Source: an uncultured Methanosarcinaceae archaeon (GTDB taxonomy: Archaea > Halobacteriota > Methanosarcinia > Methanosarcinales > Methanosarcinaceae). Taken from it: DNA of 64,000 nucleotides. Numbering within the stretch: position 1 is the stretch's first letter; the number at the start of each line of letters is the position of its first letter. The notes under the pieces were generated by a model, which saw only the letters and a list, made by a program, of their open reading frames with translations, made no database searches and was not told the DNA's origin. This document shows, piece after piece, positions 1-64,000 of this stretch. The stretch lies in contig CAVSHT010000008.1 in NCBI GenBank assembly GCA_963727895.1, positions 128,001-192,000 on the forward strand, written 5' to 3'. Position numbers and translations under genes: made by a program.

Positions 1-411
1 AGTGTGGCCGGATACAGGAGATGTGCTTGCCCTATGGCGGCCTGTAACATTGTTAATTACCGAAGATTTGCCAACATTGGGATAACCAAGGGCACCGACA
101 AGGATATTTTGCCCTTTCATAGAAGCTGATGCAAGAATCTGGTATCTCAACATCGTCATTCCTGACCTGTCTTTACTGGAAACAAAAATTACAGGTGCAG
201 TTTTAGAGAAGCGCGATTTAGTTTTTTCGAGTTTTTCTCTTGATACAAGATCTGATTTGTTGATCACTATAATGAAAGGTTTGTTTAAGCGGATAATCTC
301 ACGCTCAACTTCACTATTTCGGGTCTCATCAGGAAACCTGGCATCTATTATTTCAAGAAGGACGTCAGCTTTTTTGATAACATCTTTTACAAGGGCTTTG
401 TAGCTTGCCAT
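1..411 (-). CDS. YlqF/RbgA-family circularly permuted GTPase (5' part; runs off the window)
   Basis: Manual translation from ATG at 411: MASYKALVKDVIKKADVLLEIIDARFP...VINKSDL (G4)...GYPNVGKSS (G1), i.e. the G4-before-G1 order of this family. Absent from the ORF track because it is truncated. Confidence 0.9.
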   Translation of the reverse strand, partial: MASYKALVKDVIKKADVLLEIIDARFPDETRNSEVEREIIRLNKPFIIVINKSDLVSREKLEKTKSRFSKTAPVIFVSSKDRSGMTMLRYQILASASMKGQNILVGALGYPNVGKSSVINNVTGRHRASTSPVSGHT

Positions 412-606
412 ATGTTGTGGCTATGGCTCAAGCTGGTATATATAATGAAAGACAAGGATTTTAAAAACGGATAAATATTTAGAAGTTAAGATCTAATAAT
501 TGGCAAAAATAAGTAAAAGGAATTATTGAATATATGAAAGTAACCTCAGTGCAAAATTCTGGAAAATAAAACCAAAGTAAGAATAAAAAGGTAGTGTATC
601 GATAAA

Positions 607-726
607 TTTGATACTATAATTTTTACCTTAAGGTACCTTTTTTCTGGTGATGAAATTGATTAACTTTCCTATTTATAAATGTTTACACTGATTTTGTAAC
701 AAAGCCAGATTTTTTGCGCCATAACC
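607..726. repeat. Diverged 120-bp direct repeat of 1327-1446 (IS6-type MITE remnant)
   Basis: Colinear with 1327-1446 (shared blocks actataatt, ttttctggtgat, attaactttccta, attttgtaa, agccagattttttg, final aacc). Confidence 0.75.
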
Positions 727-803
727 AATAAATTAAAAAAGTTTCTAATATTACCTACTCATGTAGTAGTCTATTTATACATCTTAATTGTACGAGTAGT
801 AGT

Positions 804-1214
804 ATGAAGCAATACAAAACTTTCAGACTTTCTAACAGTGTATTGTCAGACCTGAAAGCTTTGCAGAAAGATTGTGAATCGATTCCAGATACCATTAAAA
901 GACTGAATAACGATTATTTATATTGTGTTGAAGAAATTCATTACAGATATTCAAGAGATCTAATGAATGACGGGTCATTTACTCAATATATTTCTATCAC
1001 TGCGTGTAATAATAGTAGGTATGGTTTACGATATACTGAATATTTTATGAAGATCGGAGAAGAGCTAAATGACATTGTTAGGCTTCCAAAAGACGTTCTT
1101 GATGAAATTAGTTGGATGCCACAACACCCAGATGAGATATTCAATACTACTATGTTCACGTTGATATCTATTGAGAAGGCTTTAATGGAATGGAATGAAG
1201 AAGATCAAAAATAA
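804..1214 (+). CDS. Hypothetical protein, N-terminal ribbon-helix-helix-like motif
   Basis: 136-aa ORF. KTFRLSNSVLSDLKALQKDCESIPDTIKRL resembles archaeal RHH/CopG-like regulators. tttatac TATA-like box just upstream. Confidence 0.55.
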   Translation: MKQYKTFRLSNSVLSDLKALQKDCESIPDTIKRLNNDYLYCVEEIHYRYSRDLMNDGSFTQYISITACNNSRYGLRYTEYFMKIGEELNDIVRLPKDVLDEISWMPQHPDEIFNTTMFTLISIEKALMEWNEEDQK

Positions 1215-1296
1215 AACTAATATTAACTTCTCTTTGTTAAAATTTTCATAACCATTTTGTTTACGAACTCATAACCCCACCTACTATTCTATTTTT

Positions 1297-1446
1297 GGTT
1301 CCGTTGCAAAAATAATATTTCTGCATTTTGACACTATAATTCTCACTTATATGTATCATTTTTCTGGTGATTAGATAAATTAACTTTCCTAATTGTGAAG
1401 GTTTTCACTTATTTTGTAAAATAGCCAGATTTTTTGAACCCGAACC
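1297..1446. mobile_element. IS6-family-derived MITE (150 bp)
   Basis: Starts ggttccgttgcaaaaa, identical to the IR of the IS6 at 14568. Ends in the degenerate IR ttttttgaacccgaacc. No coding capacity. Confidence 0.75.
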
Positions 1447-1567
1447 GCCGTCACTATACTATAAGTTTTAATGATTTTGGCATCATTAGAGCCTAGTTAT
1501 ACTGCCATTTAGATGAATTGTTCATATTTTTCCACGTTACTACTCCAGAAAAAGTCAATTTACGATT

Positions 1568-2314
1568 TTAGGATGACTTACCCTGTCCGTGTCCCATCAT
1601 AGTTGTCAGTTTAGGGTCAATCACACGTATCTCGTACTCGTCTGATTCGAAGGCTTTCATTGCAGGCTGGACGAACTCTATGGTCGTAATACCAAAATAA
1701 GTCTGTCCCCTGGCTTTCCTTGCACCCTTATCGAGGTTTGTATCTACCATAGGGGGAATTAGTTCGAATACTTTAACAGTCGTTCCTTCCAGTTGCTGCC
1801 TGAGCAAGATGCTGAGCATATGAACAGCCGCCTTGGTCGCACAATAAACAGGAAGAATTGGCATCGGATGAAATGCAAGCCCAGAAGAAACGTTCATAAT
1901 TGCGGCTTCTTTTTGCTTCATCAGGTGTGGGGTAAAGAGTGCTGTCATATAAACGAGAGATCTGAAATTTACCTCTATCTCATCTTCTCCATCCGCCGTC
2001 CATTGCTTGGTAAGATCCTCAGTTCCTTTTTTGAAGTCGATCATACGCTGAATGCCAGCATTATTTATTAAGATGTTCAGGTTTTTGAAATTAGAAGTTG
2101 CCCAGGTATACAATTCCTCACATTCCGATTCTTTAGAAATATCGCACTTCCTGACATACAGATGAGGGATTTTTTCCTTAGCTTGCTTCAGGTTCTCCTC
2201 GGTCCTTGAACAGACGATGACCTCACTACCTGCTTTGACAAAAGCTTCTGCCAGAGCTAAACCAATACCAGTCGCTCCGCCAGTGATCAATATTGTATTT
2301 CGACTCGTTCTCAT
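1568..2314 (-). CDS. Short-chain dehydrogenase/reductase (DltE-like)
   Basis: TGGATGIG Rossmann motif, NNAG, YCATK catalytic motif. Start placed at the ATG after SD-like gagtga. Confidence 0.9.
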   Translation of the reverse strand: MRTSRNTILITGGATGIGLALAEAFVKAGSEVIVCSRTEENLKQAKEKIPHLYVRKCDISKESECEELYTWATSNFKNLNILINNAGIQRMIDFKKGTEDLTKQWTADGEDEIEVNFRSLVYMTALFTPHLMKQKEAAIMNVSSGLAFHPMPILPVYCATKAAVHMLSILLRQQLEGTTVKVFELIPPMVDTNLDKGARKARGQTYFGITTIEFVQPAMKAFESDEYEIRVIDPKLTTMMGHGQGKSS

Positions 2315-2648
2315 ATATTTCACTCGATGTTACACTATTAATAGTGTAGAACTTACGTATTATTACAAAAGAAGTACACAGTTATATATACAGTACTCCG
2401 CTAAAAATCCCTTTTCTATGCTTTCCCTGGTGATTTACTTTAGAGCTTGTCTTAAAATTCATTCTCATATATATTGAGTTTCGCTATTCTTCTAACCATT
2501 ATGCGAATGATGATGAATTTTAAGATACGCTCTTATTCATTCGATGTAAGGTGTTTTTGTAAGAAGTGACTTTGGTAATTAGCAACGCCTGTCAAATTAA
2601 GGTTTTAAATCAATATTTATTTAAAGCATCTTGCTAATCACTCATGGC

Positions 2649-3692
2649 ATGGAAACCACTGAACCCTCATCTTCTTTTGCAAAAAACTCATCTTTTGCAA
2701 CAAATATATCCCACGTTAATAGTGGAATAGAGCAGGTGTTTACCTGGTTTTCAGACAATTTCGGCACACTTTTGTTCATACTTTTCATTGGTTTGATAAC
2801 CGTCCTTATTGCAAGGAATATAAACCGTCTTATGGAAAGCTACTTCAAAAAAGCAAGCGGCAAGCTGCGAATGGACACAACGTCTTTTCGAATGTTTAGA
2901 CATATTGTTGTCGCACTAATCTATTTTATGGGAATTATCGCTGTTGTTTTCAGTATTCCAAGTCTTCGAAGCCTCTCGGTCGCCCTCTTTACAGGAGCAG
3001 GAATTGCCGGTATAGTTCTCGGTTTTGCAGCTCAGAATACACTGAGCAATATAATTGCAGGACTTTCTCTTGCCATATTTCAACCTTTCAGGGTTGGAGA
3101 TCGGCTTAATATCATGAATGAATACGGAAAAGTTACAGATCTTAACCTTCGGCACACTGTCATTATAACCTGGGATAACAGGCGACTTATAATACCCAAC
3201 TCTGTAATCAGCAATGAAGCAATAATTAATTGGACTATAGAAGACCCTGCGGTAATATGGCCAATCGATGTTGGAATAAGCTATGATGCCGATATAGACC
3301 AGGCAAGAAAAATCATGATAGAAGAAGCAAGAAAAAATCCCAATGTAATGCCTCCGCAGGAAGTTCAGTATAGTGTTGTAAAACCTAGCTTAATTAAATC
3401 CGAAACATTGAATATGGGATTTTTTGACTCTCCTGTACTTCATCCAGTTGACCCGGATTTCAGGGAAAGAGGAGAGGTTAAAGTAAACGTTGTTGAATTA
3501 GGAGATTACGCTGTACAACTCCGTCTGAATGTCTGGTTCAAAGACAGGAGCATTGCACACAGTTCAGGATGTGAAATTAGGGAAGCTATTAAAAAACGTT
3601 TTGATAAGGAAGGAATAGAAATTCCTTACCCATATAGAACTATTGTGTATAAAACTGATATTGAAAAAGAGAAGAAGGATACTAAAAAATGA
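2649..3692 (+). CDS. mscS: Small-conductance mechanosensitive channel
   Basis: Three N-terminal TM segments, GFAAQNTLSNIIAG, PFRVGD, IPNS, and C-terminal GIEIPYP. Confidence 0.9.
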   Translation: METTEPSSSFAKNSSFATNISHVNSGIEQVFTWFSDNFGTLLFILFIGLITVLIARNINRLMESYFKKASGKLRMDTTSFRMFRHIVVALIYFMGIIAVVFSIPSLRSLSVALFTGAGIAGIVLGFAAQNTLSNIIAGLSLAIFQPFRVGDRLNIMNEYGKVTDLNLRHTVIITWDNRRLIIPNSVISNEAIINWTIEDPAVIWPIDVGISYDADIDQARKIMIEEARKNPNVMPPQEVQYSVVKPSLIKSETLNMGFFDSPVLHPVDPDFRERGEVKVNVVELGDYAVQLRLNVWFKDRSIAHSSGCEIREAIKKRFDKEGIEIPYPYRTIVYKTDIEKEKKDTKK

Positions 3693-3946
3693 TCCCATAC
3701 AGAGAGATAAAATTAGTACGCTGTAAAATGCCAATTAGATACAATTATTTTGCCTATCTATAATTAGGACATACAGATTAGGACATACAGCATTTAAATT
3801 AATTTAGAAAATTATACACAGGTATTTTATTTTTTAAAAGTATCAGTGGCTAACGAGATTATCATAAATTAAAGTTGTGCTGGCGCACCCCGCAGCAAGC
3901 CAAGGATATTCGACTGAAATAAAAATCAATTTATAGGAATAATCTT

Positions 3947-5263
3947 ATGGCCTTACCTCCACTAAAAGAACGAACTTTTGGGTATGAATTTTCAGGGAGT
4001 GAACATAAACTTATTTTTGAAAAAGAAAATATTGGTTATGTTCGGTACAAAAATAAAGCCGCTAAAATTTTTTATCTTGATCCTTCTCCTTATTATAATG
4101 ATCCCAGAAATCAGATCTATACTGTAAAAAGTGGGTCTTTGCCTCCAGACGGACAATTAATTGAGGTAAATGTTACAGAAACTGAAAAACTTCGTATAAC
4201 CTCAAATGATTATGATAAAACCTTTAAATCTACAAAAAAACCTCTTGCTTGGGCAGCACAAACCCAGAATAATATTTACACCACAAATATCAAGTATGTG
4301 GTTGGTTGGAATTTGGTAAATCCTAATAAAATTCGAAGTAATAATCTAACGAGTAAGGATGATTTTTTGGAGTTTTTATCAATTCCAATAAAAAATAAAA
4401 TTTTGGATATTGAAGACTTGCAATATAGTCTGGGAATGTGTGCAGTCTCAGCTCCTCAAATTACTGACCTTGAAAAAGGTGGGGTAAATACAATAGTACT
4501 GGATAAAAATTATGATTCAATGAAATGGGCTGCCTTCAAACGAATTATGAGTATTGTTCCGCGTGAATTTAAACAGCCTGCCTCAAAAAACTTTTATGAA
4601 TACCTTACAACCAGTGAACAGCCTTATCCGACAGCCAGTATTGAGGTTAACTTGTCTTATTTTAATATACAGGATGTACCCATTCATCTCCCAATTCCTT
4701 TTGACATGGAATTCAAAACTCTTGGGGAATATAAAGAGAGTTTTGATCATTATCTTCCTCTGGCAAGAGCCTATATGATTGATTCTCTGTTATTTCAGCC
4801 ATATATTCCTGAGAAAATCGAAAAACGTATGGAAGAAGCAATGTACTTCATTTTAGATGATATTTCTTCTACCGGCATAATTCCCTACTATCAGGATATA
4901 GGTTCAGTCATCCCGAAATTAGCCACTTCTTTTGCAAGACTCAATTTTGATTCCTGGATTTCTTATAGAGATCTGGACAAAAGTAAAGGAATCTGGATTG
5001 ATCTTGTGACTGAAGCCAGGAATACCACAGATTCTACAAGGACTCGAAGTACAGATAAGCTTTACCAGTTGACACCAGATGCAGAAAAGCTACTGAAGGA
5101 ATTAAATGAACTGGAAGATGCAGGTATTCCTCTCCTTATAACCACCATCAAGGAAAAAACTTCATTAATAGAATGGAATTTTGAGAACGCCCTGAAAAAA
5201 TTAAAAATCTGTGGATATGTCTATTTCCCAAATAATGAAAGGATAGGGCTTATCCACTACTAA
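3947..5263 (+). CDS. Hypothetical protein with MCM-lid-like and C-terminal winged-helix-like segments
   Basis: 438-aa ORF followed by a T-tract. The MCM resemblance is by eye only (see findings). Confidence 0.75.
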   Translation: MALPPLKERTFGYEFSGSEHKLIFEKENIGYVRYKNKAAKIFYLDPSPYYNDPRNQIYTVKSGSLPPDGQLIEVNVTETEKLRITSNDYDKTFKSTKKPLAWAAQTQNNIYTTNIKYVVGWNLVNPNKIRSNNLTSKDDFLEFLSIPIKNKILDIEDLQYSLGMCAVSAPQITDLEKGGVNTIVLDKNYDSMKWAAFKRIMSIVPREFKQPASKNFYEYLTTSEQPYPTASIEVNLSYFNIQDVPIHLPIPFDMEFKTLGEYKESFDHYLPLARAYMIDSLLFQPYIPEKIEKRMEEAMYFILDDISSTGIIPYYQDIGSVIPKLATSFARLNFDSWISYRDLDKSKGIWIDLVTEARNTTDSTRTRSTDKLYQLTPDAEKLLKELNELEDAGIPLLITTIKEKTSLIEWNFENALKKLKICGYVYFPNNERIGLIHY

Positions 5264-5440
5264 TCTTCTTTTTTCTATCAAACTCTATCAAAATATATCA
5301 AATTGAGATACTTTTTTTGAATTAAATGATTTTGATATAGATAAGTAATATTAGTAATAAATTGGTTGAGAAAAAAGCAAGTGAAAAACAGATTGAATAA
5401 CAAAATAGAAGTTGGATATAAAAAAATAAAAGGAGAATTT

Positions 5441-6748
5441 TCACAGTTCCCTTTCATCAATTACTCTCTTTGTCTTTTTCATGCTGCGGGGAAGTTCCCC
5501 CATCTTCACACCTACAACATCAACGGTTACGCCTATGAAGTCCTTAAAGGCTTTTCTGAGAGCTTTTTCTGCTTTTTCTTTATTTTCACGGTTTTCTACG
5601 TCTTCAAGCTCTATTCTAAATGTCATGCTATCTCGGCCATCCTTACGGGTAAGCAGAATCTGATACTCGCTGCTTACTCCAGGAACCCTGTGAACAAGAT
5701 CTTCAATCTGACCAGGATAGATATTTACAGCTTTGAATTTTATACGGTCATCTGACCTTCCCAGGATCCTGTCAATTCTCGGAAAAGGACAACCGCATTT
5801 GCAGACGCCGGGAATAATCCTTGTAAGGTCTCTTGTTCTGTAGCGGATAAGAGGAGCTCCTTCTTTTGTGAGAGTTGTGATTACAAGTTCTCCAAGCGTG
5901 CCTTCAGGAAGCTGCTCGCCTGTAATAGGATCGATAATCTCAAAAATCAGATGATCAGACCAGTAATGCATACCATCATGGAAAGAACAATCAAGGCCAA
6001 TCCCTGGCCCGTATATCTCGGTTAGCCCGTAAATATCAAAAGTTTCGATCCCTAATTCGGTTTCGATCCGGCTGCGCATTTTTTCACTCCAGCGTTCCGA
6101 ACCTATAATGCCTTTTTTGAGATGGATCTTAGATTTAAGCCCACGTTTTTCAATTTCTTCAGCAAGCAATATAGCATATGAAGAAGTACTTGCAAGAGCC
6201 GTGGATTTCAGGTCAACAAGCATTTCAAGCTGTTTTTCAGTATTTCCAGGACCTGTAGGTATAGCCATTGCTCGCAGACGTTCAGCTCCAAGCTGGAAAC
6301 CTATTCCTGCAGTCCAGAGCCCGTATCCTGGAGTAATCTGGATCCGGTCCTGGTTGGTAAGTCCTGCCATCATATAGCAGCGCATCATCATCTCGGCCCA
6401 GGTATCCACATCTTTCCTGGTATAAGGAATAATTACAGGTTTTCCGGTAGTTCCTGATGAGGAATGAATCCTTACGATCTCCGAATCAGGAACAGCCTGC
6501 AGTCCAAGAGGATAAGCATCCCTGAGTTCTTCTTTATTAGTGAAAGGAAGAAGTTTCAGGTCGCTAAGTGACTTTATTTCCTCAAGATCGACATTCGATT
6601 CCTTGAACTTTTTCTGGTAAAAAGAACTGTTTTCAACTACGTGTTTCAGCAGCGCCTTCAATTTTAAAAAGGTTTCTTCTTCCGAAATATCAGGATGGTA
6701 AAGCTGAACATTGGGATCAAGTTCAGTCTCAGTTAATGCTTCATACAT
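5441..6748 (-). CDS. paaK: Phenylacetate-CoA ligase family protein
   Basis: HSSSGTTGKP AMP-binding loop, YGLTE, LIRYRTRD, GRSDD. Confidence 0.9.
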   Translation of the reverse strand: MYEALTETELDPNVQLYHPDISEEETFLKLKALLKHVVENSSFYQKKFKESNVDLEEIKSLSDLKLLPFTNKEELRDAYPLGLQAVPDSEIVRIHSSSGTTGKPVIIPYTRKDVDTWAEMMMRCYMMAGLTNQDRIQITPGYGLWTAGIGFQLGAERLRAMAIPTGPGNTEKQLEMLVDLKSTALASTSSYAILLAEEIEKRGLKSKIHLKKGIIGSERWSEKMRSRIETELGIETFDIYGLTEIYGPGIGLDCSFHDGMHYWSDHLIFEIIDPITGEQLPEGTLGELVITTLTKEGAPLIRYRTRDLTRIIPGVCKCGCPFPRIDRILGRSDDRIKFKAVNIYPGQIEDLVHRVPGVSSEYQILLTRKDGRDSMTFRIELEDVENRENKEKAEKALRKAFKDFIGVTVDVVGVKMGELPRSMKKTKRVIDEREL

Positions 6749-6773
6749 ATAGTTTCACCCTCTGATCCCCAGT

Positions 6774-7373
6774 TCAGGTGCCGGAGACAAATTTAATACA
6801 TTTCATTGCGCGTTCGAATGCTGCCCTGTTTACAGCTCTGTATTTTTCAGGGATTTCGGCATTTAGCACTGCCTTTAAAGTTTCCTCTGAAAAAGGCAAG
6901 ACTCGTGCGCCTGCAGCCGCACCAATCATTGCAACGTTTGCAGCCCTGTACGTTCCTGCTTCTGCTGCAAGCTCCGTGAAATCGGAGCAGAGAACATCCT
7001 GGTAATTTGCACGTAAAAAAAAGAGCAAAGCTGAAGAATCATATTCAGGACTTCCGGGTGGTCTTGAAGCCGGAGGAATAGCATGGGTATTTACCAGCAC
7101 TTTCCCACCGTTCCTGACAAAAGGCAGGTTCCTTATGGTTTCTGCAGGTTCAAGGCCTAAAAGCAGGTCTACCTGTCCAACTGGAATAAGTGACCCGGGA
7201 ACTTCCTCTCCTATTCTTATATGGCTGCTGACCGAACCTTCCCTCTGAGACATGCCTATCGTTTCGGCAGTGCTTACATGAAATCCGGCTTTCATAGCAG
7301 CAAGTGCAAGCAAACGGGAGGCAAGCACAACACCCTGCCCGCCAACGCCTGCAATTAGAATATCATATTTCAC
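6774..7373 (-). CDS. iorB: Indolepyruvate:ferredoxin oxidoreductase beta subunit
   Basis: AGVGGQG and GMSQREGSVSSHIRIG. GTG start overlaps the iorA stop (GTGA). Confidence 0.9.
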   Translation of the reverse strand: MKYDILIAGVGGQGVVLASRLLALAAMKAGFHVSTAETIGMSQREGSVSSHIRIGEEVPGSLIPVGQVDLLLGLEPAETIRNLPFVRNGGKVLVNTHAIPPASRPPGSPEYDSSALLFFLRANYQDVLCSDFTELAAEAGTYRAANVAMIGAAAGARVLPFSEETLKAVLNAEIPEKYRAVNRAAFERAMKCIKFVSGT

Positions 7374-9250
7374 AGCTTTACCCCTCCTATGCAAATAGCT
7401 TCTGACGGACATACCTGAGCACAGAGTCCGCAGCCGCTGCAACTATCCTGTATAACAGGCTTATCCGCAACAAGGTTAATTGCAGGGCAGCCGAGCTCTT
7501 TTATACAGAAACCACAACCTGTACAGGCTTCAGGTTTTATTTCGTAATATTTGTCAGGTTTTGTAATCCCTACACACTTTCCTTTAAAAACTATAACCGA
7601 CGGCCCTTTAAAATTCATAACTTCCTTTGCAGCTTTTATACAAGTCTCAAGGCTGTCTGGATCTACGGTGTCAACAGTTTTTACAAATTCAATCCCGCAA
7701 CTTCGAATCACATCTGCAATCTCAATGACCTTGGAAGCGCTTCCTAGTGCTGTTACGCCTACACCAGGGTGAGGCTGATGTCCTGTCATTGCAGTTGTGC
7801 GGTTGTCAAGGACTGCAATAGTGATATCTGCGCTGTTATATACAGCGTTTATTACTGCAGGGATACCGGAGTGGAAAAAGGTTGAATCTCCAATAAAAGC
7901 TACCTGTTTTGCTTTCGGGTTCGTGCGGGAGAGCCCTCCTGCAAGGCTTATTCCGGCTCCCATGCAGAGGCAGGTATCTACAACTTCAAGGGGATAGGCA
8001 TTTCCAAGTGTATAACAGCCAATGTCTCCAGAGAAAATAGTATCAATTTGAGCCTCTTTTTTAAACTGTTTTGCAGCCTGCTTGAAAGCATAAAAAACAG
8101 TCCTGTGCATACAACCAGCACAGAGGGTCGGGGCTCTGATAGGAAGAGGAGGAAGTTTTTCTCTTGATATGGCAGGAAAAGCGTGAGAAAGTCGTGAATT
8201 TTCTCCAAAAGCTGCAAGTGAGTTGTTAATACTATCAATTACAATATCCACATTGTATTCTCCACTTATAGGGAAAAAGCCATTCTTTTTTCCATAAACG
8301 TCAACAGGCAGATGTGCTTTTCCTATAAGCTGTAGAATTTGTTCTTCAAGGTAAGGGTCAAGCTCTTCAACAACAATTAACCTGTCAATGCCTTTCAGAA
8401 AAGAAAGAGCTGCTTGTTCCGGAAACGGATATGCTGTTCCAACACGGAAGAGAGTAAAAAGTTCTTTAAAATCACTGACAGTTTTTACGGCTTCCTTTAC
8501 ATAAAGAGCTGAAACGCCTGAAGCAATGATCCCGATTTTACCGGACCCTGATATTGAATTGAAAGAAAGCTCTGAAAAACGTTCGGAAAGCTTTTTCTGC
8601 ACGCTTTCAAGCCAGGGGTGCCGCTCAGCAGTAAGCTTTGGAAAGATCGTCCAGCGTCTATCTTTTATAAAACCCTCCTTAATAGCTTCAACAAGAGCAG
8701 GTTCTGAAACTTTGACTTCAACATCTCCGCAACTGTGGGAAACTCGCGTGGTGGTTCTTAAGATTACAGGAATTTCAAATTCATGCGAAAGCTCAAAAGC
8801 CAGCTTTGTTAATTCATAGGCTTCCTGAGGGGTTGCAGGGTCAAGGACAGGAATATTTGCAAAATGTCCAAAAGCTCGAGTATCCTGTTCAGTCTGGGAA
8901 GAATGAGGCCCCGGATCGTCGGCAACTAGCAGGACAAGAGCTCCTTTTACCCCTATATAACTCAAGCTCATCAGGGGATCGGATGCAACATTCAACCCTA
9001 CCTGTTTCATGGTGACAAGAGTCTTTGCTCCTGAATAAGCCGCTCCTGCAGCTGTTTCAAGTGCAACTTTCTCGTTGCTGGACCACTCAGTATAGATTCC
9101 ACATCGATCTGAATATCGTATAATTGTCTCCAGAGCTTCAGTCGATGGAGTTCCAGGATACCCTGTAACAACCTGGGCACCGGCTTCTATAGCTCCAAGT
9201 GCAATGGCTTCATTACCCATTAACAGTTTTTTGTCAGTCAATAAACTCAT
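7370..9250 (-). CDS. iorA: Indolepyruvate:ferredoxin oxidoreductase alpha subunit
   Basis: LMGNEAIA, GYPGTPSTE, NEKVALE, GDIGCYTLG, GDSTFFHSG (TPP-binding) and C-terminal ferredoxin-type cysteine motifs. Confidence 0.93.
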   Translation of the reverse strand: MSLLTDKKLLMGNEAIALGAIEAGAQVVTGYPGTPSTEALETIIRYSDRCGIYTEWSSNEKVALETAAGAAYSGAKTLVTMKQVGLNVASDPLMSLSYIGVKGALVLLVADDPGPHSSQTEQDTRAFGHFANIPVLDPATPQEAYELTKLAFELSHEFEIPVILRTTTRVSHSCGDVEVKVSEPALVEAIKEGFIKDRRWTIFPKLTAERHPWLESVQKKLSERFSELSFNSISGSGKIGIIASGVSALYVKEAVKTVSDFKELFTLFRVGTAYPFPEQAALSFLKGIDRLIVVEELDPYLEEQILQLIGKAHLPVDVYGKKNGFFPISGEYNVDIVIDSINNSLAAFGENSRLSHAFPAISREKLPPLPIRAPTLCAGCMHRTVFYAFKQAAKQFKKEAQIDTIFSGDIGCYTLGNAYPLEVVDTCLCMGAGISLAGGLSRTNPKAKQVAFIGDSTFFHSGIPAVINAVYNSADITIAVLDNRTTAMTGHQPHPGVGVTALGSASKVIEIADVIRSCGIEFVKTVDTVDPDSLETCIKAAKEVMNFKGPSVIVFKGKCVGITKPDKYYEIKPEACTGCGFCIKELGCPAINLVADKPVIQDSCSGCGLCAQVCPSEAICIGGVKL

Positions 9251-9426
9251 CTCGAATATAGGGTAATATTTTAACAAATCTTACAAACTTAATAAATTCT
9301 AATAAATCTAGATCTAATAAATCTAGAAGGAACAAAGGGAAGTTAAAAATAATTTGTATCCTCAAACAAGTTATTAAAATTATTTTATGTAATTGAAAAT
9401 ACATTTTAAGGTATTTAATCGCTCTT

Positions 9427-9453
9427 TTACGCTATGGGAACGACGATGACCAT
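9427..9453 (-). CDS. Candidate leader peptide MVIVVPIA
   Basis: ATG GTC ATC GTC GTT CCC ATA GCG TAA, lying between a TATA box and iorA. Confidence 0.4.
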   Translation of the reverse strand: MVIVVPIA

Positions 9454-9492
9454 CTATGTACAACGCTGTCTGAAAGAAGTACGTAAAATTTG

Positions 9493-9507
9493 CATATAAA
9501 GTTTTTG
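9493..9507 (-). promoter_or_regulatory. BRE/TATA promoter candidate for leader-iorAB-paaK
   Basis: Minus strand reads caaaaac-tttatatg, implying a TSS near 9470. Confidence 0.5.
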
Positions 9508-9826
9508 TTTTATAAGTCTGTGTGATTATTATTTTAGTTGTAGTATGCAGAAAATTCGGTAAATTCTAATTTATGATGCAGAAATTTTTGAGATAATACT
9601 TTTTTACTCGAGAAAACAACATTTAGTCTAGAACCTTGACTATATTATATATTTAAAATTAAAAATTTACAAAAATTTAGGTACACTGCCAAAATCTAAT
9701 GTTAATGCTATGAAGTACCAATTATTTAGAAACTTATTAATTCTAATAAAAAAATATGAATTTATTAAAACCACTGAATCAAATATAAAGTGCTTCAAAA
9801 CAACTTGCACGTCATAATGAGGATTT

Positions 9827-10479
9827 GTGGATTGTTGGACTAGAGCACTAGATTTGCTGGAGAAAACTAAATCTATGACATTGATTACCAGTAATATATC
9901 AACTTCTATAAACAGTACCTCTATTTTTTCTATTCTACAATTCCTAACGGATTTTATGATACATTTAATTAAATTTTTTTAGTTTTATTTGTACTATTTT
10001 TTATGTTTCGATTTCTAATATTTCTCTCAAAAGGGAGTGAAGAAATAATTATACTTCCATTTACAGTGAATTCTGATAATAAAAAATACGACGGTAAAAT
10101 AATTTCAGATTCTCTTATAGTAGAATTGAGAAAAATTAAAAAGATCCATGAACATAAGTTTGAGGAAGAAGAGATAAACTTTGAAAAAATTTACTTGCCC
10201 AAATTAACTCCAGATTCAGAAAACTTTGAAACAAAAATCTCTAATTTAAAGGATATAAACATTGGCGGATTGACAATATCCATTCTTGGAATTCTCACTG
10301 TTTTTAGGCTATTATGGCCATTTGGAGAGCAAGTTAAAACTATCAGAGGAAATTTGCAAGAATGTGATTCAGAAATTCATTTAATTGCATTAATGGAAGG
10401 TCCTAAAGTTCATGGATGGGATCTAATCTTAAAATTGAAAAATCCAAAAACGAAGATAGACTTCCAGAATTAATTAAAA
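9827..10479 (+). pseudogene. N-terminal part of a membrane-anchored (probably TPR) protein, frameshifted and cut by IS1
   Basis: Open frame from GTG 9827 shifts in a T-run near 9975 into ORF 10003-10473 and ends at the IS1 boundary. Confidence 0.55.
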
Positions 10480-11219
10480 GGCATTGATACTTAAATATAG
10501 TTATATACTATTAGAAAGTATATTTCTTCATTAACTGCCCCAGATGCAATAGTTCCAGTCACAAAAAGAACGGTATAGTTGGTGGGCGTCAACGCTACAA
10601 ATGCCATGATTGTGGATATAACTATACAGTAGAGCTAAAATCAACTGCTTTTTCCGCCTCTGTTAAAAAACAGGCTTTACAACTTTACCTTGAAGGATTG
10701 GGCTTTCGTTCAATAGGAAGAGTTTTAGGGGTTAGTCACGTTTCTGTCCAAAGATGGATAAAGAAATTTGGTCAGGAGTTAGAGGACCTAAAAAGTGAAA
10801 GTGAGATATCTATTGTTGAAATGGATGAGATGCACACTTACATAAGTAACAAACAAAATATTTCTGGATCTGGATTGCTGTTGATAGAGTTGGGAAAAAG
10901 TTTATCAACTGCTCTTTTGGTAGCAGAGGAACGGAAACTGGAAAACTACTCTGGGAAAAATTGAAGAAAAAAGAGATTGGAGAAGTGATGACCGATCACT
11001 GGAGAGCATATGCAGAGTTTATTCCAAAAAAGATCCATACTCAATCCAAAGCAAAAACGTATACTGTTGAAGGATATAACAGCATATTGAGGCACTTTTT
11101 AGCAAGGTTGAGAAGAAAGACAAAGTTTTATACGAAGAGTCTTGAAATGCTAAAGTACTCGGTTATTCTATTGATGAAATAAAGAAATAAAGAACTAGAT
11201 ATAGTTAAGTAACAATGCC
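10480..11219 (+). mobile_element. IS1-family element (740 bp), degenerate
   Basis: IRs ggcattgatactta / taagtaacaatgcc. InsA-like zinc finger and HTH, InsB-like MTDHWRAY/TVEGYNS. Start codon mutated to ATT, slippery A-run interrupted, no TSD. Confidence 0.93.
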
Positions 11220-11469
11220 ACAAAGGTACTGTTCTTGATGATCTTGATCGAAAAGATGAGGCTTTGTGTGGTATAACAAAGCATGTGCTTATTCTTTGAT
11301 GAATAAAAGAAATGAAGCTCTTGCAGATTTAAAATGTGCAATTGAACTTGATCCTGATTATATAGAATTAGCAAAAAATGATAAAGATTTTGAGAAGCTG
11401 TGGGAAGATAAAGACTTCATAAACATAGTTACAGCCAATAAAAGTATTAACAAACTCTTGACTGACTGA
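11220..11469 (+). pseudogene. C-terminal TPR repeats of a disrupted gene
   Basis: KGTVLDDLDRKDEAL, then a frame change to WYNKACAYSLMNKRNEALADLKCAIELDP. Confidence 0.7.
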
Positions 11470-11904
11470 TAGAATCCTAAATTTTCTATTTCTGAAAATC
11501 CAAGCATAGTTACCTACGTTTGATATTTTTAATTTTAATTTAAATAATCATATTACAAGATTTAGTACTATTATTCTAAAGTATGTAACAATATTCCTGA
11601 AAAATAGTTTTAGCAATTTGTAGGAGTGGGGTTCATGAAATAGGTTTTTTTCCAATTTAGAGAAATCTTGATCACATACGCTGATTCCCCACTGCCCATT
11701 AAATATAGCACATCGTTTCTATATATATTTAATTTTAACAACATATAATCTGATTTAATTATAAAAGAATGTATATAATTCCTGATATGTAAAGATTAAA
11801 AGTAAAGCTAAATCTGAAAACTCAAACTTAAAAAGGAAGATTTCACTATCAAGATAAAGTCTACTAAGTTTCAAATTGTTTTAGAAATTATAGGTTTTTT
11901 TATA

Positions 11905-12336
11905 TTGGTTGGCATAATTGCTTTTGTTTATACCCGATGGAATCAACTTCCTTCACAAATCCCTGGGCACTATAACGCAATGGGAAAAATCGATAGATGG
12001 GGAAGTAAAAATGAAATACTCATAACGCCAATAATAGGTACTTTAGTTTACATATTCATAACTGTTATGTCCTTTTTTCCGCAAACCTGGAATTTATCTA
12101 TACAAGTAACAGATGAAAACAGGGAAACAGTGTATAGCTATGCAAAAAATTTGATAATACTCACAAAAGTAGAAGTATTGAGCATATTTTTTTATCTAAC
12201 TTATTATATGGCAACAACGCAGCCTTTGCCCATAGCTTTTTTGCCTGTTTCGATGATAATCTTATTTTCCACAATAATATTCTTCACTGTGAAAATCTAT
12301 AGATCCGGAACTAGAAAAAAGCAAACATCAAATTGA
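11905..12336 (+). CDS. DUF1648-family membrane protein
   Basis: WNQLPSQIPGHYNAMGKIDRWGSK motif and several TM segments. The frame is open upstream to an ATC at 11848 behind an SD-like aggaag, so the true start may have mutated. Confidence 0.8.
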   Translation: MVGIIAFVYTRWNQLPSQIPGHYNAMGKIDRWGSKNEILITPIIGTLVYIFITVMSFFPQTWNLSIQVTDENRETVYSYAKNLIILTKVEVLSIFFYLTYYMATTQPLPIAFLPVSMIILFSTIIFFTVKIYRSGTRKKQTSN

Positions 12337-12479
12337 TCCAAAAATCAACTTTATTCTCAAGTCACTATTTTGTAGAGTTTTCTATGATCAGAATTTATGA
12401 ACCTGACAGGAATCATAATTGCTCAAAGTAAAACAATTTACCGGAAAATATTTTTACAATTCGCATTATTGTTTGATTC

Positions 12480-12743
12480 ATGAATCAAGAAAATAAAACG
12501 ATAGTTAACGCAGATAAGAGTCGTGAATTTGGAGCAATGGGAGAGCTCTTAAGAGAACTTCAGAAAGAAGAAATGGAACCAATTGAAACATCAGCTGTAG
12601 AAACCCCAGAAGAAAAGATAATCTCAGAAGAAAACATAAACCAAAACATGGTCATGTTAATAACAGAAATCAATGAATCATTAAAAGAAATTACAGAGAT
12701 GCAGAAAAGTATACTGGAAGAGTTAAAACGCAGACCTATTTAA
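12480..12743 (+). CDS. Small acidic coiled-coil hypothetical protein
   Basis: 87-aa ATG ORF with protein-like composition. Confidence 0.6.
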   Translation: MNQENKTIVNADKSREFGAMGELLRELQKEEMEPIETSAVETPEEKIISEENINQNMVMLITEINESLKEITEMQKSILEELKRRPI

Positions 12744-12827
12744 AAAGGATTTGAGAGCAATCTTTTAGGGAGAAAGCTTTACCAAATATTCTAAGTGGAA
12801 ATGCAAGCCTTTTCAAAAAAAATAAAA

Positions 12828-13072
12828 GGTATTGATACTTAAACATAGTTATATGTTATTAGAAAGTATATTTCTTCATGAACTGCCCCAGATACAATAG
12901 TTCCAGTCACAAAAAGAACGGTATAGTTGGTGGGCGTTAACGGTACAAATGCTCTGATTGTGGCTATAACTATACAGTAGAGCTAAAATCAACTGCTTTT
13001 TCCGCTTCTGTAAAAAGACAGGCTTTACAACTCTATCTTGAAGGATTGGGCTTTCGCTCAATAGGACGATTT
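12828..13072 (+). mobile_element. IS1-family 5' fragment, interrupted by IS110
   Basis: Left IR ggtattgatactta. Colinear with the other IS1 copies up to caataggacgattt. Confidence 0.9.
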
Positions 13073-13100
13073 AGCATGAAAGTACATGAGGAGATTATCC

Positions 13101-14365
13101 TCACGTGCTCTCTTGATCCTTTTTCCCCATAATCGCAAATATTCCACTAATTATTTTAATCCGTTCATCAACCTAAAAAATCTCAGTTTCAATAATCTTT
13201 CTCTTTTGGATTTCTCCCTTTTGATATCCGGTTTCATCTTCGTCCATCTCATCGTTTGTAATAAGATGCCATAGTATCGTTGCAATTTTCCTTGCTAAGG
13301 CAATAATTGTTTTTGCATGTCCAATCGACTTCTTTTTTCTGTTAAAAAACTCTTTTAACCTGCTATTCTTCTTTCTTGCTGCTGCTTGAGCAATCTGTGT
13401 CAGAATCCACCTTGCTACTTTTGATCCCCTCTTTGTGATTCTGCCGTTATAGTATTTATCTGCAGATTGATACACATTAGGAACTAGACCAAGCCAAGAA
13501 GCAAGCTTATTTCCAGAAGAAAAATCCTTAAAGTTGCCTATTTCAGCAAGTAAAATTGCCGCACCAAGTTCCCCTATACTTGGAACTGACATTAAAATCT
13601 CCATTTCTCGCTTATGATTTCGAGAAGCATAATTAAAAATTTCTTTTTCTAAAGCTTCGAGTTCATCATCAAGACTTTTTATGAGTTTCAGACAGATCTG
13701 AAGTCTGAATGCAGCACTTTGAGAAATTTCTCGATCAAGAATTTCTCTTATCTGAGCAGCTTTTTTCCGAACATTTGGAGAGAGGCTTGCAATAATCTGA
13801 CCAACACTCTTACCTAAAGAGATTCCTAATAAGATCATTCTGCCATTCTTGCCAAAAACGTCTGTCGGCACATTATTCAGGTGTAGCATTTCAGATGCAA
13901 GAATTGAATTTCAGATGCAAGAATTGAGTGAGCTTTATTTTTTAAATCTGTTCTTTTTTGTACAAGTGTTAACCGAAGTCGAACATATGATCTAAAATCT
14001 ATATGATCCTTTGGGAAAACTCTTGATGGCTGAATCATATTATTAAGTGCAAGTTGTGCAATGACTTCTGAGTCAATCTTATCTGTTTTTTTATGGGTAA
14101 ATACCTTCATATCTCGCGCATTTCCAACTATCACAGTTAGATGCTTTATCAATGAATCATGAATCGGAACCCAAAAGTAGCTGGTTGATTCACATGCAAC
14201 AACATCACATTTTTCTGATATTACCCAATTTTTAAGGGCTAAAATTCCTTCATCATCTCTGTTGAAACGTTGCTGTTGTTTTTCACCAGATCTACTGAAA
14301 ATTGTAGCAATGAAAAAGAGTTTGTGAATGTCTAAACCACAAGCTTTGTTTATGACTTCAATCAA
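13101..14365 (-). pseudogene. IS110-family transposase/recombinase, frameshifted
   Basis: GLDIHK, ACESTS and KTDKID (D-E-D-D); GLVPNVYQSAD...GRITKRG. A 20-bp tandem duplication (13888-13927) shifts the frame. In-frame TAG at 13173, with the frame open on to TGA at 13101. Confidence 0.9.
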
Positions 14366-14384
14366 ATTAGATCACCAAATTTAT

Positions 14385-14518
14385 TTGGGCAGTGGAATTG
14401 CCTAAAAGGCCAATTTAGCATCCGTGATCAAAGTCACACTTGAGCCTTCGATGGCAATTCACTGATTAGTTTTAGGACGGTTTTGAAAAACCAAAATCGA
14501 GACAACCTTACTGCCCAA
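14385..14518 (-). ncRNA. Candidate IS110 bridge RNA
   Basis: Structured non-coding region upstream of the transposase, with two hairpin-capped loops whose unpaired strands match the insertion site and the element end. Confidence 0.7.
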
Positions 14519-14567
14519 GGTAATGAGGACTTAATAGTCAAAAAAAAGAACGGAGAGTACTTTCATT

Positions 14568-15424
14568 GGTTCCGTTGCAAAAAATATCTGCTAAGGATAT
14601 AATTAAAATAAAAATGAAATCAAAGATAGTGATATGCTATCTAATTCCTTTAAATGGAAGCACTTTGTAGGTGAAATTATTTTATTGAATGTTAGATGGT
14701 ACTTAAAATACCCACTTAGTTATAGAAATTTAAAGGAAATGATGGCAGAAAGAGGGATAATAGTCAACCATACAACCATTATGAGATGGGTACATCAATA
14801 TTCACCTGAAATCGAAAAGAAGGTCAGAAGGCATTTAAGACCAACAAACGACTCTTGGAGAGTTGATGAAACTTATATCAGAGTTAAAGGTGAATGGAAA
14901 TATTTTTACCGAGCAGTTGACTCAAATGGAGATACAATTGATTTCATGTTAAGTGCAAAACGAAATAAAAAAGCAGCGAACAGATTCTTCAAAAAAGCTT
15001 TGAACTCTAATCATAATCAAATTCCAAGAGTAATCACAGTTGACAAAAATCCAGCTTATCCACCTGCTATAGATAAACTGAAAAATGATAAAATACTACC
15101 TATAAACGTAGGCATTCGACAAATCAAATATTTGAATAACATTATAGAACAGGATCATAGATCCATTAAACGAATAGTTAATCCAATGTTAGGATTTCAG
15201 TCTTTTCATACAGCCATTAAAACTTTAAAAGGAATTGAAACTATGAATATGATTAAAAAAGGACAAATCAAGAACTTAAATTACTCTGGCTTTAATGAAG
15301 CTAAATATATTAATCAATTATTTGGAATAGTTCTATAATATTGACATATCTTTTTGAATATTTTAACTTTTATTCATTATTCATAGATTTACAGGCTTAT
15401 TCTAAGATTTTTTGCAACGGAACC
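14568..15424 (+). mobile_element. IS6-family element (857 bp)
   Basis: Perfect 18-bp IRs ggttccgttgcaaaaaat around an intact transposase. No TSD. Confidence 0.95.
14634..15338 (+). CDS. IS6-family DDE transposase
   Basis: SWRVDETY, YRAVD, ITVDKNPAY, LNNIIEQDHR. Confidence 0.95.
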   Translation: MLSNSFKWKHFVGEIILLNVRWYLKYPLSYRNLKEMMAERGIIVNHTTIMRWVHQYSPEIEKKVRRHLRPTNDSWRVDETYIRVKGEWKYFYRAVDSNGDTIDFMLSAKRNKKAANRFFKKALNSNHNQIPRVITVDKNPAYPPAIDKLKNDKILPINVGIRQIKYLNNIIEQDHRSIKRIVNPMLGFQSFHTAIKTLKGIETMNMIKKGQIKNLNYSGFNEAKYINQLFGIVL

Positions 15425-15517
15425 TTCTATGGAGTTCCATAGAACGTCATCGATTTCACGGACTGACATATAAGTAAATTTATAATTTCAACAGAATATT
15501 ACTTTCGGGATAGGCTC

Positions 15518-15561
15518 TAATATAAATTAGTATTTAATATAAATTAGTATTTAATATAAAT
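15518..15561. repeat. 17-bp tandem repeat (about 2.6 copies)
   Basis: taatataaattagtatt twice, plus taatataaat. Confidence 0.85.
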
Positions 15562-15627
15562 GTATAACAATTTAAATATTCTAAAGACTACAAACAGCTT
15601 TATGTTAGTCCAACCAATATCTCTAAA

Positions 15628-16938
15628 ATGTCATATTTGCTTGAGATTGCAATCGTCCTTTTATTGATCGCACTCAATGGCATATTTTCCATGTCAGAAT
15701 TTGCTCTAGTTTCTGCCAAAAAAACTCGTCTCAAGCATAGGGCGGAAAGCGGGGATCTACAGGCAGCTGCTGCACTTAAACTCACCAGTGATCCAACTCC
15801 GTTTCTATCTACTGTGCAAATCGAAATCACCCTTATTGGAATCTTTGCTTGTGCGTTTGGCGGGGGTCACCATATCAGAAGAATTTTCAGCTTACCTTGG
15901 AAAATTCCATGCTCTTTCTCCGTACAGTAATGCGATAAGTATTACTCTTGTAGTACTCTTAATTACCTATTTGACCTTAGTTTTTGGAGAACTTGTTCCA
16001 AAAAGACTTGCACTTAATAATGCGGAATCAATTGCCTCCAGCATGCAAAACCTATGTTTTTTCTTTCTGTTCTAGTAAAGCCTTTTGTGATAATTCTTAG
16101 CAGTTCTACCGAAGCTGTGCTCGGGATCATGAAAGTTAGAAAGTCTCATGAACCGCCGGTAACAGAAGAGGAAATTAAAATTCTATTTGAGGAAGGAACT
16201 AAAGCTGGGATGTTTGAGAAAGCTGAGTTGAGTATGATAGAAGATGTTCTTGAAATTGGTGATCTTCGAGTTGATAGCCTGATGACACATCGCAATACTA
16301 TCACTGCTATTGACCTTGGAGATCCTATTAATAAAAGTATGTGGAATATAATTGAAAGTGGTCGATCCAATTTTCCAGCGTATGAGGAAGTTTTGGACAA
16401 TATTATCGGTATGATATCTGTAAGAAAAGTCCTTGAGAAATTTGTGGAAAGTGGTACAGTTAATTTCAAAGAACTTGTTACACAACCCCTCTTTGTACCT
16501 AAAAGCGCTTCAGTTCTTAAGCTTCTTGAATCGTTCAAGGAGACTGGAGTGCATATCGCTCTTATCACTCATGAATATGGAAGCATTCAAGGTGTTATTA
16601 CGCTGCATGATATTCTTGAAGCGATTGTAGGCGAAATCCGTTCTCTTGGGGAGCCTGTGGAGACAAAGGTTCAGGTTCGAGAAGACGGTTCCTGGCTCAT
16701 CGATGGAGATACACCCATTGAAAAGATTAAAGATATCTTATCTGTAACTTCCTTTCCTGGAGAAGGACTTGGATATTACCGGACTATTGCCGGGCTGATA
16801 ATTTTCCTCCTTCAGAAAATCCCTGCAACTGGAGACCATATAATATTAGGGGAATTTCGGTATGAGGTTGTCGATATGGATGGTAATCGAGTAGATAAAG
16901 TTCTTGTAACACGAGTTTCAATAGTTTCCAAAAGTTAA
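15628..16938 (+). pseudogene. HlyC/CorC (CNNM-CBS-CorC) family transporter, two frameshifts
   Basis: NGIFSMSEFALVS, FGELVPKRLA, CBS pair and VDMDGNRVDKV are split over three ORFs. Extra G near 15862 and a missing base near 16044. Confidence 0.85.
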
Positions 16939-17108
16939 ACGTAATCTCTCAAATTGAAAGTTAGGTTTTGAGATAATAAAGACAAAGAAAACGAAATTGC
17001 CATAAAAATCAAAAAAGAGCTACAGAAAACGTCAAAAAATTATTGTCATATATCTTGAAACATTAGGTTATCAAGATTATGACATTTAAGATTCTCAAGT
17101 TTTATTTT

Positions 17109-18722
17109 TCAAGATTTCTTCACTCTTAGGAATAATGTAACTATCAGAATTCCTGCCATAGCAAGGATCGAACTGAATCCTGGGGAATCTTCTTCATTTT
17201 GATCTTGATATGATGATTCATTTTTCTCCTGATTTGATCCCGTTGATCCCGAAGATTGCTTGCTGCTCCCGTTAAGGAAAACTGGAACTCCTACATAAAC
17301 AACAGGAGTTTCTGAAACAACTTCTCCTGAATATTCATCAAGGTCTAGAAATCCTGCTTTACATGCAGGCAGATGAATTTTCCCTTCTTTATTCATTTTC
17401 AGGATGTAAGTTATTGTTTTTGAACCGCCATCACTTTCAAGGATCTGTTTAAAACTTGTTTCCCCGCTTATTAACTTAGCTTCCTGAGGTACGGTATCGG
17501 TTAATGTTACGCTTGCATCAACATTTCCAGTGTTTTTTACCATGACCGTTACAGTCAATTCGTCTCCGGAATTTAGCTGTTGCTTATTTATTGATTTTGT
17601 TACTGAGATTTCAGGCCCATAAACCTTTACTTTTTCCGAATTATTGGAACTAGAGTTTCCACTTTGTCCATTAGGAAGAGTAAAGTTAGCTGTTGTTTTC
17701 GGAAATGTAAATTCTCCAGGTTTGTCAGGAATTAGAGTGTACTCAAAAACGTTTTCAGTTAATTCTTTGGATTTAAGAGAAAGGGTCTTATCAAGTACTG
17801 TATCTTTATCAAGGTGCATTTCGGTTATTATTGAATCCTTAAGTTTAATATTACTTATATCACAGAGCCCATTGTTAAGGACATTGATCGAGACATGTAC
17901 AGGCTTTCCCATATGGTTTTCTCTTGTAACAGTCTTTGAAATAACAAGGCCCCATTTTTTCTCTATTTTTATGACTTTCGAGCCTATATATTCATACTTC
18001 TCATTCCTAACATCAAAACATGTAGTTTTTGCAGTTATATTGAGATCAGTATCAACCCATGGAGATGGGGCTTTCAAAGTTAGGTTTACAGGTGCAAGAG
18101 TTTCGCCTTTAAGTACATCTCCAAGACTGTACTTCGTTTTTCTTTTAAGGACTTCCATTCCGGCTGTATCGATAGTTAGAACAGTATCCTTCGCTTTTGC
18201 CTCCTCATCATTTTTAAGCTTTATTGATACATCGATTCTGCTGTCTCCGGCAGATTTGGAATCATATGTATCTTTTCTTGTTTCAACATCTATGTCAAAC
18301 TTTGGTTCTCCTTTTACAAAGATATCCAGTTCAGCATAAGGATTCCAGTTTTTAGTCTTAAATTCCTTATCATCTATAGTGATAGTTTCATGGTTTGAAT
18401 CCACTTTCTGGGCATAGACCTTTATTCTGTCATTATATACGACCTCTGAACCTGCGGAAAGTGGAGCAGTCTTCAGTTTTTCCCCATCCTTTGAGATTGA
18501 AACAAAAACCTGATTGTTTTCGTTAATATTTTCTGCTTTTATAACATAATCATTGACTGTTACTGTATCCCCCCAGTATAGTTTTGTTCCATCCTGTTTC
18601 TCTACCCATTCAATGTCTTCCGCCGCAAGAGCGTTCATAGAGATGGCAAAAAGAGAAAATACGATAAGTAATGCCATCAGTGCAAGTTTCTTAGCCATAG
18701 TTACCGTCCTTGAATTTGACAT
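17109..18722 (-). CDS. Cell-surface protein with DUF11/BatD-like Ig domains and PGF-CTERM anchor
   Basis: Signal peptide, beta-rich repeats (VTKS...GDELTVTVMVKNTGN), Ser-rich linker, SPGF-TM-basic tail. Confidence 0.85.
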   Translation of the reverse strand: MSNSRTVTMAKKLALMALLIVFSLFAISMNALAAEDIEWVEKQDGTKLYWGDTVTVNDYVIKAENINENNQVFVSISKDGEKLKTAPLSAGSEVVYNDRIKVYAQKVDSNHETITIDDKEFKTKNWNPYAELDIFVKGEPKFDIDVETRKDTYDSKSAGDSRIDVSIKLKNDEEAKAKDTVLTIDTAGMEVLKRKTKYSLGDVLKGETLAPVNLTLKAPSPWVDTDLNITAKTTCFDVRNEKYEYIGSKVIKIEKKWGLVISKTVTRENHMGKPVHVSINVLNNGLCDISNIKLKDSIITEMHLDKDTVLDKTLSLKSKELTENVFEYTLIPDKPGEFTFPKTTANFTLPNGQSGNSSSNNSEKVKVYGPEISVTKSINKQQLNSGDELTVTVMVKNTGNVDASVTLTDTVPQEAKLISGETSFKQILESDGGSKTITYILKMNKEGKIHLPACKAGFLDLDEYSGEVVSETPVVYVGVPVFLNGSSKQSSGSTGSNQEKNESSYQDQNEEDSPGFSSILAMAGILIVTLFLRVKKS

Positions 18723-19197
18723 TTTTATGCTGGGTCTGCACTGGAAACATACATTTTAAGCTTCTGTAATTGCTACGGCTTGTTAATATTTGTGTCTGAA
18801 AATTATATATTAATAAATGTTTATCCCGTATTTTTCAGCCGTATTTGGTTATTTGATGTATTGTTTTTGCCCCAGCACTCCCCTATAATGCACGAATTTT
18901 AACTAGTGATCACTTTATAATTTTAATTTCAATGGTTTTTCTGAAACTCAAATTCTTGTACTATTTTATAATTTGTTAGTTTACATTTTTTGATTAAGCT
19001 CTAGTTAATATGAGATTTTTCAACTATCTAAATTATAAGTAAATGTTTCGTTTCTATTTTTTTATTTAATTATGGGCCTAATAAATCTCTAGTATCGTGG
19101 GTGTTTTCTTTTACTGGAAATCCTTAAATAAAAAAGCAATAACATTTTGAATTTGAAATAAAAATTAGTAATTTTTCCTATGTACTAGAGGTCTTCT

Positions 19198-19944
19198 ATG
19201 GAACTTATAAAAATTGTAAAAATTCTTGAAGAAATTGCTCCACCTGAGCTTGCTGAAGATTTTGATATAGGCAGGATTGGTCTGATTTTAGATATGGAAA
19301 ACAATGTAGAAAGAATTACAGTTGCTCTTGATGCGAATTCTTATGTGCTTAAAAAAGCTGCGGAAATGAATGCAGACCTTCTAATTACGCATCACACTCT
19401 TATTTTCCATCCGATAAACAAAATCTCAAAATCACTTGCAGAATCCCTTAAACTTGCTCTTAATAATGAGATATCCCTCTACAGTATGCATACAAATTAT
19501 GACAATGCTGAAGGAGGCGTTAATGATGTGCTTGCTTCGAGGCTTGGGCTCAAGAATACAAAAAATGCGGAAATGGGCAGGATAGGAGAAATAGAACCCT
19601 GTACTTCGGCTGAGCTGGCATCTCATGTCTCGGAAGTTCTAAAAACGCCTGTAGTATATGCAGGAAAAAAAAAGGAGATTAGACGAGTAATGGTTGTTGG
19701 AGGAAGCGGCTTTTCAACTGATTTTCTTGAAATAGCCAGGGCAAATAGAGTTGATGCTTTTGTTTCCTCTGAACTCAAGCATAATATTCTCCGAGATTAT
19801 GAGGATCTCTGCCTTATTGATGCCACTCACTACGCTACAGAAAATCCTGGTATAGAAGTTTTATGTTCCAGGTTGCGTGAAATTCTCGACCTCGATGTGA
19901 GATTCATTGAACAGCCTTCTGGACTTAAATCAATACATAAATAA
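19198..19944 (+). CDS. Nif3-like dinuclear metal-centre protein
   Basis: LITHH, MHTNYD, DATHYATE. Confidence 0.92.
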   Translation: MELIKIVKILEEIAPPELAEDFDIGRIGLILDMENNVERITVALDANSYVLKKAAEMNADLLITHHTLIFHPINKISKSLAESLKLALNNEISLYSMHTNYDNAEGGVNDVLASRLGLKNTKNAEMGRIGEIEPCTSAELASHVSEVLKTPVVYAGKKKEIRRVMVVGGSGFSTDFLEIARANRVDAFVSSELKHNILRDYEDLCLIDATHYATENPGIEVLCSRLREILDLDVRFIEQPSGLKSIHK

Positions 19945-19970
19945 TGAGCGTCTAAAGCAGGTGTGGTTAT

Positions 19971-20192
19971 ATGACAGAGGAAATAGATATCAGTAGAAAG
20001 GAGATCATTAGAAAGGAGATAACAGAAACAGACCTCAGTACGAAGAATAAAGAAAAAAAAGATCTAAGTAGAAAAGAAGAGCTTAAGGAAAATTCAGTTG
20101 AAGAGCTGCTAGAAGAACAATCAAGAAACCAGATTCGTTCAGATTATCGACGCAGCTTGGGTAATGAATACCGTAGACGATATATGGAATAA
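19971..20192 (+). CDS. Small charged hypothetical protein
   Basis: ATG with SD-like aggtgtgg directly downstream of the Nif3 gene, followed by a T-tract. Confidence 0.55.
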   Translation: MTEEIDISRKEIIRKEITETDLSTKNKEKKDLSRKEELKENSVEELLEEQSRNQIRSDYRRSLGNEYRRRYME

Positions 20193-20376
20193 ATTTCTCC
20201 ATTTTTATTCAAAATCTAAACTTATTTTTTGTTATTTTGTATTAGTTTCAGCTATATTTAAACAGTCCTTAATATGTTCACTTATGATCTGTACTTCTTC
20301 GGTTTTTGGAATTGATACCAGAATCTTGTCGATATAACCGTATTCTTTGAGAAGAGCAAAAGTTGTCGGAAAATTT

Positions 20377-21116
20377 GGTATTGGTAATCAAAAATAGATA
20401 TGTATACTTATAACATATATTTCTTCATGAACTGCCCAAAATGCGATAGTTCCAGTCACAAAAAGAACGGTATAGTTGGTGGGCGTCAACGCTACAAATG
20501 CCACGATTGTGGCTATAACTATACAGTAGAGCTAAAATCAACTGCTTTTTCCGCTTCTGTAAAAAGACAGGCTTTACAACTCTATCTTGAAGGATTGGGC
20601 TTTTGCTTAATAGGAAGAGTTTTAGGGGTGAGTCATGTTTCTGTCCAAAAACGGATCAAGAAATTTGGTCAAGAGTGAGAGAATCTAAAAAGTGAAAGTG
20701 AGATATCTATTGTTGAAATGGATGAGATGCACACTTACATCGGTAACAAAAAAAATATTGTTGGATCTGGATTGCTGTTGATAGAGTTGGGAAAAAGTTC
20801 ATCAACTGCTCTTTTGGCAGCAGAGGAACGGAAACTGGACAACTACTCTGGGAAAAATTGAAGAAAAAATAGATTGGAGAAGTGATGACCGATCACTGGA
20901 GGGCATATGCAGAGTTTCTTCCAGAAAAGAGTCATACTCAATCAAAAGCAGAAACATTTACAGTTGAGGAATATAACAGCATATTGAGGCACTTTCTAGT
21001 AAGGTTGAGAAGAAAGACAGAGTGTTATGCGAAGAGTCTTGAAATGCTAAAGTACTCGGTGATTCTATTGATGAAATACAGAAATAAAGAAATAGATATA
21101 TTTAGTTAACAATACC
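20377..21116 (+). mobile_element. IS1-family element (740 bp), degenerate
   Basis: IRs ggtattggtaat / gttaacaatacc. CPKC...CHDC zinc finger, premature TGA at 20676, A8 slippery site. No TSD seen. Confidence 0.93.
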
Positions 21117-21460
21117 AAATAAAGATTTATCTATCCCTTCGCTTTGCGAATATATTCTCAATCCTAATCTTCTGTGTTATCCGTTTTCACTCAGATCAAT
21201 TAATTTTACAACATAGAACGAATGATTTTAGTGTAATTACTTCTTATATAGATACCTTTATACATTTTACTGTATCTTTCGAATTCAATTTCTTGTTTAT
21301 GACATTCAGTTTCTTGTTATAAATCTATAACTGCCAATGCAGCACCTAAAAAAATCTAAGAGAGGGCTCTAGTGCAAAAGAGTTTAAAAAGAAAAGATAA
21401 AATACCGAGCCGAAGGACTTAAAACTGAAGGGAGAGCAAAAAGAGCTAGATTTGAGAATA

Positions 21461-21573
21461 AATTTAAACGAGATTTAAACGAGATTTGAAAGAGCTTAAG
21501 GGAAATTAAAGATAATTTATGAAAAGTTAAGGAAATTTAAAGATAACTTAAGGAAATTTAAAGAAAATTAAAG
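21461..21573. repeat. Degenerate 10-11-bp periodic purine-rich repeat
   Basis: atttaaacgag twice, atttgaaagag, and ttaaggaaatttaaaga twice. Confidence 0.65.
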
Positions 21574-21601
21574 TGCTTCCTGCTTAGATTCGGGTGAAAA
21601 T

Positions 21602-23503
21602 ATGGAAAAATACGATTATAGTGAACTTGGGCTGAAAGCCGGGCTTGAAATTCACCAGCAGCTGGATTCAAAGGAAAAATTGTTCTGCCGGTGTCCTACC
21701 CTGATAAGGGATGTCAAGGATTCGGACTTTGAGTTTTTCAGGTATCTAAGGGCTACTGAAAGTGAGATGGGAGAAAAGGACAGAGCTGCTGTAGAGCAGA
21801 CAAAGATCAGGAGGAAGTACATCTATAAGGCTTATGACACCACCTGCCTTGTAGAAAATGATGAGGAGCCTCCAAGAGAACTCAATAAAGAAGCTCTGGA
21901 CATCTCTCTTGTAATTGCAAAACTTTTTAACATGAATCCAGTTGACCAGATGCACGTCATGAGGAAAATTGTCGTGGATGGGTCAAACACTAGCGGATTT
22001 CAGAGAACTGCTTTTCTTGCAAGCAATGGGTGTATTGAAACCTCAGACGGTCGCTGCGGGATTGACAGTCTCTGCGTAGAAGAAGAAGCTGCCCAGAAAG
22101 TAGAGGAAATCGGGGACTCCATAATTTATTCCCTTGACCGATTAGGAATCCCACTTGTAGAGATTGCAACTGCACCGGATATCAAGTCTCCTAGCCAGGC
22201 AAAAGAGGTTGCCGAGCAGATAGGAATGGTCCTCAGGTCCACAGGAAAAGTAAAGAGAGGACTTGGCACAATCAGGCAGGACGTTAATATCTCAATTGCC
22301 GAAGGAGCAAGAGTAGAAATAAAAGGCGTTCAGGCTCTTGACCTCATAGAAGACATTGTCCGCAGGGAAGTTGAAAGGCAGTTGAATCTTCTTTTCATCA
22401 GGCAGGAACTCATGGAAAGAAAAGCTTTCGTCTGTGAAGAAATCTATGATGTAACAGGGCTTTTCGTAGATACAAAATCGAAAGTTCTACAAAAAGGCAT
22501 AAAAAAAGGTGCAATCCTAGCTGCTCTTCTCAGGAAATTCGACGGGCTTGTAGGCAAAGAAGTCCAGCCCGGAAGAAGGCTAGGAACAGAATTTTCTGAC
22601 AGGGCAAAAACGGCAGGTGTTGGAGGGATTTTCCACACAGATGAACTCCCCAATTATGGAATTACCGAAAAGGAAGTTAAGGCTTTAAGGGATGCAATAG
22701 GCGCACACCCCGGAGATGCCGTAATAATGGTTGCTGATGATCCCGAAAAATCAAGGCTTGCAATTGAAGCGGTTATTGAAAGGGCAAAGGAAGCCATAAT
22801 AGGAATTCCTGAAGAAACTCGAAGAGCTCTGCCCGATGGAAACACTGCTTATATGCGTCCCCTTCCGGGTGCAGCAAGGATGTATCCTGAAACCGATGTG
22901 CCGCAGATCGAAATTTCACAGGATTACTTTGATTCTATTGAGGTTCCAGAACTTCTTACTGAACGGGCTAAGCGTTTTGTTTCCGAAAATGGTTTAAATG
23001 AAGAGCTTGCCGGAAAAATAGCTTATTCAAAGTATCTTCCTCTCTTTGAAAGCTTGATTGAGACTTACGGAAAAGATGAAACTGTAAACTCAACCCTTAT
23101 TGCCAGAACTCTTGTCGGAATCGTTCCAGAAGTCCGTAGAAATGGAGTTGATACCGAAAACCTTACAGATGAACATTTCATAGGTCTTTTTGTAGCTATT
23201 TCAAACCAGGAAATCGCAAAAGAAGCTATTCATGACCTTTTGACAGCTCTTGCAAAAGAGCCTGAACTAAGCGTGTCAGAAGCAATTTCAAAGCTTGGGC
23301 TGAGTGCTTTTGACCCCGAAGAGGTAGAAAAATTCATCAAGAAAACAGTAAAGGAAAGGGAAGACTTTATTAAGGAAAAAGGTCCTGCAGCTCTTGGTCC
23401 TCTCATGGGCATTGTCATGAAGGAATACAGGGGCACAGTTGATGGAAAAATCCTTAGTCAGATGCTAAAAAAGGAACTGGATAGTTTCATCAGCCAAGGG
23501 TAA
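21602..23503 (+). CDS. gatE: Glu-tRNA(Gln) amidotransferase subunit E
   Basis: [59 protein letters not shown]. Confidence 0.98.
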
Positions 23504-23844
23504 TCCCTTCCTATTTTTTCAATTTTCACGCTTCATTTTTATTTTTCATCCCCTTCTCTTAGTTTTAATTTAGGTCTGAAAAAATATAACCTTTTATTAT
23601 TGTTTTTTAGACTAATATTTATATTAATTAATATCTATTTTGAAACTAAAATGATCCTATTCTTACAGAAAAACATCTAATTATCATGGATAAAAGTTAA
23701 CTTTTTATATTAATTGAGACATTTATACTATTAACTGTGGAGTATTAAAGTAGCTGAAATTTTGTTACTTCTCAATTGGGAGATGATAACTGATATAACG
23801 GTCCAAAAAAGATTAAAAAACAATAATTTAAGGAGTAAATCGCC

Positions 23845-24228
23845 ATGAAAGTGTTGCTTGTAGATGATGATCCTTTGTTTTTGGAGCTATCAAAAACTTT
23901 CTTAGAAGTTTTCCATGACATAACTTCAGATACTGTGAACTCTGCAAGGGAAGCCCTTCAGAGATTGGAGATCAGTTCTTATGATGTTGTAATTTCGGAT
24001 TATGACATGCCTTTTATGGATGGAATTGCGTTTTTGAAGACAATTCGTGATAAAAAAATTAATATTCCTTTTATCCTGTTCACAGGTGTGGATAGAAAAG
24101 AACTTATGCGTCAGGCAATCGAAAACGGTGCAAGTTCCTTTATTGAAAAAATAGGAGATCCAAAAGCTCAATATACAGAGTTGTCTGAAAAAATATATCA
24201 GGTTGTCAGCAGCAGTACAGGCTACTAA
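23845..24228 (+). CDS. Stand-alone response regulator receiver
   Basis: VLLVDDD, ISDYDMPFMDG, ILFTG and the conserved Lys. Confidence 0.9.
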   Translation: MKVLLVDDDPLFLELSKTFLEVFHDITSDTVNSAREALQRLEISSYDVVISDYDMPFMDGIAFLKTIRDKKINIPFILFTGVDRKELMRQAIENGASSFIEKIGDPKAQYTELSEKIYQVVSSSTGY

Positions 24229-24389
24229 AAAGAACAAAAGAAGGACATTTAACCTTGAGGTAGCTTTCAACCAATTTCTTAATGCTTAATATTATGTATT
24301 TTACTTTCAATAGCTTTGCTAATTTCTGCTTTTGTGCTTTTTAAAAATTATTAGGAAATTCTGAAATTTATTATTCTTTTCCTTATTGT

Positions 24390-24732
24390 GGCTTTGTAGA
24401 AATCCTTAATATAACCTTAATTTGACAAAAATTGTTAATTACTAAAGTAATTTTTTACAAAAACACTTTGTATCGGTATAGAATTTTGTGGAAAACTGGA
24501 AATATCAAAACTCAAAGAACGTAGTATATAAATTACAGTTGTAGAGAAAAATGTAAGCATGCAGCTGATTTAGTCATTATAATATTTATGATTCTGTAAA
24601 ATTCGGGATATAATGCAAATTATTTTTATAGTTTTTCTTTCTATGTTGTACACCATCAGTTTAATTTTTATTTTTTTACTTGATTACGTAACTCTCTTGC
24701 CCCAAGTGTTTTTAGAGTATTTTTACAAAGCC
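24390..24732. mobile_element. MITE-like element with ggctttgtagaaat-type IRs
   Basis: ggctttgtagaaatcc ... gtatttttacaaagcc, with a non-coding interior. Confidence 0.5.
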
Positions 24733-25029
24733 CATCAAGCATATAGTGTATTTTGAGCCTATCCTAAAACTCAAAATTTGCTTATTAGGCATTCAATTTC
24801 ATATATTCAACCAAGCTCATGATTGTGAAAACAATTCCGAAAATTCCCAACAATTAAATAAAGTGGCTTTGGGGATAGGCTCTTTAATAAAATCTGTTTT
24901 GACTCTATATTACATACTTATTTTCTTTTAACTCAGTGCAAGAAGAAAATTTTTGCAACATAATCTTTATGTTCCAAAATAGTTTTAGTAAAAAATCACA
25001 ATGTTTTTTAATTTTTAAATCAATTTCGT

Positions 25030-25110
25030 TTTGCAGGCCGACACAACCTTATATCTCAAAATCCTATAGTTAACCAAATTTCTGAAAAATTGTAATCATC
25101 GGCCTGCAAA
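25030..25110. repeat. 12-bp perfect inverted repeat with 57-bp spacer
   Basis: tttgcaggccga ... tcggcctgcaaa. Confidence 0.7.
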
Positions 25111-25336
25111 TATCTTTTTTTGATAGTGTCTTAAGGCATTTATTCTATTTGATTTACGCTAAGCTTCTCTTATTATTTCAGCTGAGGCATTTCTAATCTT
25201 TGACACAAATAGAAAAAGAGACTTTATCTTAATCAATTAAGAAAAACATGACTTAACACCCTATATATAAACTATTTTGATATGTTTAATTAATCATAAT
25301 ACTATTTAATTTTAGAAATATAGTTTGCAAAAAATC

Positions 25337-25468
25337 GGCTCTGTAGAAATCCTCAATATTCAGACGAAAATCAAAGTTAAAAATAATTCAAAATGTATTT
25401 TCACTTATAGAATAGATTTGCCGGTTTCAACCTACTGACAGTGGATTTGATAGGTTTTCTACAGAACC
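25337..25468. mobile_element. MITE-like element (132 bp), same IR family as 24390
   Basis: ggctctgtagaaatcct ... aggttttctacagaacc (15/17 IR match). Confidence 0.65.
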
Positions 25469-25520
25469 ATTCTGGAATATATTTATCTCCTAGAATATTC
25501 ATGTTTTTAAAGGGGATTTT

Positions 25521-27002
25521 ATGGTTCAGGAGTACAAGCTGTTTATAGGGGGAGAATTTAAAGACTCATCAACCGGAGAGGTTTTTGATGATCTAAATCC
25601 GGCTACTCTGGAAAATATGGCAACAATACAGATAGCTGGAGACGAAGACATTGACAGGGCAGTTGAGGCTGCCGAGTCAGGGTTCAGGTTATGGAGCAAG
25701 ATCCCTGCTCCTAAAAGGGCTGAGGTGCTCTTCAGGGCAGCGCGGATTTTGCAGGAAAGAAAGGAAGAGCTGGCTGTCCTTATGACGAAAGAGATGGGGA
25801 AGGTACTGCCTGAGACAAGAGGGGATGTACAGGAAGCCATAGATATCACAAATTATGCCGCAGGGGAAGGAAGGCGGATGCTTGGAGAAACAACGACTTC
25901 CGAACTCAAGGAAAAGTTCTGTATGACCTTGTTGAGGCCGATAGGAGTAGTTGGTTTAATAACACCCTGGAACTTTCCAATTGCCATTCCTGCATGGAAA
26001 ATCATGCCAGCTCTGATAGCCGGAAACGCTATCGTTTTTAAGCCTGCAAGTGATACTCCCCTGCTTGCCATTAAACTGGTAGAGGTTCTTATTGAGGCAG
26101 GTCTGCCTCCAGGAGTAATTAACTTAGTTCTCGGGCCTGGCATTACTGTTGGAAAAGCTGTAGTCCAGCATCCACGCATCAAGGCTATTTCTTTTACAGG
26201 CAGTCTTAACACCGGGAAATGGATAATGGAAGAATGTGCAAAAACCATGAAACGGGTTTCTCTGGAATTAGGTGGCAAAAACCCGGTAATTGTCATGGAC
26301 GACGCTGAACTTGAACTGGCTCTTGAGGGTGTTCTGTGGGGAGCTTTTGGGACTACCGGGCAGCGCTGTACTGCCACGAGCAGGCTGATTCTGCATGAGA
26401 AGATAAAAGACGAATTCATAAAAAGACTGCTTGCAAAAGTAAAAGTTCTAAGAATAGGTGACGGAATCCTTCCTGAAACGGATATCGGACCTATTATCAA
26501 CAAAGCGCAACTTGAGAAAATCGAGAGATACGTGAAAATAGGAAAAGAAGAAGGAGCAACTCTTCTTATTGGGGGAAACAAAATCGATTATGAGCTTCCC
26601 GGTTATTTTTTCGAGCCCACTTTATTTACAGACGTTAGACCGGAGATGCAGATTGCACAGGAAGAGATTTTTGGGCCAGTACTCGGGATCTTTACGATTT
26701 CAGACCTTGAAGAAGCAATTGAAATTGCAAATAATACCAAATACGGGCTTTCTTCAGCAATTTATACCAGAAATATAGGAAATGCTTTCAGGGCAATCGA
26801 GAAAATTGAAGCTGGAATTACATATATTAATGCCCCTACAATAGGAGCTGAAGTTCATCTTCCTTTTGGGGGTGTGAAAGGAACAGGTAATGGGTTCCGG
26901 GAAGCAGGGACTGATGCGGTTAAAGAATTTTCTGAGGAAAAAGCTGTCTATATAGATTACAGCGGTAGGTTGCAAAAAGCCCAGATAGATTCTTCTGAAT
27001 AA
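25521..27002 (+). CDS. Aldehyde dehydrogenase family protein
   Basis: ITPWNFP, FTGS, LELGGKNP, GQRCTA, EEIFGPV, PFGGVK. Confidence 0.95.
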   Translation: MVQEYKLFIGGEFKDSSTGEVFDDLNPATLENMATIQIAGDEDIDRAVEAAESGFRLWSKIPAPKRAEVLFRAARILQERKEELAVLMTKEMGKVLPETRGDVQEAIDITNYAAGEGRRMLGETTTSELKEKFCMTLLRPIGVVGLITPWNFPIAIPAWKIMPALIAGNAIVFKPASDTPLLAIKLVEVLIEAGLPPGVINLVLGPGITVGKAVVQHPRIKAISFTGSLNTGKWIMEECAKTMKRVSLELGGKNPVIVMDDAELELALEGVLWGAFGTTGQRCTATSRLILHEKIKDEFIKRLLAKVKVLRIGDGILPETDIGPIINKAQLEKIERYVKIGKEEGATLLIGGNKIDYELPGYFFEPTLFTDVRPEMQIAQEEIFGPVLGIFTISDLEEAIEIANNTKYGLSSAIYTRNIGNAFRAIEKIEAGITYINAPTIGAEVHLPFGGVKGTGNGFREAGTDAVKEFSEEKAVYIDYSGRLQKAQIDSSE

Positions 27003-27024
27003 AATTAGAGAACGTAAAGAAATC

Positions 27025-28455
27025 GTGGAGGAATGTATTCTGGCTCAGAAAAATTCTAAAGAATTTGAAAAGGCTCAAGGAATAGAAAGGCTGAGAAGAA
27101 ATTCCGCACAAAACAAAGGACATGATGATATATCTGGTCTTTATTTTTGTGGGGAGAAAACCGAACTTCTAGAGGTTAGCGGCCCAAAAGCTAGAGAAAT
27201 TATCGACCAAGACTGCAATATAACTTCAGCCTGTGCAGTTCGTCCCTATCCTCTGGTTGTAGACAGTGCAGAAGGTTCCATAATCAGAGATGTAGACGGA
27301 AGAGAATACCTTGACCTTGTTGCAGGGATTGCTGTCATGAATGCAGGATACTCCAACCCTCAGGTTAAAGCTGCAATCTCAACTCAGCTTGAAAAAATGA
27401 CTCAATGCGGATATGGGGATTTCTTTGCTGAGCCCCCTCTAAAGCTTTCAAAAAAGTTAAAAGAGCTTTCAGGTTATTCAAAAGTCTTTTATTGCAATAG
27501 TGGAACTGAAGCTGTGGAAGCTGCAATCAAGCTAGCTTTCTGGAAAACAAAAAGGCAGGGTATTGTCTCATTTTATAATTCCTTTCACGGTAGGACTCTG
27601 GGCTCTCTTTCTCTTACCTGCTCAAAAGTCAGGCAAAAGGAGCATTTTCCTGCGATCCGCACAGCTCATTCCCATTATGCTTACTGTTACCGTTGTCCCT
27701 TTAAATAAGAATATCCTTCTTGCGGGATCGAGTGTGCAAAAGAACTTGAAAATTTAATATTCAGGCGGGAACTGAGTCCAAAAGATACAGCTGCCGTTTT
27801 TATTGAGCCGGTTCAAGGAGAAGGAGGTTATATTGTTCCTCCTCCTGAGTTTCATAAAGAAATAAGGCAAATATGTACGGATAATGATGTTCTCCTTGTA
27901 GCTGATGAAGTACAGGCTGGTTGTTTCAGAACAGGCCCATTCCTTGCAATGGGAAATTTTGGGGTCAGAGCTGAGATTTCATGCCTTGCAAAAGCTCTTG
28001 GAAGTGGTCTTCCACTGGGTGCGATGCTTGCAGACCAGAAACTTATGGACTGGCCTCCTGGAGTTCACTCAAACACTTTTGGAGGAAATCTGCTGGCTTC
28101 AGCTGCATCTCTGGCTTCTCTTGAATTTTTGGAAAAGGAAAATACTGAGACTCGGGTAAAAGAACTTGGCTCCTTTATAAAGCAGCGCCTTTTGGAGCTT
28201 CAGGAAAACTTCCCCTGCATAGGGGATGTACGAGGTATTGGCTTGATGATTGGAATCGAAATAGTAAAACCCAATAAATCCATAGATTCCATAAAAAGGG
28301 ATAAAATTCTAATGGAAACCTTTAAAGAAGGAATCTTGCTCCTACCCTGTGGGGACTCAGTAATTCGTGTTTCTCCGCCGCTGGTTATTACAGATGAAGA
28401 AATCGAAATTGGCCTCGAAAAGTTTCAAACGGCTTTAAAAAAGGTAAGTATTTAA
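27025..28455 (+). pseudogene. Class III aminotransferase (4-aminobutyrate/acetylornithine type) with an in-frame TAA
   Basis: NSGTEAVE and FHGRTLG, then TAA at 27706. The same frame continues through EPVQGEGG, ADEVQ and AKALGSG to 28455. Confidence 0.85.
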
Positions 28456-28505
28456 ATTTCTGAAATGAAACTCAAATTAAAGAGTACTAAATAATTTGAT
28501 TTTGA

Positions 28506-29867
28506 TCATACTTTAAGTGTTTCAGAGTTGTTTTCCATTTCTCCTAGCCACTGACAATATTCTTCCCTGTTAACCACTCCAACAGTAAATGCTATTCCAC
28601 TTGTTTCTACATATTCTTTTATTCTCTTAAAGGCATGGTCTACCATTCCACCAGCTGTAAGGATAAGACAACGTTTTCCGCAAAGTGCCATAAGGATCGT
28701 TTTGTCTATCACGCCTGAGGAAACGTCTAACCGGACTCCATCTTGCTCAGCAAGGGTTTTACTTTTCTTTCCCATTGCTCCAACAAAGGCAATTTCTCCT
28801 TCTTTAAGAATTTGTTTTATTTCTGGCAGTGAGTAGCTGTCAGTATCATAAATTAAAACTCCACCAGCTTTGATCCCTTTACGCTTTAACTCAACAATAG
28901 CCCTTCCATCCGGATGGATATGCAGTACAGTAGCGTTAACAGCTTCATAAGGAGACTGGGTAGCATATTGCCCGTACATAACCCCTAAGTTTAAACTATC
29001 TCCTTCTTTGACTCCCGGAGGAACATCGACCCATATAAGATCAATAGGTTTTAGAGTATTGACAAGTTCAGGAATGGTTTTTGGGGAATTTCCACCAGAT
29101 GCAAGTCCTCTTCTTTCTATTTCATGATATATCTCAAGGGTGATTGGTTGTCTAAGCCCAGTTTTTTTTAGGAGTTCTGAGTTTTTGAAAACCTCTGTCG
29201 GAATGCCCTGCCCTATTATTTTGCTGTTTGACAGTAAAAATATGTAATCAGACCAGCGGTATGCCAGATCCACATCATGAGTAGAGATAATAATAGTGCT
29301 CCCAAACTGGTTAAATTCGTTAAGTAAATCCACTATTTCATCCGCCCCTACAGGATCAAGATTAGAGAGCGGTTCGTCAAGGATAATTACTTCAGGTTCC
29401 ATTGCCATAATTCCGGCAATTGCAACACGTTTCTTCTGTCCTCCACTTAGGTGATGAGGCGGTTTATCTTTTAAACGAGAAAGCCCTACCTGTTCAAGGG
29501 CTTGGTGTACGCAAGTATCAATTCTTTCTTTTGAGTAACCCAGATTTGCCGGTCCAAAAGCTACATCCTGGTACACTGTTGGAGCAAAGATCTGGTCATC
29601 GGAATTCTGAAAAACAATTCCTATAGATTTTCGAATTTCCCGAAGGGATTTTGAATCGTACTTAATAGGAACTCCATGAAAAAGAACCTTACCTCCAGCT
29701 GGTTTTAGGGTTCCGTTAAGTAAAAGAAAAAGAGTGGACTTTCCAGAGCCGTTTTGTCCCACAAAAGCTATCTTTTTTCCTTTTTTTATTTCGATATTCA
29801 GATCTTGAATAGCTGCAGTCCCGTCCGGATATGTGTATTTAAGGTCCTTTGTCTCAAGAATAATCAT
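28506..29867 (-). CDS. cbiO: Cobalt ECF transporter ATPase with C-terminal extension
   Basis: [26 protein letters not shown]; position in the operon. Confidence 0.92.
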
Positions 29868-29878
29868 GATCTATTACC

Positions 29879-30661
29879 TCAAACGATGGATATGTTTTTT
29901 GCAAAATAAAACAGTGCAAGAGTTGAAAGAAAGTAGGCAGAGGTTAGAAGCAATTCTGTTGCCTTTACAGGTCTTTGAACCTCAAAAAGAGTCATTTTTC
30001 CGTCATAGCACCTGGAATTCATTGCCAGAAAGAGTTTGTCTCCCTGTTCCCAGGAACGAATGAAGAGAGTGCTTGCAAGCATTCCAATAGAATTTATAGA
30101 ACGCCTGAAGTTTGAGTATCCAAGTCTTACAGTCTGGGCATACCTTATGCAAAGGGCCATATCTAAGAAAACAAAGATGTACCTGTATATAAGCATTGAA
30201 AGTTCTATAAGAGATTCTGGGAGCCTGGCAGCTTTGAGTACGGCAAAAAGTTCGATCATGGGGGTTGTCAGTGCGAGAAAATAGAGACAACACATCCCGC
30301 TTATTGATCTTGCAAGCACAAGAATGGCAAGCTCAAATCCATCTGTTCTTACAGAGAGAGGATAACTGAGGAATTTGAATGACAACAATTCTGGTCCCGA
30401 TCCTGAAGAGAAGAGAATTATAAGAATACCTACAATAGCAAAGCCCAATGGAGCTAGCAAGAGTTTGAAATATGTTTTAAGAGGCGCTTTGCCAAGAGCC
30501 ACTGTTGAAAAGCTCATGCATAATGCTATAAAAATAGGGGGAATAGGGGATGTGGCTGAAACTCCTGCAAGTAAGCCGAATAATACTATCGCCAGTTTCA
30601 ACCAGTTGTTTCGGTGCCTTAGGGGGCTTATTAGGGCATAATCGTCAAGTATATTGGTCAT
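29879..30661 (-). CDS. cbiQ: Cobalt ECF transporter T component
   Basis: LIYRYIF, RLGY, AMNSRCY. Confidence 0.92.
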   Translation of the reverse strand: MTNILDDYALISPLRHRNNWLKLAIVLFGLLAGVSATSPIPPIFIALCMSFSTVALGKAPLKTYFKLLLAPLGFAIVGILIILFSSGSGPELLSFKFLSYPLSVRTDGFELAILVLARSISGMCCLYFLALTTPMIELFAVLKAARLPESLIELSMLIYRYIFVFLDMALCIRYAQTVRLGYSNFRRSINSIGMLASTLFIRSWEQGDKLFLAMNSRCYDGKMTLFEVQRPVKATELLLTSAYFLSTLALFYFAKNISIV

Positions 30662-30726
30662 AGAAAACCCGCAAATAAATGGCTGGAAATTAAAACTGAA
30701 CGTTAAATAAAAACTAGAAGATAAAA

Positions 30727-30753
30727 GCTTTCCTCCCGTGAAGGAAGGAAAGC
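30727..30753 (-). terminator. Intergenic hairpin followed by a U-rich stretch between cbiN and cbiQ
   Basis: gctttcct ... aggaaagc stem; the minus strand continues ttttat. Confidence 0.4.
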
Positions 30754-30789
30754 GAACATGGCAAAGAAGAAAATGTATAAAGGGTATTT

Positions 30790-31137
30790 TTATAGTGACT
30801 GCTTTTCGGTTTTACTTTCGGTTTTACTTTCAGTTTTGAACCCAAGCTGTTTTTCATAGTTGCTTTTGGCCCTATAATATCCTAGGAAGTATCCAATGAT
30901 CCCTGCACCGAAAGCTGCCTGTAAAGCAAAAAGCAGGCTTTCAATTTCCGCGCTTGGAGGTTCCCAAATAGGATGTGCAATGGGTTTATAGGTTCCATTG
31001 GTAATTTGCTCAATGGTACCTGCAGGTTTGTCATCAGCTCCTCCATATTCAGCGTGTGTAGTCGAAGAGACATATACGAACTGAGCTACGAAAATTAGAA
31101 GGATAGCAAGTACTATAAGTTCTAGTTTTCTACTCAT
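30790..31137 (-). CDS. cbiN: Cobalt transport protein CbiN
   Basis: YGGADD and WEPPSAEIESLLFALQAA. Confidence 0.93.
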   Translation of the reverse strand: MSRKLELIVLAILLIFVAQFVYVSSTTHAEYGGADDKPAGTIEQITNGTYKPIAHPIWEPPSAEIESLLFALQAAFGAGIIGYFLGYYRAKSNYEKQLGFKTESKTESKTEKQSL

Positions 31138-31841
31138 GCAGAGAGCCCCCTAAGTTTTCTTACAAGTGGTTCTCCAAGAACTTTCATTTCAACTAATAAA
31201 TCACTTTTAGCTTCTACGATATACTTGAAAAGCAGTGAACTGACAGCACCTTCTACAATTGCCAGAGGTACCTGAGTAATTGCGAAAATTGCAACAAATT
31301 TGCTGAATGAACTGAAGAATCCTCCTAAAGTAAGTATTCCTCCTGCAGGAAATGCCAAAGCAAGTTCCGTAGAAGTCACAATGTAAGTAGCCCAGTCTCC
31401 AAGGGTTGCAGCCAAAAAGACAATTAAATAGAAATTAAGTTTGGCCTTCATTCCAGCCTTGTAGATCAGATATGATACTACCGGACCCGCGATACCCATC
31501 GAGAAGACATTTGCTCCTAGAGTTGTCAGACCACCATGCGCCAGGAAAAGAGCCTGATAAATAAGTACAATTACTGAGATAACTGAAGTAATAGCAGGTC
31601 CAAATATGATCGCACCTATGCCAGTTCCTGTTGGGTGAGAACAGCTTCCGGTAACCGAAGGCATTTTGAGTGAGGAGAGAACGAAAATAAATGCACCTGC
31701 AACAGCGAGCACAGGTAAAATTCCGCGTTCTTCTTTCACTAGCTTATTCAGTTTGTAAACACCATATGCTATAACTGGTATTGATACTACAAACCATACT
31801 ATACACCAGATAGCTGGTAAATACCCTTCCATTATATGCAT
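31134..31841 (-). CDS. cbiM: Cobalt ECF transporter S component
   Basis: MHIMEGYLP metal-binding N-terminus, GSCSHPTG, AHGGLTTLGAN. Confidence 0.96.
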   Translation of the reverse strand: MHIMEGYLPAIWCIVWFVVSIPVIAYGVYKLNKLVKEERGILPVLAVAGAFIFVLSSLKMPSVTGSCSHPTGTGIGAIIFGPAITSVISVIVLIYQALFLAHGGLTTLGANVFSMGIAGPVVSYLIYKAGMKAKLNFYLIVFLAATLGDWATYIVTSTELALAFPAGGILTLGGFFSSFSKFVAIFAITQVPLAIVEGAVSSLLFKYIVEAKSDLLVEMKVLGEPLVRKLRGLSA

Positions 31842-32218
31842 TGAATCACCATAAAAATAATAAAGTATATAAAAGGTATCAAGTAAATATTATTGAATGT
31901 AAGACAAGTTAAATTGCGTTAGTTTATATATAAATATTACGGTGATGAAAAACAGGGACACGAGGGCTTAAATAATGAGTTTAAAAGTAAAAATATTTCC
32001 AAGGCATTCTCCGTCTGGAGCAGAACAAGCTAATTTGAACATATTAGAGATAAATTTGAGATGTATTTATTCTTCTTTTGATTTGTACACTATCTTTATT
32101 TAATATAATATCTATTTGTTTTTATATTTTACCGGAAATCAAGTTTTCATTTATTTTCATTTAATATCTAGATAATTAATCGACATTTTGTTTCTGTTAA
32201 ATTAGAATTGCAAATTTT

Positions 32219-32764
32219 TTATTTTTTGATATTTACCAGCAACCTTTTTTTCGTTATGGGGACTAACTTTTTCCACTCTACTACTGAATCTTCGTAAAAT
32301 TCATATTCTTCTACGGTTTTATCAGAAAATTTGCCGTTTACTTCATATACATAAAAGCCCTCTTCTCCATCCGTAGAGACAACCTTTACCCGATTACCTA
32401 TTTTCTTGACCTCTACAGCAGCCACACTTTTTAGGGCTTCAAGAAGAGTAGTTCCTTGTTCAACTTCAAGCCTCTTGTTTTCTGCAAAGTTGTCCAGAAA
32501 AGAATAAATATTGTTCAGTTTAATGCTTATCATATGAGTATTTCCTATCTTATTCCTTTCTACAAGGTTAGCTTTTTCCAAGATATTCACATGTTTGGCA
32601 GCTACAGGTACGGAAATTCCCAGCTCTCTTGCAAGACCTGATATATGCTTATCCCCTTCACTCAGGTGTTCAAGAATTGAGAGACGTGTATCACTGGAAA
32701 TAGCTTTGAAAATATTTTTCCCAGTATTATTTAATCTTAAATCTTGCATAATATTTTCTACCAT
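32219..32764 (-). CDS. ArsR-family transcriptional regulator with C-terminal beta-grasp-like (DUF4430-like) domain
   Basis: FKAISSDTRLSIL...AKHVNILEKANLV HTH; TLLEAL...YEVNG C-terminal domain. Confidence 0.8.
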   Translation of the reverse strand: MVENIMQDLRLNNTGKNIFKAISSDTRLSILEHLSEGDKHISGLARELGISVPVAAKHVNILEKANLVERNKIGNTHMISIKLNNIYSFLDNFAENKRLEVEQGTTLLEALKSVAAVEVKKIGNRVKVVSTDGEEGFYVYEVNGKFSDKTVEEYEFYEDSVVEWKKLVPITKKRLLVNIKK

Positions 32765-33096
32765 GATGCTCTCTTATATTATCTGAAGTACTTATAATTA
32801 TTGCTTTTGATAAAACAAATAAAGCATATCTAGATGTTTGATAATTGCGTTTTTTACTTAATCGTTTAGCAAATTTACTTTACTATTTTTATATCTCTTT
32901 TATTTTTTTTATAAAATAATTTAGTTGACAGAGTGATTTTCAAATAATTTTTGTTAAATTTTAGTTTTTATTTACTATTTGTGCCAGATAATATTATTAA
33001 TATAACACAGTTTAAATTTTATAGTATGATTTATAACTCATCTAACTTTTTATACCAATCCCTATATAAAATAATCAGAGAGACAAAAATCATCTT

Positions 33097-33370
33097 AAAA
33101 AAAGAAAAAATTTAATGGAGGTTATTTAATAGAGGTTATATGTAAATTCAGTTCTGTGTAATGTGTAATCTACGGGACTGACCTTTGGAATGGCGTTTGG
33201 ACATAATGAAATAGATCTCAGCCCCATAGACTGCACAGTACAGGTAAATACTCCCACTCTCGAAAGACTGCAGTTTTAGGGAGTGTAAAATGGCAAATTA
33301 CTCCTGGAATACTGCATATTTATGGAAGCTTTATAGTATCTCATCGACAAATCAAGTAAATTTGATTTGC
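33097..33370 (-). ncRNA. Candidate structured small RNA (about 270 nt)
   Basis: BRE/TATA near 33395-33408, 5' hairpin, 19-bp G-U-containing stem, 3' U-tract. Confidence 0.45.
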
Positions 33371-33692
33371 TAATTCTTAAATTAGATACCAATATATATA
33401 AAGATTTCGTGGATATACGACGTTATTTGACGATTAATCATTAATTAAAAACAAGAGATCTTGAACTTGGATAAAAATGTAATGATTTATATAATTTAAA
33501 TGGGGGACAATAGTTGAAAATAAATACGTTACTTCATTTGTTGCGAAATGACTGTATAAAATATAAAAAAGATTAATAGAAAACTAGAGCAGTTAATCTA
33601 AATAATCAAGAAAATAAAAAAACCTTTCACTATGTTGCTAGACGATAAACATTAAATTATTTATATTTTTGATAGTTTTGGACACAATATTT

Positions 33693-34482
33693 TTAGGTTT
33701 TGAGTGGGCTGATAAGCATATTTCGCATCTGATTGTATGAATTTTGCACTATTTCAGTGCTTCCTTCCAGTTCTTAACCTCAAAACCGAAGTTAGATGCA
33801 AATTCTTCAATTCTTTTCTCAAAATTAGGTTCGTATGACAGTTTTGTGTTAATTCTGGCAACTTTGCGATAACCAAGTTCTCTGAGATGCTCAGGAGTAA
33901 ATTCAAACCCCATAAGTAGTTCATCGCCAACTCTGAATGCAGTCTTCCAGTTTATAGCCCACATAGGAGTTAAGAAGAAAGTATCACTGTGACTTCGCAG
34001 TATTTTCCGGTAACGAGAGTTACCCCCAAGAGCTGCTGCAATGCAATCTTCAAGGGGGTTGATTGATTCATTGCTATTGTCCTGCAATACCTCTATAAGG
34101 CATCCTGTATGAGCAAAATCTCTTTTTACTCTAGAAAATGCCCTTCCACATGAACCATAAAAAAGTAGAATTCCGTCCACAGACCGGGTCATAAGTGAAA
34201 TGTTTGTATACGTTTCATTTTTAAGTCTAACAGGATTTATATGGAGACCCATTCCCTGTAGATGGACAATAACACTGAATTCATTACTACGTTTCAGATC
34301 TGATTTTATTTTGTAAAAGGGTAAGGTTACTGGATCAAACCCTTCAGCTTTAAGTTTATGCAAAAGACCTTTGTTTTCTTCGTGTTCTATGATGTAGACT
34401 CTATCTATATCAAGGTCTTTTGCGATCACATGAGTTATTTCATCCTCAAACATTTGCAGCCAACTATCCCCAGAATTGTCAT
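33693..34482 (-). pseudogene. DUF1638-domain protein with two single-base deletions
   Basis: MTILGIVGC shifts into MFEDEI; GLH...LFYGSCG and DCIAAALGG; a second shift near 33775 leads into ELEGSTEIVQNSY... Confidence 0.75.
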
Positions 34483-35558
34483 GAAAATAAGCTTGTATCT
34501 GAGCTATTAAAGAGTATCTTTAACGAAAAAGCTAATAACTCTTAGCAGAAAGCAAAATTATATTTATTATGAGTTCTCGCTCCCATGGTTATTTTTAATA
34601 TTAATTTAATAATTTTTTGTAAAAAGATGGAATCCAAGAAATTTAAATAATTAGGATTTCTTTAGAGTTCTTGACAAAATAATGTTTAATAGGGAAAATG
34701 GAATTATTAATGCAAACTTTTTAAGAGTGGTATAATGAGGAATCTTGTCAAGACCAAGCTTTTCCTTTGTATTGCTCATAAGGTAAATAAGTTCTACAAA
34801 ATCACGATAGCCTGTATAAAATCAATAAATTTAATTACTTATTTGATGAAAATAGAGGTTGTTCCTAGTTTTTTGTGGGAACCAAAAATAAGAAGTATTT
34901 TTAATATTCTTTTTTGTAATGTTTTGGGGAAGCAGATTGTAGAGGATTTCTACAAAGCCCAAAAAGAGACCCTTTATATACTGTCTGTTTTACCAGAGTC
35001 ATACATTTTCTGCAAGAACCTGTTTTCAACAGTTTCTACAATTAGATGCCAAATAACGTTGTTACCTTTGAAGCTAAGGTACGTTACCCAAATCCATATC
35101 CTTACGTAGTTTTCGAGTTTATTTATATACGGCAAGAAGCTCACTCAATCCTCTATGTCGAGTGAACAGACTACAATAAGCTGGTGTTCATCCTGGGAGT
35201 GTGCAATCCTGAGAAATGTTCACCTAAATATTTGGATAGAAAAAAGCAATTTAAATTATATGGAATGGGAGGAATCAGTCAATTCAAACAAAATCAATAA
35301 CAAGAAAACCTGAAATTATATGGAATTTTAACATTAGTGAAGATGGGAAATCTTATCAGCAAAATTACGCGATCTTATTTCTCAAATACTCCAGCGCAAT
35401 AGATGAAGAATAATATTAGCAGCTTTAAAAGGGCATTAGAATAAAGATTCCAGTATCTAAAAATCTAGCAAATGTAACTTGAGAGTAGATACTTTCGGGT
35501 AAACCTCCAAAAACATGTAATAAGTAAAATCAAAAAACCATGTAAACCTTATAAAATG

Positions 35559-35585
35559 TTGCTCGAGGGTTCTACCCTCGAGCAA
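35559..35585. repeat. Perfect 12-bp GC-rich hairpin
   Basis: ttgctcgagggt-tct-accctcgagcaa. Confidence 0.8.
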
Positions 35586-35778
35586 ACCTCCACGGATCTC
35601 AAAATCAGTGTAATAAGCCAACAATCTCACATTGAATGTTAAGCTCAATCAATAAGAAACTGAATGATTTAACTTTTATAATGAACTTACATCAATGAGA
35701 ATTCCTGAATAATTTTAGCTTTTTTGATTAAAATGATGAGACTTAAGGTTAATTACATATCTTTCTCGAAAACTTGAA

Positions 35779-36243
35779 TCAATTGCTAAAAAAGGCTGTC
35801 AAATACGCAAGTGCAAAGTATCGCCCAAACTTCCCAATAAAAACCAGGATAGAAAAGTTTCGGAAAGGAATCTGCACAAGCCCAGCAACCATTGTAATTG
35901 CATCTCCTATTCCAGGTACCCATGTGAAAAGAAGCGTATAAACGCCGTATTTTTTAAAAAGCCTTTCACTTTTCTCAAGTTTTTCATGGGATGGAGACAG
36001 GTATTTATCCAGCACAGGTCGTCCTTTAAGTCCAAGGTAGTAAGTTGTGCATGACCCTAAATAATTACCAAAGGTTGCAACTATGACTACTGCCAAAGGA
36101 TTAAAACCCTGATATATAAGAGCAATTACCAGAGCTTCAGACCCAAAGGACAAGATTGTGGAAGCCAGAAAGCTTAAGATAAAGAGATTAAAGTAACCGT
36201 AGTTAGAAATAAACGAACTCAAAGTTTCAAGCATTGTATTCAT
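35779..36243 (-). CDS. YqaA/DedA (VTT) family membrane protein
   Basis: SFLASTIL...GSEA, GNYLGS, WVPGIGDAIT, GKFGRY. Exact start uncertain. Confidence 0.88.
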   Translation of the reverse strand: MNTMLETLSSFISNYGYFNLFILSFLASTILSFGSEALVIALIYQGFNPLAVVIVATFGNYLGSCTTYYLGLKGRPVLDKYLSPSHEKLEKSERLFKKYGVYTLLFTWVPGIGDAITMVAGLVQIPFRNFSILVFIGKFGRYFALAYLTAFFSN

Positions 36244-36694
36244 ACCATTATAATTCAGTTTTTTAAACTGTACTTCAAGCATTAATTACTCGGAGTTTAT
36301 GTTTAATTTGTTTTTTGCATTTCTGGCAAATAGTTTTAATTAATAATTTTTATATCTCTGCATACTACTGTATTTATATTATTTTATTCTTGAGTATGAA
36401 TTGGAATGATAAATGTTAAAATATTATGCATCAAAATATCTTACGTGTACTTCAACATTTTAAAAATATCATTTTTGTATTTATATAAATTAAGATGTCT
36501 TTAACTATAAAGTTATAAATAATCAAAAAAACCAGATTTAGATCATATTATATGATACTAGCCTATTTGATGCCCACAAATTATAAGGTTGAAGAGACGA
36601 TTTATGACGTTTATTAAGCAGAAAACCAGCATGGTATAAAGTATAAATAATAATTTACGATTAATTCTACTGTTAAAAATGGAGCCGTCCCTGT

Positions 36695-38059
36695 ATGGAA
36701 ACGTACACAAGCATTCCCGAAGAATTAAAGCTTGAAGTCCTTGATATAATAAAACCCACAGAATTCGAGAGAGAAAAACTTCTTATTATTCAGGAAGAAC
36801 TAGCCTCCGAGATTAAAGCAGCAGCAGAAAGACTTTGTATCCCGGATGTGCTTGTAAAAATGGTAGGCTCCGCTGCTAGAGGAACCTGGCTTTCAGGCAC
36901 TCACGATATTGATATTTTTATAAGCTTTCCGGAAGAAACATCCAGAAAGGATCTGGAAATTCTTGGCATGTCAATTGCAAAGGAAGTTGCAAAACACGCC
37001 GAACATGCCGAAGATCGCCATGCTGAACACCCGTATCTAAATATCATATACAAAGGCTTTGACGTGGACCTTGTTCCCTGTTTCAGGGTCGCTTCAGCTT
37101 CTCAGATCAAATCGGCAGTTGACAGGACTCCATTTCATAACGATTTTGTCAAATCCTGCATAAAAGGACGTGAAGATGAAGTCTTGCTTTTGAAGCAATT
37201 TATGCGTGGGGGAGAAGTCTATGGTTCGGAATTAAAGACTCAGGGCTTTTCAGGCTACTTGACTGAACTCCTTATAATTCGCTACAGTTCCTTCGAAAAC
37301 ACCATATGTGCAGCTTGTTCTTGGAAACCTGGTGATAAAATTGATATCATGAAGCATTCGAAAATCGAGCACGTAGAACCCTTTGTAGTTGTTGACCCAA
37401 CTGATCCAAAACGGAATGTGGCAGCAGCTCTTTCTCTTGACAAATTTTGCATGTTCATAGATCACTGCCGAGAATTTATGAAAAGCCCTGAACTCAGTTT
37501 CTTTTTTCCAGCCCCACTCCAACCTATTGAAGACAGTGAAATTCTGGGAAGGCTTGAAAGCCGGAAGAGCACTCAGCTTGCAATCGTCTTCAAAACTCCA
37601 GATGTAGTAGAGGATGTTCTCTATCCGCAGCTCTATAAAATGGAGCAGGCAGTGGCTGCTCTTCTTGAAGAATATGAGTTTTCAGTAATCAAAACCGGGG
37701 TCTGGTCAGGTAAAACTGAAACCACAGTTATGTTAGAACTTATTTCAGGTACTCTCCCAAACGTGAAAAAGCACGTTGGTCCCCCTGTCTGGGTAAAAGT
37801 TCATGCTGAGAAGTTCAAGGAAAAATACCATACATCGGAAGATGTTTTTGGAGGATATATAGAAAACGGAAAATACGTCTTTGAAATCCAGCGCAAGTAC
37901 CCGACAGCAACAGGGCTTCTCGAAGACCGGCTCATGAGCTGTTCCCTTGGAAAACAGGTGCATCAAAGCGTAAATGAGGGTTTTGAGATTATAGAATACA
38001 CAGAGATTTGCAGGTTAAAAGATCCTGATTTCAGGATTTTTTTAAGTAAATGGCTGTAA
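36695..38059 (+). CDS. cca: Archaeal CCA-adding enzyme
   Basis: VGSAARGTWLSGTHDIDIF, AEHPY, SAVDRTPFH, GFSGYLTELL, DPTDPKRNVAAA. Confidence 0.97.
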   Translation: METYTSIPEELKLEVLDIIKPTEFEREKLLIIQEELASEIKAAAERLCIPDVLVKMVGSAARGTWLSGTHDIDIFISFPEETSRKDLEILGMSIAKEVAKHAEHAEDRHAEHPYLNIIYKGFDVDLVPCFRVASASQIKSAVDRTPFHNDFVKSCIKGREDEVLLLKQFMRGGEVYGSELKTQGFSGYLTELLIIRYSSFENTICAACSWKPGDKIDIMKHSKIEHVEPFVVVDPTDPKRNVAAALSLDKFCMFIDHCREFMKSPELSFFFPAPLQPIEDSEILGRLESRKSTQLAIVFKTPDVVEDVLYPQLYKMEQAVAALLEEYEFSVIKTGVWSGKTETTVMLELISGTLPNVKKHVGPPVWVKVHAEKFKEKYHTSEDVFGGYIENGKYVFEIQRKYPTATGLLEDRLMSCSLGKQVHQSVNEGFEIIEYTEICRLKDPDFRIFLSKWL

Positions 38060-38518
38060 AATAGAAGAGGTCAATGAAGATTTGATTTTATCAAGCATAG
38101 AAGAATTTAAGCTTTCAGGAGGTTTGGTATTAAAGCGAGTTTAAAATTTCATATCGATTTTAATAAGAATGCGAGTACTAAGCTCAAGTTATATTCTTAC
38201 CAAGTTATTTTATATGTATTCTCTATATATTCTCTATTAAAACCTACATAGTAAACATATTACATTTCTTTCTGCGGGTGCTCGATACAATTTTTATGCA
38301 TTGACAGAGAAAATGAATTAATCACTTTGGAAAGTAACCTATATCGGTCAACATAACCAAACATAGTTAACAAAAAATAAATGTATATATCACATCCACT
38401 TCTTATATATACTGGTTTCTTTCTATACAAAAAACCTAATAAATAGAATAGAATTTAAAGATATTTCATAATTATCTGTTTTCAGATTAATTTAATCAAA
38501 TATTGAGGCGCAAATTAA

Positions 38519-39349
38519 ATGATATCCTCACATCAACTGGACTTTATGATGCTACTGTCTCTGATTTTTTCAGTCGCAGCAGGCTATTATATTTTTGTGC
38601 CGGAACCTCTCAGGACAAAATATTATTATAAAAATGTTGGTTCACCTGATATATCAGATATTTTACCTTATGCAGCTTCAGCGATATTTATTTTTATACT
38701 TATGGATTCACAGAGAGAAATCTCAAATTTCCTGGGCCTAAGTCCTTCTCTTAATTATGATAATTATATGTTGATGCTGGAAGGTACTAGAGTGAGTATT
38801 TTCCAGACTATAGCCAACCCAATGCTGACATATTTCTGTGGAGTTGTATATTTGATTGGATTTCCCTTCCTTTTGATTTTTACATTTGTGTTATTTCTAT
38901 TTAGCCAGGATGAGGAAACTCTTAAAGAGTATACAATTTCTTTTGTACTTACATATACGATAGCTTACGTTTTTTACATATTATTCCCCGTAAATGTAAC
39001 CGGACATGTGTTGCCAGATGTTGCTCCTTTGTTATACCAGCTGAATCCAGCTATTTTGCGGATAGCAACTATCTTTAGCCCTAGTCTTAATACGTGCTTC
39101 CCAAGTCTGCATGCCTCACTTTCAGTGATGGCAACACTATTTATTGTTTTCAAAACAGACCTTAAACGTTACAAGGTTTTTGCGGTAGGAACAACGATTC
39201 TCGTCCTGTTTTCAATATTATATCTTGGCATACACTGGATCACGGATATGATTGGTGGAATTATACTCGCTTTTATTTCCTATTTCGCAGCCACTCGAAT
39301 TTTAAAAAAGAGGTTCAAGGATGAAAGTACTCGTTTTTATATGCGGTGA
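38519..39349 (+). CDS. PAP2/Aur1-like membrane phosphatase or phosphotransferase
   Basis: CFPSLHA and YLGIHWITD motifs, multiple TM segments. Confidence 0.85.
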   Translation: MISSHQLDFMMLLSLIFSVAAGYYIFVPEPLRTKYYYKNVGSPDISDILPYAASAIFIFILMDSQREISNFLGLSPSLNYDNYMLMLEGTRVSIFQTIANPMLTYFCGVVYLIGFPFLLIFTFVLFLFSQDEETLKEYTISFVLTYTIAYVFYILFPVNVTGHVLPDVAPLLYQLNPAILRIATIFSPSLNTCFPSLHASLSVMATLFIVFKTDLKRYKVFAVGTTILVLFSILYLGIHWITDMIGGIILAFISYFAATRILKKRFKDESTRFYMR

Positions 39350-40445
39350 AGGGTTGGGTCACACCAGCCGTTGTATCGCATTAGGTCAGGAGTTGTTGGA
39401 TGCAGGCCATGAAGTTTATTTAGGATCATATGGTTATTCAAAGGAATTTATAGAGAGAAAAGGATACAGCACTGTTGAAATCCCACCTGAAATAGTACTT
39501 GTAGGCGATTCCGGTTCTTTAGATCTAAAAAAATCAATTATATCCACCCTGAAAAGCGGAAGTGTTTTTGGCATTTTTAAGATTCTGAGCTTATTAAAAG
39601 AAATAAAACCTGATGTTGTGGTTTCAGATAGTTATTTTACAGGAATAGTTGGCTCTAAAGCAAGAAGAATTCCTGTCTATTTAATAGTCAATCAATCAAA
39701 TATGGAAAATTTCTTTAAAGACGGAGGTATTATCCTCAGAACTATAGGCGGGATAATTAAACAGTTTTATAGCTGTATTTTCAGGATAGTTGACAGGATA
39801 ATAATTCCTGATTTTCCAATGCCTTATACCGTATGCCAGCAAAATCTTGCTTTTGAAAAGAAAGTTTCCAGAAATCTGTTTTTCAGCGGACCTCTTGTCC
39901 TCGAAAAATATGATAACGTAAAAGCTGAAGTTCTGCCAAAACCTCACGTATTATCTCTAATTGGAGGATTTGGATATCGAGAGCCCATATTTAGAAAAGT
40001 TATTGAAGTTGCAAAACGCGACAAAAATATAAATTATACTCTCCTTTCAGGACCGAATCTAAATCCGGAAGTATTCTCAAACCTTCCAGAAAATGTTACA
40101 ATTAAAAGTTTTATTAATGACCAGTTCCCTTATCTCAAGGCTTCTGATCTTGTGATTGCTCCAGGAGGGCATAGCACTATAATGGAAGCTCTTACTTTCG
40201 GAGTTCCAGTGCTCTCATTTCCTGATATGAATCATGATGAACAGGAAAGTAATGCTTCTGTAGTAGACTCTGAAGGTTATGGCAAACGTTTGGATTACAG
40301 TGCGTCTCCAGAAGAAATTCTTCAGTCGATAAGAACACTTTTAAATGATAAAAATATCCATCAAAAGGTTGAAAACATGAAAAAACTGTCTAAAGACCTT
40401 AACGCTACTGGAGCGATCAAAGAACTTCTCGAATCAAATCGTTAA
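39321..40445 (+). CDS. GT-B glycosyltransferase (family 28 / MJ1255-like)
   Basis: GEGLGHTSR, GGHSTIMEAL, EQESNA. Confidence 0.88.
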   Translation: MKVLVFICGEGLGHTSRCIALGQELLDAGHEVYLGSYGYSKEFIERKGYSTVEIPPEIVLVGDSGSLDLKKSIISTLKSGSVFGIFKILSLLKEIKPDVVVSDSYFTGIVGSKARRIPVYLIVNQSNMENFFKDGGIILRTIGGIIKQFYSCIFRIVDRIIIPDFPMPYTVCQQNLAFEKKVSRNLFFSGPLVLEKYDNVKAEVLPKPHVLSLIGGFGYREPIFRKVIEVAKRDKNINYTLLSGPNLNPEVFSNLPENVTIKSFINDQFPYLKASDLVIAPGGHSTIMEALTFGVPVLSFPDMNHDEQESNASVVDSEGYGKRLDYSASPEEILQSIRTLLNDKNIHQKVENMKKLSKDLNATGAIKELLESNR

Positions 40446-40530
40446 AAACATCAAAAAGTATAGTTTTGGTATCTAATGATCTAGAAGCTAAAATAATTCT
40501 TAACAAGGTTAATAACTGGATTGTGCACTC

Positions 40531-41577
40531 ATGAAAAATTACACAAAATGGGTAGCAAGCTCAATTTTGATTAGTGTAATCTCAATAGCCTTTGTTCTTT
40601 TCTTTACTCTGGATAAGACAACAATCGAGGTTGTTAGGGAAATTCGACCTGTATATATATTAGCTGCGCTTGGTATCCATCTGTTTTCCTTCTTTATATG
40701 GGGACTGCGCATAAAGTCAATGGCAGCCGCATTAGGGCATAAAATAGATCTTAAAACTTCCATCGAAATGGTAATTTCCGGTACTTTTGTTGCAGCTCTT
40801 ACCCCTTCTTCAATAGGTGGAGAACCTTTAAGAATTCATCTTCTAAGACAGAGGGATATGCCGGTTGGACAGGCTACTGCAGTTATTTTGGGAGAACGCG
40901 TACTGGATGCTTTATTGATCCTGTTAGCTGTACCTTTTTCGTTATATTTACTCCATGGTATACTGTCAGACTCCAGATTGGATCTCGCAGTTATAATAGG
41001 AGAAATTCTTTCAGTAATTGTCTTTGCTCTCGTGATATATGCAACTATGAAACCTCGCTATATCAAGATCATCATACATCGTCTTATAGGATGGACTGCA
41101 CGTCTTACTGGTAAGAAAACAGGAAAAAAACTGTATGTATTATTAGATACAGTTGATAGGGAAATTGATGAGTTTCATGCAAGCATAACTATCTTTCTGA
41201 CAGAAGGGCGTTCAGGTATCTATTCCGGGCTGATATATACAGTCATATATTGGATTGTGGAATTTTCCTCTCTTCCAGTAATTCTTATGGGTCTCAATCA
41301 AGCTCCTTCAGTACTCATTTCTTTCGCAGCGCAGGTTCTGCTTATGATTGTTATAGTTATGCCATTGACTCCAGGTGCAAGTGGTGTGGCTGAACTTGCT
41401 GCAATTTCCCTTTTTTCAGTCTTTGTGCCGGCAAGTGTTCTGGGAATTACAGTGGCAGCATGGAGAGCTTTTACGTTTTATACGAATATTGTAGTTGGAG
41501 GATTTGTGAGTTTTAAGTTGTTAAAAGACACAGAACTGGTGAAAAAATATCTAAAGCAATCTCAAAGTGAAGCTTGA
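40531..41577 (+). CDS. UPF0104 / lysylphosphatidylglycerol-synthase TM-domain flippase-like protein
   Basis: TPSSIGGEPLR, ERVLD, TPGASGVAE, WRAFTFY. Confidence 0.88.
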   Translation: MKNYTKWVASSILISVISIAFVLFFTLDKTTIEVVREIRPVYILAALGIHLFSFFIWGLRIKSMAAALGHKIDLKTSIEMVISGTFVAALTPSSIGGEPLRIHLLRQRDMPVGQATAVILGERVLDALLILLAVPFSLYLLHGILSDSRLDLAVIIGEILSVIVFALVIYATMKPRYIKIIIHRLIGWTARLTGKKTGKKLYVLLDTVDREIDEFHASITIFLTEGRSGIYSGLIYTVIYWIVEFSSLPVILMGLNQAPSVLISFAAQVLLMIVIVMPLTPGASGVAELAAISLFSVFVPASVLGITVAAWRAFTFYTNIVVGGFVSFKLLKDTELVKKYLKQSQSEA

Positions 41578-41629
41578 AGTGAATATGATAGTCATTAAAA
41601 GATATTTGTTGGTATAAATTAAAATAAGC

Positions 41630-42369
41630 GGCATTGGTAATCAAAAATAGATATATGTGCTTATAACATCTATTTCTTCATGAACTACCCCAGATGCAAT
41701 AGTTCCAGTCACAAAAAGAATTGTATAGTTGGCAGGCGTCAACGGTACAAATGCTCTGATTGTGGCTATAACTATACAGTAGAGATAAAATCAACTGCTT
41801 TTTCCGCCTCTGTTAAAAAACAGGCTTTACAACTTTACCTTGAAGGATTGGGCTTTCGCTCAATAGGAAGAGTTTTAGGGGTGAGTCATGTTTCTGTCCA
41901 AAAATGGATACAGAAATTTGGTCAGGAGTTAGAGAACCTAAAAAGTGAAAATGAGATATCTATTGTTGAAATAGATGAAATGCACACTTACATCGGTAAC
42001 AAAAAAAATATTGCTGGATCTGGATTGCTGTTGATAGAGTTGGGAAAAAGTTCATCAACTGCTCTTTTGGTAGCAGAGGAACGGAAACTGGAAAACTACT
42101 CTGGGAAAAAGTGAAGAAAAAAGAGATTGGAGAAGTGATGACAGATCACTGGAGAGCATATGCAGAGGTTCTTCCAGAAAAGAGTCATACTCAATCAAAA
42201 GCAGAAACATCTACAGTTGAGGGATATAACAGCATATTGAGGCACTTTCTAGCAAGATTGAGAAGAAAGACAAAGTGTTATACGAAGAGTCTTGAAATGC
42301 TAAAGTACTCGGTTATTCTATTGATGAAATAAAGAAATAAAGAGTTAACTATGTTTAGTTAACCATACC
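41630..42369 (+). mobile_element. IS1-family element (740 bp) with 8-bp TSD
   Basis: TSD aaataagc (41622-41629 / 42370-42377). InsA ORF 41680-42114, A8 slippery site at 42001, InsB frame. First zinc-finger Cys changed to Tyr. Confidence 0.95.
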
Positions 42370-42455
42370 AAATAAGCAAATATCTTTTTATTACACTTTA
42401 ATAAATATCTTCCAACTGGTTATCTATATTAAATCTGGTACGAGGTTAAAAGCTG

Positions 42456-42725
42456 ATGAAAAAACGAGAAAGACTGGAGATAATATATGAGATATTGGTT
42501 CTGATAAGCAATAATCATAACCAGATAAAACCTACCCCACTGCTTAGAAAATCCAATTTATGTTCAACTCAGTTTGAAAAATATATTTTAGAACTTCTTG
42601 AAAAGGAAATTATAGAAACTCAAGTCGTGGATTCAAAAAAGCACTATAAACTTACGAAAAAGGGCTTTAAATATATCGACGAATATAAATCATTTCTGAA
42701 AATGTTAGAAGAATTTGATCTTTAA
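42456..42725 (+). CDS. Small archaeal winged-helix protein
   Basis: KRERLEIIYEIL...KPTPLLRKSNL...YKLTKKG. Confidence 0.8.
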   Translation: MKKRERLEIIYEILVLISNNHNQIKPTPLLRKSNLCSTQFEKYILELLEKEIIETQVVDSKKHYKLTKKGFKYIDEYKSFLKMLEEFDL

Positions 42726-42825
42726 TCCTACTCATTCTAAACGTCATATTTTCAGTAATAACAAGTCTATTTTGTGTCTGTCAGCCGTTAAATCACCATC
42801 AAAAGGACTTCTCATTACAATTTAT

Positions 42826-43054
42826 GGCATTGGTAAGTAAACATTGTTATTTATTATGAGAACCTATATTTCTGCATGAATTGCCTAAGAAACATATACG
42901 TTTGAAGGTTATAACAGTATATTGAGGCACTTTCTGGCAAGATTGAGACGAAAAACAAAGTATTATGCAAAGAGTCTTGAAATGCTAAAATACTCGGTTC
43001 TTATATTAATGAAATACAGAAATAAAGAACTAGCTATGTTTAAGTAGCAATGCC
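42826..43054 (+). mobile_element. Internally deleted IS1 derivative (229 bp) with 8-bp TSD
   Basis: Ends ggcattgg / gcaatgcc, TSD caatttat. The insA start is joined directly to the insB 3' end. Confidence 0.9.
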
Positions 43055-43118
43055 CAATTTATCTATTTGACTTATTCTGGCAGGTTGCTAACGCAGATCT
43101 GTTAGGAGAATTCTTCTG

Positions 43119-43532
43119 TCATGTGCTTGATTGCTCTTCTTTTTGATGTAGATCCAACTGTTCCCCATTTGACACCACTTTCTCGTTTTTGAATTCTTGA
43201 ATTGCTTCTTCGATCAACTTTATGATTTCATCGCATTTGGATTCCTCAGGCTCAGACTCCTTTATCATCTTTATTATTCTCTTGAATTTATCCTCCACAT
43301 GAAATATACTGTGGTATTTTTTTTGTATATCGATTAGACACTTCATCTGTCGATGGGGCACTTTAATATCTGCAAGGTTGTATTTCAGAGATTCAATTGC
43401 TAATTTATAAATAGAGTCTGAGACAACTTCTGTTACCCAATATAAATCCTCCCAAGCTTTACCTTCTTTGTCATATTTTGAGTACTTTATATCATCAAAC
43501 GAGTTCCCAATTGTAACGAGAGAGGTTATAAA
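43119..43532 (-). pseudogene. C-terminal fragment of the hypothetical gene split by IS1634
   Basis: Frame FITSLVTIGNSFDD...EEQSST continues ORF 45244-45813 across the TSD. Confidence 0.75.
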
Positions 43533-45248
43533 CCCACATTCGGCAGGTTAACGTAATTAGAGATATATATTTTCATATTTCTCTCCCATGAGACTCAGTA
43601 TCTTCCAGTGGATAGCCTCCATATTCAATATTTCTGACTCTCTTACTCCTTTTTTTGGAGAAATCAGTTCTGTAATTCCCTGGAAATTGAAAAATATCCA
43701 TCTCATTGTAGGTCTTTTTGTTGGTTTCCTTTTTTGATCTGGAACCGTTTCATTTTTTTCTTCTAACTTTGTCCTTAATTTCCATTATGCAATTGAATAA
43801 ATCATCAAGCAGAGAACCATTATCATGGTCAGTGCTTCAATTCTTGATTTATTCTTGAGGTAAATCTTCGACACACTGAATGTGTCACTTTTCAAGAATC
43901 TGAATCCTGTTTCTACGTTATCCTGTCCTTTGTAATACTTCAACATCTCTTCAGGAGAAATACTGATATCATTACTTGCAAGAATGAAAAGTCCCATTTT
44001 CTCCATTTCTTTCAAAACAAAAGCATCATTAACCTTTATGGCGTCATTGATTCTATAATATGTCTTTAACTCTTCATCTTTTGAAGGTCTGCCTCTTTTA
44101 CCTGCTTCACGTTTATTAATGGTTTTCAAATCTATTTTTTCAAACGCAATCGAAGGGAAATCTTTAATCCATTTCTCTGCTGTTTTTAATGCGCCCTCTT
44201 CGCAGAAGAAGTCCTCTACCTTCAGTTTTGTAAAAGTCTTGTTTGCTCTTTCAAGCTCTTTTTCAAACTTTATTCTGAGAGTCTCCTCCTTCTTCTCTTT
44301 CATTTTATGAGAGAGCAACAAAACCCACTTTTGTTTAACTCCACCATATTTCACAAAGGTTTGATAAAATGAGTATCTTTCGTCGCTTTTCAGCGTTTTC
44401 AGGTTCAGATTTGCAGTTAGCAGTTCCTTTGCCTCTGTAATTGTTGCAGGAACACGACTGATCCAGAATGACTTTCCTAGATTCTTGATATTATTATCTG
44501 TGTAAAAGGAACTATCAGCGACATAGTACACTTTTCTTTCAGGGCTTAAAGCTGATTTGAGAGACTTAATCGCTTCCAGAATTGTGTTTTTGTCGGAAGC
44601 ATTTCCTGAATGTGTATTCATGAAAAGAGGTATTCCATGCTGATTAACAATCAAGCTCAGTACAAATTGTTTAAGGTCCCATCTTCCGTTTTTGGGAATC
44701 CCAAAAGTAATGTCAATAGAATTAGTTTCTTCATCATAATCCCCATAAACGCTGATACTTGTAGTGTCAGCGTGTAAACAATGGACAGGAATAGGCAGAC
44801 GATCCATAATATGAAGAGTAATTTCCGTAAACAGTTTTGTAGGACCATACTTTACGATTCTGTCAAGAGTCTCTCCAATAGCATATTGATTCAGGTCTTC
44901 TCTAGTGACACCTTCTCCTAAAAGTCTTTTCATAGAAATGTTTTTGAAAAAATCAGGAAACAGGTATAGACATTGTCCTATGAAGCCAAGACCATTGAGT
45001 ACCATAGCAAGAATACAGATTGAGTGAGGGACATTGTGATCCCGTTCTTTAGAAAGTTTCTCATCGATTAGTTTGTCAACTTCAAGTTCTCGGAAAACCC
45101 CAACTACCAAACCAAGGTGACCTAAGAATCGTGTACGTTTTAAGGAGGATTCAACTCTTCCACTACTGTTTATCTCTACCATGGAAAGACCAAGAGAGAG
45201 ATAATAAATTAATGATATTAATCTATATGTTTACCTGCCGAATCTAGG
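43533..45248 (-). mobile_element. IS1634-family element with flanking direct repeat ttataaa
   Basis: IRs cccacattcggcaggt / acctgccgaatctagg; ttataaa at 43526-43532 and 45249-45255. Confidence 0.92.
43557..45182 (-). pseudogene. IS1634 transposase with premature TAA at 43785
   Basis: HADTTS, DLKQF, SGNASD, VADS, YKGQDNVETGFRFLK. The frame continues WKLRTKL...RPTMRWIF past the stop to 43557. Confidence 0.88.
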
Positions 45249-46289
45249 TTATAAATATTTTATTTAATGAAAACTCGTCTCGGAAATGAATAGACAGTGT
45301 TCCAAAGTTTTCAAAACATTGGATTATCATAGTAAAGGGTTTTATCGTTTCATTGGACGGTGAGTTTAGTGCGTACTCTAGAATAGGGTTAGTGAGTTCT
45401 TTCAATAACTTTGATACTTCATAATACGCTTTTTCAGAGTTTGTATAAACCCCAATTTCAAATAATTTTAATGTATTATCCTCAAAAAACACGTCTTCTA
45501 TATCTTTAAGATAGAGGCATTTTATGTCTTTTCTTTCTTCATCGCCGATTATTAATGTCTTTTCTCCGTAAATCATGCCATCCAAGTACACTGTAGAACT
45601 GAAGTCTGCCGAATCCTCAAATTTCACGTTATTTACAAATTCAGAATCGCTAATTTTTAAACCTCTTGCTGAATAATCGCGGTACTCTTTCTCTAAAAAT
45701 TTCCGATATTTATTTAGATCCATATCCCAGCTATCTCTATCTCTGTCCCAATCAAACATATAGCCAAATTGGCGCAGCCCTATTAAGTATATAGAGTTGA
45801 TTATGTTTTTCATTAATGGACAAGTTTGCTCTTTTTTTACAGCTTATAGTCCAAGGCATCTTATGTCTTCACCAATATGTCTTGATTCAGTATTGTCTCG
45901 AAGAATTCTTTCAATAGTTTCCAGTGATTTAAGGCATTGTTGTGTCGCATCTAAAAGGTTATTTCTAATAGACCCCCTGCCAATTGTATACACGTGGGAC
46001 GAAATATATGCTCTGATTATAAGCTCTACGCCATCACTTAATTCTTCAAATGCATACTTTGTATTTTCATAGTCATGGTTTTCTTTAACATACTCATGAT
46101 ATTCAATAACCTGTTTTTGTGTATCTCTTGTGAGTTCTTCGGAATGAGCATTTATTCTTGATGCCAATTTTTCTAAACATTCCACTACTTGTTTAGTTGA
46201 AGACTCAAACTCCATTCCTTTTTTTGTGGATTTCTCACCAATAATATTTAGGTTTTCCACTATGTGGAATATACTATGTATGAGATTGT
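45249..46289 (-). pseudogene. Central part of a fragmented hypothetical gene
   Basis: ORFs 45844-46260 and 45244-45813 share a frame and are separated by one TAA. Bounded by IS1634 and the IS21 IR. Confidence 0.7.
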
Positions 46290-46565
46290 TGTCAATGCTG
46301 GTTTACTTTTCCCCATTTTGGCCGGATTAATTTTCCCCACCTTGTGATATAAAGTTTACTCAATTTTTCATGAACTTGTTAAAAATTACTGGTATAGATT
46401 TCCTGTTTTTATACCCTGTTTTTTCCTTTCTTTCAGCCTGTAACTTTCCCCTTTGATATTAATCGTCGTAGAATGATGGAGAAGCCTATCAAGTACAGCA
46501 GCCGCTATTACATGGTCCTTGAATATCTCTCCCCATTCTCCATACGACTTATTCGATGTCAAGAC
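46290..46565 (-). mobile_element. istB: IS21-family remnant: istB 3' end plus terminal IR
   Basis: LTSNKSYGEWGEIFKDHVIAAAVLDRLLHHSTTINIKGESYRLK. Terminus tgtcaatg... carries repeated ttttcccca boxes. Confidence 0.88.
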
Positions 46566-46588
46566 TTAGTACTAAGAAGAGAATTAAG

Positions 46589-46882
46589 CTAACTTACCGC
46601 AAAAAAAAGATCATACCAAAAAACACTTTCTTTCTTATAAATTTCTAAGTTGTCAAATAAAATATGCTCTTCAGAATAGTCATAAAAATAGTCGTAAAGG
46701 CTCTCTATTAAATTAATTTTAGTATTATGGTTCGTTGCTGGATTTGAGAGTTCAGAATATATTTTGTGGAATGGTTTCCTGGAAATTGTAGTTTTTCGAA
46801 AAATGTATATCGAAATTGATGTTGAAACCACGGAGATTATGAAAAAAAGTAAATCTATGTATTTAATCATTAGTCCATCCAC
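46589..46882 (-). CDS. Hypothetical protein with N-terminal TM segment (possibly the 5' end of the fragmented gene)
   Basis: 97-aa ORF ending near the IS21 remnant. Confidence 0.4.
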   Translation of the reverse strand: MDGLMIKYIDLLFFIISVVSTSISIYIFRKTTISRKPFHKIYSELSNPATNHNTKINLIESLYDYFYDYSEEHILFDNLEIYKKESVFWYDLFFAVS

Positions 46883-47055
46883 TGATTAATGTAACTTTTA
46901 ATCGCTGCTAGAACTACAATACCAAATGAGATATTTTTGATTAATATCTTAGATTTATTTTCTTTTTCTTATTATAAAAGTTACGGTTAATATTATTGTA
47001 TTTTTCATCGTGCAATTTATTTTGAAGGACAATTATCGTGCTCTTACAGGTGAAA

Positions 47056-47400
47056 TTACATTTCTTGATGTGGATCAGCTCGCTTCTCTACCCATTGTAT
47101 TAAAGGAATGATTGCTTTACAAAGCTGCCTTCCATCATCTGTCAGAAAGTATTCAACCCGTGGAGGAATTTCTGGAAATGCTTCTCTTCGGACCAGGTCT
47201 TCTTTTTGAAGTTCTTTTAACAAATCCGAAAGTGACTTTGGACTTACACCATCAAGAGTGCCCATGAGATCATTGAATCTCAATCTATCGTAATGTCCAG
47301 GGGCACTGATAACCTGGATAGCCCATTTTTTGGATATTATGGTAACAATCCCTTCAACAGGGCACAAACAAATTCCATTACTATTTTTTTTCATAGTCAC
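47056..47400 (-). CDS. HxlR/DUF24-family winged-helix regulator
   Basis: CPVE...ISKKWAI, RFNDL, SPKSLS, EIPPRVEYFLT. Confidence 0.9.
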   Translation of the reverse strand: MTMKKNSNGICLCPVEGIVTIISKKWAIQVISAPGHYDRLRFNDLMGTLDGVSPKSLSDLLKELQKEDLVRREAFPEIPPRVEYFLTDDGRQLCKAIIPLIQWVEKRADPHQEM

Positions 47401-47426
47401 TTTATCACTATTAACTTTATAGTTTT

Positions 47427-47445
47427 AATACTATAGAAAAGTATT
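47427..47445. promoter_or_regulatory. Candidate operator AATACT-N7-AGTATT
   Basis: Palindrome between the divergent regulator and the cooC-like gene. Confidence 0.45.
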
Positions 47446-47517
47446 ATGATTATTAATATTTTATGTTATTAATTAAATTATTATTAATACTAAATAATAT
47501 TAAACAGAGGTAAAAAG

Positions 47518-48282
47518 ATGAAAGTTCTTGTATGTGGAAAAGGTGGAAGCGGCAAGAGTACCATTACTGCTCTGCTTGCAAAATCCATGGCTAAGAAAGG
47601 TTATAATGTGCTTGTAGTGGATAGCGATGAGTCAAATTTTGGGCTTCATAAACAGCTAGGGCTTGAGATGCCTGAAGATTTTATGAATTATCTTGGAGGG
47701 AAAAAAACTCTGGGAGAAAAACTAATGCAGGCATATCAGAAAGGCGATAATGTTAGCATTTTTGAAAACAAATGGCAAATTTCCGACATCCCTTAGGCTT
47801 ATACTGCAGAAAAAGGAAATATCAAAATGATAACAATAGACAAAATACATGATTTTGGAGAAGGTTGTGCCTGCCCAATGGGCGCTCTTGCAAAGAATCT
47901 ATTGAAAAACACAGAAACTACTCCTGAAGATGTGGTATCTGTGGATACTGAAGCGAGTATAGAGCATTTTGGAAGAGGGGTTGAAGAAGGCTGCGATCTC
48001 GTATTAATGATAATTGATCCATCTTATGAGTCCATGCGCCTTTCTGAAAAAATAAAAGAATTTGCTGAAAAAGCCGGGAAGCCCCTGTATTTTATTCTTA
48101 ACCGTACAGACAAACTAGATGCTCAGTTAATGACGGAAACCCTGGATAAAAATCATATTTTAACTTCAGTCCCATCAAACTCAGAGGTATTTCTAGCAGG
48201 ATTTGAAGGAGAAGAACTAAAAGTGGAACTTCCGGAAATCGAATCCGTTGCTGACTTCCTAATCTCAGGAATTCATTTTTAA
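47518..48282 (+). pseudogene. CooC-like nickel-insertion ATPase with in-frame TAG at 47794
   Basis: GKGGSGKST, DSDESN, GEGCACP, DTEASIEHFGRG; both ORFs share one frame. Confidence 0.8.
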
Positions 48283-48320
48283 AATAGAGAAAGGAGAATT
48301 GAAAATAATGTAGTGGTAAT

Positions 48321-48965
48321 CTGATATTAGAAAATTTTAAAAGAGAATCGATAGTTCCTTCGCCAGTGGTATTTATATCAATAATCAGTGAAAATGGAAT
48401 TAGAAATATAGCACCATATTCTTGTTTTATGCCTGTTTTACGCCCATTTGATTTAGTTTGTGTAGTTTGAGCAAAAAGGAGAGATACATTAGATAATTTA
48501 AAAAGTACAGGGGAATTTGTTATTAACATGCCTGGTACTGATATGGTAGACAAAGTGATACCAACGGCTTCACACGTCCCTCCTGATGTTGATGAATTTG
48601 AATTAGCTGGTCTAAAAGAGAAACCTTCAAAAAAGATCAAGGCACCAGGAATTGAAGGATGTTACGCATGGATGGAATATACACTTATCCATATAATTGA
48701 AGAGGTATACAATGGCATACCTTATGCATTGATTCTTGGTAAAGTAGTGTATCTTGAGATAAAAGACAGCATATACAACAAAGAAAATGGTTCCTGGAAT
48801 GTAGAAGAAGCTAAACCATTAATGATGATAGGGTCAGACAAAGGTATGCATTTCTGTACTGTCAATGACATAGGTAAATTTGAGCTTTTTGGAGCTATGT
48901 TTAAAAGCGGTAAAGATCCATTAGGAAAAATGTATAAAAAAGAAGAGAGTCCAGAATGCAAGTAA
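48321..48965 (+). pseudogene. Flavin reductase-like (flavoredoxin) protein with in-frame TGA at 48468
   Basis: [20 protein letters not shown]...[21 protein letters not shown]. Apparent start codon is CTG. Confidence 0.8.
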
Positions 48966-49387
48966 AGTATAGCTGTATTGATCTGAATCATTAACTTTAG
49001 GATTATTATATATATAATAATTATATATCAATTTAAGCTAAATGATTATGTCTTTTTGTTAGTTCTCATCTCTCAGTAGCTCTCAGTAATTGATTTATAT
49101 AGAAAAGTTATAAAGCCAAAAATTTTTTACTTTTTAAACAATTAGAACTTCTGTGCTCAGAACTCAAAATCAAGTTTAGATTATGCTATAATCTGGGCTT
49201 ATATGTTTTAACTGCTGAGAGTCAAATAATATATATTCTCAATCAGTACTGCACAGTTTAACTGAATAAATAGCGTTTTTAGGTACATTGATCTATTATA
49301 AATATAAATTTAAAACTTGGAAACTCCAAGTTCAATTGCTTAATTTTAGATAAAAATGCTTTAAATATATAGTTGGAGATTGAAAAC

Positions 49388-49594
49388 GTGACTCAAGAAA
49401 CCATAAAAGTTGAAGGCATGTCCTGTATTCACTGTCAGATGAGAGTTAAAAAAGCAGTTGAAGCTGTAGAAGGCGTACAGAAAGCTGACGTAAACCTTCA
49501 GACCAAACAGGTAACTGTTGATTATGAAGAAGGAAAAGCAAACATTGAAAAGGTCAAAGATGCGGTCAGAGAAGCAGGGTATGAACCCATTTAA
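49388..49594 (+). CDS. copZ: Copper chaperone (HMA domain)
   Basis: GMSCIHC motif; lies upstream of a P1B-ATPase. Confidence 0.9.
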   Translation: MTQETIKVEGMSCIHCQMRVKKAVEAVEGVQKADVNLQTKQVTVDYEEGKANIEKVKDAVREAGYEPI

Positions 49595-49845
49595 TATTGT
49601 TTTCTTCACAAGCCATGCAAATGCTTCAAAGATAAGTAGTAAGGATCATTACTGTATTTACAAACATTCCAGAACAAACACCAACATTCCTAAAAAACCT
49701 TAAATCCAGTCTATGACAGCTGGGTAACTGGCTTGTATGTCATACATATGGCCTTACTTAAAATGGACATAAAACTGTAGAAAAGCCAGAAACTTTACAA
49801 AACATTGGGCAATCCTGAAAAAAACCTGGATAGGCGGCAGATCCG

Positions 49846-52539
49846 ATGGAAATCACTATTGGAGTTTATGGTATGACCTGTGGCCACTGCCAAAAAAGAG
49901 TAGCGGATGCTATTTCTTCTCTTGAAGGAGTAGAAGCCGTTAATGTAGATATTGAATCCGAAAGCGCGACGATCAGCTTTGACCCTGAAAAAGTAAGCTT
50001 GGATGGCATAAAGACAGCTATACAGAAGGCTGGATACTCAACAGAGAGAGAGCAAGAAGATCAGGAAGAAACTCGAGAAGAAATTGTCAGTACAGCTGAG
50101 ATGGCAGGGATAACTGCAGAGGCTGCGGAGAAAGCTATAACTGAATCAAAGGAACCTGGAGAAGTTCCACAAACCTGTCCCCTTACTGGAATATGTGAAA
50201 TTTCAGAGAAAGAAGAACCACGAATGACAGATATTGAGAAAGCTATAGAATCAATTGGGTACAAGGTAGAAAAGGACAAAGTTACACTCAACCTTGAAGG
50301 TATGAGTTGTGCCTCCTGCGCTGCAAACATAGAAAGAATTTTGAATAAAACCGACGGCGTGATTTCAGCGTCTGTAAATTTCCCGCTTGAAAAAGCAGTT
50401 GTAGAATTTGATTCCTCCCGTGTCTCTGTCAGAGAAATTATTGCTGCAGTTCAGGGAATCGGCTATGGAGCATCTGTTAAAACTGAAGCTGTTGAGTCTG
50501 AAGACAAAGAGCAGATATCCAGAGACACTGAAATCAGGAGACAGAGAAATAACCTGATAATTGCTCTTATTCTGGGAATTCCAATTGGGCTAGGAAACAT
50601 GAGCATGATGTTTCCTTTCTTATCCTTTGTACCTGATATCCTTTCCAATCATATCGTTCTTTTTATACTGTCCACTCTTGTTCTCCTTTTCCCTGGCAGG
50701 CAATTTTTTGTAGGGACTTTAAAAGGATTCAAGTATGGAGTGACTGATATGAACCTGCTGATTGCTGCAGGTACAGGGTCAGCATACCTTATCAGTGTAG
50801 CAGCTACATTTCTCGATCTTGGTCCAGGGTATAATAGTCTTTATTATGACACTGTAGCGTTCCTGATTATCTTCATTGTCCTTGGCAGATATCTTGAGGC
50901 AAGAGCAAGAGGTCAGACTTCTGAAGCAATTAGAAAATTAATGGGTCTCAGGACAAAAACCTCCAGAATCCTTGTAAATGGTATTGAAAAAGAGATTCCC
51001 GTCGAAGAAGTATCAGTTGGAGACATTGTTGTTGTCAGACCCGGAGAAAAAATCCCTGTTGATGGAATTATAGTTGAGGGAGGTTCTGCAGTAGATGAGT
51101 CCATGCTCACTGGAGAAAGTATCCCTGTAGAGAAAGTTTCCGGTGATACCGTTATAGGTGCTACTCTTAACAAGATCGGATCTTTCAATTTTCGTGCTAC
51201 AAAAGTCGGGGCTGATACTGCTCTTGCCCAGATAATAAGGCTTGTTGAAACTGCACAGACTACAAAAGCTCCCATCCAGAGAGTTGCAGATGTTGTTGCC
51301 GGAAATTTCATAGTAGCTGTGCATATTATAGCTCTTCTGGCCTTTTTCTTCTGGTTTTTCATAGGATACTGTCGCTATGGAGTAGGGGAATCCGTAGCTT
51401 TAGGAGGAATCAGTCCATTTCTTTTTTCCCTGCTTATAGCCATTACTGTCCTTGTAATTTCGTGTCCATGTGCAGTAGGACTTGCAACTCCTGCCGCTAT
51501 TATGGTAGGTACTGGAAGAGGTGCGGAAAACGGAGTCCTTATTAAAGGAGGAGAAGCTCTTGAAAGAGCACATAAACTTGATACTATCGTTTTTGACAAA
51601 ACAGGCACTCTTACGGCAGGAACCCCTAAGCTCACAGATTTAGTTGCTGTTTCCGGTCACGAGGAGAAAGATGTACTTTTTATTGCAGCAACGGTTGAAA
51701 GAGGATCAGAACATCCTCTTGGAGAGGCTATAGTAAAAGGAGCAGAAGAACAGGGGATCAATCTAGGAAAAGCAGAAAATTTCCATTCAATTCCCGGAAA
51801 AGGAGTAGAAGCCTACTTTGAAGAAAAGAGAATTTTGCTTGGCACACGTAAACTTATGGAAGAAAAAGGAATTTCCTTTAAAGGATTAGAAGATCAAATG
51901 CAAGCCTTTGAAGAGAGCGGAAAAACTGCGATGCTCGTAGCTTTGGAAGAAGAAATTATTGGCCTTGTCGCAGTTGCCGATACCCTTAAAGAGAATTCCA
52001 GAGAGGCTATTGAAACTCTTAAAAATATGGGAATAGAAGTAGCTATGATAACCGGCGACAATGTTGTTACAGCTAATGCAATAGCAAAAGAGGTCGGGAT
52101 TCCCAGAGTGCTTGCAGAAGTACTTCCTGAAGACAAAGCAAGTGAAATTAAGAAGCTCCAGGAAGAAGGCAAGATTGTTGGAATGGTAGGTGACGGCATT
52201 AATGATGCTCCTGCATTGATCCAGTCTGATGTTGGAATTGCGATGGGGGCAGGTACTGATGTAGCAATGGAATCTGCAAAAATTGTGCTTATCAAAAATG
52301 ATCCAAGAGATGTTGTTGCAGCTATTAAATTGAGTAGACTAACCATAAACAAGATAAAACAGAATCTGATATGGGCTTTTGGGTATAATTCTATCGGTAT
52401 TCCTATCGCAGCCGGGATTCTTTACCCCTTCTTCCATAAAATCCTTATCACACCCGAAATTGCTGCCGCCTTTATGGCACTCAGCTCTGTTTCAGTGACT
52501 ACGAACTCCTTGTTGATGAAAAGAAGCAAGCTTAAATGA
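49846..52539 (+). CDS. copA: Cu(I)-translocating P1B-type ATPase
   Basis: Two CxxC HMA domains, [26 protein letters not shown] and MxxSS motifs. Confidence 0.95.
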
Positions 52540-52591
52540 ATGAATCAGATAACTTAGAACTTAACAATAAAAAGTTAAACAGGAGATTTAT

Positions 52592-52855
52592 ATGGTAAAA
52601 TTCGGTTATACAGATAACAGGCCAAGAACAGTGTTTCTGTTGAGTCTGGTTACTTCAACAGTGCTTGTTATCTTTTTCCTTTCTGGATCTATTTTAACCA
52701 ATATATCCAGAGGAGAAATCGCTTATACGCATGTAGATATGATTGCGGGTTCTATATTTGTTTTTGTAATTTCTATGATAATTTCGCTGTCCATCTGGCC
52801 CAGAATTGCAGACTGGCTTGAGAGCAAGGAAAAAAACAACAAAACGCTACAATAG
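52592..52855 (+). CDS. Small two-TM hypothetical protein
   Basis: SD aggag; follows copA on the same strand. Confidence 0.7.
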   Translation: MVKFGYTDNRPRTVFLLSLVTSTVLVIFFLSGSILTNISRGEIAYTHVDMIAGSIFVFVISMIISLSIWPRIADWLESKEKNNKTLQ

Positions 52856-53001
52856 ACGGTATCAAATGATAAACGAGACTTGATCCCGAAAAAGATAAAC
52901 TTCTAGTAAAAAAGAGGTTCAGGTCATAGTTCCTTAGAAAACTGTCTGAACCTAAAAAAGATAGAAATTCACTTCATTGGGAATTGATGGTGCCAGAAGA
53001 A

Positions 53002-53550
53002 TTATTTAAACGCAGTAAATTTGTTTATTGGAGCACCACAAATAGGACATCTATCAGGTGCTTCTCCTTCAAAAGTATATCCGCATACTTCACAAACCTG
53101 TACAGGACCAAGATCAATATCTTTTCCAGCGTTTACCGATTCAAATGCTCTTTCAAAAAGTTGTTTATGCATTTTTTCAGTGGCATATGACCATTCAAAA
53201 CTTCTTTGTGCTCTTTTTTCTCCCTGGAATTTTGCAACTTCTATATATACAGGATACATTTCTTCAATCTCAAATATCTCGCCATCAATAGCTAACTTAA
53301 GATTCTTCAAGGAATCACCTAGGCCAAAAGCTGCCATACTATTTGCGACAAATCCCCCATCTAGATGTTTTAGCTCCCGGTAATGGTCTCCTGCATGTAT
53401 ATATTCCGCATGAGCAATTGCACGGAATAGACGAGCTACATTACTATATTTTTCTTTTTTGGCCTGGTTTGCGAAATGTAAATATCTCATATGTGCTTGA
53501 CTTTCTCCACCGAAAGCATTGATAAGATATTGTTCTGTCATTTTTTTCAT
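53002..53550 (-). CDS. Rubrerythrin
   Basis: AFGGESQAHMRY, AEYIHA, EKMH, and a C-terminal CEVCG...CPICG rubredoxin-like domain. Confidence 0.93.
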   Translation of the reverse strand: MKKMTEQYLINAFGGESQAHMRYLHFANQAKKEKYSNVARLFRAIAHAEYIHAGDHYRELKHLDGGFVANSMAAFGLGDSLKNLKLAIDGEIFEIEEMYPVYIEVAKFQGEKRAQRSFEWSYATEKMHKQLFERAFESVNAGKDIDLGPVQVCEVCGYTFEGEAPDRCPICGAPINKFTAFK

Positions 53551-53590
53551 TTAAGAACCTTTTTTTATGAAACTGAATTTTGAGATCTTA

Positions 53591-53699
53591 GGGCTTACGC
53601 AGTTGAAAAACAAGATCAAATATGAGAATTTCGGTCAAAATATTTTATTAAACTTTGAGGTTTAATTAAATTGACTTCTCTGCTCAACTGTGTGAGACC
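53591..53699. mobile_element. MITE-like element (109 bp)
   Basis: gggcttacgcagttga ... tcaactgtgtgagacc (13/16 IR match). Confidence 0.55.
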
Positions 53700-53707
53700 A
53701 GATTACT

Positions 53708-54007
53708 TTATTCTATTTTTACTTCCACCGCATTTTCAAATGGCTGCTGATAAGGAACTTTAACTTTAAGTATACCATTTGAGTACTTGGCTACTGCTTT
53801 TTCCGGAACTATCGGGCAACAGACTGCGTAACTGTCTGTATACTCAATCCCTTCCTTGACAGCTTTTACATAAAATCCATCTTCAGTTATCTTAAAAGAA
53901 ATGTCTTTCTTTTCCACTCCAGGAAGAACTACCTCAATTTCAAGATTTTCATATTTGTCGTCCGGATATGCACATATAGAAGGTGAAACTTTTAAAGTGT
54001 TTGCCAT
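53708..54007 (-). CDS. Small heat shock protein (Hsp20/alpha-crystallin)
   Basis: LPGVEKKDI and AKYSNGILKVKVP. Confidence 0.9.
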   Translation of the reverse strand: MANTLKVSPSICAYPDDKYENLEIEVVLPGVEKKDISFKITEDGFYVKAVKEGIEYTDSYAVCCPIVPEKAVAKYSNGILKVKVPYQQPFENAVEVKIE

Positions 54008-54077
54008 AAATAACCCCAAATTATATTACCAATTAGTATATTTATATATTTTCGTTCACATCTTACCAAAATTATAT

Positions 54078-54223
54078 TATAGATTTAGTTGAATAATATA
54101 GGAAAGCTTTTAATTCACTGGAGAAATACCATTAATTATTTTTGTTTACGTATAGATTTAGTTAAATAATATAGGAAAGCTTTTAATTCACTGGAGAAAT
54201 ACCATTAATTATTTTTGTTTACG
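54078..54223. repeat. 73-bp tandem duplication (1 mismatch)
   Basis: Copies at 54078-54150 and 54151-54223. Confidence 0.95.
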
Positions 54224-54290
54224 ATTATTTCATATAGCTATTTCTAGATTGTTAACTCATACTATTAATCCAAGAAGTGAGTGTTTTTAC

Positions 54291-54617
54291 ATGAAGGAAT
54301 CTGTTAGAAAACTTGGGCTTTTAGGAGCCGGTCTTTGGGCAATAACTGAAGATAAAATGAACGACTTTGTAAAGGAACTTGTAGAAAAAGGAGACATCAG
54401 TAAGGAAGACGGCAAAAAAGCTGTCCAGGATATGCTTGAAGAAAGAAAAAAACAGAAGCTTGATCTCGAAAAGAAAATTTCTGAAAAGATTCAGGAATCA
54501 ATCTCCAAAACCGATATATTTAACCGAAAAGACATGCATGAGCTTGAATCTCGAATACACATGTTAGAAGAAGAAATTCAGAGAATTAAAAACAAAGAAA
54601 AGATGTATTTCAAGTGA
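54291..54617 (+). CDS. Phasin-like coiled-coil protein
   Basis: LLGAGLWAITEDK...ELVEKGDISKEDGK...LESRIHMLE pattern. Confidence 0.7.
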   Translation: MKESVRKLGLLGAGLWAITEDKMNDFVKELVEKGDISKEDGKKAVQDMLEERKKQKLDLEKKISEKIQESISKTDIFNRKDMHELESRIHMLEEEIQRIKNKEKMYFK

Positions 54618-54656
54618 AAACAATCTTATATCTGTTTTTCATTTCTTATTCCTCAT

Positions 54657-54923
54657 TTAAAATCCTTCAATTACTATTTCTTCATCAGGGCTTGAATTAT
54701 CAAGCAGTTTTTCGAGATCTGCTGTATCAGGATCAAGCTTTTGGATTTCATCCTGCGTAAGTCCCATTTCCACGGCTTCAGCTGGTGTGCCATTCCCGAC
54801 CTCAACAGCATTTTGATTTACTCCTGACTTTTCTACTTCAGATGTATTATTTCCAACACAACCGGATCCTGCAAGCCAGACAATTAAAGCCGACAGCACG
54901 AGCAGGTGAGCGAATTTAACCAT
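54657..54923 (-). CDS. Small predicted lipoprotein
   Basis: Hydrophobic leader ending GSGCVG; SD gaggagg. Confidence 0.75.
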   Translation of the reverse strand: MVKFAHLLVLSALIVWLAGSGCVGNNTSEVEKSGVNQNAVEVGNGTPAEAVEMGLTQDEIQKLDPDTADLEKLLDNSSPDEEIVIEGF

Positions 54924-55122
54924 TTTCTGCCTCCTCTATGATGTAATTTTTTATATAGTAAATTTCCCACTCTCATCTCCTGAACCACAATTTTCCCATT
55001 TTAAGAAATTAGTTGTTATATTTCGGGAACTACACTTTAAATCTCTTCACCATTAATTATACATACCATGTTTGTGCTTATTATATTTTTTGGATTGTTA
55101 ACGCCGCTTTTTATGTAATATC

Positions 55123-56145
55123 TCATTTTACTTTCACAATATTTGTAATTTCGGTTTTGTTAAAAACTTTATTTTCATAATTTTTCAATTCAACAAAAAT
55201 TTCTCTGAGCAGTGCGTTTGCCTTGTTGATATCACTTAGAGACTGACGAAGATAGTCATTCGCTTCTTGCATATCTTCCCTGGTGACATTCGTGCCATTA
55301 TAGATGGAATCTGCCTCATCCTTATTCTCTTGCGCAAATTTTATAACTGAAACGTAACTGGAAACCTTTGTCTCAAGCTCAGATGTGTTAACGCCGGTTT
55401 CTTTCAGATTCAATGTTTTGTTTTCAAGTTTTATAGAGAGATTTTCCGATTCTTCAAGAAATTCTCCAATTTTTTCACTGACAATCTGCCCTGCGCTTGA
55501 AATACTATCTTTTTCAGCATTATTCCAGATTCCACTTACAGACTTGACCACAACCGAAAGCTCCTCCTGGCTTGACGCATTTGCAACTTTAGTCTTTTCA
55601 GTTTCAAGCAATTTTATTTTTTCATCTAAGGCAGTAATTTTTTCTTCCATTCCTTTTCCGTCTGAGTATACCATGTTATCCTTTACATTTGAAAGATGAG
55701 CTACCATATAGCTAATACTAGAACTAAGGTAAATCTTAGTAACATTTAGAGCTTCATCAGAATTAGGGTCAAGTTCTTTTTCACGAATACGATTTCTTAT
55801 AGTGAGGAAATTTTCTTTTGCTACTTTGTACTCTTGCTTATAAAATTGAAGATTTTCCCTTGATTGCTTTCTTTCCTGATTAGACTCAGAAACATTTTTT
55901 CGCCCTTTTTCGCTTAAGTTCTTATGTTCTGATATTGCATAAGATTTAGAATTACTGGCTTCATCTACATTTTCAGTTTTATTTTTGTCCGAACTGAGAA
56001 CATCTTCACGGGTATACTGATTTGAATTGCCATTTCTGTATTCAGAAGAATCTTTCGAAGCGAGTGAGTTTCCCGGAAGTAAACTGAGTACTATGATTAT
56101 AATTGTAAAACAAGCCAGATATAGCACAACTCTGGACTTTTTCAT
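55123..56145 (-). CDS. Secreted alpha-helical coiled-coil protein
   Basis: Signal peptide and heptad-rich body; SD aggagg. Confidence 0.8.
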   Translation of the reverse strand: MKKSRVVLYLACFTIIIIVLSLLPGNSLASKDSSEYRNGNSNQYTREDVLSSDKNKTENVDEASNSKSYAISEHKNLSEKGRKNVSESNQERKQSRENLQFYKQEYKVAKENFLTIRNRIREKELDPNSDEALNVTKIYLSSSISYMVAHLSNVKDNMVYSDGKGMEEKITALDEKIKLLETEKTKVANASSQEELSVVVKSVSGIWNNAEKDSISSAGQIVSEKIGEFLEESENLSIKLENKTLNLKETGVNTSELETKVSSYVSVIKFAQENKDEADSIYNGTNVTREDMQEANDYLRQSLSDINKANALLREIFVELKNYENKVFNKTEITNIVKVK

Positions 56146-56362
56146 CTGACTGCCTCCTTTTATAAGTTATTATACTGTTATAGGAATTAAGGTAAATATA
56201 AGTATTCTTTCCAAAATGAGTCTTATTAATAAGCAGATTTATTGATTCAAGCTTGATAAGATATTAATTTCCTTGATAAAACTTTATTATACATTTATTT
56301 TTCTTTGACCATCTCTCTAAAGATAAGTAAAAGATTTATGTGAAAAACCCATTTATCATTTC

Positions 56363-57499
56363 GTGAATTTTAGAAAACTCTATAGGTTTGCACTTGTCCT
56401 CTTTCTCTTAATAGTCTTCCAGGGAAATGCAACTGCGGCCACGATTCACGGAACAGTTTATGAGTGGTCTACTTTCAAGCCTCTTAATAATTCAGTTGTA
56501 GAAATTAATTCTACTCCTGAGCAAAATGTTATTGCAAAAGACTCGGAGTATTCTTTCAACCTCACTCCCGGAACCTATGCAATAAATGCTAGCTATATTG
56601 AAGGAAATAGGGTTATCTATATAGCTCAGGATGAGGTTGTGATCTCAAGAGAAGGAGACTATGTACATGACCTCCTTATGTTCCCACCATCCAATGAAGA
56701 GCTTCTTAATCAGGATCAAATGGATGTTCCTAATTTAGATTATGAAGGTGCAGAGCCTGTATCACAACCAAGTTATCAATACACTTTATTAGTTTCTTTC
56801 TTGGCTCTTACAGTCTTACTCTTAGGTGTCTACTTGTTGAAAAAAAGACACGATAAATCGGGAACAGGCCTTGGAACAGTCCTGATTTCAGAAGGGAAAA
56901 AAGAGCCACACCAGTTGGAGCATGAAAACTCTGTAGAAAATGAAATCTCTTATGGAGAGTCTGAAGTTGATTCAGCAGAGACAACGGTTGAAAATTTGGA
57001 ACTTAGCTCTGAACAACCTGATGTAAATTTAGGTTATACTCCTGAAACTGAGAAATCTTTACAGCAGAAAAACAAGTCTACAGCAGAAGTTCAGGACCTT
57101 CAGGAATCTTCTCTCCATGAAAAGATGCCAAATAAATCGATTCATCGAGATAGGGAGCATTCAAAGCTCAATCTTTCTGAGGATTTAAGGGATCTTCTTG
57201 AATCATTACATGAGAAAGAACTGAATAAATCAAGTTCTGAAGCTAAAGAGCATTCAAAGCTCAATCTTCCAGAGGATCTTAAGGATCTTTTAGAACTAAT
57301 TAGAGCTAGTGGAAATCGAATCACTCAGAGGGAACTGCGGAAAAAATCTCCATATTCAGAGTCCAAAGTTAGTCTTATGCTTTCGGACCTTGAAGAGCGT
57401 GGGCTCATTGAAAAATTCAAAAAAGGAAGGGGAAATATAATTCGTATTCCGGATGTACATATAGCAAGACAGAAAAAACAAGAACATAAAAAGGAATAA
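56363..57499 (+). CDS. Membrane-anchored protein: extracellular beta domain, TM helix, cytoplasmic winged helix
   Basis: Signal peptide, ATIHGTVY, TM helix, ITQRELRKKSPYSESKVSLMLSDLEERG...KKGRGN. Internal repeat of about 31 aa (57155/57248). Confidence 0.85.
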   Translation: MNFRKLYRFALVLFLLIVFQGNATAATIHGTVYEWSTFKPLNNSVVEINSTPEQNVIAKDSEYSFNLTPGTYAINASYIEGNRVIYIAQDEVVISREGDYVHDLLMFPPSNEELLNQDQMDVPNLDYEGAEPVSQPSYQYTLLVSFLALTVLLLGVYLLKKRHDKSGTGLGTVLISEGKKEPHQLEHENSVENEISYGESEVDSAETTVENLELSSEQPDVNLGYTPETEKSLQQKNKSTAEVQDLQESSLHEKMPNKSIHRDREHSKLNLSEDLRDLLESLHEKELNKSSSEAKEHSKLNLPEDLKDLLELIRASGNRITQRELRKKSPYSESKVSLMLSDLEERGLIEKFKKGRGNIIRIPDVHIARQKKQEHKKE

Positions 57500-57898
57500 A
57501 GAAATATGTGGTTACAGCATAAGTTCTTTTTTATAGATTATTAAACAGTAAATTATATAACTTAATTCATCTACTAAGCAACAGAAAGGATTAACAATGT
57601 TTGGAGTACGCGATATAGTAGAATACCCTTTTTGATCTCTTATACAGAGGGATTGCTTATTGGATACAAATTTGTTAATAGTAAATCATAGTAACAGTAA
57701 CATTGCTTGCGAGAATTATTTGAAACCAGATCATATATTAGGATAGATTATCAGGTTTGAGAGTCGATATGGCTGGATTGAAACCTGATATTCTGATATA
57801 CCACTCACCCTGACAGTAAGCTGCTGGATGTAGAATCGATAGATCTATAAATTGTTTAAAACTGCACAACAGATTCTAACAAATATGCGAGGGACAAC

Positions 57899-58402
57899 AT
57901 GCGAGTTTCCATGGACATTGAATTGAAAGATGTACCCGGGCAGATGCTTTTAGCCCTCCAACCTCTTTCAGAATTCAAAGCTAATCTGATAACAGTAGTA
58001 CATCTTCATCAGAAAAGAACACCCAGAAAAACAGTTCCTGTAAAACTTGTACTTGAAACAAGGCCTGAAAGCATTGAAAAAATAAAGGCCAAACTTGAAG
58101 AAAACGGTATTAGAGTTGTAAGAGTTGGTGAACACCGTTTCAGAGAAAGCATAAACGTAGTTCTAATAGGACATGTGGTACATACCGGAATCCAGGATAC
58201 AATTGATGAGATTGATAAAACGGGATTTGCTGAAGTTGTGGATCTTTCCCTCTCTATGCCTGGTATAAATATGCTTTCTTCAGCCCTTATAAAAATCAAC
58301 GCTGTCGGTAAAGAGGATTTACAAAATGCACTTGCAATTCTTAAAGATGTCTCGACAAAAAAAGATCTGCTTATGGTTCTTCCCATTGATATCCAGGCCT
58401 GA
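57899..58402 (+). CDS. ACT-domain protein (homoserine dehydrogenase-associated)
   Basis: ELKDVPGQM...ANLITVVH; directly upstream of hom. Confidence 0.85.
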   Translation: MRVSMDIELKDVPGQMLLALQPLSEFKANLITVVHLHQKRTPRKTVPVKLVLETRPESIEKIKAKLEENGIRVVRVGEHRFRESINVVLIGHVVHTGIQDTIDEIDKTGFAEVVDLSLSMPGINMLSSALIKINAVGKEDLQNALAILKDVSTKKDLLMVLPIDIQA

Positions 58403-58428
58403 AAAATAGATTTAGGAGATTTGAAAAC

Positions 58429-59424
58429 ATGAAAACAGTGTACTGTTCCATTCTCGGTTTCGGTGCAATCGGACAGGGTGTGGCCGAAGTACTTCTTATG
58501 AAAAAAGAGTATTTGGAAAGTATCGGGCTGGAAGTTAAAGTGGTTGCTGTTGTTGACTCAAAGGGCGCAACTGTTAGTTCTGAAGGCGTAGACCTTGCTG
58601 ACTGCCTTTCAAGGAAGAAAACCAATGGAACAATAGCCCTCGAAAAGATATCTGGAGTTGAGGTTATTAAATCCATAGCCCATGATTTAGTAATCGAGAC
58701 CACCCCAACAAATATACAAAACGGCGGAGCAGGTCTGCAAAATATGTTTGCAGCTTTCCAAACTGGAAAAGATGTTATTACTTCCAATAAAGGACCTTTG
58801 ACTCTTAAGTACAGGGAACTCGTGGAAACCGCAAAAGAAGCAGGGGCACATTTCAGGTTCGAAGCAACTGTTGGAGGTTCAATGCCTATTATCAATTTGG
58901 CAAATGAAGTACTTGCGGGAAATAAGGTTAAAAGTATCAAAGGAATTTTGAATGGTACCTGTAATTATATCTTGACGAGAATGCTGGAGGAAAGGGCAAG
59001 CTACAATGATATTCTTGCCGAATCCATGCAGCTTGGTATCGCTGAAACCGACCCCACGTATGATGTGGAAGGAATTGATACGGCCTGCAAGCTTGTCATT
59101 CTTGCCAATTCAATTTTCGGACTTGATGTTTCCTATAATAACGTTGAAGTTACAGGAATCACAAAAGTCACACCTGAAGCCCTTGAGATGGCTTATGAAA
59201 AAGGGCATGTAATAAAATTAATAGGGGAAGTCAGCAGGGAAAGAATTCATGTAGCTCCCAGACTTGTACCCATTAACCATCCACTTGCAGTTGGAGGAAC
59301 TTTGAATGTGGCGTCGGTAGACACCGAACTTGCAGGAGAAATCACAGTTACAGGTAAGGGTGCAGGTCCGATTGAAACTGCAAGTTCAATTCTCAGTGAT
59401 CTGATTGCAATTTACGGGAACTAA
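58429..59424 (+). CDS. hom: Homoserine dehydrogenase
   Basis: GFGAIG, TSNKGP, EATVGG, GILNGTCNY, AETDPTYDVEGID, GAGPIETA. Confidence 0.96.
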   Translation: MKTVYCSILGFGAIGQGVAEVLLMKKEYLESIGLEVKVVAVVDSKGATVSSEGVDLADCLSRKKTNGTIALEKISGVEVIKSIAHDLVIETTPTNIQNGGAGLQNMFAAFQTGKDVITSNKGPLTLKYRELVETAKEAGAHFRFEATVGGSMPIINLANEVLAGNKVKSIKGILNGTCNYILTRMLEERASYNDILAESMQLGIAETDPTYDVEGIDTACKLVILANSIFGLDVSYNNVEVTGITKVTPEALEMAYEKGHVIKLIGEVSRERIHVAPRLVPINHPLAVGGTLNVASVDTELAGEITVTGKGAGPIETASSILSDLIAIYGN

Positions 59425-59487
59425 TTGTTTAAGAATTCATGTAATGCCTGAATTCAGAAAAAATAAAATTAAAAAGCTGCGTTGATC

Positions 59488-61194
59488 ATGACAAGCTTCA
59501 GGGAATTTTCAGAAACCTGCCAGGCAATTGAAAAAATCTCAAGTACTATTGATACTACAAACCGGGTTGTGGACCTTCTTAAACAAGTTGATATGGAAGA
59601 GTTGCCCATTGCAACTCATTTTATTATGAGTGAGGTTTTTCCTGCCTGGAGCGGAGAGCAATTAGGGATTGGAACGAGTCTACTGTATGTTGCGCTCTCC
59701 AAAGCCTCGGGAATGCATATAAAAAGTATAGAATCTCTTATTCGGACTACAGGAGATATTGGCGACACAGCTCTTCTTATCCTTAAAGAAAAAACGAAAA
59801 ATCAGGTTACTTTTTCTTCTTTTTTTGAAGAACAACCAGAACTCTCAATAGCCGAAGTTTACAACCGTTTTAAGATCGCCTCAGAAGCCTCAGGAAAAGG
59901 TTCTCAGGACATTAAGATTAAAAATCTTCAGTTTCTCTTTAATTCCTCTACCCCTAGAGAGGCAAAATATATATCGAGGCTTGCGCTTGAAGAACTCCGA
60001 ATAGGAGTTGGAGAGGGGGTTGTAAGAGATGCAATTGCAAAAGCTTTTTCCGTTCCTACAGAAAAAGTTGAACATGCCTTTATGGTCACAAACGACCTTG
60101 GAATAGTTGCTGCAACTGCCAAAGAAGGTGGAATGGAAGCCCTGGAGCGCCTCGGAATTGAAATAAACCGCCCGATTAAGATGATGCTTTCACAAATCAG
60201 CTCTGACATAGATGCTGACATCAGAGAAATGAAAGAAGTCGCAGTTGAATGGAAATTTGATGGAGCAAGAGTTCAGATACATAAGTCTGGTGATTCAGTA
60301 TCTATTTTTTCACGTAAGCTTGAAAACGTTACAAATTCTCTTCCTGACCTTGTGGAAATTGTGCGCAAACATGTAAAGGCGGACTCGGTAATTCTTGACG
60401 GGGAAGCTGTTGCAGTAGACGAAAAGGGTAAGCCCAAAGCATTTCAGGAGATCCTTAAACGTTTCCGTCGCAAGTATGATATCGAAGAAAAAGCCCTTGG
60501 TATTCCTATCCAGCTCAACCTTTTTGACATCATGTACTTAAACGGCAGGACTCTAATTGATTTTCCTCTACTTGAGCGGCGAAAATCACTTGAATCCTGT
60601 GTTGAAAGTTCAACTGAAGATTCAAAATCCATCTGCGTAGACAAACAGGTGATCACTGGAGACCTTGAAGTTATCGATCAGATTTACAGAGAAGCTTTAA
60701 AAGCCGGGCATGAGGGTGTCATGATCAAAAATCCAAATTCGTTTTATTCTCCTGGTAAACGCGGCAAAAACTGGCTGAAGAAAAAACCTCTTATGGAGAC
60801 TCTTGATCTTGTAGTGGTTGGAGCTGAATGGGGATTTGGCAGGCGTGCAAACCTCATAGGTTCCTACACGGTTGCCTGTTATGACCCAGAAACCTTGCGT
60901 TTTCTTCAGGTAGGCAAGGTGGGTACAGGTCTGACCGACGATCAGCTAAAAGAACTCACAGAGATGCTTTCAGGACTCATGGAAGGCGGAGAAGCAGGCG
61001 GAGTATTTGCAATCCGACCGGAAATAGTCCTGGAAATTGCTTTTGAGGAAATTCAGAAGAGCCCCAATTATGACTCTGGCTTTGCATTGCGTTTCCCGCG
61101 CTTTATCCGCATCCGAGACGATAAAGATCCTGAAGAAGCCGATACAATCCAGCGGATAGGGAAAGTATACAGTCAACAATTGAAAAGACTATAG
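59488..61194 (+). CDS. lig: ATP-dependent DNA ligase
   Basis: [31 protein letters not shown]. Confidence 0.97.
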
Positions 61195-61869
61195 TCGGTT
61201 GGAGTGACTGCCTTTTTCTTTTTGCGGCAATCACATAACTTTCTAAGTATCCTTTATAATACAATTTAAATCTTTTATCTTGTTTAGCTAAATAGAGATA
61301 TTTTCTTTTTCTGGAAAATCCGGCATTCATTAAAGCTCCTTTATCAAACATCAAAACTGTCATTGAAAATGCTGAAGTGTCAGGGTTTAAATTGACAGAA
61401 AAATTTTGACCTCATTTTTAACAAACAATCTGAATATTCTTCTCTTCACTAAGTAAAAAATCAGCAAAATGAACACCAACATACGTGTGCCTCAACAGAA
61501 AATAAAAGGATATTGTATAAGACAAATTCAATATGAGATAAAAAAATCTGTGGATACGGCGACAGAAAATGAATGCCTTTTGAGTTGTAAAATTGAATAT
61601 TGTAAAATTCGGCAGTGTAGCGAAAGTTCTGTAAATTCTAAATGCAACCTAACAATTTGGCCCAAATGTTAGGTTTTTAGTTGAAAAACTCAGAAAAACT
61701 TTTGTTTTTGACTGGAAAAAAGAAGGAAAACATAACAATTTCAATAAAGTGTCGTTTTCCTAAGTACAGAGATTTTACAATAAAACCTGTGCATCGAATA
61801 AACTACAAAAATACAAAAATTTTACCATAAAACCTATGTATAAAATATGAAGCGAATTTTGCAGAAGGT

Positions 61870-62502
61870 TTAAAACACTGCCGGATATGCAAAATTATCC
61901 ATATTTTCTTTTAAATAATTAGATATGTAAGGAAGAAAAGGGCTTATTACCCCTACACAATCCTTTGCAGCTTGCATAAACGATTTAAATGCATTAATGT
62001 ATCTAGGAGTTCCTTTTGTTTTTTCCAAATCATCAACAGATGACAACAATTCTTTTGTATCCTCAATACTTACTTCTTTTGAAATGTATTTTCTCAATTA
62101 TTCGAATACATTTTCGTCATTGATTCCACTTATGGAAACATTTATCAAATTATCATTTGAGTTTATAGTCACAGGGGAGTTATTCCCACTAACATGAATA
62201 GTGTGTCCTGAATCCTGAGATTTTGATTCCTTGTTGTTTTTTAGTACTTTTTTTACATCTATCTGATAATGAGGTTCGGTACAAAAAATGCTTTTACCAT
62301 AGTATCTTGGATTGATTACCTCATAAACTTCCTGTTTTCCATGTGGAAGGGTTCTTGTGAACTGATCTCCTTCGTCTACAGGTATTGAAGTGTCAGGAAG
62401 AAGTATAAAATCGTCTTGTAAATGAACATTGATATTATCATATTTTTCCCCGGTTGTTTTTTACAAACACACTTTCTCATTACACATATGATTAAAGCTC
62501 AT
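61870..62502 (-). pseudogene. Hypothetical gene of about 210 codons with two in-frame TAA stops
   Basis: Single frame MSFNHMCNEKVCL*KTTGEKYDNI...IPVDEGDQFTRTLPHGKQEVYEVINP...PHYQIDVKK...NVFE*LRKY... Confidence 0.65.
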
Positions 62503-62513
62503 AAATTGTCACT

Positions 62514-62569
62514 AACCCATTAATATTAAAATGTATAAAAGTTGTCTTTTTATTAAATATTAATGGGTT
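62514..62569. promoter_or_regulatory. 14-bp perfect inverted repeat around a TATA-like box
   Basis: aacccattaatatt ... aatattaatgggtt; minus-strand tttataca lies inside. Confidence 0.5.
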
Positions 62570-62716
62570 TACTCGATTGTGAACTTATTAAACTAAAGTG
62601 TTAAGTTGTATTTAGGCATTTAAATTTAGAATTTACAGAACTTTCAGGACATTACCTAAAATTCACTCAGAAGCGAATTTATATGGCAATTATGCCTTAT
62701 GACAAGTTTTTTCAAA

Positions 62717-63346
62717 TCAAATATACTTGAACAGGTCATCCCTTTTCATTTCGTGCAGCCTGTCCCGAAGTAAACCTTTTAAAGCTTTCATATCTCCTTT
62801 TTTGGCACTGGTAGGAGCTATAATATGCTTCCAGTTCTGCCAGGGAGGTTCAAGTCCGAGACGAGCTGTGATCTCGTCAAGAAGAGGGTAGTAATCGTTT
62901 TCTTTTACTTTATCCATCTTGTTTGCGGCAATAATAGTGTCAATCCCGACTTCCCTAAGGAAATCAAACATCTCAATATCTATTGGAATCTGATCCCTTG
63001 AGTCCCAACGGTCTATTATCGATGGGAAAACCGGACCGTCTATTACAAGTATTCCGAGCTTGATCCTTTCAGCATTATCCTCTATGTAATGCACAGTCTT
63101 GTCTTTTACGATATCCTGTTTTCGGTCTTTTACTCCGCTCATAAAACCGAAACCAGGCATATCCGTGATAAGCATATCCGAGACTTGAGCATGTATCGGG
63201 CGCAGGGTAACTCCAGGGCGTTTTCCAACCCTTACTTTTGCCCCGAATAACTCTCGAAGTATGGAAGATTTTCCTACATTTGAGCGTCCTACGAAGATGA
63301 TCTCAAAGCTTACCCCGCTTTCAGATGCAGTTTTACTTGTTTCCAT
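62717..63346 (-). CDS. engB: EngB/YsxC-family GTP-binding protein
   Basis: GRSNVGKSS, RPGVT, DMPGFG, NKMD, SAK. Confidence 0.93.
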   Translation of the reverse strand: METSKTASESGVSFEIIFVGRSNVGKSSILRELFGAKVRVGKRPGVTLRPIHAQVSDMLITDMPGFGFMSGVKDRKQDIVKDKTVHYIEDNAERIKLGILVIDGPVFPSIIDRWDSRDQIPIDIEMFDFLREVGIDTIIAANKMDKVKENDYYPLLDEITARLGLEPPWQNWKHIIAPTSAKKGDMKALKGLLRDRLHEMKRDDLFKYI

Positions 63347-63673
63347 TGTTTTTACCTTTTCTTGCTTTCCTCAGTATTCTATCAAGAACCCAGAGATTTC
63401 AAAGATAATGAATATTCCGATCATAAATTCTTTTTCTTTCATTGTATCTTTGCTTAATTTTTCCCAGAATTTATATCTGTTATTTCAAAGGTAAAAACGA
63501 TTATTCACAATCATTTACTGCAGACAAGAAAAAATATTTTTCTGCCACTGGTGAACCCATAATAAATCATCCTTTACCAATTATACAACATCCATAGTTG
63601 AACTGGGATATCAATAGTATTAAATAGTAAATATTTAGATCTTAATAATTTTGATAAGAATATTGTTAAATAT

Positions 63674-64000
63674 TTAAATTCCAATAATTTTTACAAGAGT
63701 ATTCTTGACTCCAAATAAATATCTTTTAAATAAGGAGATTTCATGGTCATTAAAACCTCTTAATAGAAACATTACAAATAGATAGACAAATAAACCTTCT
63801 GCTATCGCCTCAAATAGATTATGGATGTTTATGATCTCCAAATGGGAGATAAAGAGAAACATGGCCAATGATGATAAAACACTTTTCATGACATCATAAA
63901 AATAAAATTCATGTTTAAAATACTTTAGAGACATCTGTATGCAGAGAATAGCCATAAGGAAATATGAGACTAGAGTTGAAAGGGCAGCTCCAACAATACC
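63674..64000 (-). CDS. Polysaccharide flippase (Wzx-like), C-terminal part
   Basis: GIVGAALSTLVSY at the window edge, followed by hydrophobic helices. Confidence 0.75.
   Translation of the reverse strand, partial: GIVGAALSTLVSYFLMAILCIQMSLKYFKHEFYFYDVMKSVLSSLAMFLFISHLEIINIHNLFEAIAEGLFVYLFVMFLLRGFNDHEISLFKRYLFGVKNTLVKIIGI

Follow-up and report, generated by a model that had tools for sequence, protein, structure and literature searches.

The guide logic of the RNA-guided IS110-family elements, including their handshake guides, has been described for IS621 and the IS110 group in the portions of two reports drawn on here (Durrant 2024, PMC11208160; Hiraizumi 2024, PMC11208158). Elements of the IS1111 types have a reversed guide order and subterminal inverted repeats of 7–17 bp, as set out in those sections of Siddiquee 2024 (PMC11187229) on which we rely. 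The same sections list IS1111-type exceptions in which the NCR lies upstream (ISMtsp17) or NCRs are found on both sides (ISHvo10 and ISAcp5), and they describe ISEc21, an IS110-family element that inserts in IS3-family transposase genes. In the part of Durrant's supplementary table used in this work, the elements ISMac14, ISMba7, ISMba20 and ISMma5 share one 30%-identity cluster. Our literature searches found no publication that describes a bridge RNA in archaea, or in Methanosarcina in particular.

Here we analyse an element in a stretch of 64,000 nucleotides (the window) from the genome of an uncultured Methanosarcinaceae archaeon (GenBank assembly GCA_963727895.1). A previous reading of the window, made from the letters alone (the sequence-only reading), had proposed that an IS110 element in this stretch carries a bridge RNA whose guides point at an IS1 transposase gene.

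An IS110-family element within an IS1 copy

Our analysis confirmed that positions 13073–14567 of the window, on the minus strand, are an IS110-family element inserted in a copy of IS1. The element is truncated and lacks the final 34 nt of its transposase-proximal end (the LE tip). Comparison with 23 other copies showed that these 34 nt were removed by an IS6-family element (14568–15424, plus strand), which has perfect terminal repeats of 18 bp and a transposase at 14634–15338 (PF13610, 156.7 bits). The same element removed the right half of the IS1 copy, and neither the IS110 LE tip nor IS1 sequence resumes after 15424. The archaeal origin assumed in the sequence-only reading was borne out by the archaeal SSU rRNA and mcrA of the genome, and by relatives of the element in Methanosarcina, Methanospirillum, Methanoculleus and Methanoperedens.

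About 22 copies of the IS110 element are present in the genome, with 21 near-full copies. Its boundaries rest on 24 copies, whose flanks were compared at both the left and the right end. The left flank ends in TTT in all 24 copies, and 23 of the 24 right ends reach ...CATGT(G/A)(C/T)G, followed by a right flank of TTTTAG(G/A/T) in 21 copies and of TTGTAGG in 2. All 23 copies besides the one in the window end in ...GCATGTGCG. It had been predicted that the missing end would read ...cattcaagt; this prediction failed, as the other copies (23/23) run from ...CATT to agttgtgcttgttattcgaagaaaagcatgtgcg and then into a T run. Judged from 24 left and 23 right flanks, insertion is site-specific and any duplication is no longer than the short shared core. 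The T runs at the junctions sum unevenly, with 3 or 4 on the left and 4 on the right, so that the core cannot be placed exactly within the T run. Errors of homopolymer length in the assembly could account for these uneven runs. A search of the assembly for circle-junction or tandem-copy sequences of the IS110 element gave 0 matches.

The left part of the interrupted IS1 copy lies at 12824–13072 (plus strand) and breaks off at ...ggaCGATTT, where the T run at 13070–13072 includes the shared core. The flanking cgattt occupies 13067–13072, and the junction ATTTAGCAT occupies 13069–13077. From query position 152–169 onward, the left IS1 flank is common to 13 other copies of the element. Three intact IS1 copies inside the window (138718, 148615 and 169868 on contig C8) read AGAGTTTTAGG, and TTTTAGG follows the insertion position in each of them, as the sequence-only reading had noted. 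Across the genome, the IS1 segment is present 231 times; 16 of these 231 copies are interrupted by the element at one and the same site, and 46 of the 48 genomic CGATTTTTAGG sites are within IS1. These counts uphold the proposal of a target of about CGATT/TTAGG in IS1. The accompanying description of the element as a parasite of another transposon fits its being found mostly in IS1, but is not without precedent, given ISEc21 in IS3 (in the cited sections of PMC11187229). The copies embedded in IS1 may not be independent insertions, as IS1::IS110 composites were possibly copied by IS1.

The non-coding end 3' of the transposase (RE, 13073–13172, minus strand) is 100 nt long and has the tip AGCAT at 13073–13077, the sequence that the loop 2 3' strand reads. 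The LE measures 202 nt in the window copy and, with the additional 34 nt, about 236 nt in intact copies; it is longer than the RE, and the RNA is located in it, upstream of the transposase. Subterminal inverted repeats lie at 13076–13085 (ATGAAAGTAC, 3 nt from the RE tip) and at 14557–14566 (GTACTTTCAT, 35 nt from the LE tip in intact copies), and they match at 10/10 positions. The sequence of these repeats varies between families, and the inverted arrangement at both ends is kept.

The recombinase gene of the window copy is split by a 20-nt tandem duplication (2 x atttcagatgcaagaattga, 13888–13927). ORF1 (162 aa, 13877–14365, minus strand) is the N-terminal DEDD/RuvC-like half (PF01548, 72 bits). 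ORF2 (238 aa, 13173–13889, minus strand) is the C-terminal Tnp half (PF02371, 90.7 bits) and starts at the native internal Met153, the reference for this comparison being an intact copy of 390 aa. The split form accounts for 16 of 20 copies in the genome; copy lengths fall at about 1605 nt or about 1585 nt, and contigs of relatives without the 20 nt were found. The intact 390-aa copy scored 261 bits against NF033542, 'IS110 family RNA-guided transposase' (cut-off 140), and its motif reads GLVPNVYQS(T/A). Among annotated plasmids, 1875 records matched, nearly all of them named just 'IS110 family transposase'. Because its LE tip is missing and its recombinase gene is split, the window copy cannot move.

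The RNA upstream of the recombinase

The bridge/seekRNA core is a three-way junction at 14385–14518 (minus strand), closed by an outer stem of 9 bp in which 14518–14510 pairs with 14393–14385 (on the plus strand, ttgggcagt at 14385–14393 with actgcccaa at 14510–14518). The sequences that the sequence-only reading had quoted for the outer stem, both loops, the IS1 flank and the junction were all present where it had placed them, and the proposed target loop (5') and donor loop (3') are both there.

In 18 related RNAs, 87.8% of cells were paired in the six-helix structure of 37 pairs, compared to 30–52% when partners were slid. Double changes occurred in 14 of the 37 pairs, and the observed score was reached by 0 of 500 shuffles. 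Model R1 gave 43 matches, was found in 25 of the 151 genomes of the order and in 9 of 12 in the genus, and scored 172 bits on the window copy; the stems covary across 18–43 related methanogen RNAs. Among the carriers of the family are M. spelaei and a genome with 18 copies. G–U pairs, such as the one that joins columns 38 and 80 in 17 of the 18 rows, are compatible with the transposase strand only. Taken alone, the single-sequence fold is weak: z is -2.4, and 4 of 200 shuffles do as well. An Rfam 15 scan of positions 12000–16000 at E <= 1 gave no match in the element and one sub-threshold snoRNA outside it.

The NCR is covered, at 85–99% identity, by contigs that derive from relatives' RNA libraries (4 runs of 4 studies). 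The short NCR contigs were deeper than the transposase contig in these libraries; being assembled contigs, they carry no RNA ends, strand or level, and they give a weak hint that the NCR is transcribed. The maximum share of sampled words in any sequencing run was 0.10.

Guide strands of the two loops

Loop 1, read on the minus strand from 14499 to 14470, is CGAUUUU-GGUUUUUCAAAACC-GU-CCUAAAA. Its 5' strand (UCUCGAUUUU, 14493–14502, minus strand) is complementary to the core and downstream flank, AAAATCG in transposase orientation. Its 3' strand (CCUAAAA followed by C, 14469–14476, minus strand) is identical to the upstream flank and core, the last C being the first LE base. Over 24 loci, the 3' strand scored 6.50/7 against its cognate upstream flank and 4.31 against non-cognate flanks. 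Single positions of this strand equal the flank in 16/16 families and, in a larger set, in 29, 27 and 27 of 31 loci. At loop columns 73–74, eight dinucleotide states are each matched by their own flank (16/16). For the 5' strand, the scoring register was set from the point where the A run ends, and the score against the downstream flank was 3.13/5 cognate versus 1.66 non-cognate (23 loci); in a permutation test, 0 of 5000 permutations reached the observed total. A fixed register, under which this pairing was short and weak (6.0/9 versus 5.24), was abandoned. The M. spelaei consensus AAATAAg, drawn from 13 flanks, agrees with the reverse complement of the guide, AAAATAAGG. Both strands of loop 1 track the flanks across families, and the match exceeds chance.

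Loop 2 (14443–14413) reads UCAAG-UGUGA CUUUGA UCACG-G-AUGCUAAAU. Its 3' strand (AUGCUAAAUU, 14412–14421, minus strand) consists of the RE tip AUGCU, the core AA and then AU, and this closing AU agrees with the start of the downstream flank in a handshake-like manner. Against the RE tip plus core, the 3' strand scored 6.79/7 cognate versus 5.40 non-cognate. Seventeen of 19 loci are perfect over 7 nt, which sustains the view that this strand reads the transposase-distal tip. It follows the RE tip across at least five tip sequences (GCT, GCC, GTT, GTC, GGA, AGA, AGG), and variants reading AUGUCAA accompany the tip GACAT. The RE tips of two loci (L020 and L040) conflict with their own loop 2.

For the 5' strand of loop 2 (UCAAG, 14439–14443, minus strand), a DNA partner was not found. 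The sequence-only reading had taken this strand for a tip guide, a role that we could not substantiate, as it neither matches the LE tip nor covaries with it. Compared at all offsets with the complement of the core and LE start, the strand scored 2.62 cognate versus 2.85 non-cognate. Mutual information between all RNA columns and LE positions 1–12, computed for 16 and then for 31 loci, revealed clade-level signals only and no diagonal. Inspection by eye of the hairpin loops and of the region from the subterminal repeat to the outer stem showed no covariation with the LE tip. Two further candidates were dropped: a possible GUGUG:CGCAC pairing that would open the loop 2 hairpin showed no covariation (by eye) as an LE-tip guide, and a resemblance between the loop 2 5' strand AUGAGU and LE positions 6–11 in the clade L100–L108 fell because G/A variation in the RNA is not mirrored in the DNA. 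Since an LE-tip signal is absent, the defining set of four bridge-RNA guides either lacks one member here or has a cryptic one.

Probable mechanism and comparison with known systems

We consider it very probable that this is an RNA-guided IS110-family element of the kind described above, with an upstream two-loop RNA, three tracked strands and site-specific recombination by a DEDD recombinase. Its anatomy, the structural covariation of the RNA, the guide–flank covariation of three strands and the site-specific copies were all observed. Movement would occur by RNA-guided, site-specific recombination catalysed by the DEDD recombinase. The long upstream non-coding end would encode, on the transposase strand, an RNA of about 135–150 nt with an outer stem and two arms, each bearing one internal loop. 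The 5' strand of loop 1 (CGAUUUU) is predicted to pair with the transposase-sense strand of the core and downstream flank, and the 3' strand (CCUAAAA) with the opposite strand of the upstream flank and core. Jointly, the two would specify about CCTAA-AA-ATCG, that is, CGAT-TT-TTAGG on the window plus strand, and this 11-mer is nearly unique to IS1 in the genome. The 3' strand of loop 2 (AUGCU-AA) would likewise pair with the transposase-distal tip and core, and one or two extra bases of each 3' strand fit the non-cognate partner, much like IS621's handshake guides. The predicted circular junction is ...GCATGTGCG-T(2-3)-AGCATGAAAG... We infer that the RNA is transcribed in the organism and bound by the recombinase and that a circular intermediate is formed; the core is presumed to be the 2-nt AA/TT. 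Recognition of the transposase-proximal tip (CGCACATG...) is not accounted for by this explanation.

A rather unlikely further step would be to regard the methanogen IS110 elements as a third architecture, in which the RNA–recombinase cassette is inverted with respect to the recombination frame, giving an upstream RNA of IS1111 polarity together with long subterminal repeats; three guides would suffice, the RNA-proximal tip would be read by protein or by the subterminal repeats, and the recombinase split into RuvC and Tnp halves would be functional. If true, these elements would be a still-living form that stands between the IS110 group and the IS1111 group.

In a seekRNA as narrowly defined, guides would be confined to loop 1, which would recognise the target as well as the target halves beside the donor; the other arm would be a protein-binding scaffold, and the recombinase would read the ends through the subterminal repeats. 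That no LE-tip guide was found agrees with such an RNA, as do 10-bp repeats that stay inverted while their sequence changes between families, and the sections cited of Siddiquee 2024 (PMC11187229) stress that end recognition requires the flanking target halves. We nevertheless hold this to be improbable, because the 3' strand of loop 2 tracks at least five RE tips and is perfect in 17 of 19 loci, unlike a pure scaffold. Far less probable still is a canonical, IS621-like bridge RNA of the IS110 group, with the strand swap an artefact of mis-set ends or orientation. The RNA does lie upstream of the recombinase, the target loop does come before the donor loop, and the LE of intact copies, at about 236 nt, does exceed the RE of 100 nt. 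However, the ends were set by 24 copies with differing flanks, the subterminal repeat is 10 bp rather than 2–3 bp, and in all families tested the 5' strand is complementary and the 3' strand identical to the top strand, the opposite of IS621 as portrayed in the portion of PMC11208160 used here. Finally, a non-coding end that is a promoter or 5' UTR and encodes no guide RNA, its similarity to flanks and tips having arisen by chance or being left over from ends that were nested or duplicated, would suit a single-sequence fold modestly above shuffles (z = -2.4), short A/T-rich guides and the absent Rfam match, but is scarcely credible against compensatory changes in 14 of 37 pairs, eight dinucleotide states at columns 73–74 matched by their own flank (16/16) and a permutation test reached by 0/5000.

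As an RNA-guided IS110-family element, it offers a well-populated natural data set for a mesophilic-archaeal bridge RNA: a single genome has about 22 copies, relatives occur in 25 of the order's 151 genomes, and the guide-to-flank code can be read directly from the genomes. The element is also a case of one transposon landing mainly in another (IS1, 231 copies), which limits the damage to the host. The hybrid features (upstream RNA, reversed guides, long subterminal repeats and a fourth guide that is not visible) bear on how IS110 and IS1111 layouts interconvert and on how donor ends are recognised where subterminal repeats are long. The known mechanism is unchanged by this finding, and its practical value is a new, compact pair of 390-aa archaeal recombinase and RNA for testing.

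Compared to IS621, the element has the same DEDD and Tnp recombinase, an RNA in a long LE upstream of the gene, internal loops for target (5') and donor (3'), and loop strands predicted to pair with opposite DNA strands and to overlap at the core dinucleotide. The recombinase is 390 aa long here and 326 aa in IS621. Extra bases match the non-cognate partner, as in the handshake guides of the cited portion of PMC11208158. Guide order is mirrored, the 5' strand pairing with the top strand here and with the bottom strand in IS621 (PMC11208160, the portion used here). The two also differ in their subterminal repeats (10 bp here versus 2–3 bp) and core (presumed AA/TT versus CT), and our element has no recognisable fourth guide and no Rfam match.

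ISEc21 is likewise an RNA-guided IS that prefers a site inside transposase genes belonging to a different, abundant IS family, but its host is IS3 rather than IS1, it is bacterial, and it has the canonical IS110 guide order in the sections cited (PMC11187229). The Methanosarcina IS110-family elements ISMac14, ISMba7, ISMba20 and ISMma5 in ISfinder resemble our element in their hosts at the genus level. The representative of their cluster, as far as Durrant's table was used, has roughly half of its residues in common with our recombinase (by eye), and on comparison with this one representative our element may belong to the group catalogued there.

The IS1111 group (ISEc11, ISKpn4 and ISPa11), within the sections of PMC11187229 cited throughout, shares with our element a top-strand match 5' of the bottom-strand match, and subterminal repeats in the 7–17 bp range that are asymmetric, near one tip and tens of nucleotides away at the RNA end. 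Opposite-strand guides with subterminal IRs had been pointed out in the sequence-only reading; the order is indeed opposite to that of IS621, but these are published IS1111-type features (PMC11187229). The RNA is upstream of the transposase here, with a long LE and a short RE, whereas it is downstream in IS1111 (PMC11187229). The transposase has 390 aa here, compared to 330–350 aa and a GL-P----S(t)G motif in IS1111 (PMC11187229). The pairing of subterminal IRs with an upstream ncRNA is present, as had been said, but IS1111 exceptions with an upstream NCR were previously noted in the same sections, which present no guide analysis of them (PMC11187229). We conclude that this is an authentic bridge/seekRNA element of a known kind with a modestly altered architecture; a largely expected relative of the 2024 bridge-RNA systems, it combines IS1111-type guide order and 10-bp subterminal repeats with the upstream RNA of the IS110 group.

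The IS110 element and its copies

The IS110-family element occupies positions 13073-14567, with its recombinase gene on the minus strand. On its left, the 5' part of an IS1 copy ends ...ggaCGATTT at 13072; on its right, an IS6-family element starts at 14568, with a transposase matching PF13610 and perfect 18-bp terminal repeats (14568-14585 and 15407-15424). A 20-nt tandem duplication (13888-13927) breaks the recombinase gene into two minus-strand ORFs, with profile matches to PF01548 (14365-13877, 72 bits) and PF02371 (13889-13173, 90.7 bits). The duplication costs no residues: ORF1 stops just past residue 152, ORF2 begins at the native Met153, and the two overlap by 13 nt.

The host genome (3.67 Mb, 36.6% G+C, completeness 84%) is that of a methanogenic archaeon, since it gave 1548 bits with the archaeal SSU model and contains mcrA. 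A genome search recovered 21 near-full IS110 copies plus several fragments, and the family is recent and abundant there. The duplication is present in 16 of 20 copies, with both halves open in 8 of these 16. A single copy is both intact and unsplit (locus L016, 1601-2773, minus strand); against NF033542 ('IS110 family RNA-guided transposase'), its 390-aa protein gives 261 bits. Either split copies move by recombinase supplied in trans or the two-piece recombinase is functional. The window copy is dead.

Element boundaries were set by comparing 24 left and 24 right ends. The left boundary is identical in all 24, ...TTT being followed by AGCATGAAAGTAC. At the right, the window copy is the sole one to stop at 14567; the other 23 extend 34 nt further (agttgtgcttgttattcgaagaaaagcatgtgcg), then into a T run and AGG, and two diverged copies end in ...catgtatg or ...catgtgtg. 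The window copy has therefore lost its transposase-proximal tip. The sequence-only reading had predicted the missing end as ...cattcaagt. This was wrong, because the 23 other copies continue with a different 34 nt and none carries the tcaagt end. The sequence after the IS6 element resumes neither with the lost tip nor with the right half of IS1.

Insertion sequences saturate the host genome: the IS1 segment adjoining the IS110 element occurs 231 times, and 400 nt of the adjacent IS6 gave dozens of matches at 86-100% identity. Sorted by flank, the complete IS110 copies (about 21) comprise 10 bounded by IS1 on both sides, 4 on the left only, 4 on the right only and 3 on neither; examples of these copies lie at C3:275983, C9:234248, C4:393025 and C5:290078. 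That left-only and right-only half-IS1 junctions are equally numerous suggests reciprocal exchange among IS110 copies, by inversion or translocation. Just right of IS6, a sub-threshold match to the C/D-box snoRNA model SNORD50 (15453-15528, minus strand; 27.7 bits, gathering score 42, E = 0.011) may be fortuitous or may mark an archaeal C/D-box sRNA. The A/T-rich spacer ahead of the next gene contains two copies of a short direct repeat, aatataaattagtattt, at about 15515-15563.

A probable structured RNA upstream of the recombinase

The upstream non-coding end is predicted to fold into an outer stem (14518-14510 / 14393-14385) around two arms, each with one internal loop and a hairpin cap. Single-sequence fold support is modest (z = -2.4); comparative analysis argues strongly for an RNA structure. 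Recombinase relatives were found in Methanosarcina (71-84%, fragments up to 94%), Methanospirillum and Methanoculleus (54%), Methanoperedens (41%) and a few bacterial bins, and 18 of their upstream regions could be aligned with the window RNA. In this alignment, 87.8% of cells were paired in a six-helix structure, compared with 30-52% when partners were slid. Both sides changed in 14 of 37 pairs, and none of 500 shuffles matched the observed score. G-U pairs are frequent, which is compatible with the transposase strand only. With stems that covary and loop strands that track the flanks (see below), the bridge-RNA candidate noticed in the sequence-only reading was upheld. A covariance model derived from the alignment detected the RNA in 25 of 151 sampled genomes of the order and 9 of 12 of the genus; Rfam gave no match.

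A CATGAGG...CCTCATG hairpin is common to two subfamilies, at opposite ends: in the Methanospirillum type (loci L059-L063) it lies in the tip region of LE, the transposase-proximal end carrying the RNA, and in the Methanosarcina type just inside the subterminal repeat of RE, the distal end. Both positions would be near the junction of a circular form.

Among the sequencing runs searched for sampled words, none contained a share above 0.10. RNA-library contigs from four studies span the recombinase and the non-coding end and, being 85-99% identical, come from relatives. Short contigs over 14425-14526 were deeper than the recombinase contig in two contig sets (112 versus 6.1 in X6; 1216-4146 versus 763 in X4), only a hint of expression, as contigs are blind to ends, strand and level.

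Loop sequences and target choice

In transposase orientation, the 3' strand of loop 1, the candidate target loop (CCUAAAA), has the same sequence as the 7 nt preceding the element. Across 24 loci it matched the cognate upstream flank at 6.50 of 7 positions and non-cognate flanks at 4.31. Single positions matched in 16 of 16 families across eight dinucleotide states and, in a larger set, in 29, 27 and 27 of 31 loci. The 5' strand (CGAUUUU) is complementary to the core plus the downstream flank. In a fixed register this signal was weak (6.0 of 9 cognate versus 5.24); with the register anchored at the A-run end it was clear (3.13 of 5 versus 1.66), and 0 of 5000 permutations reached the observed total. 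For M. spelaei, the consensus of 13 different downstream flanks is AAATAAg, against AAAATAAGG for the reverse complement of the guide.

The 3' strand of loop 2, the candidate donor loop (AUGCUAA), reproduces the transposase-distal tip and the core at 17 of 19 loci. The two misses, L020 (C4:52543) and L040, in which loop 2 is at odds with the element's own distal tip, look like chimeras, that is, recombinants between subfamilies. L020 combines an RE of the main type with an RNA end of the variant type. On its right it is flanked by the terminus of an IS6-like element, a sequence consistent with the variant guide ACUAAAA. Diverged copies in the host genome read AUGUCAA, and the tip is GACAT in one fragment that is 78% identical across the end probe and may belong to the same subfamily as these copies. 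In both loops, the final one or two bases of the 3' strand fit the opposite partner: the extra C of loop 1 is the base with which LE starts in all families, and loop 2 adds AU in the window element and GU in that of Methanoperedens, in agreement with the flank AAGT there. These extra bases are similar to the handshake guides of IS621. The 5' strand of loop 2 (UCAAG) showed no match (2.62 cognate versus 2.85 non-cognate), and no RNA column, among all compared, tracks the proximal tip. The proposed covariation of loops with DNA thus holds for both loop 1 strands and the loop 2 3' strand, but not for the loop 2 5' strand.

IS1 was upheld as a target. Sixteen of its 231 segments are interrupted at the insertion site and 215 are uninterrupted, and 46 of 48 genomic occurrences of the full 11-mer CGATTTTTAGG lie within IS1. 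Because occupied sites differ (CGAT, TGAT, AGAT and AGAG variants), insertion into IS1 occurred more than once; 16 independent events is an upper bound, since IS1::IS110 composites could have been copied by IS1. Of the 24 left flanks, 16 are IS1 and 8 are unrelated DNA, and in non-IS1 flanks (both flanks in three copies, one in eight) conservation is reduced to (A/G)TTT / TTAG(G), split at the element. Left junctions carry T runs of 3 or 4 nt and right junctions T runs of 4. As their sums are not uniform, possibly through homopolymer errors in assembly, a 2-nt core would be assigned by analogy only.

Comparison with known IS110 systems

Archaeal IS110 recombinases are already known, 662 being reported (10.1101/2024.06.21.599552). 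The Methanosarcina members in ISfinder (ISMac14, ISMba7, ISMba20 and ISMma5) share one 30% cluster in the supplement of Durrant (PMC11208160), to which the window recombinase probably belongs. We found no literature on an archaeal or Methanosarcina bridge RNA, the supplementary figures and PDF tables of PMC11208160 and PMC11187229 being outside the scope.

IS621 is described as having its RNA within a long LE, subterminal repeats of 2-3 bp, and loops whose 5' strand pairs with the bottom strand and 3' strand with the top strand (PMC11208160). IS1111-type elements, according to PMC11187229, have the top-strand match ahead of the bottom-strand one, repeats of 7-17 bp and a downstream RNA. The methanogen family shares the IS1111-type guide order and has a 10-bp repeat; it departs from that type in its upstream RNA and in its end lengths, LE being long (about 236 nt) and RE short (100 nt). 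Exceptions of IS1111 type whose non-coding region lies upstream are already on record in PMC11187229, as is the insertion of ISEc21 into IS3 transposase genes, so that neither the guide polarity nor the idea of a parasite of a transposon is new. The unusual features mostly follow a published pattern; their combination is new.
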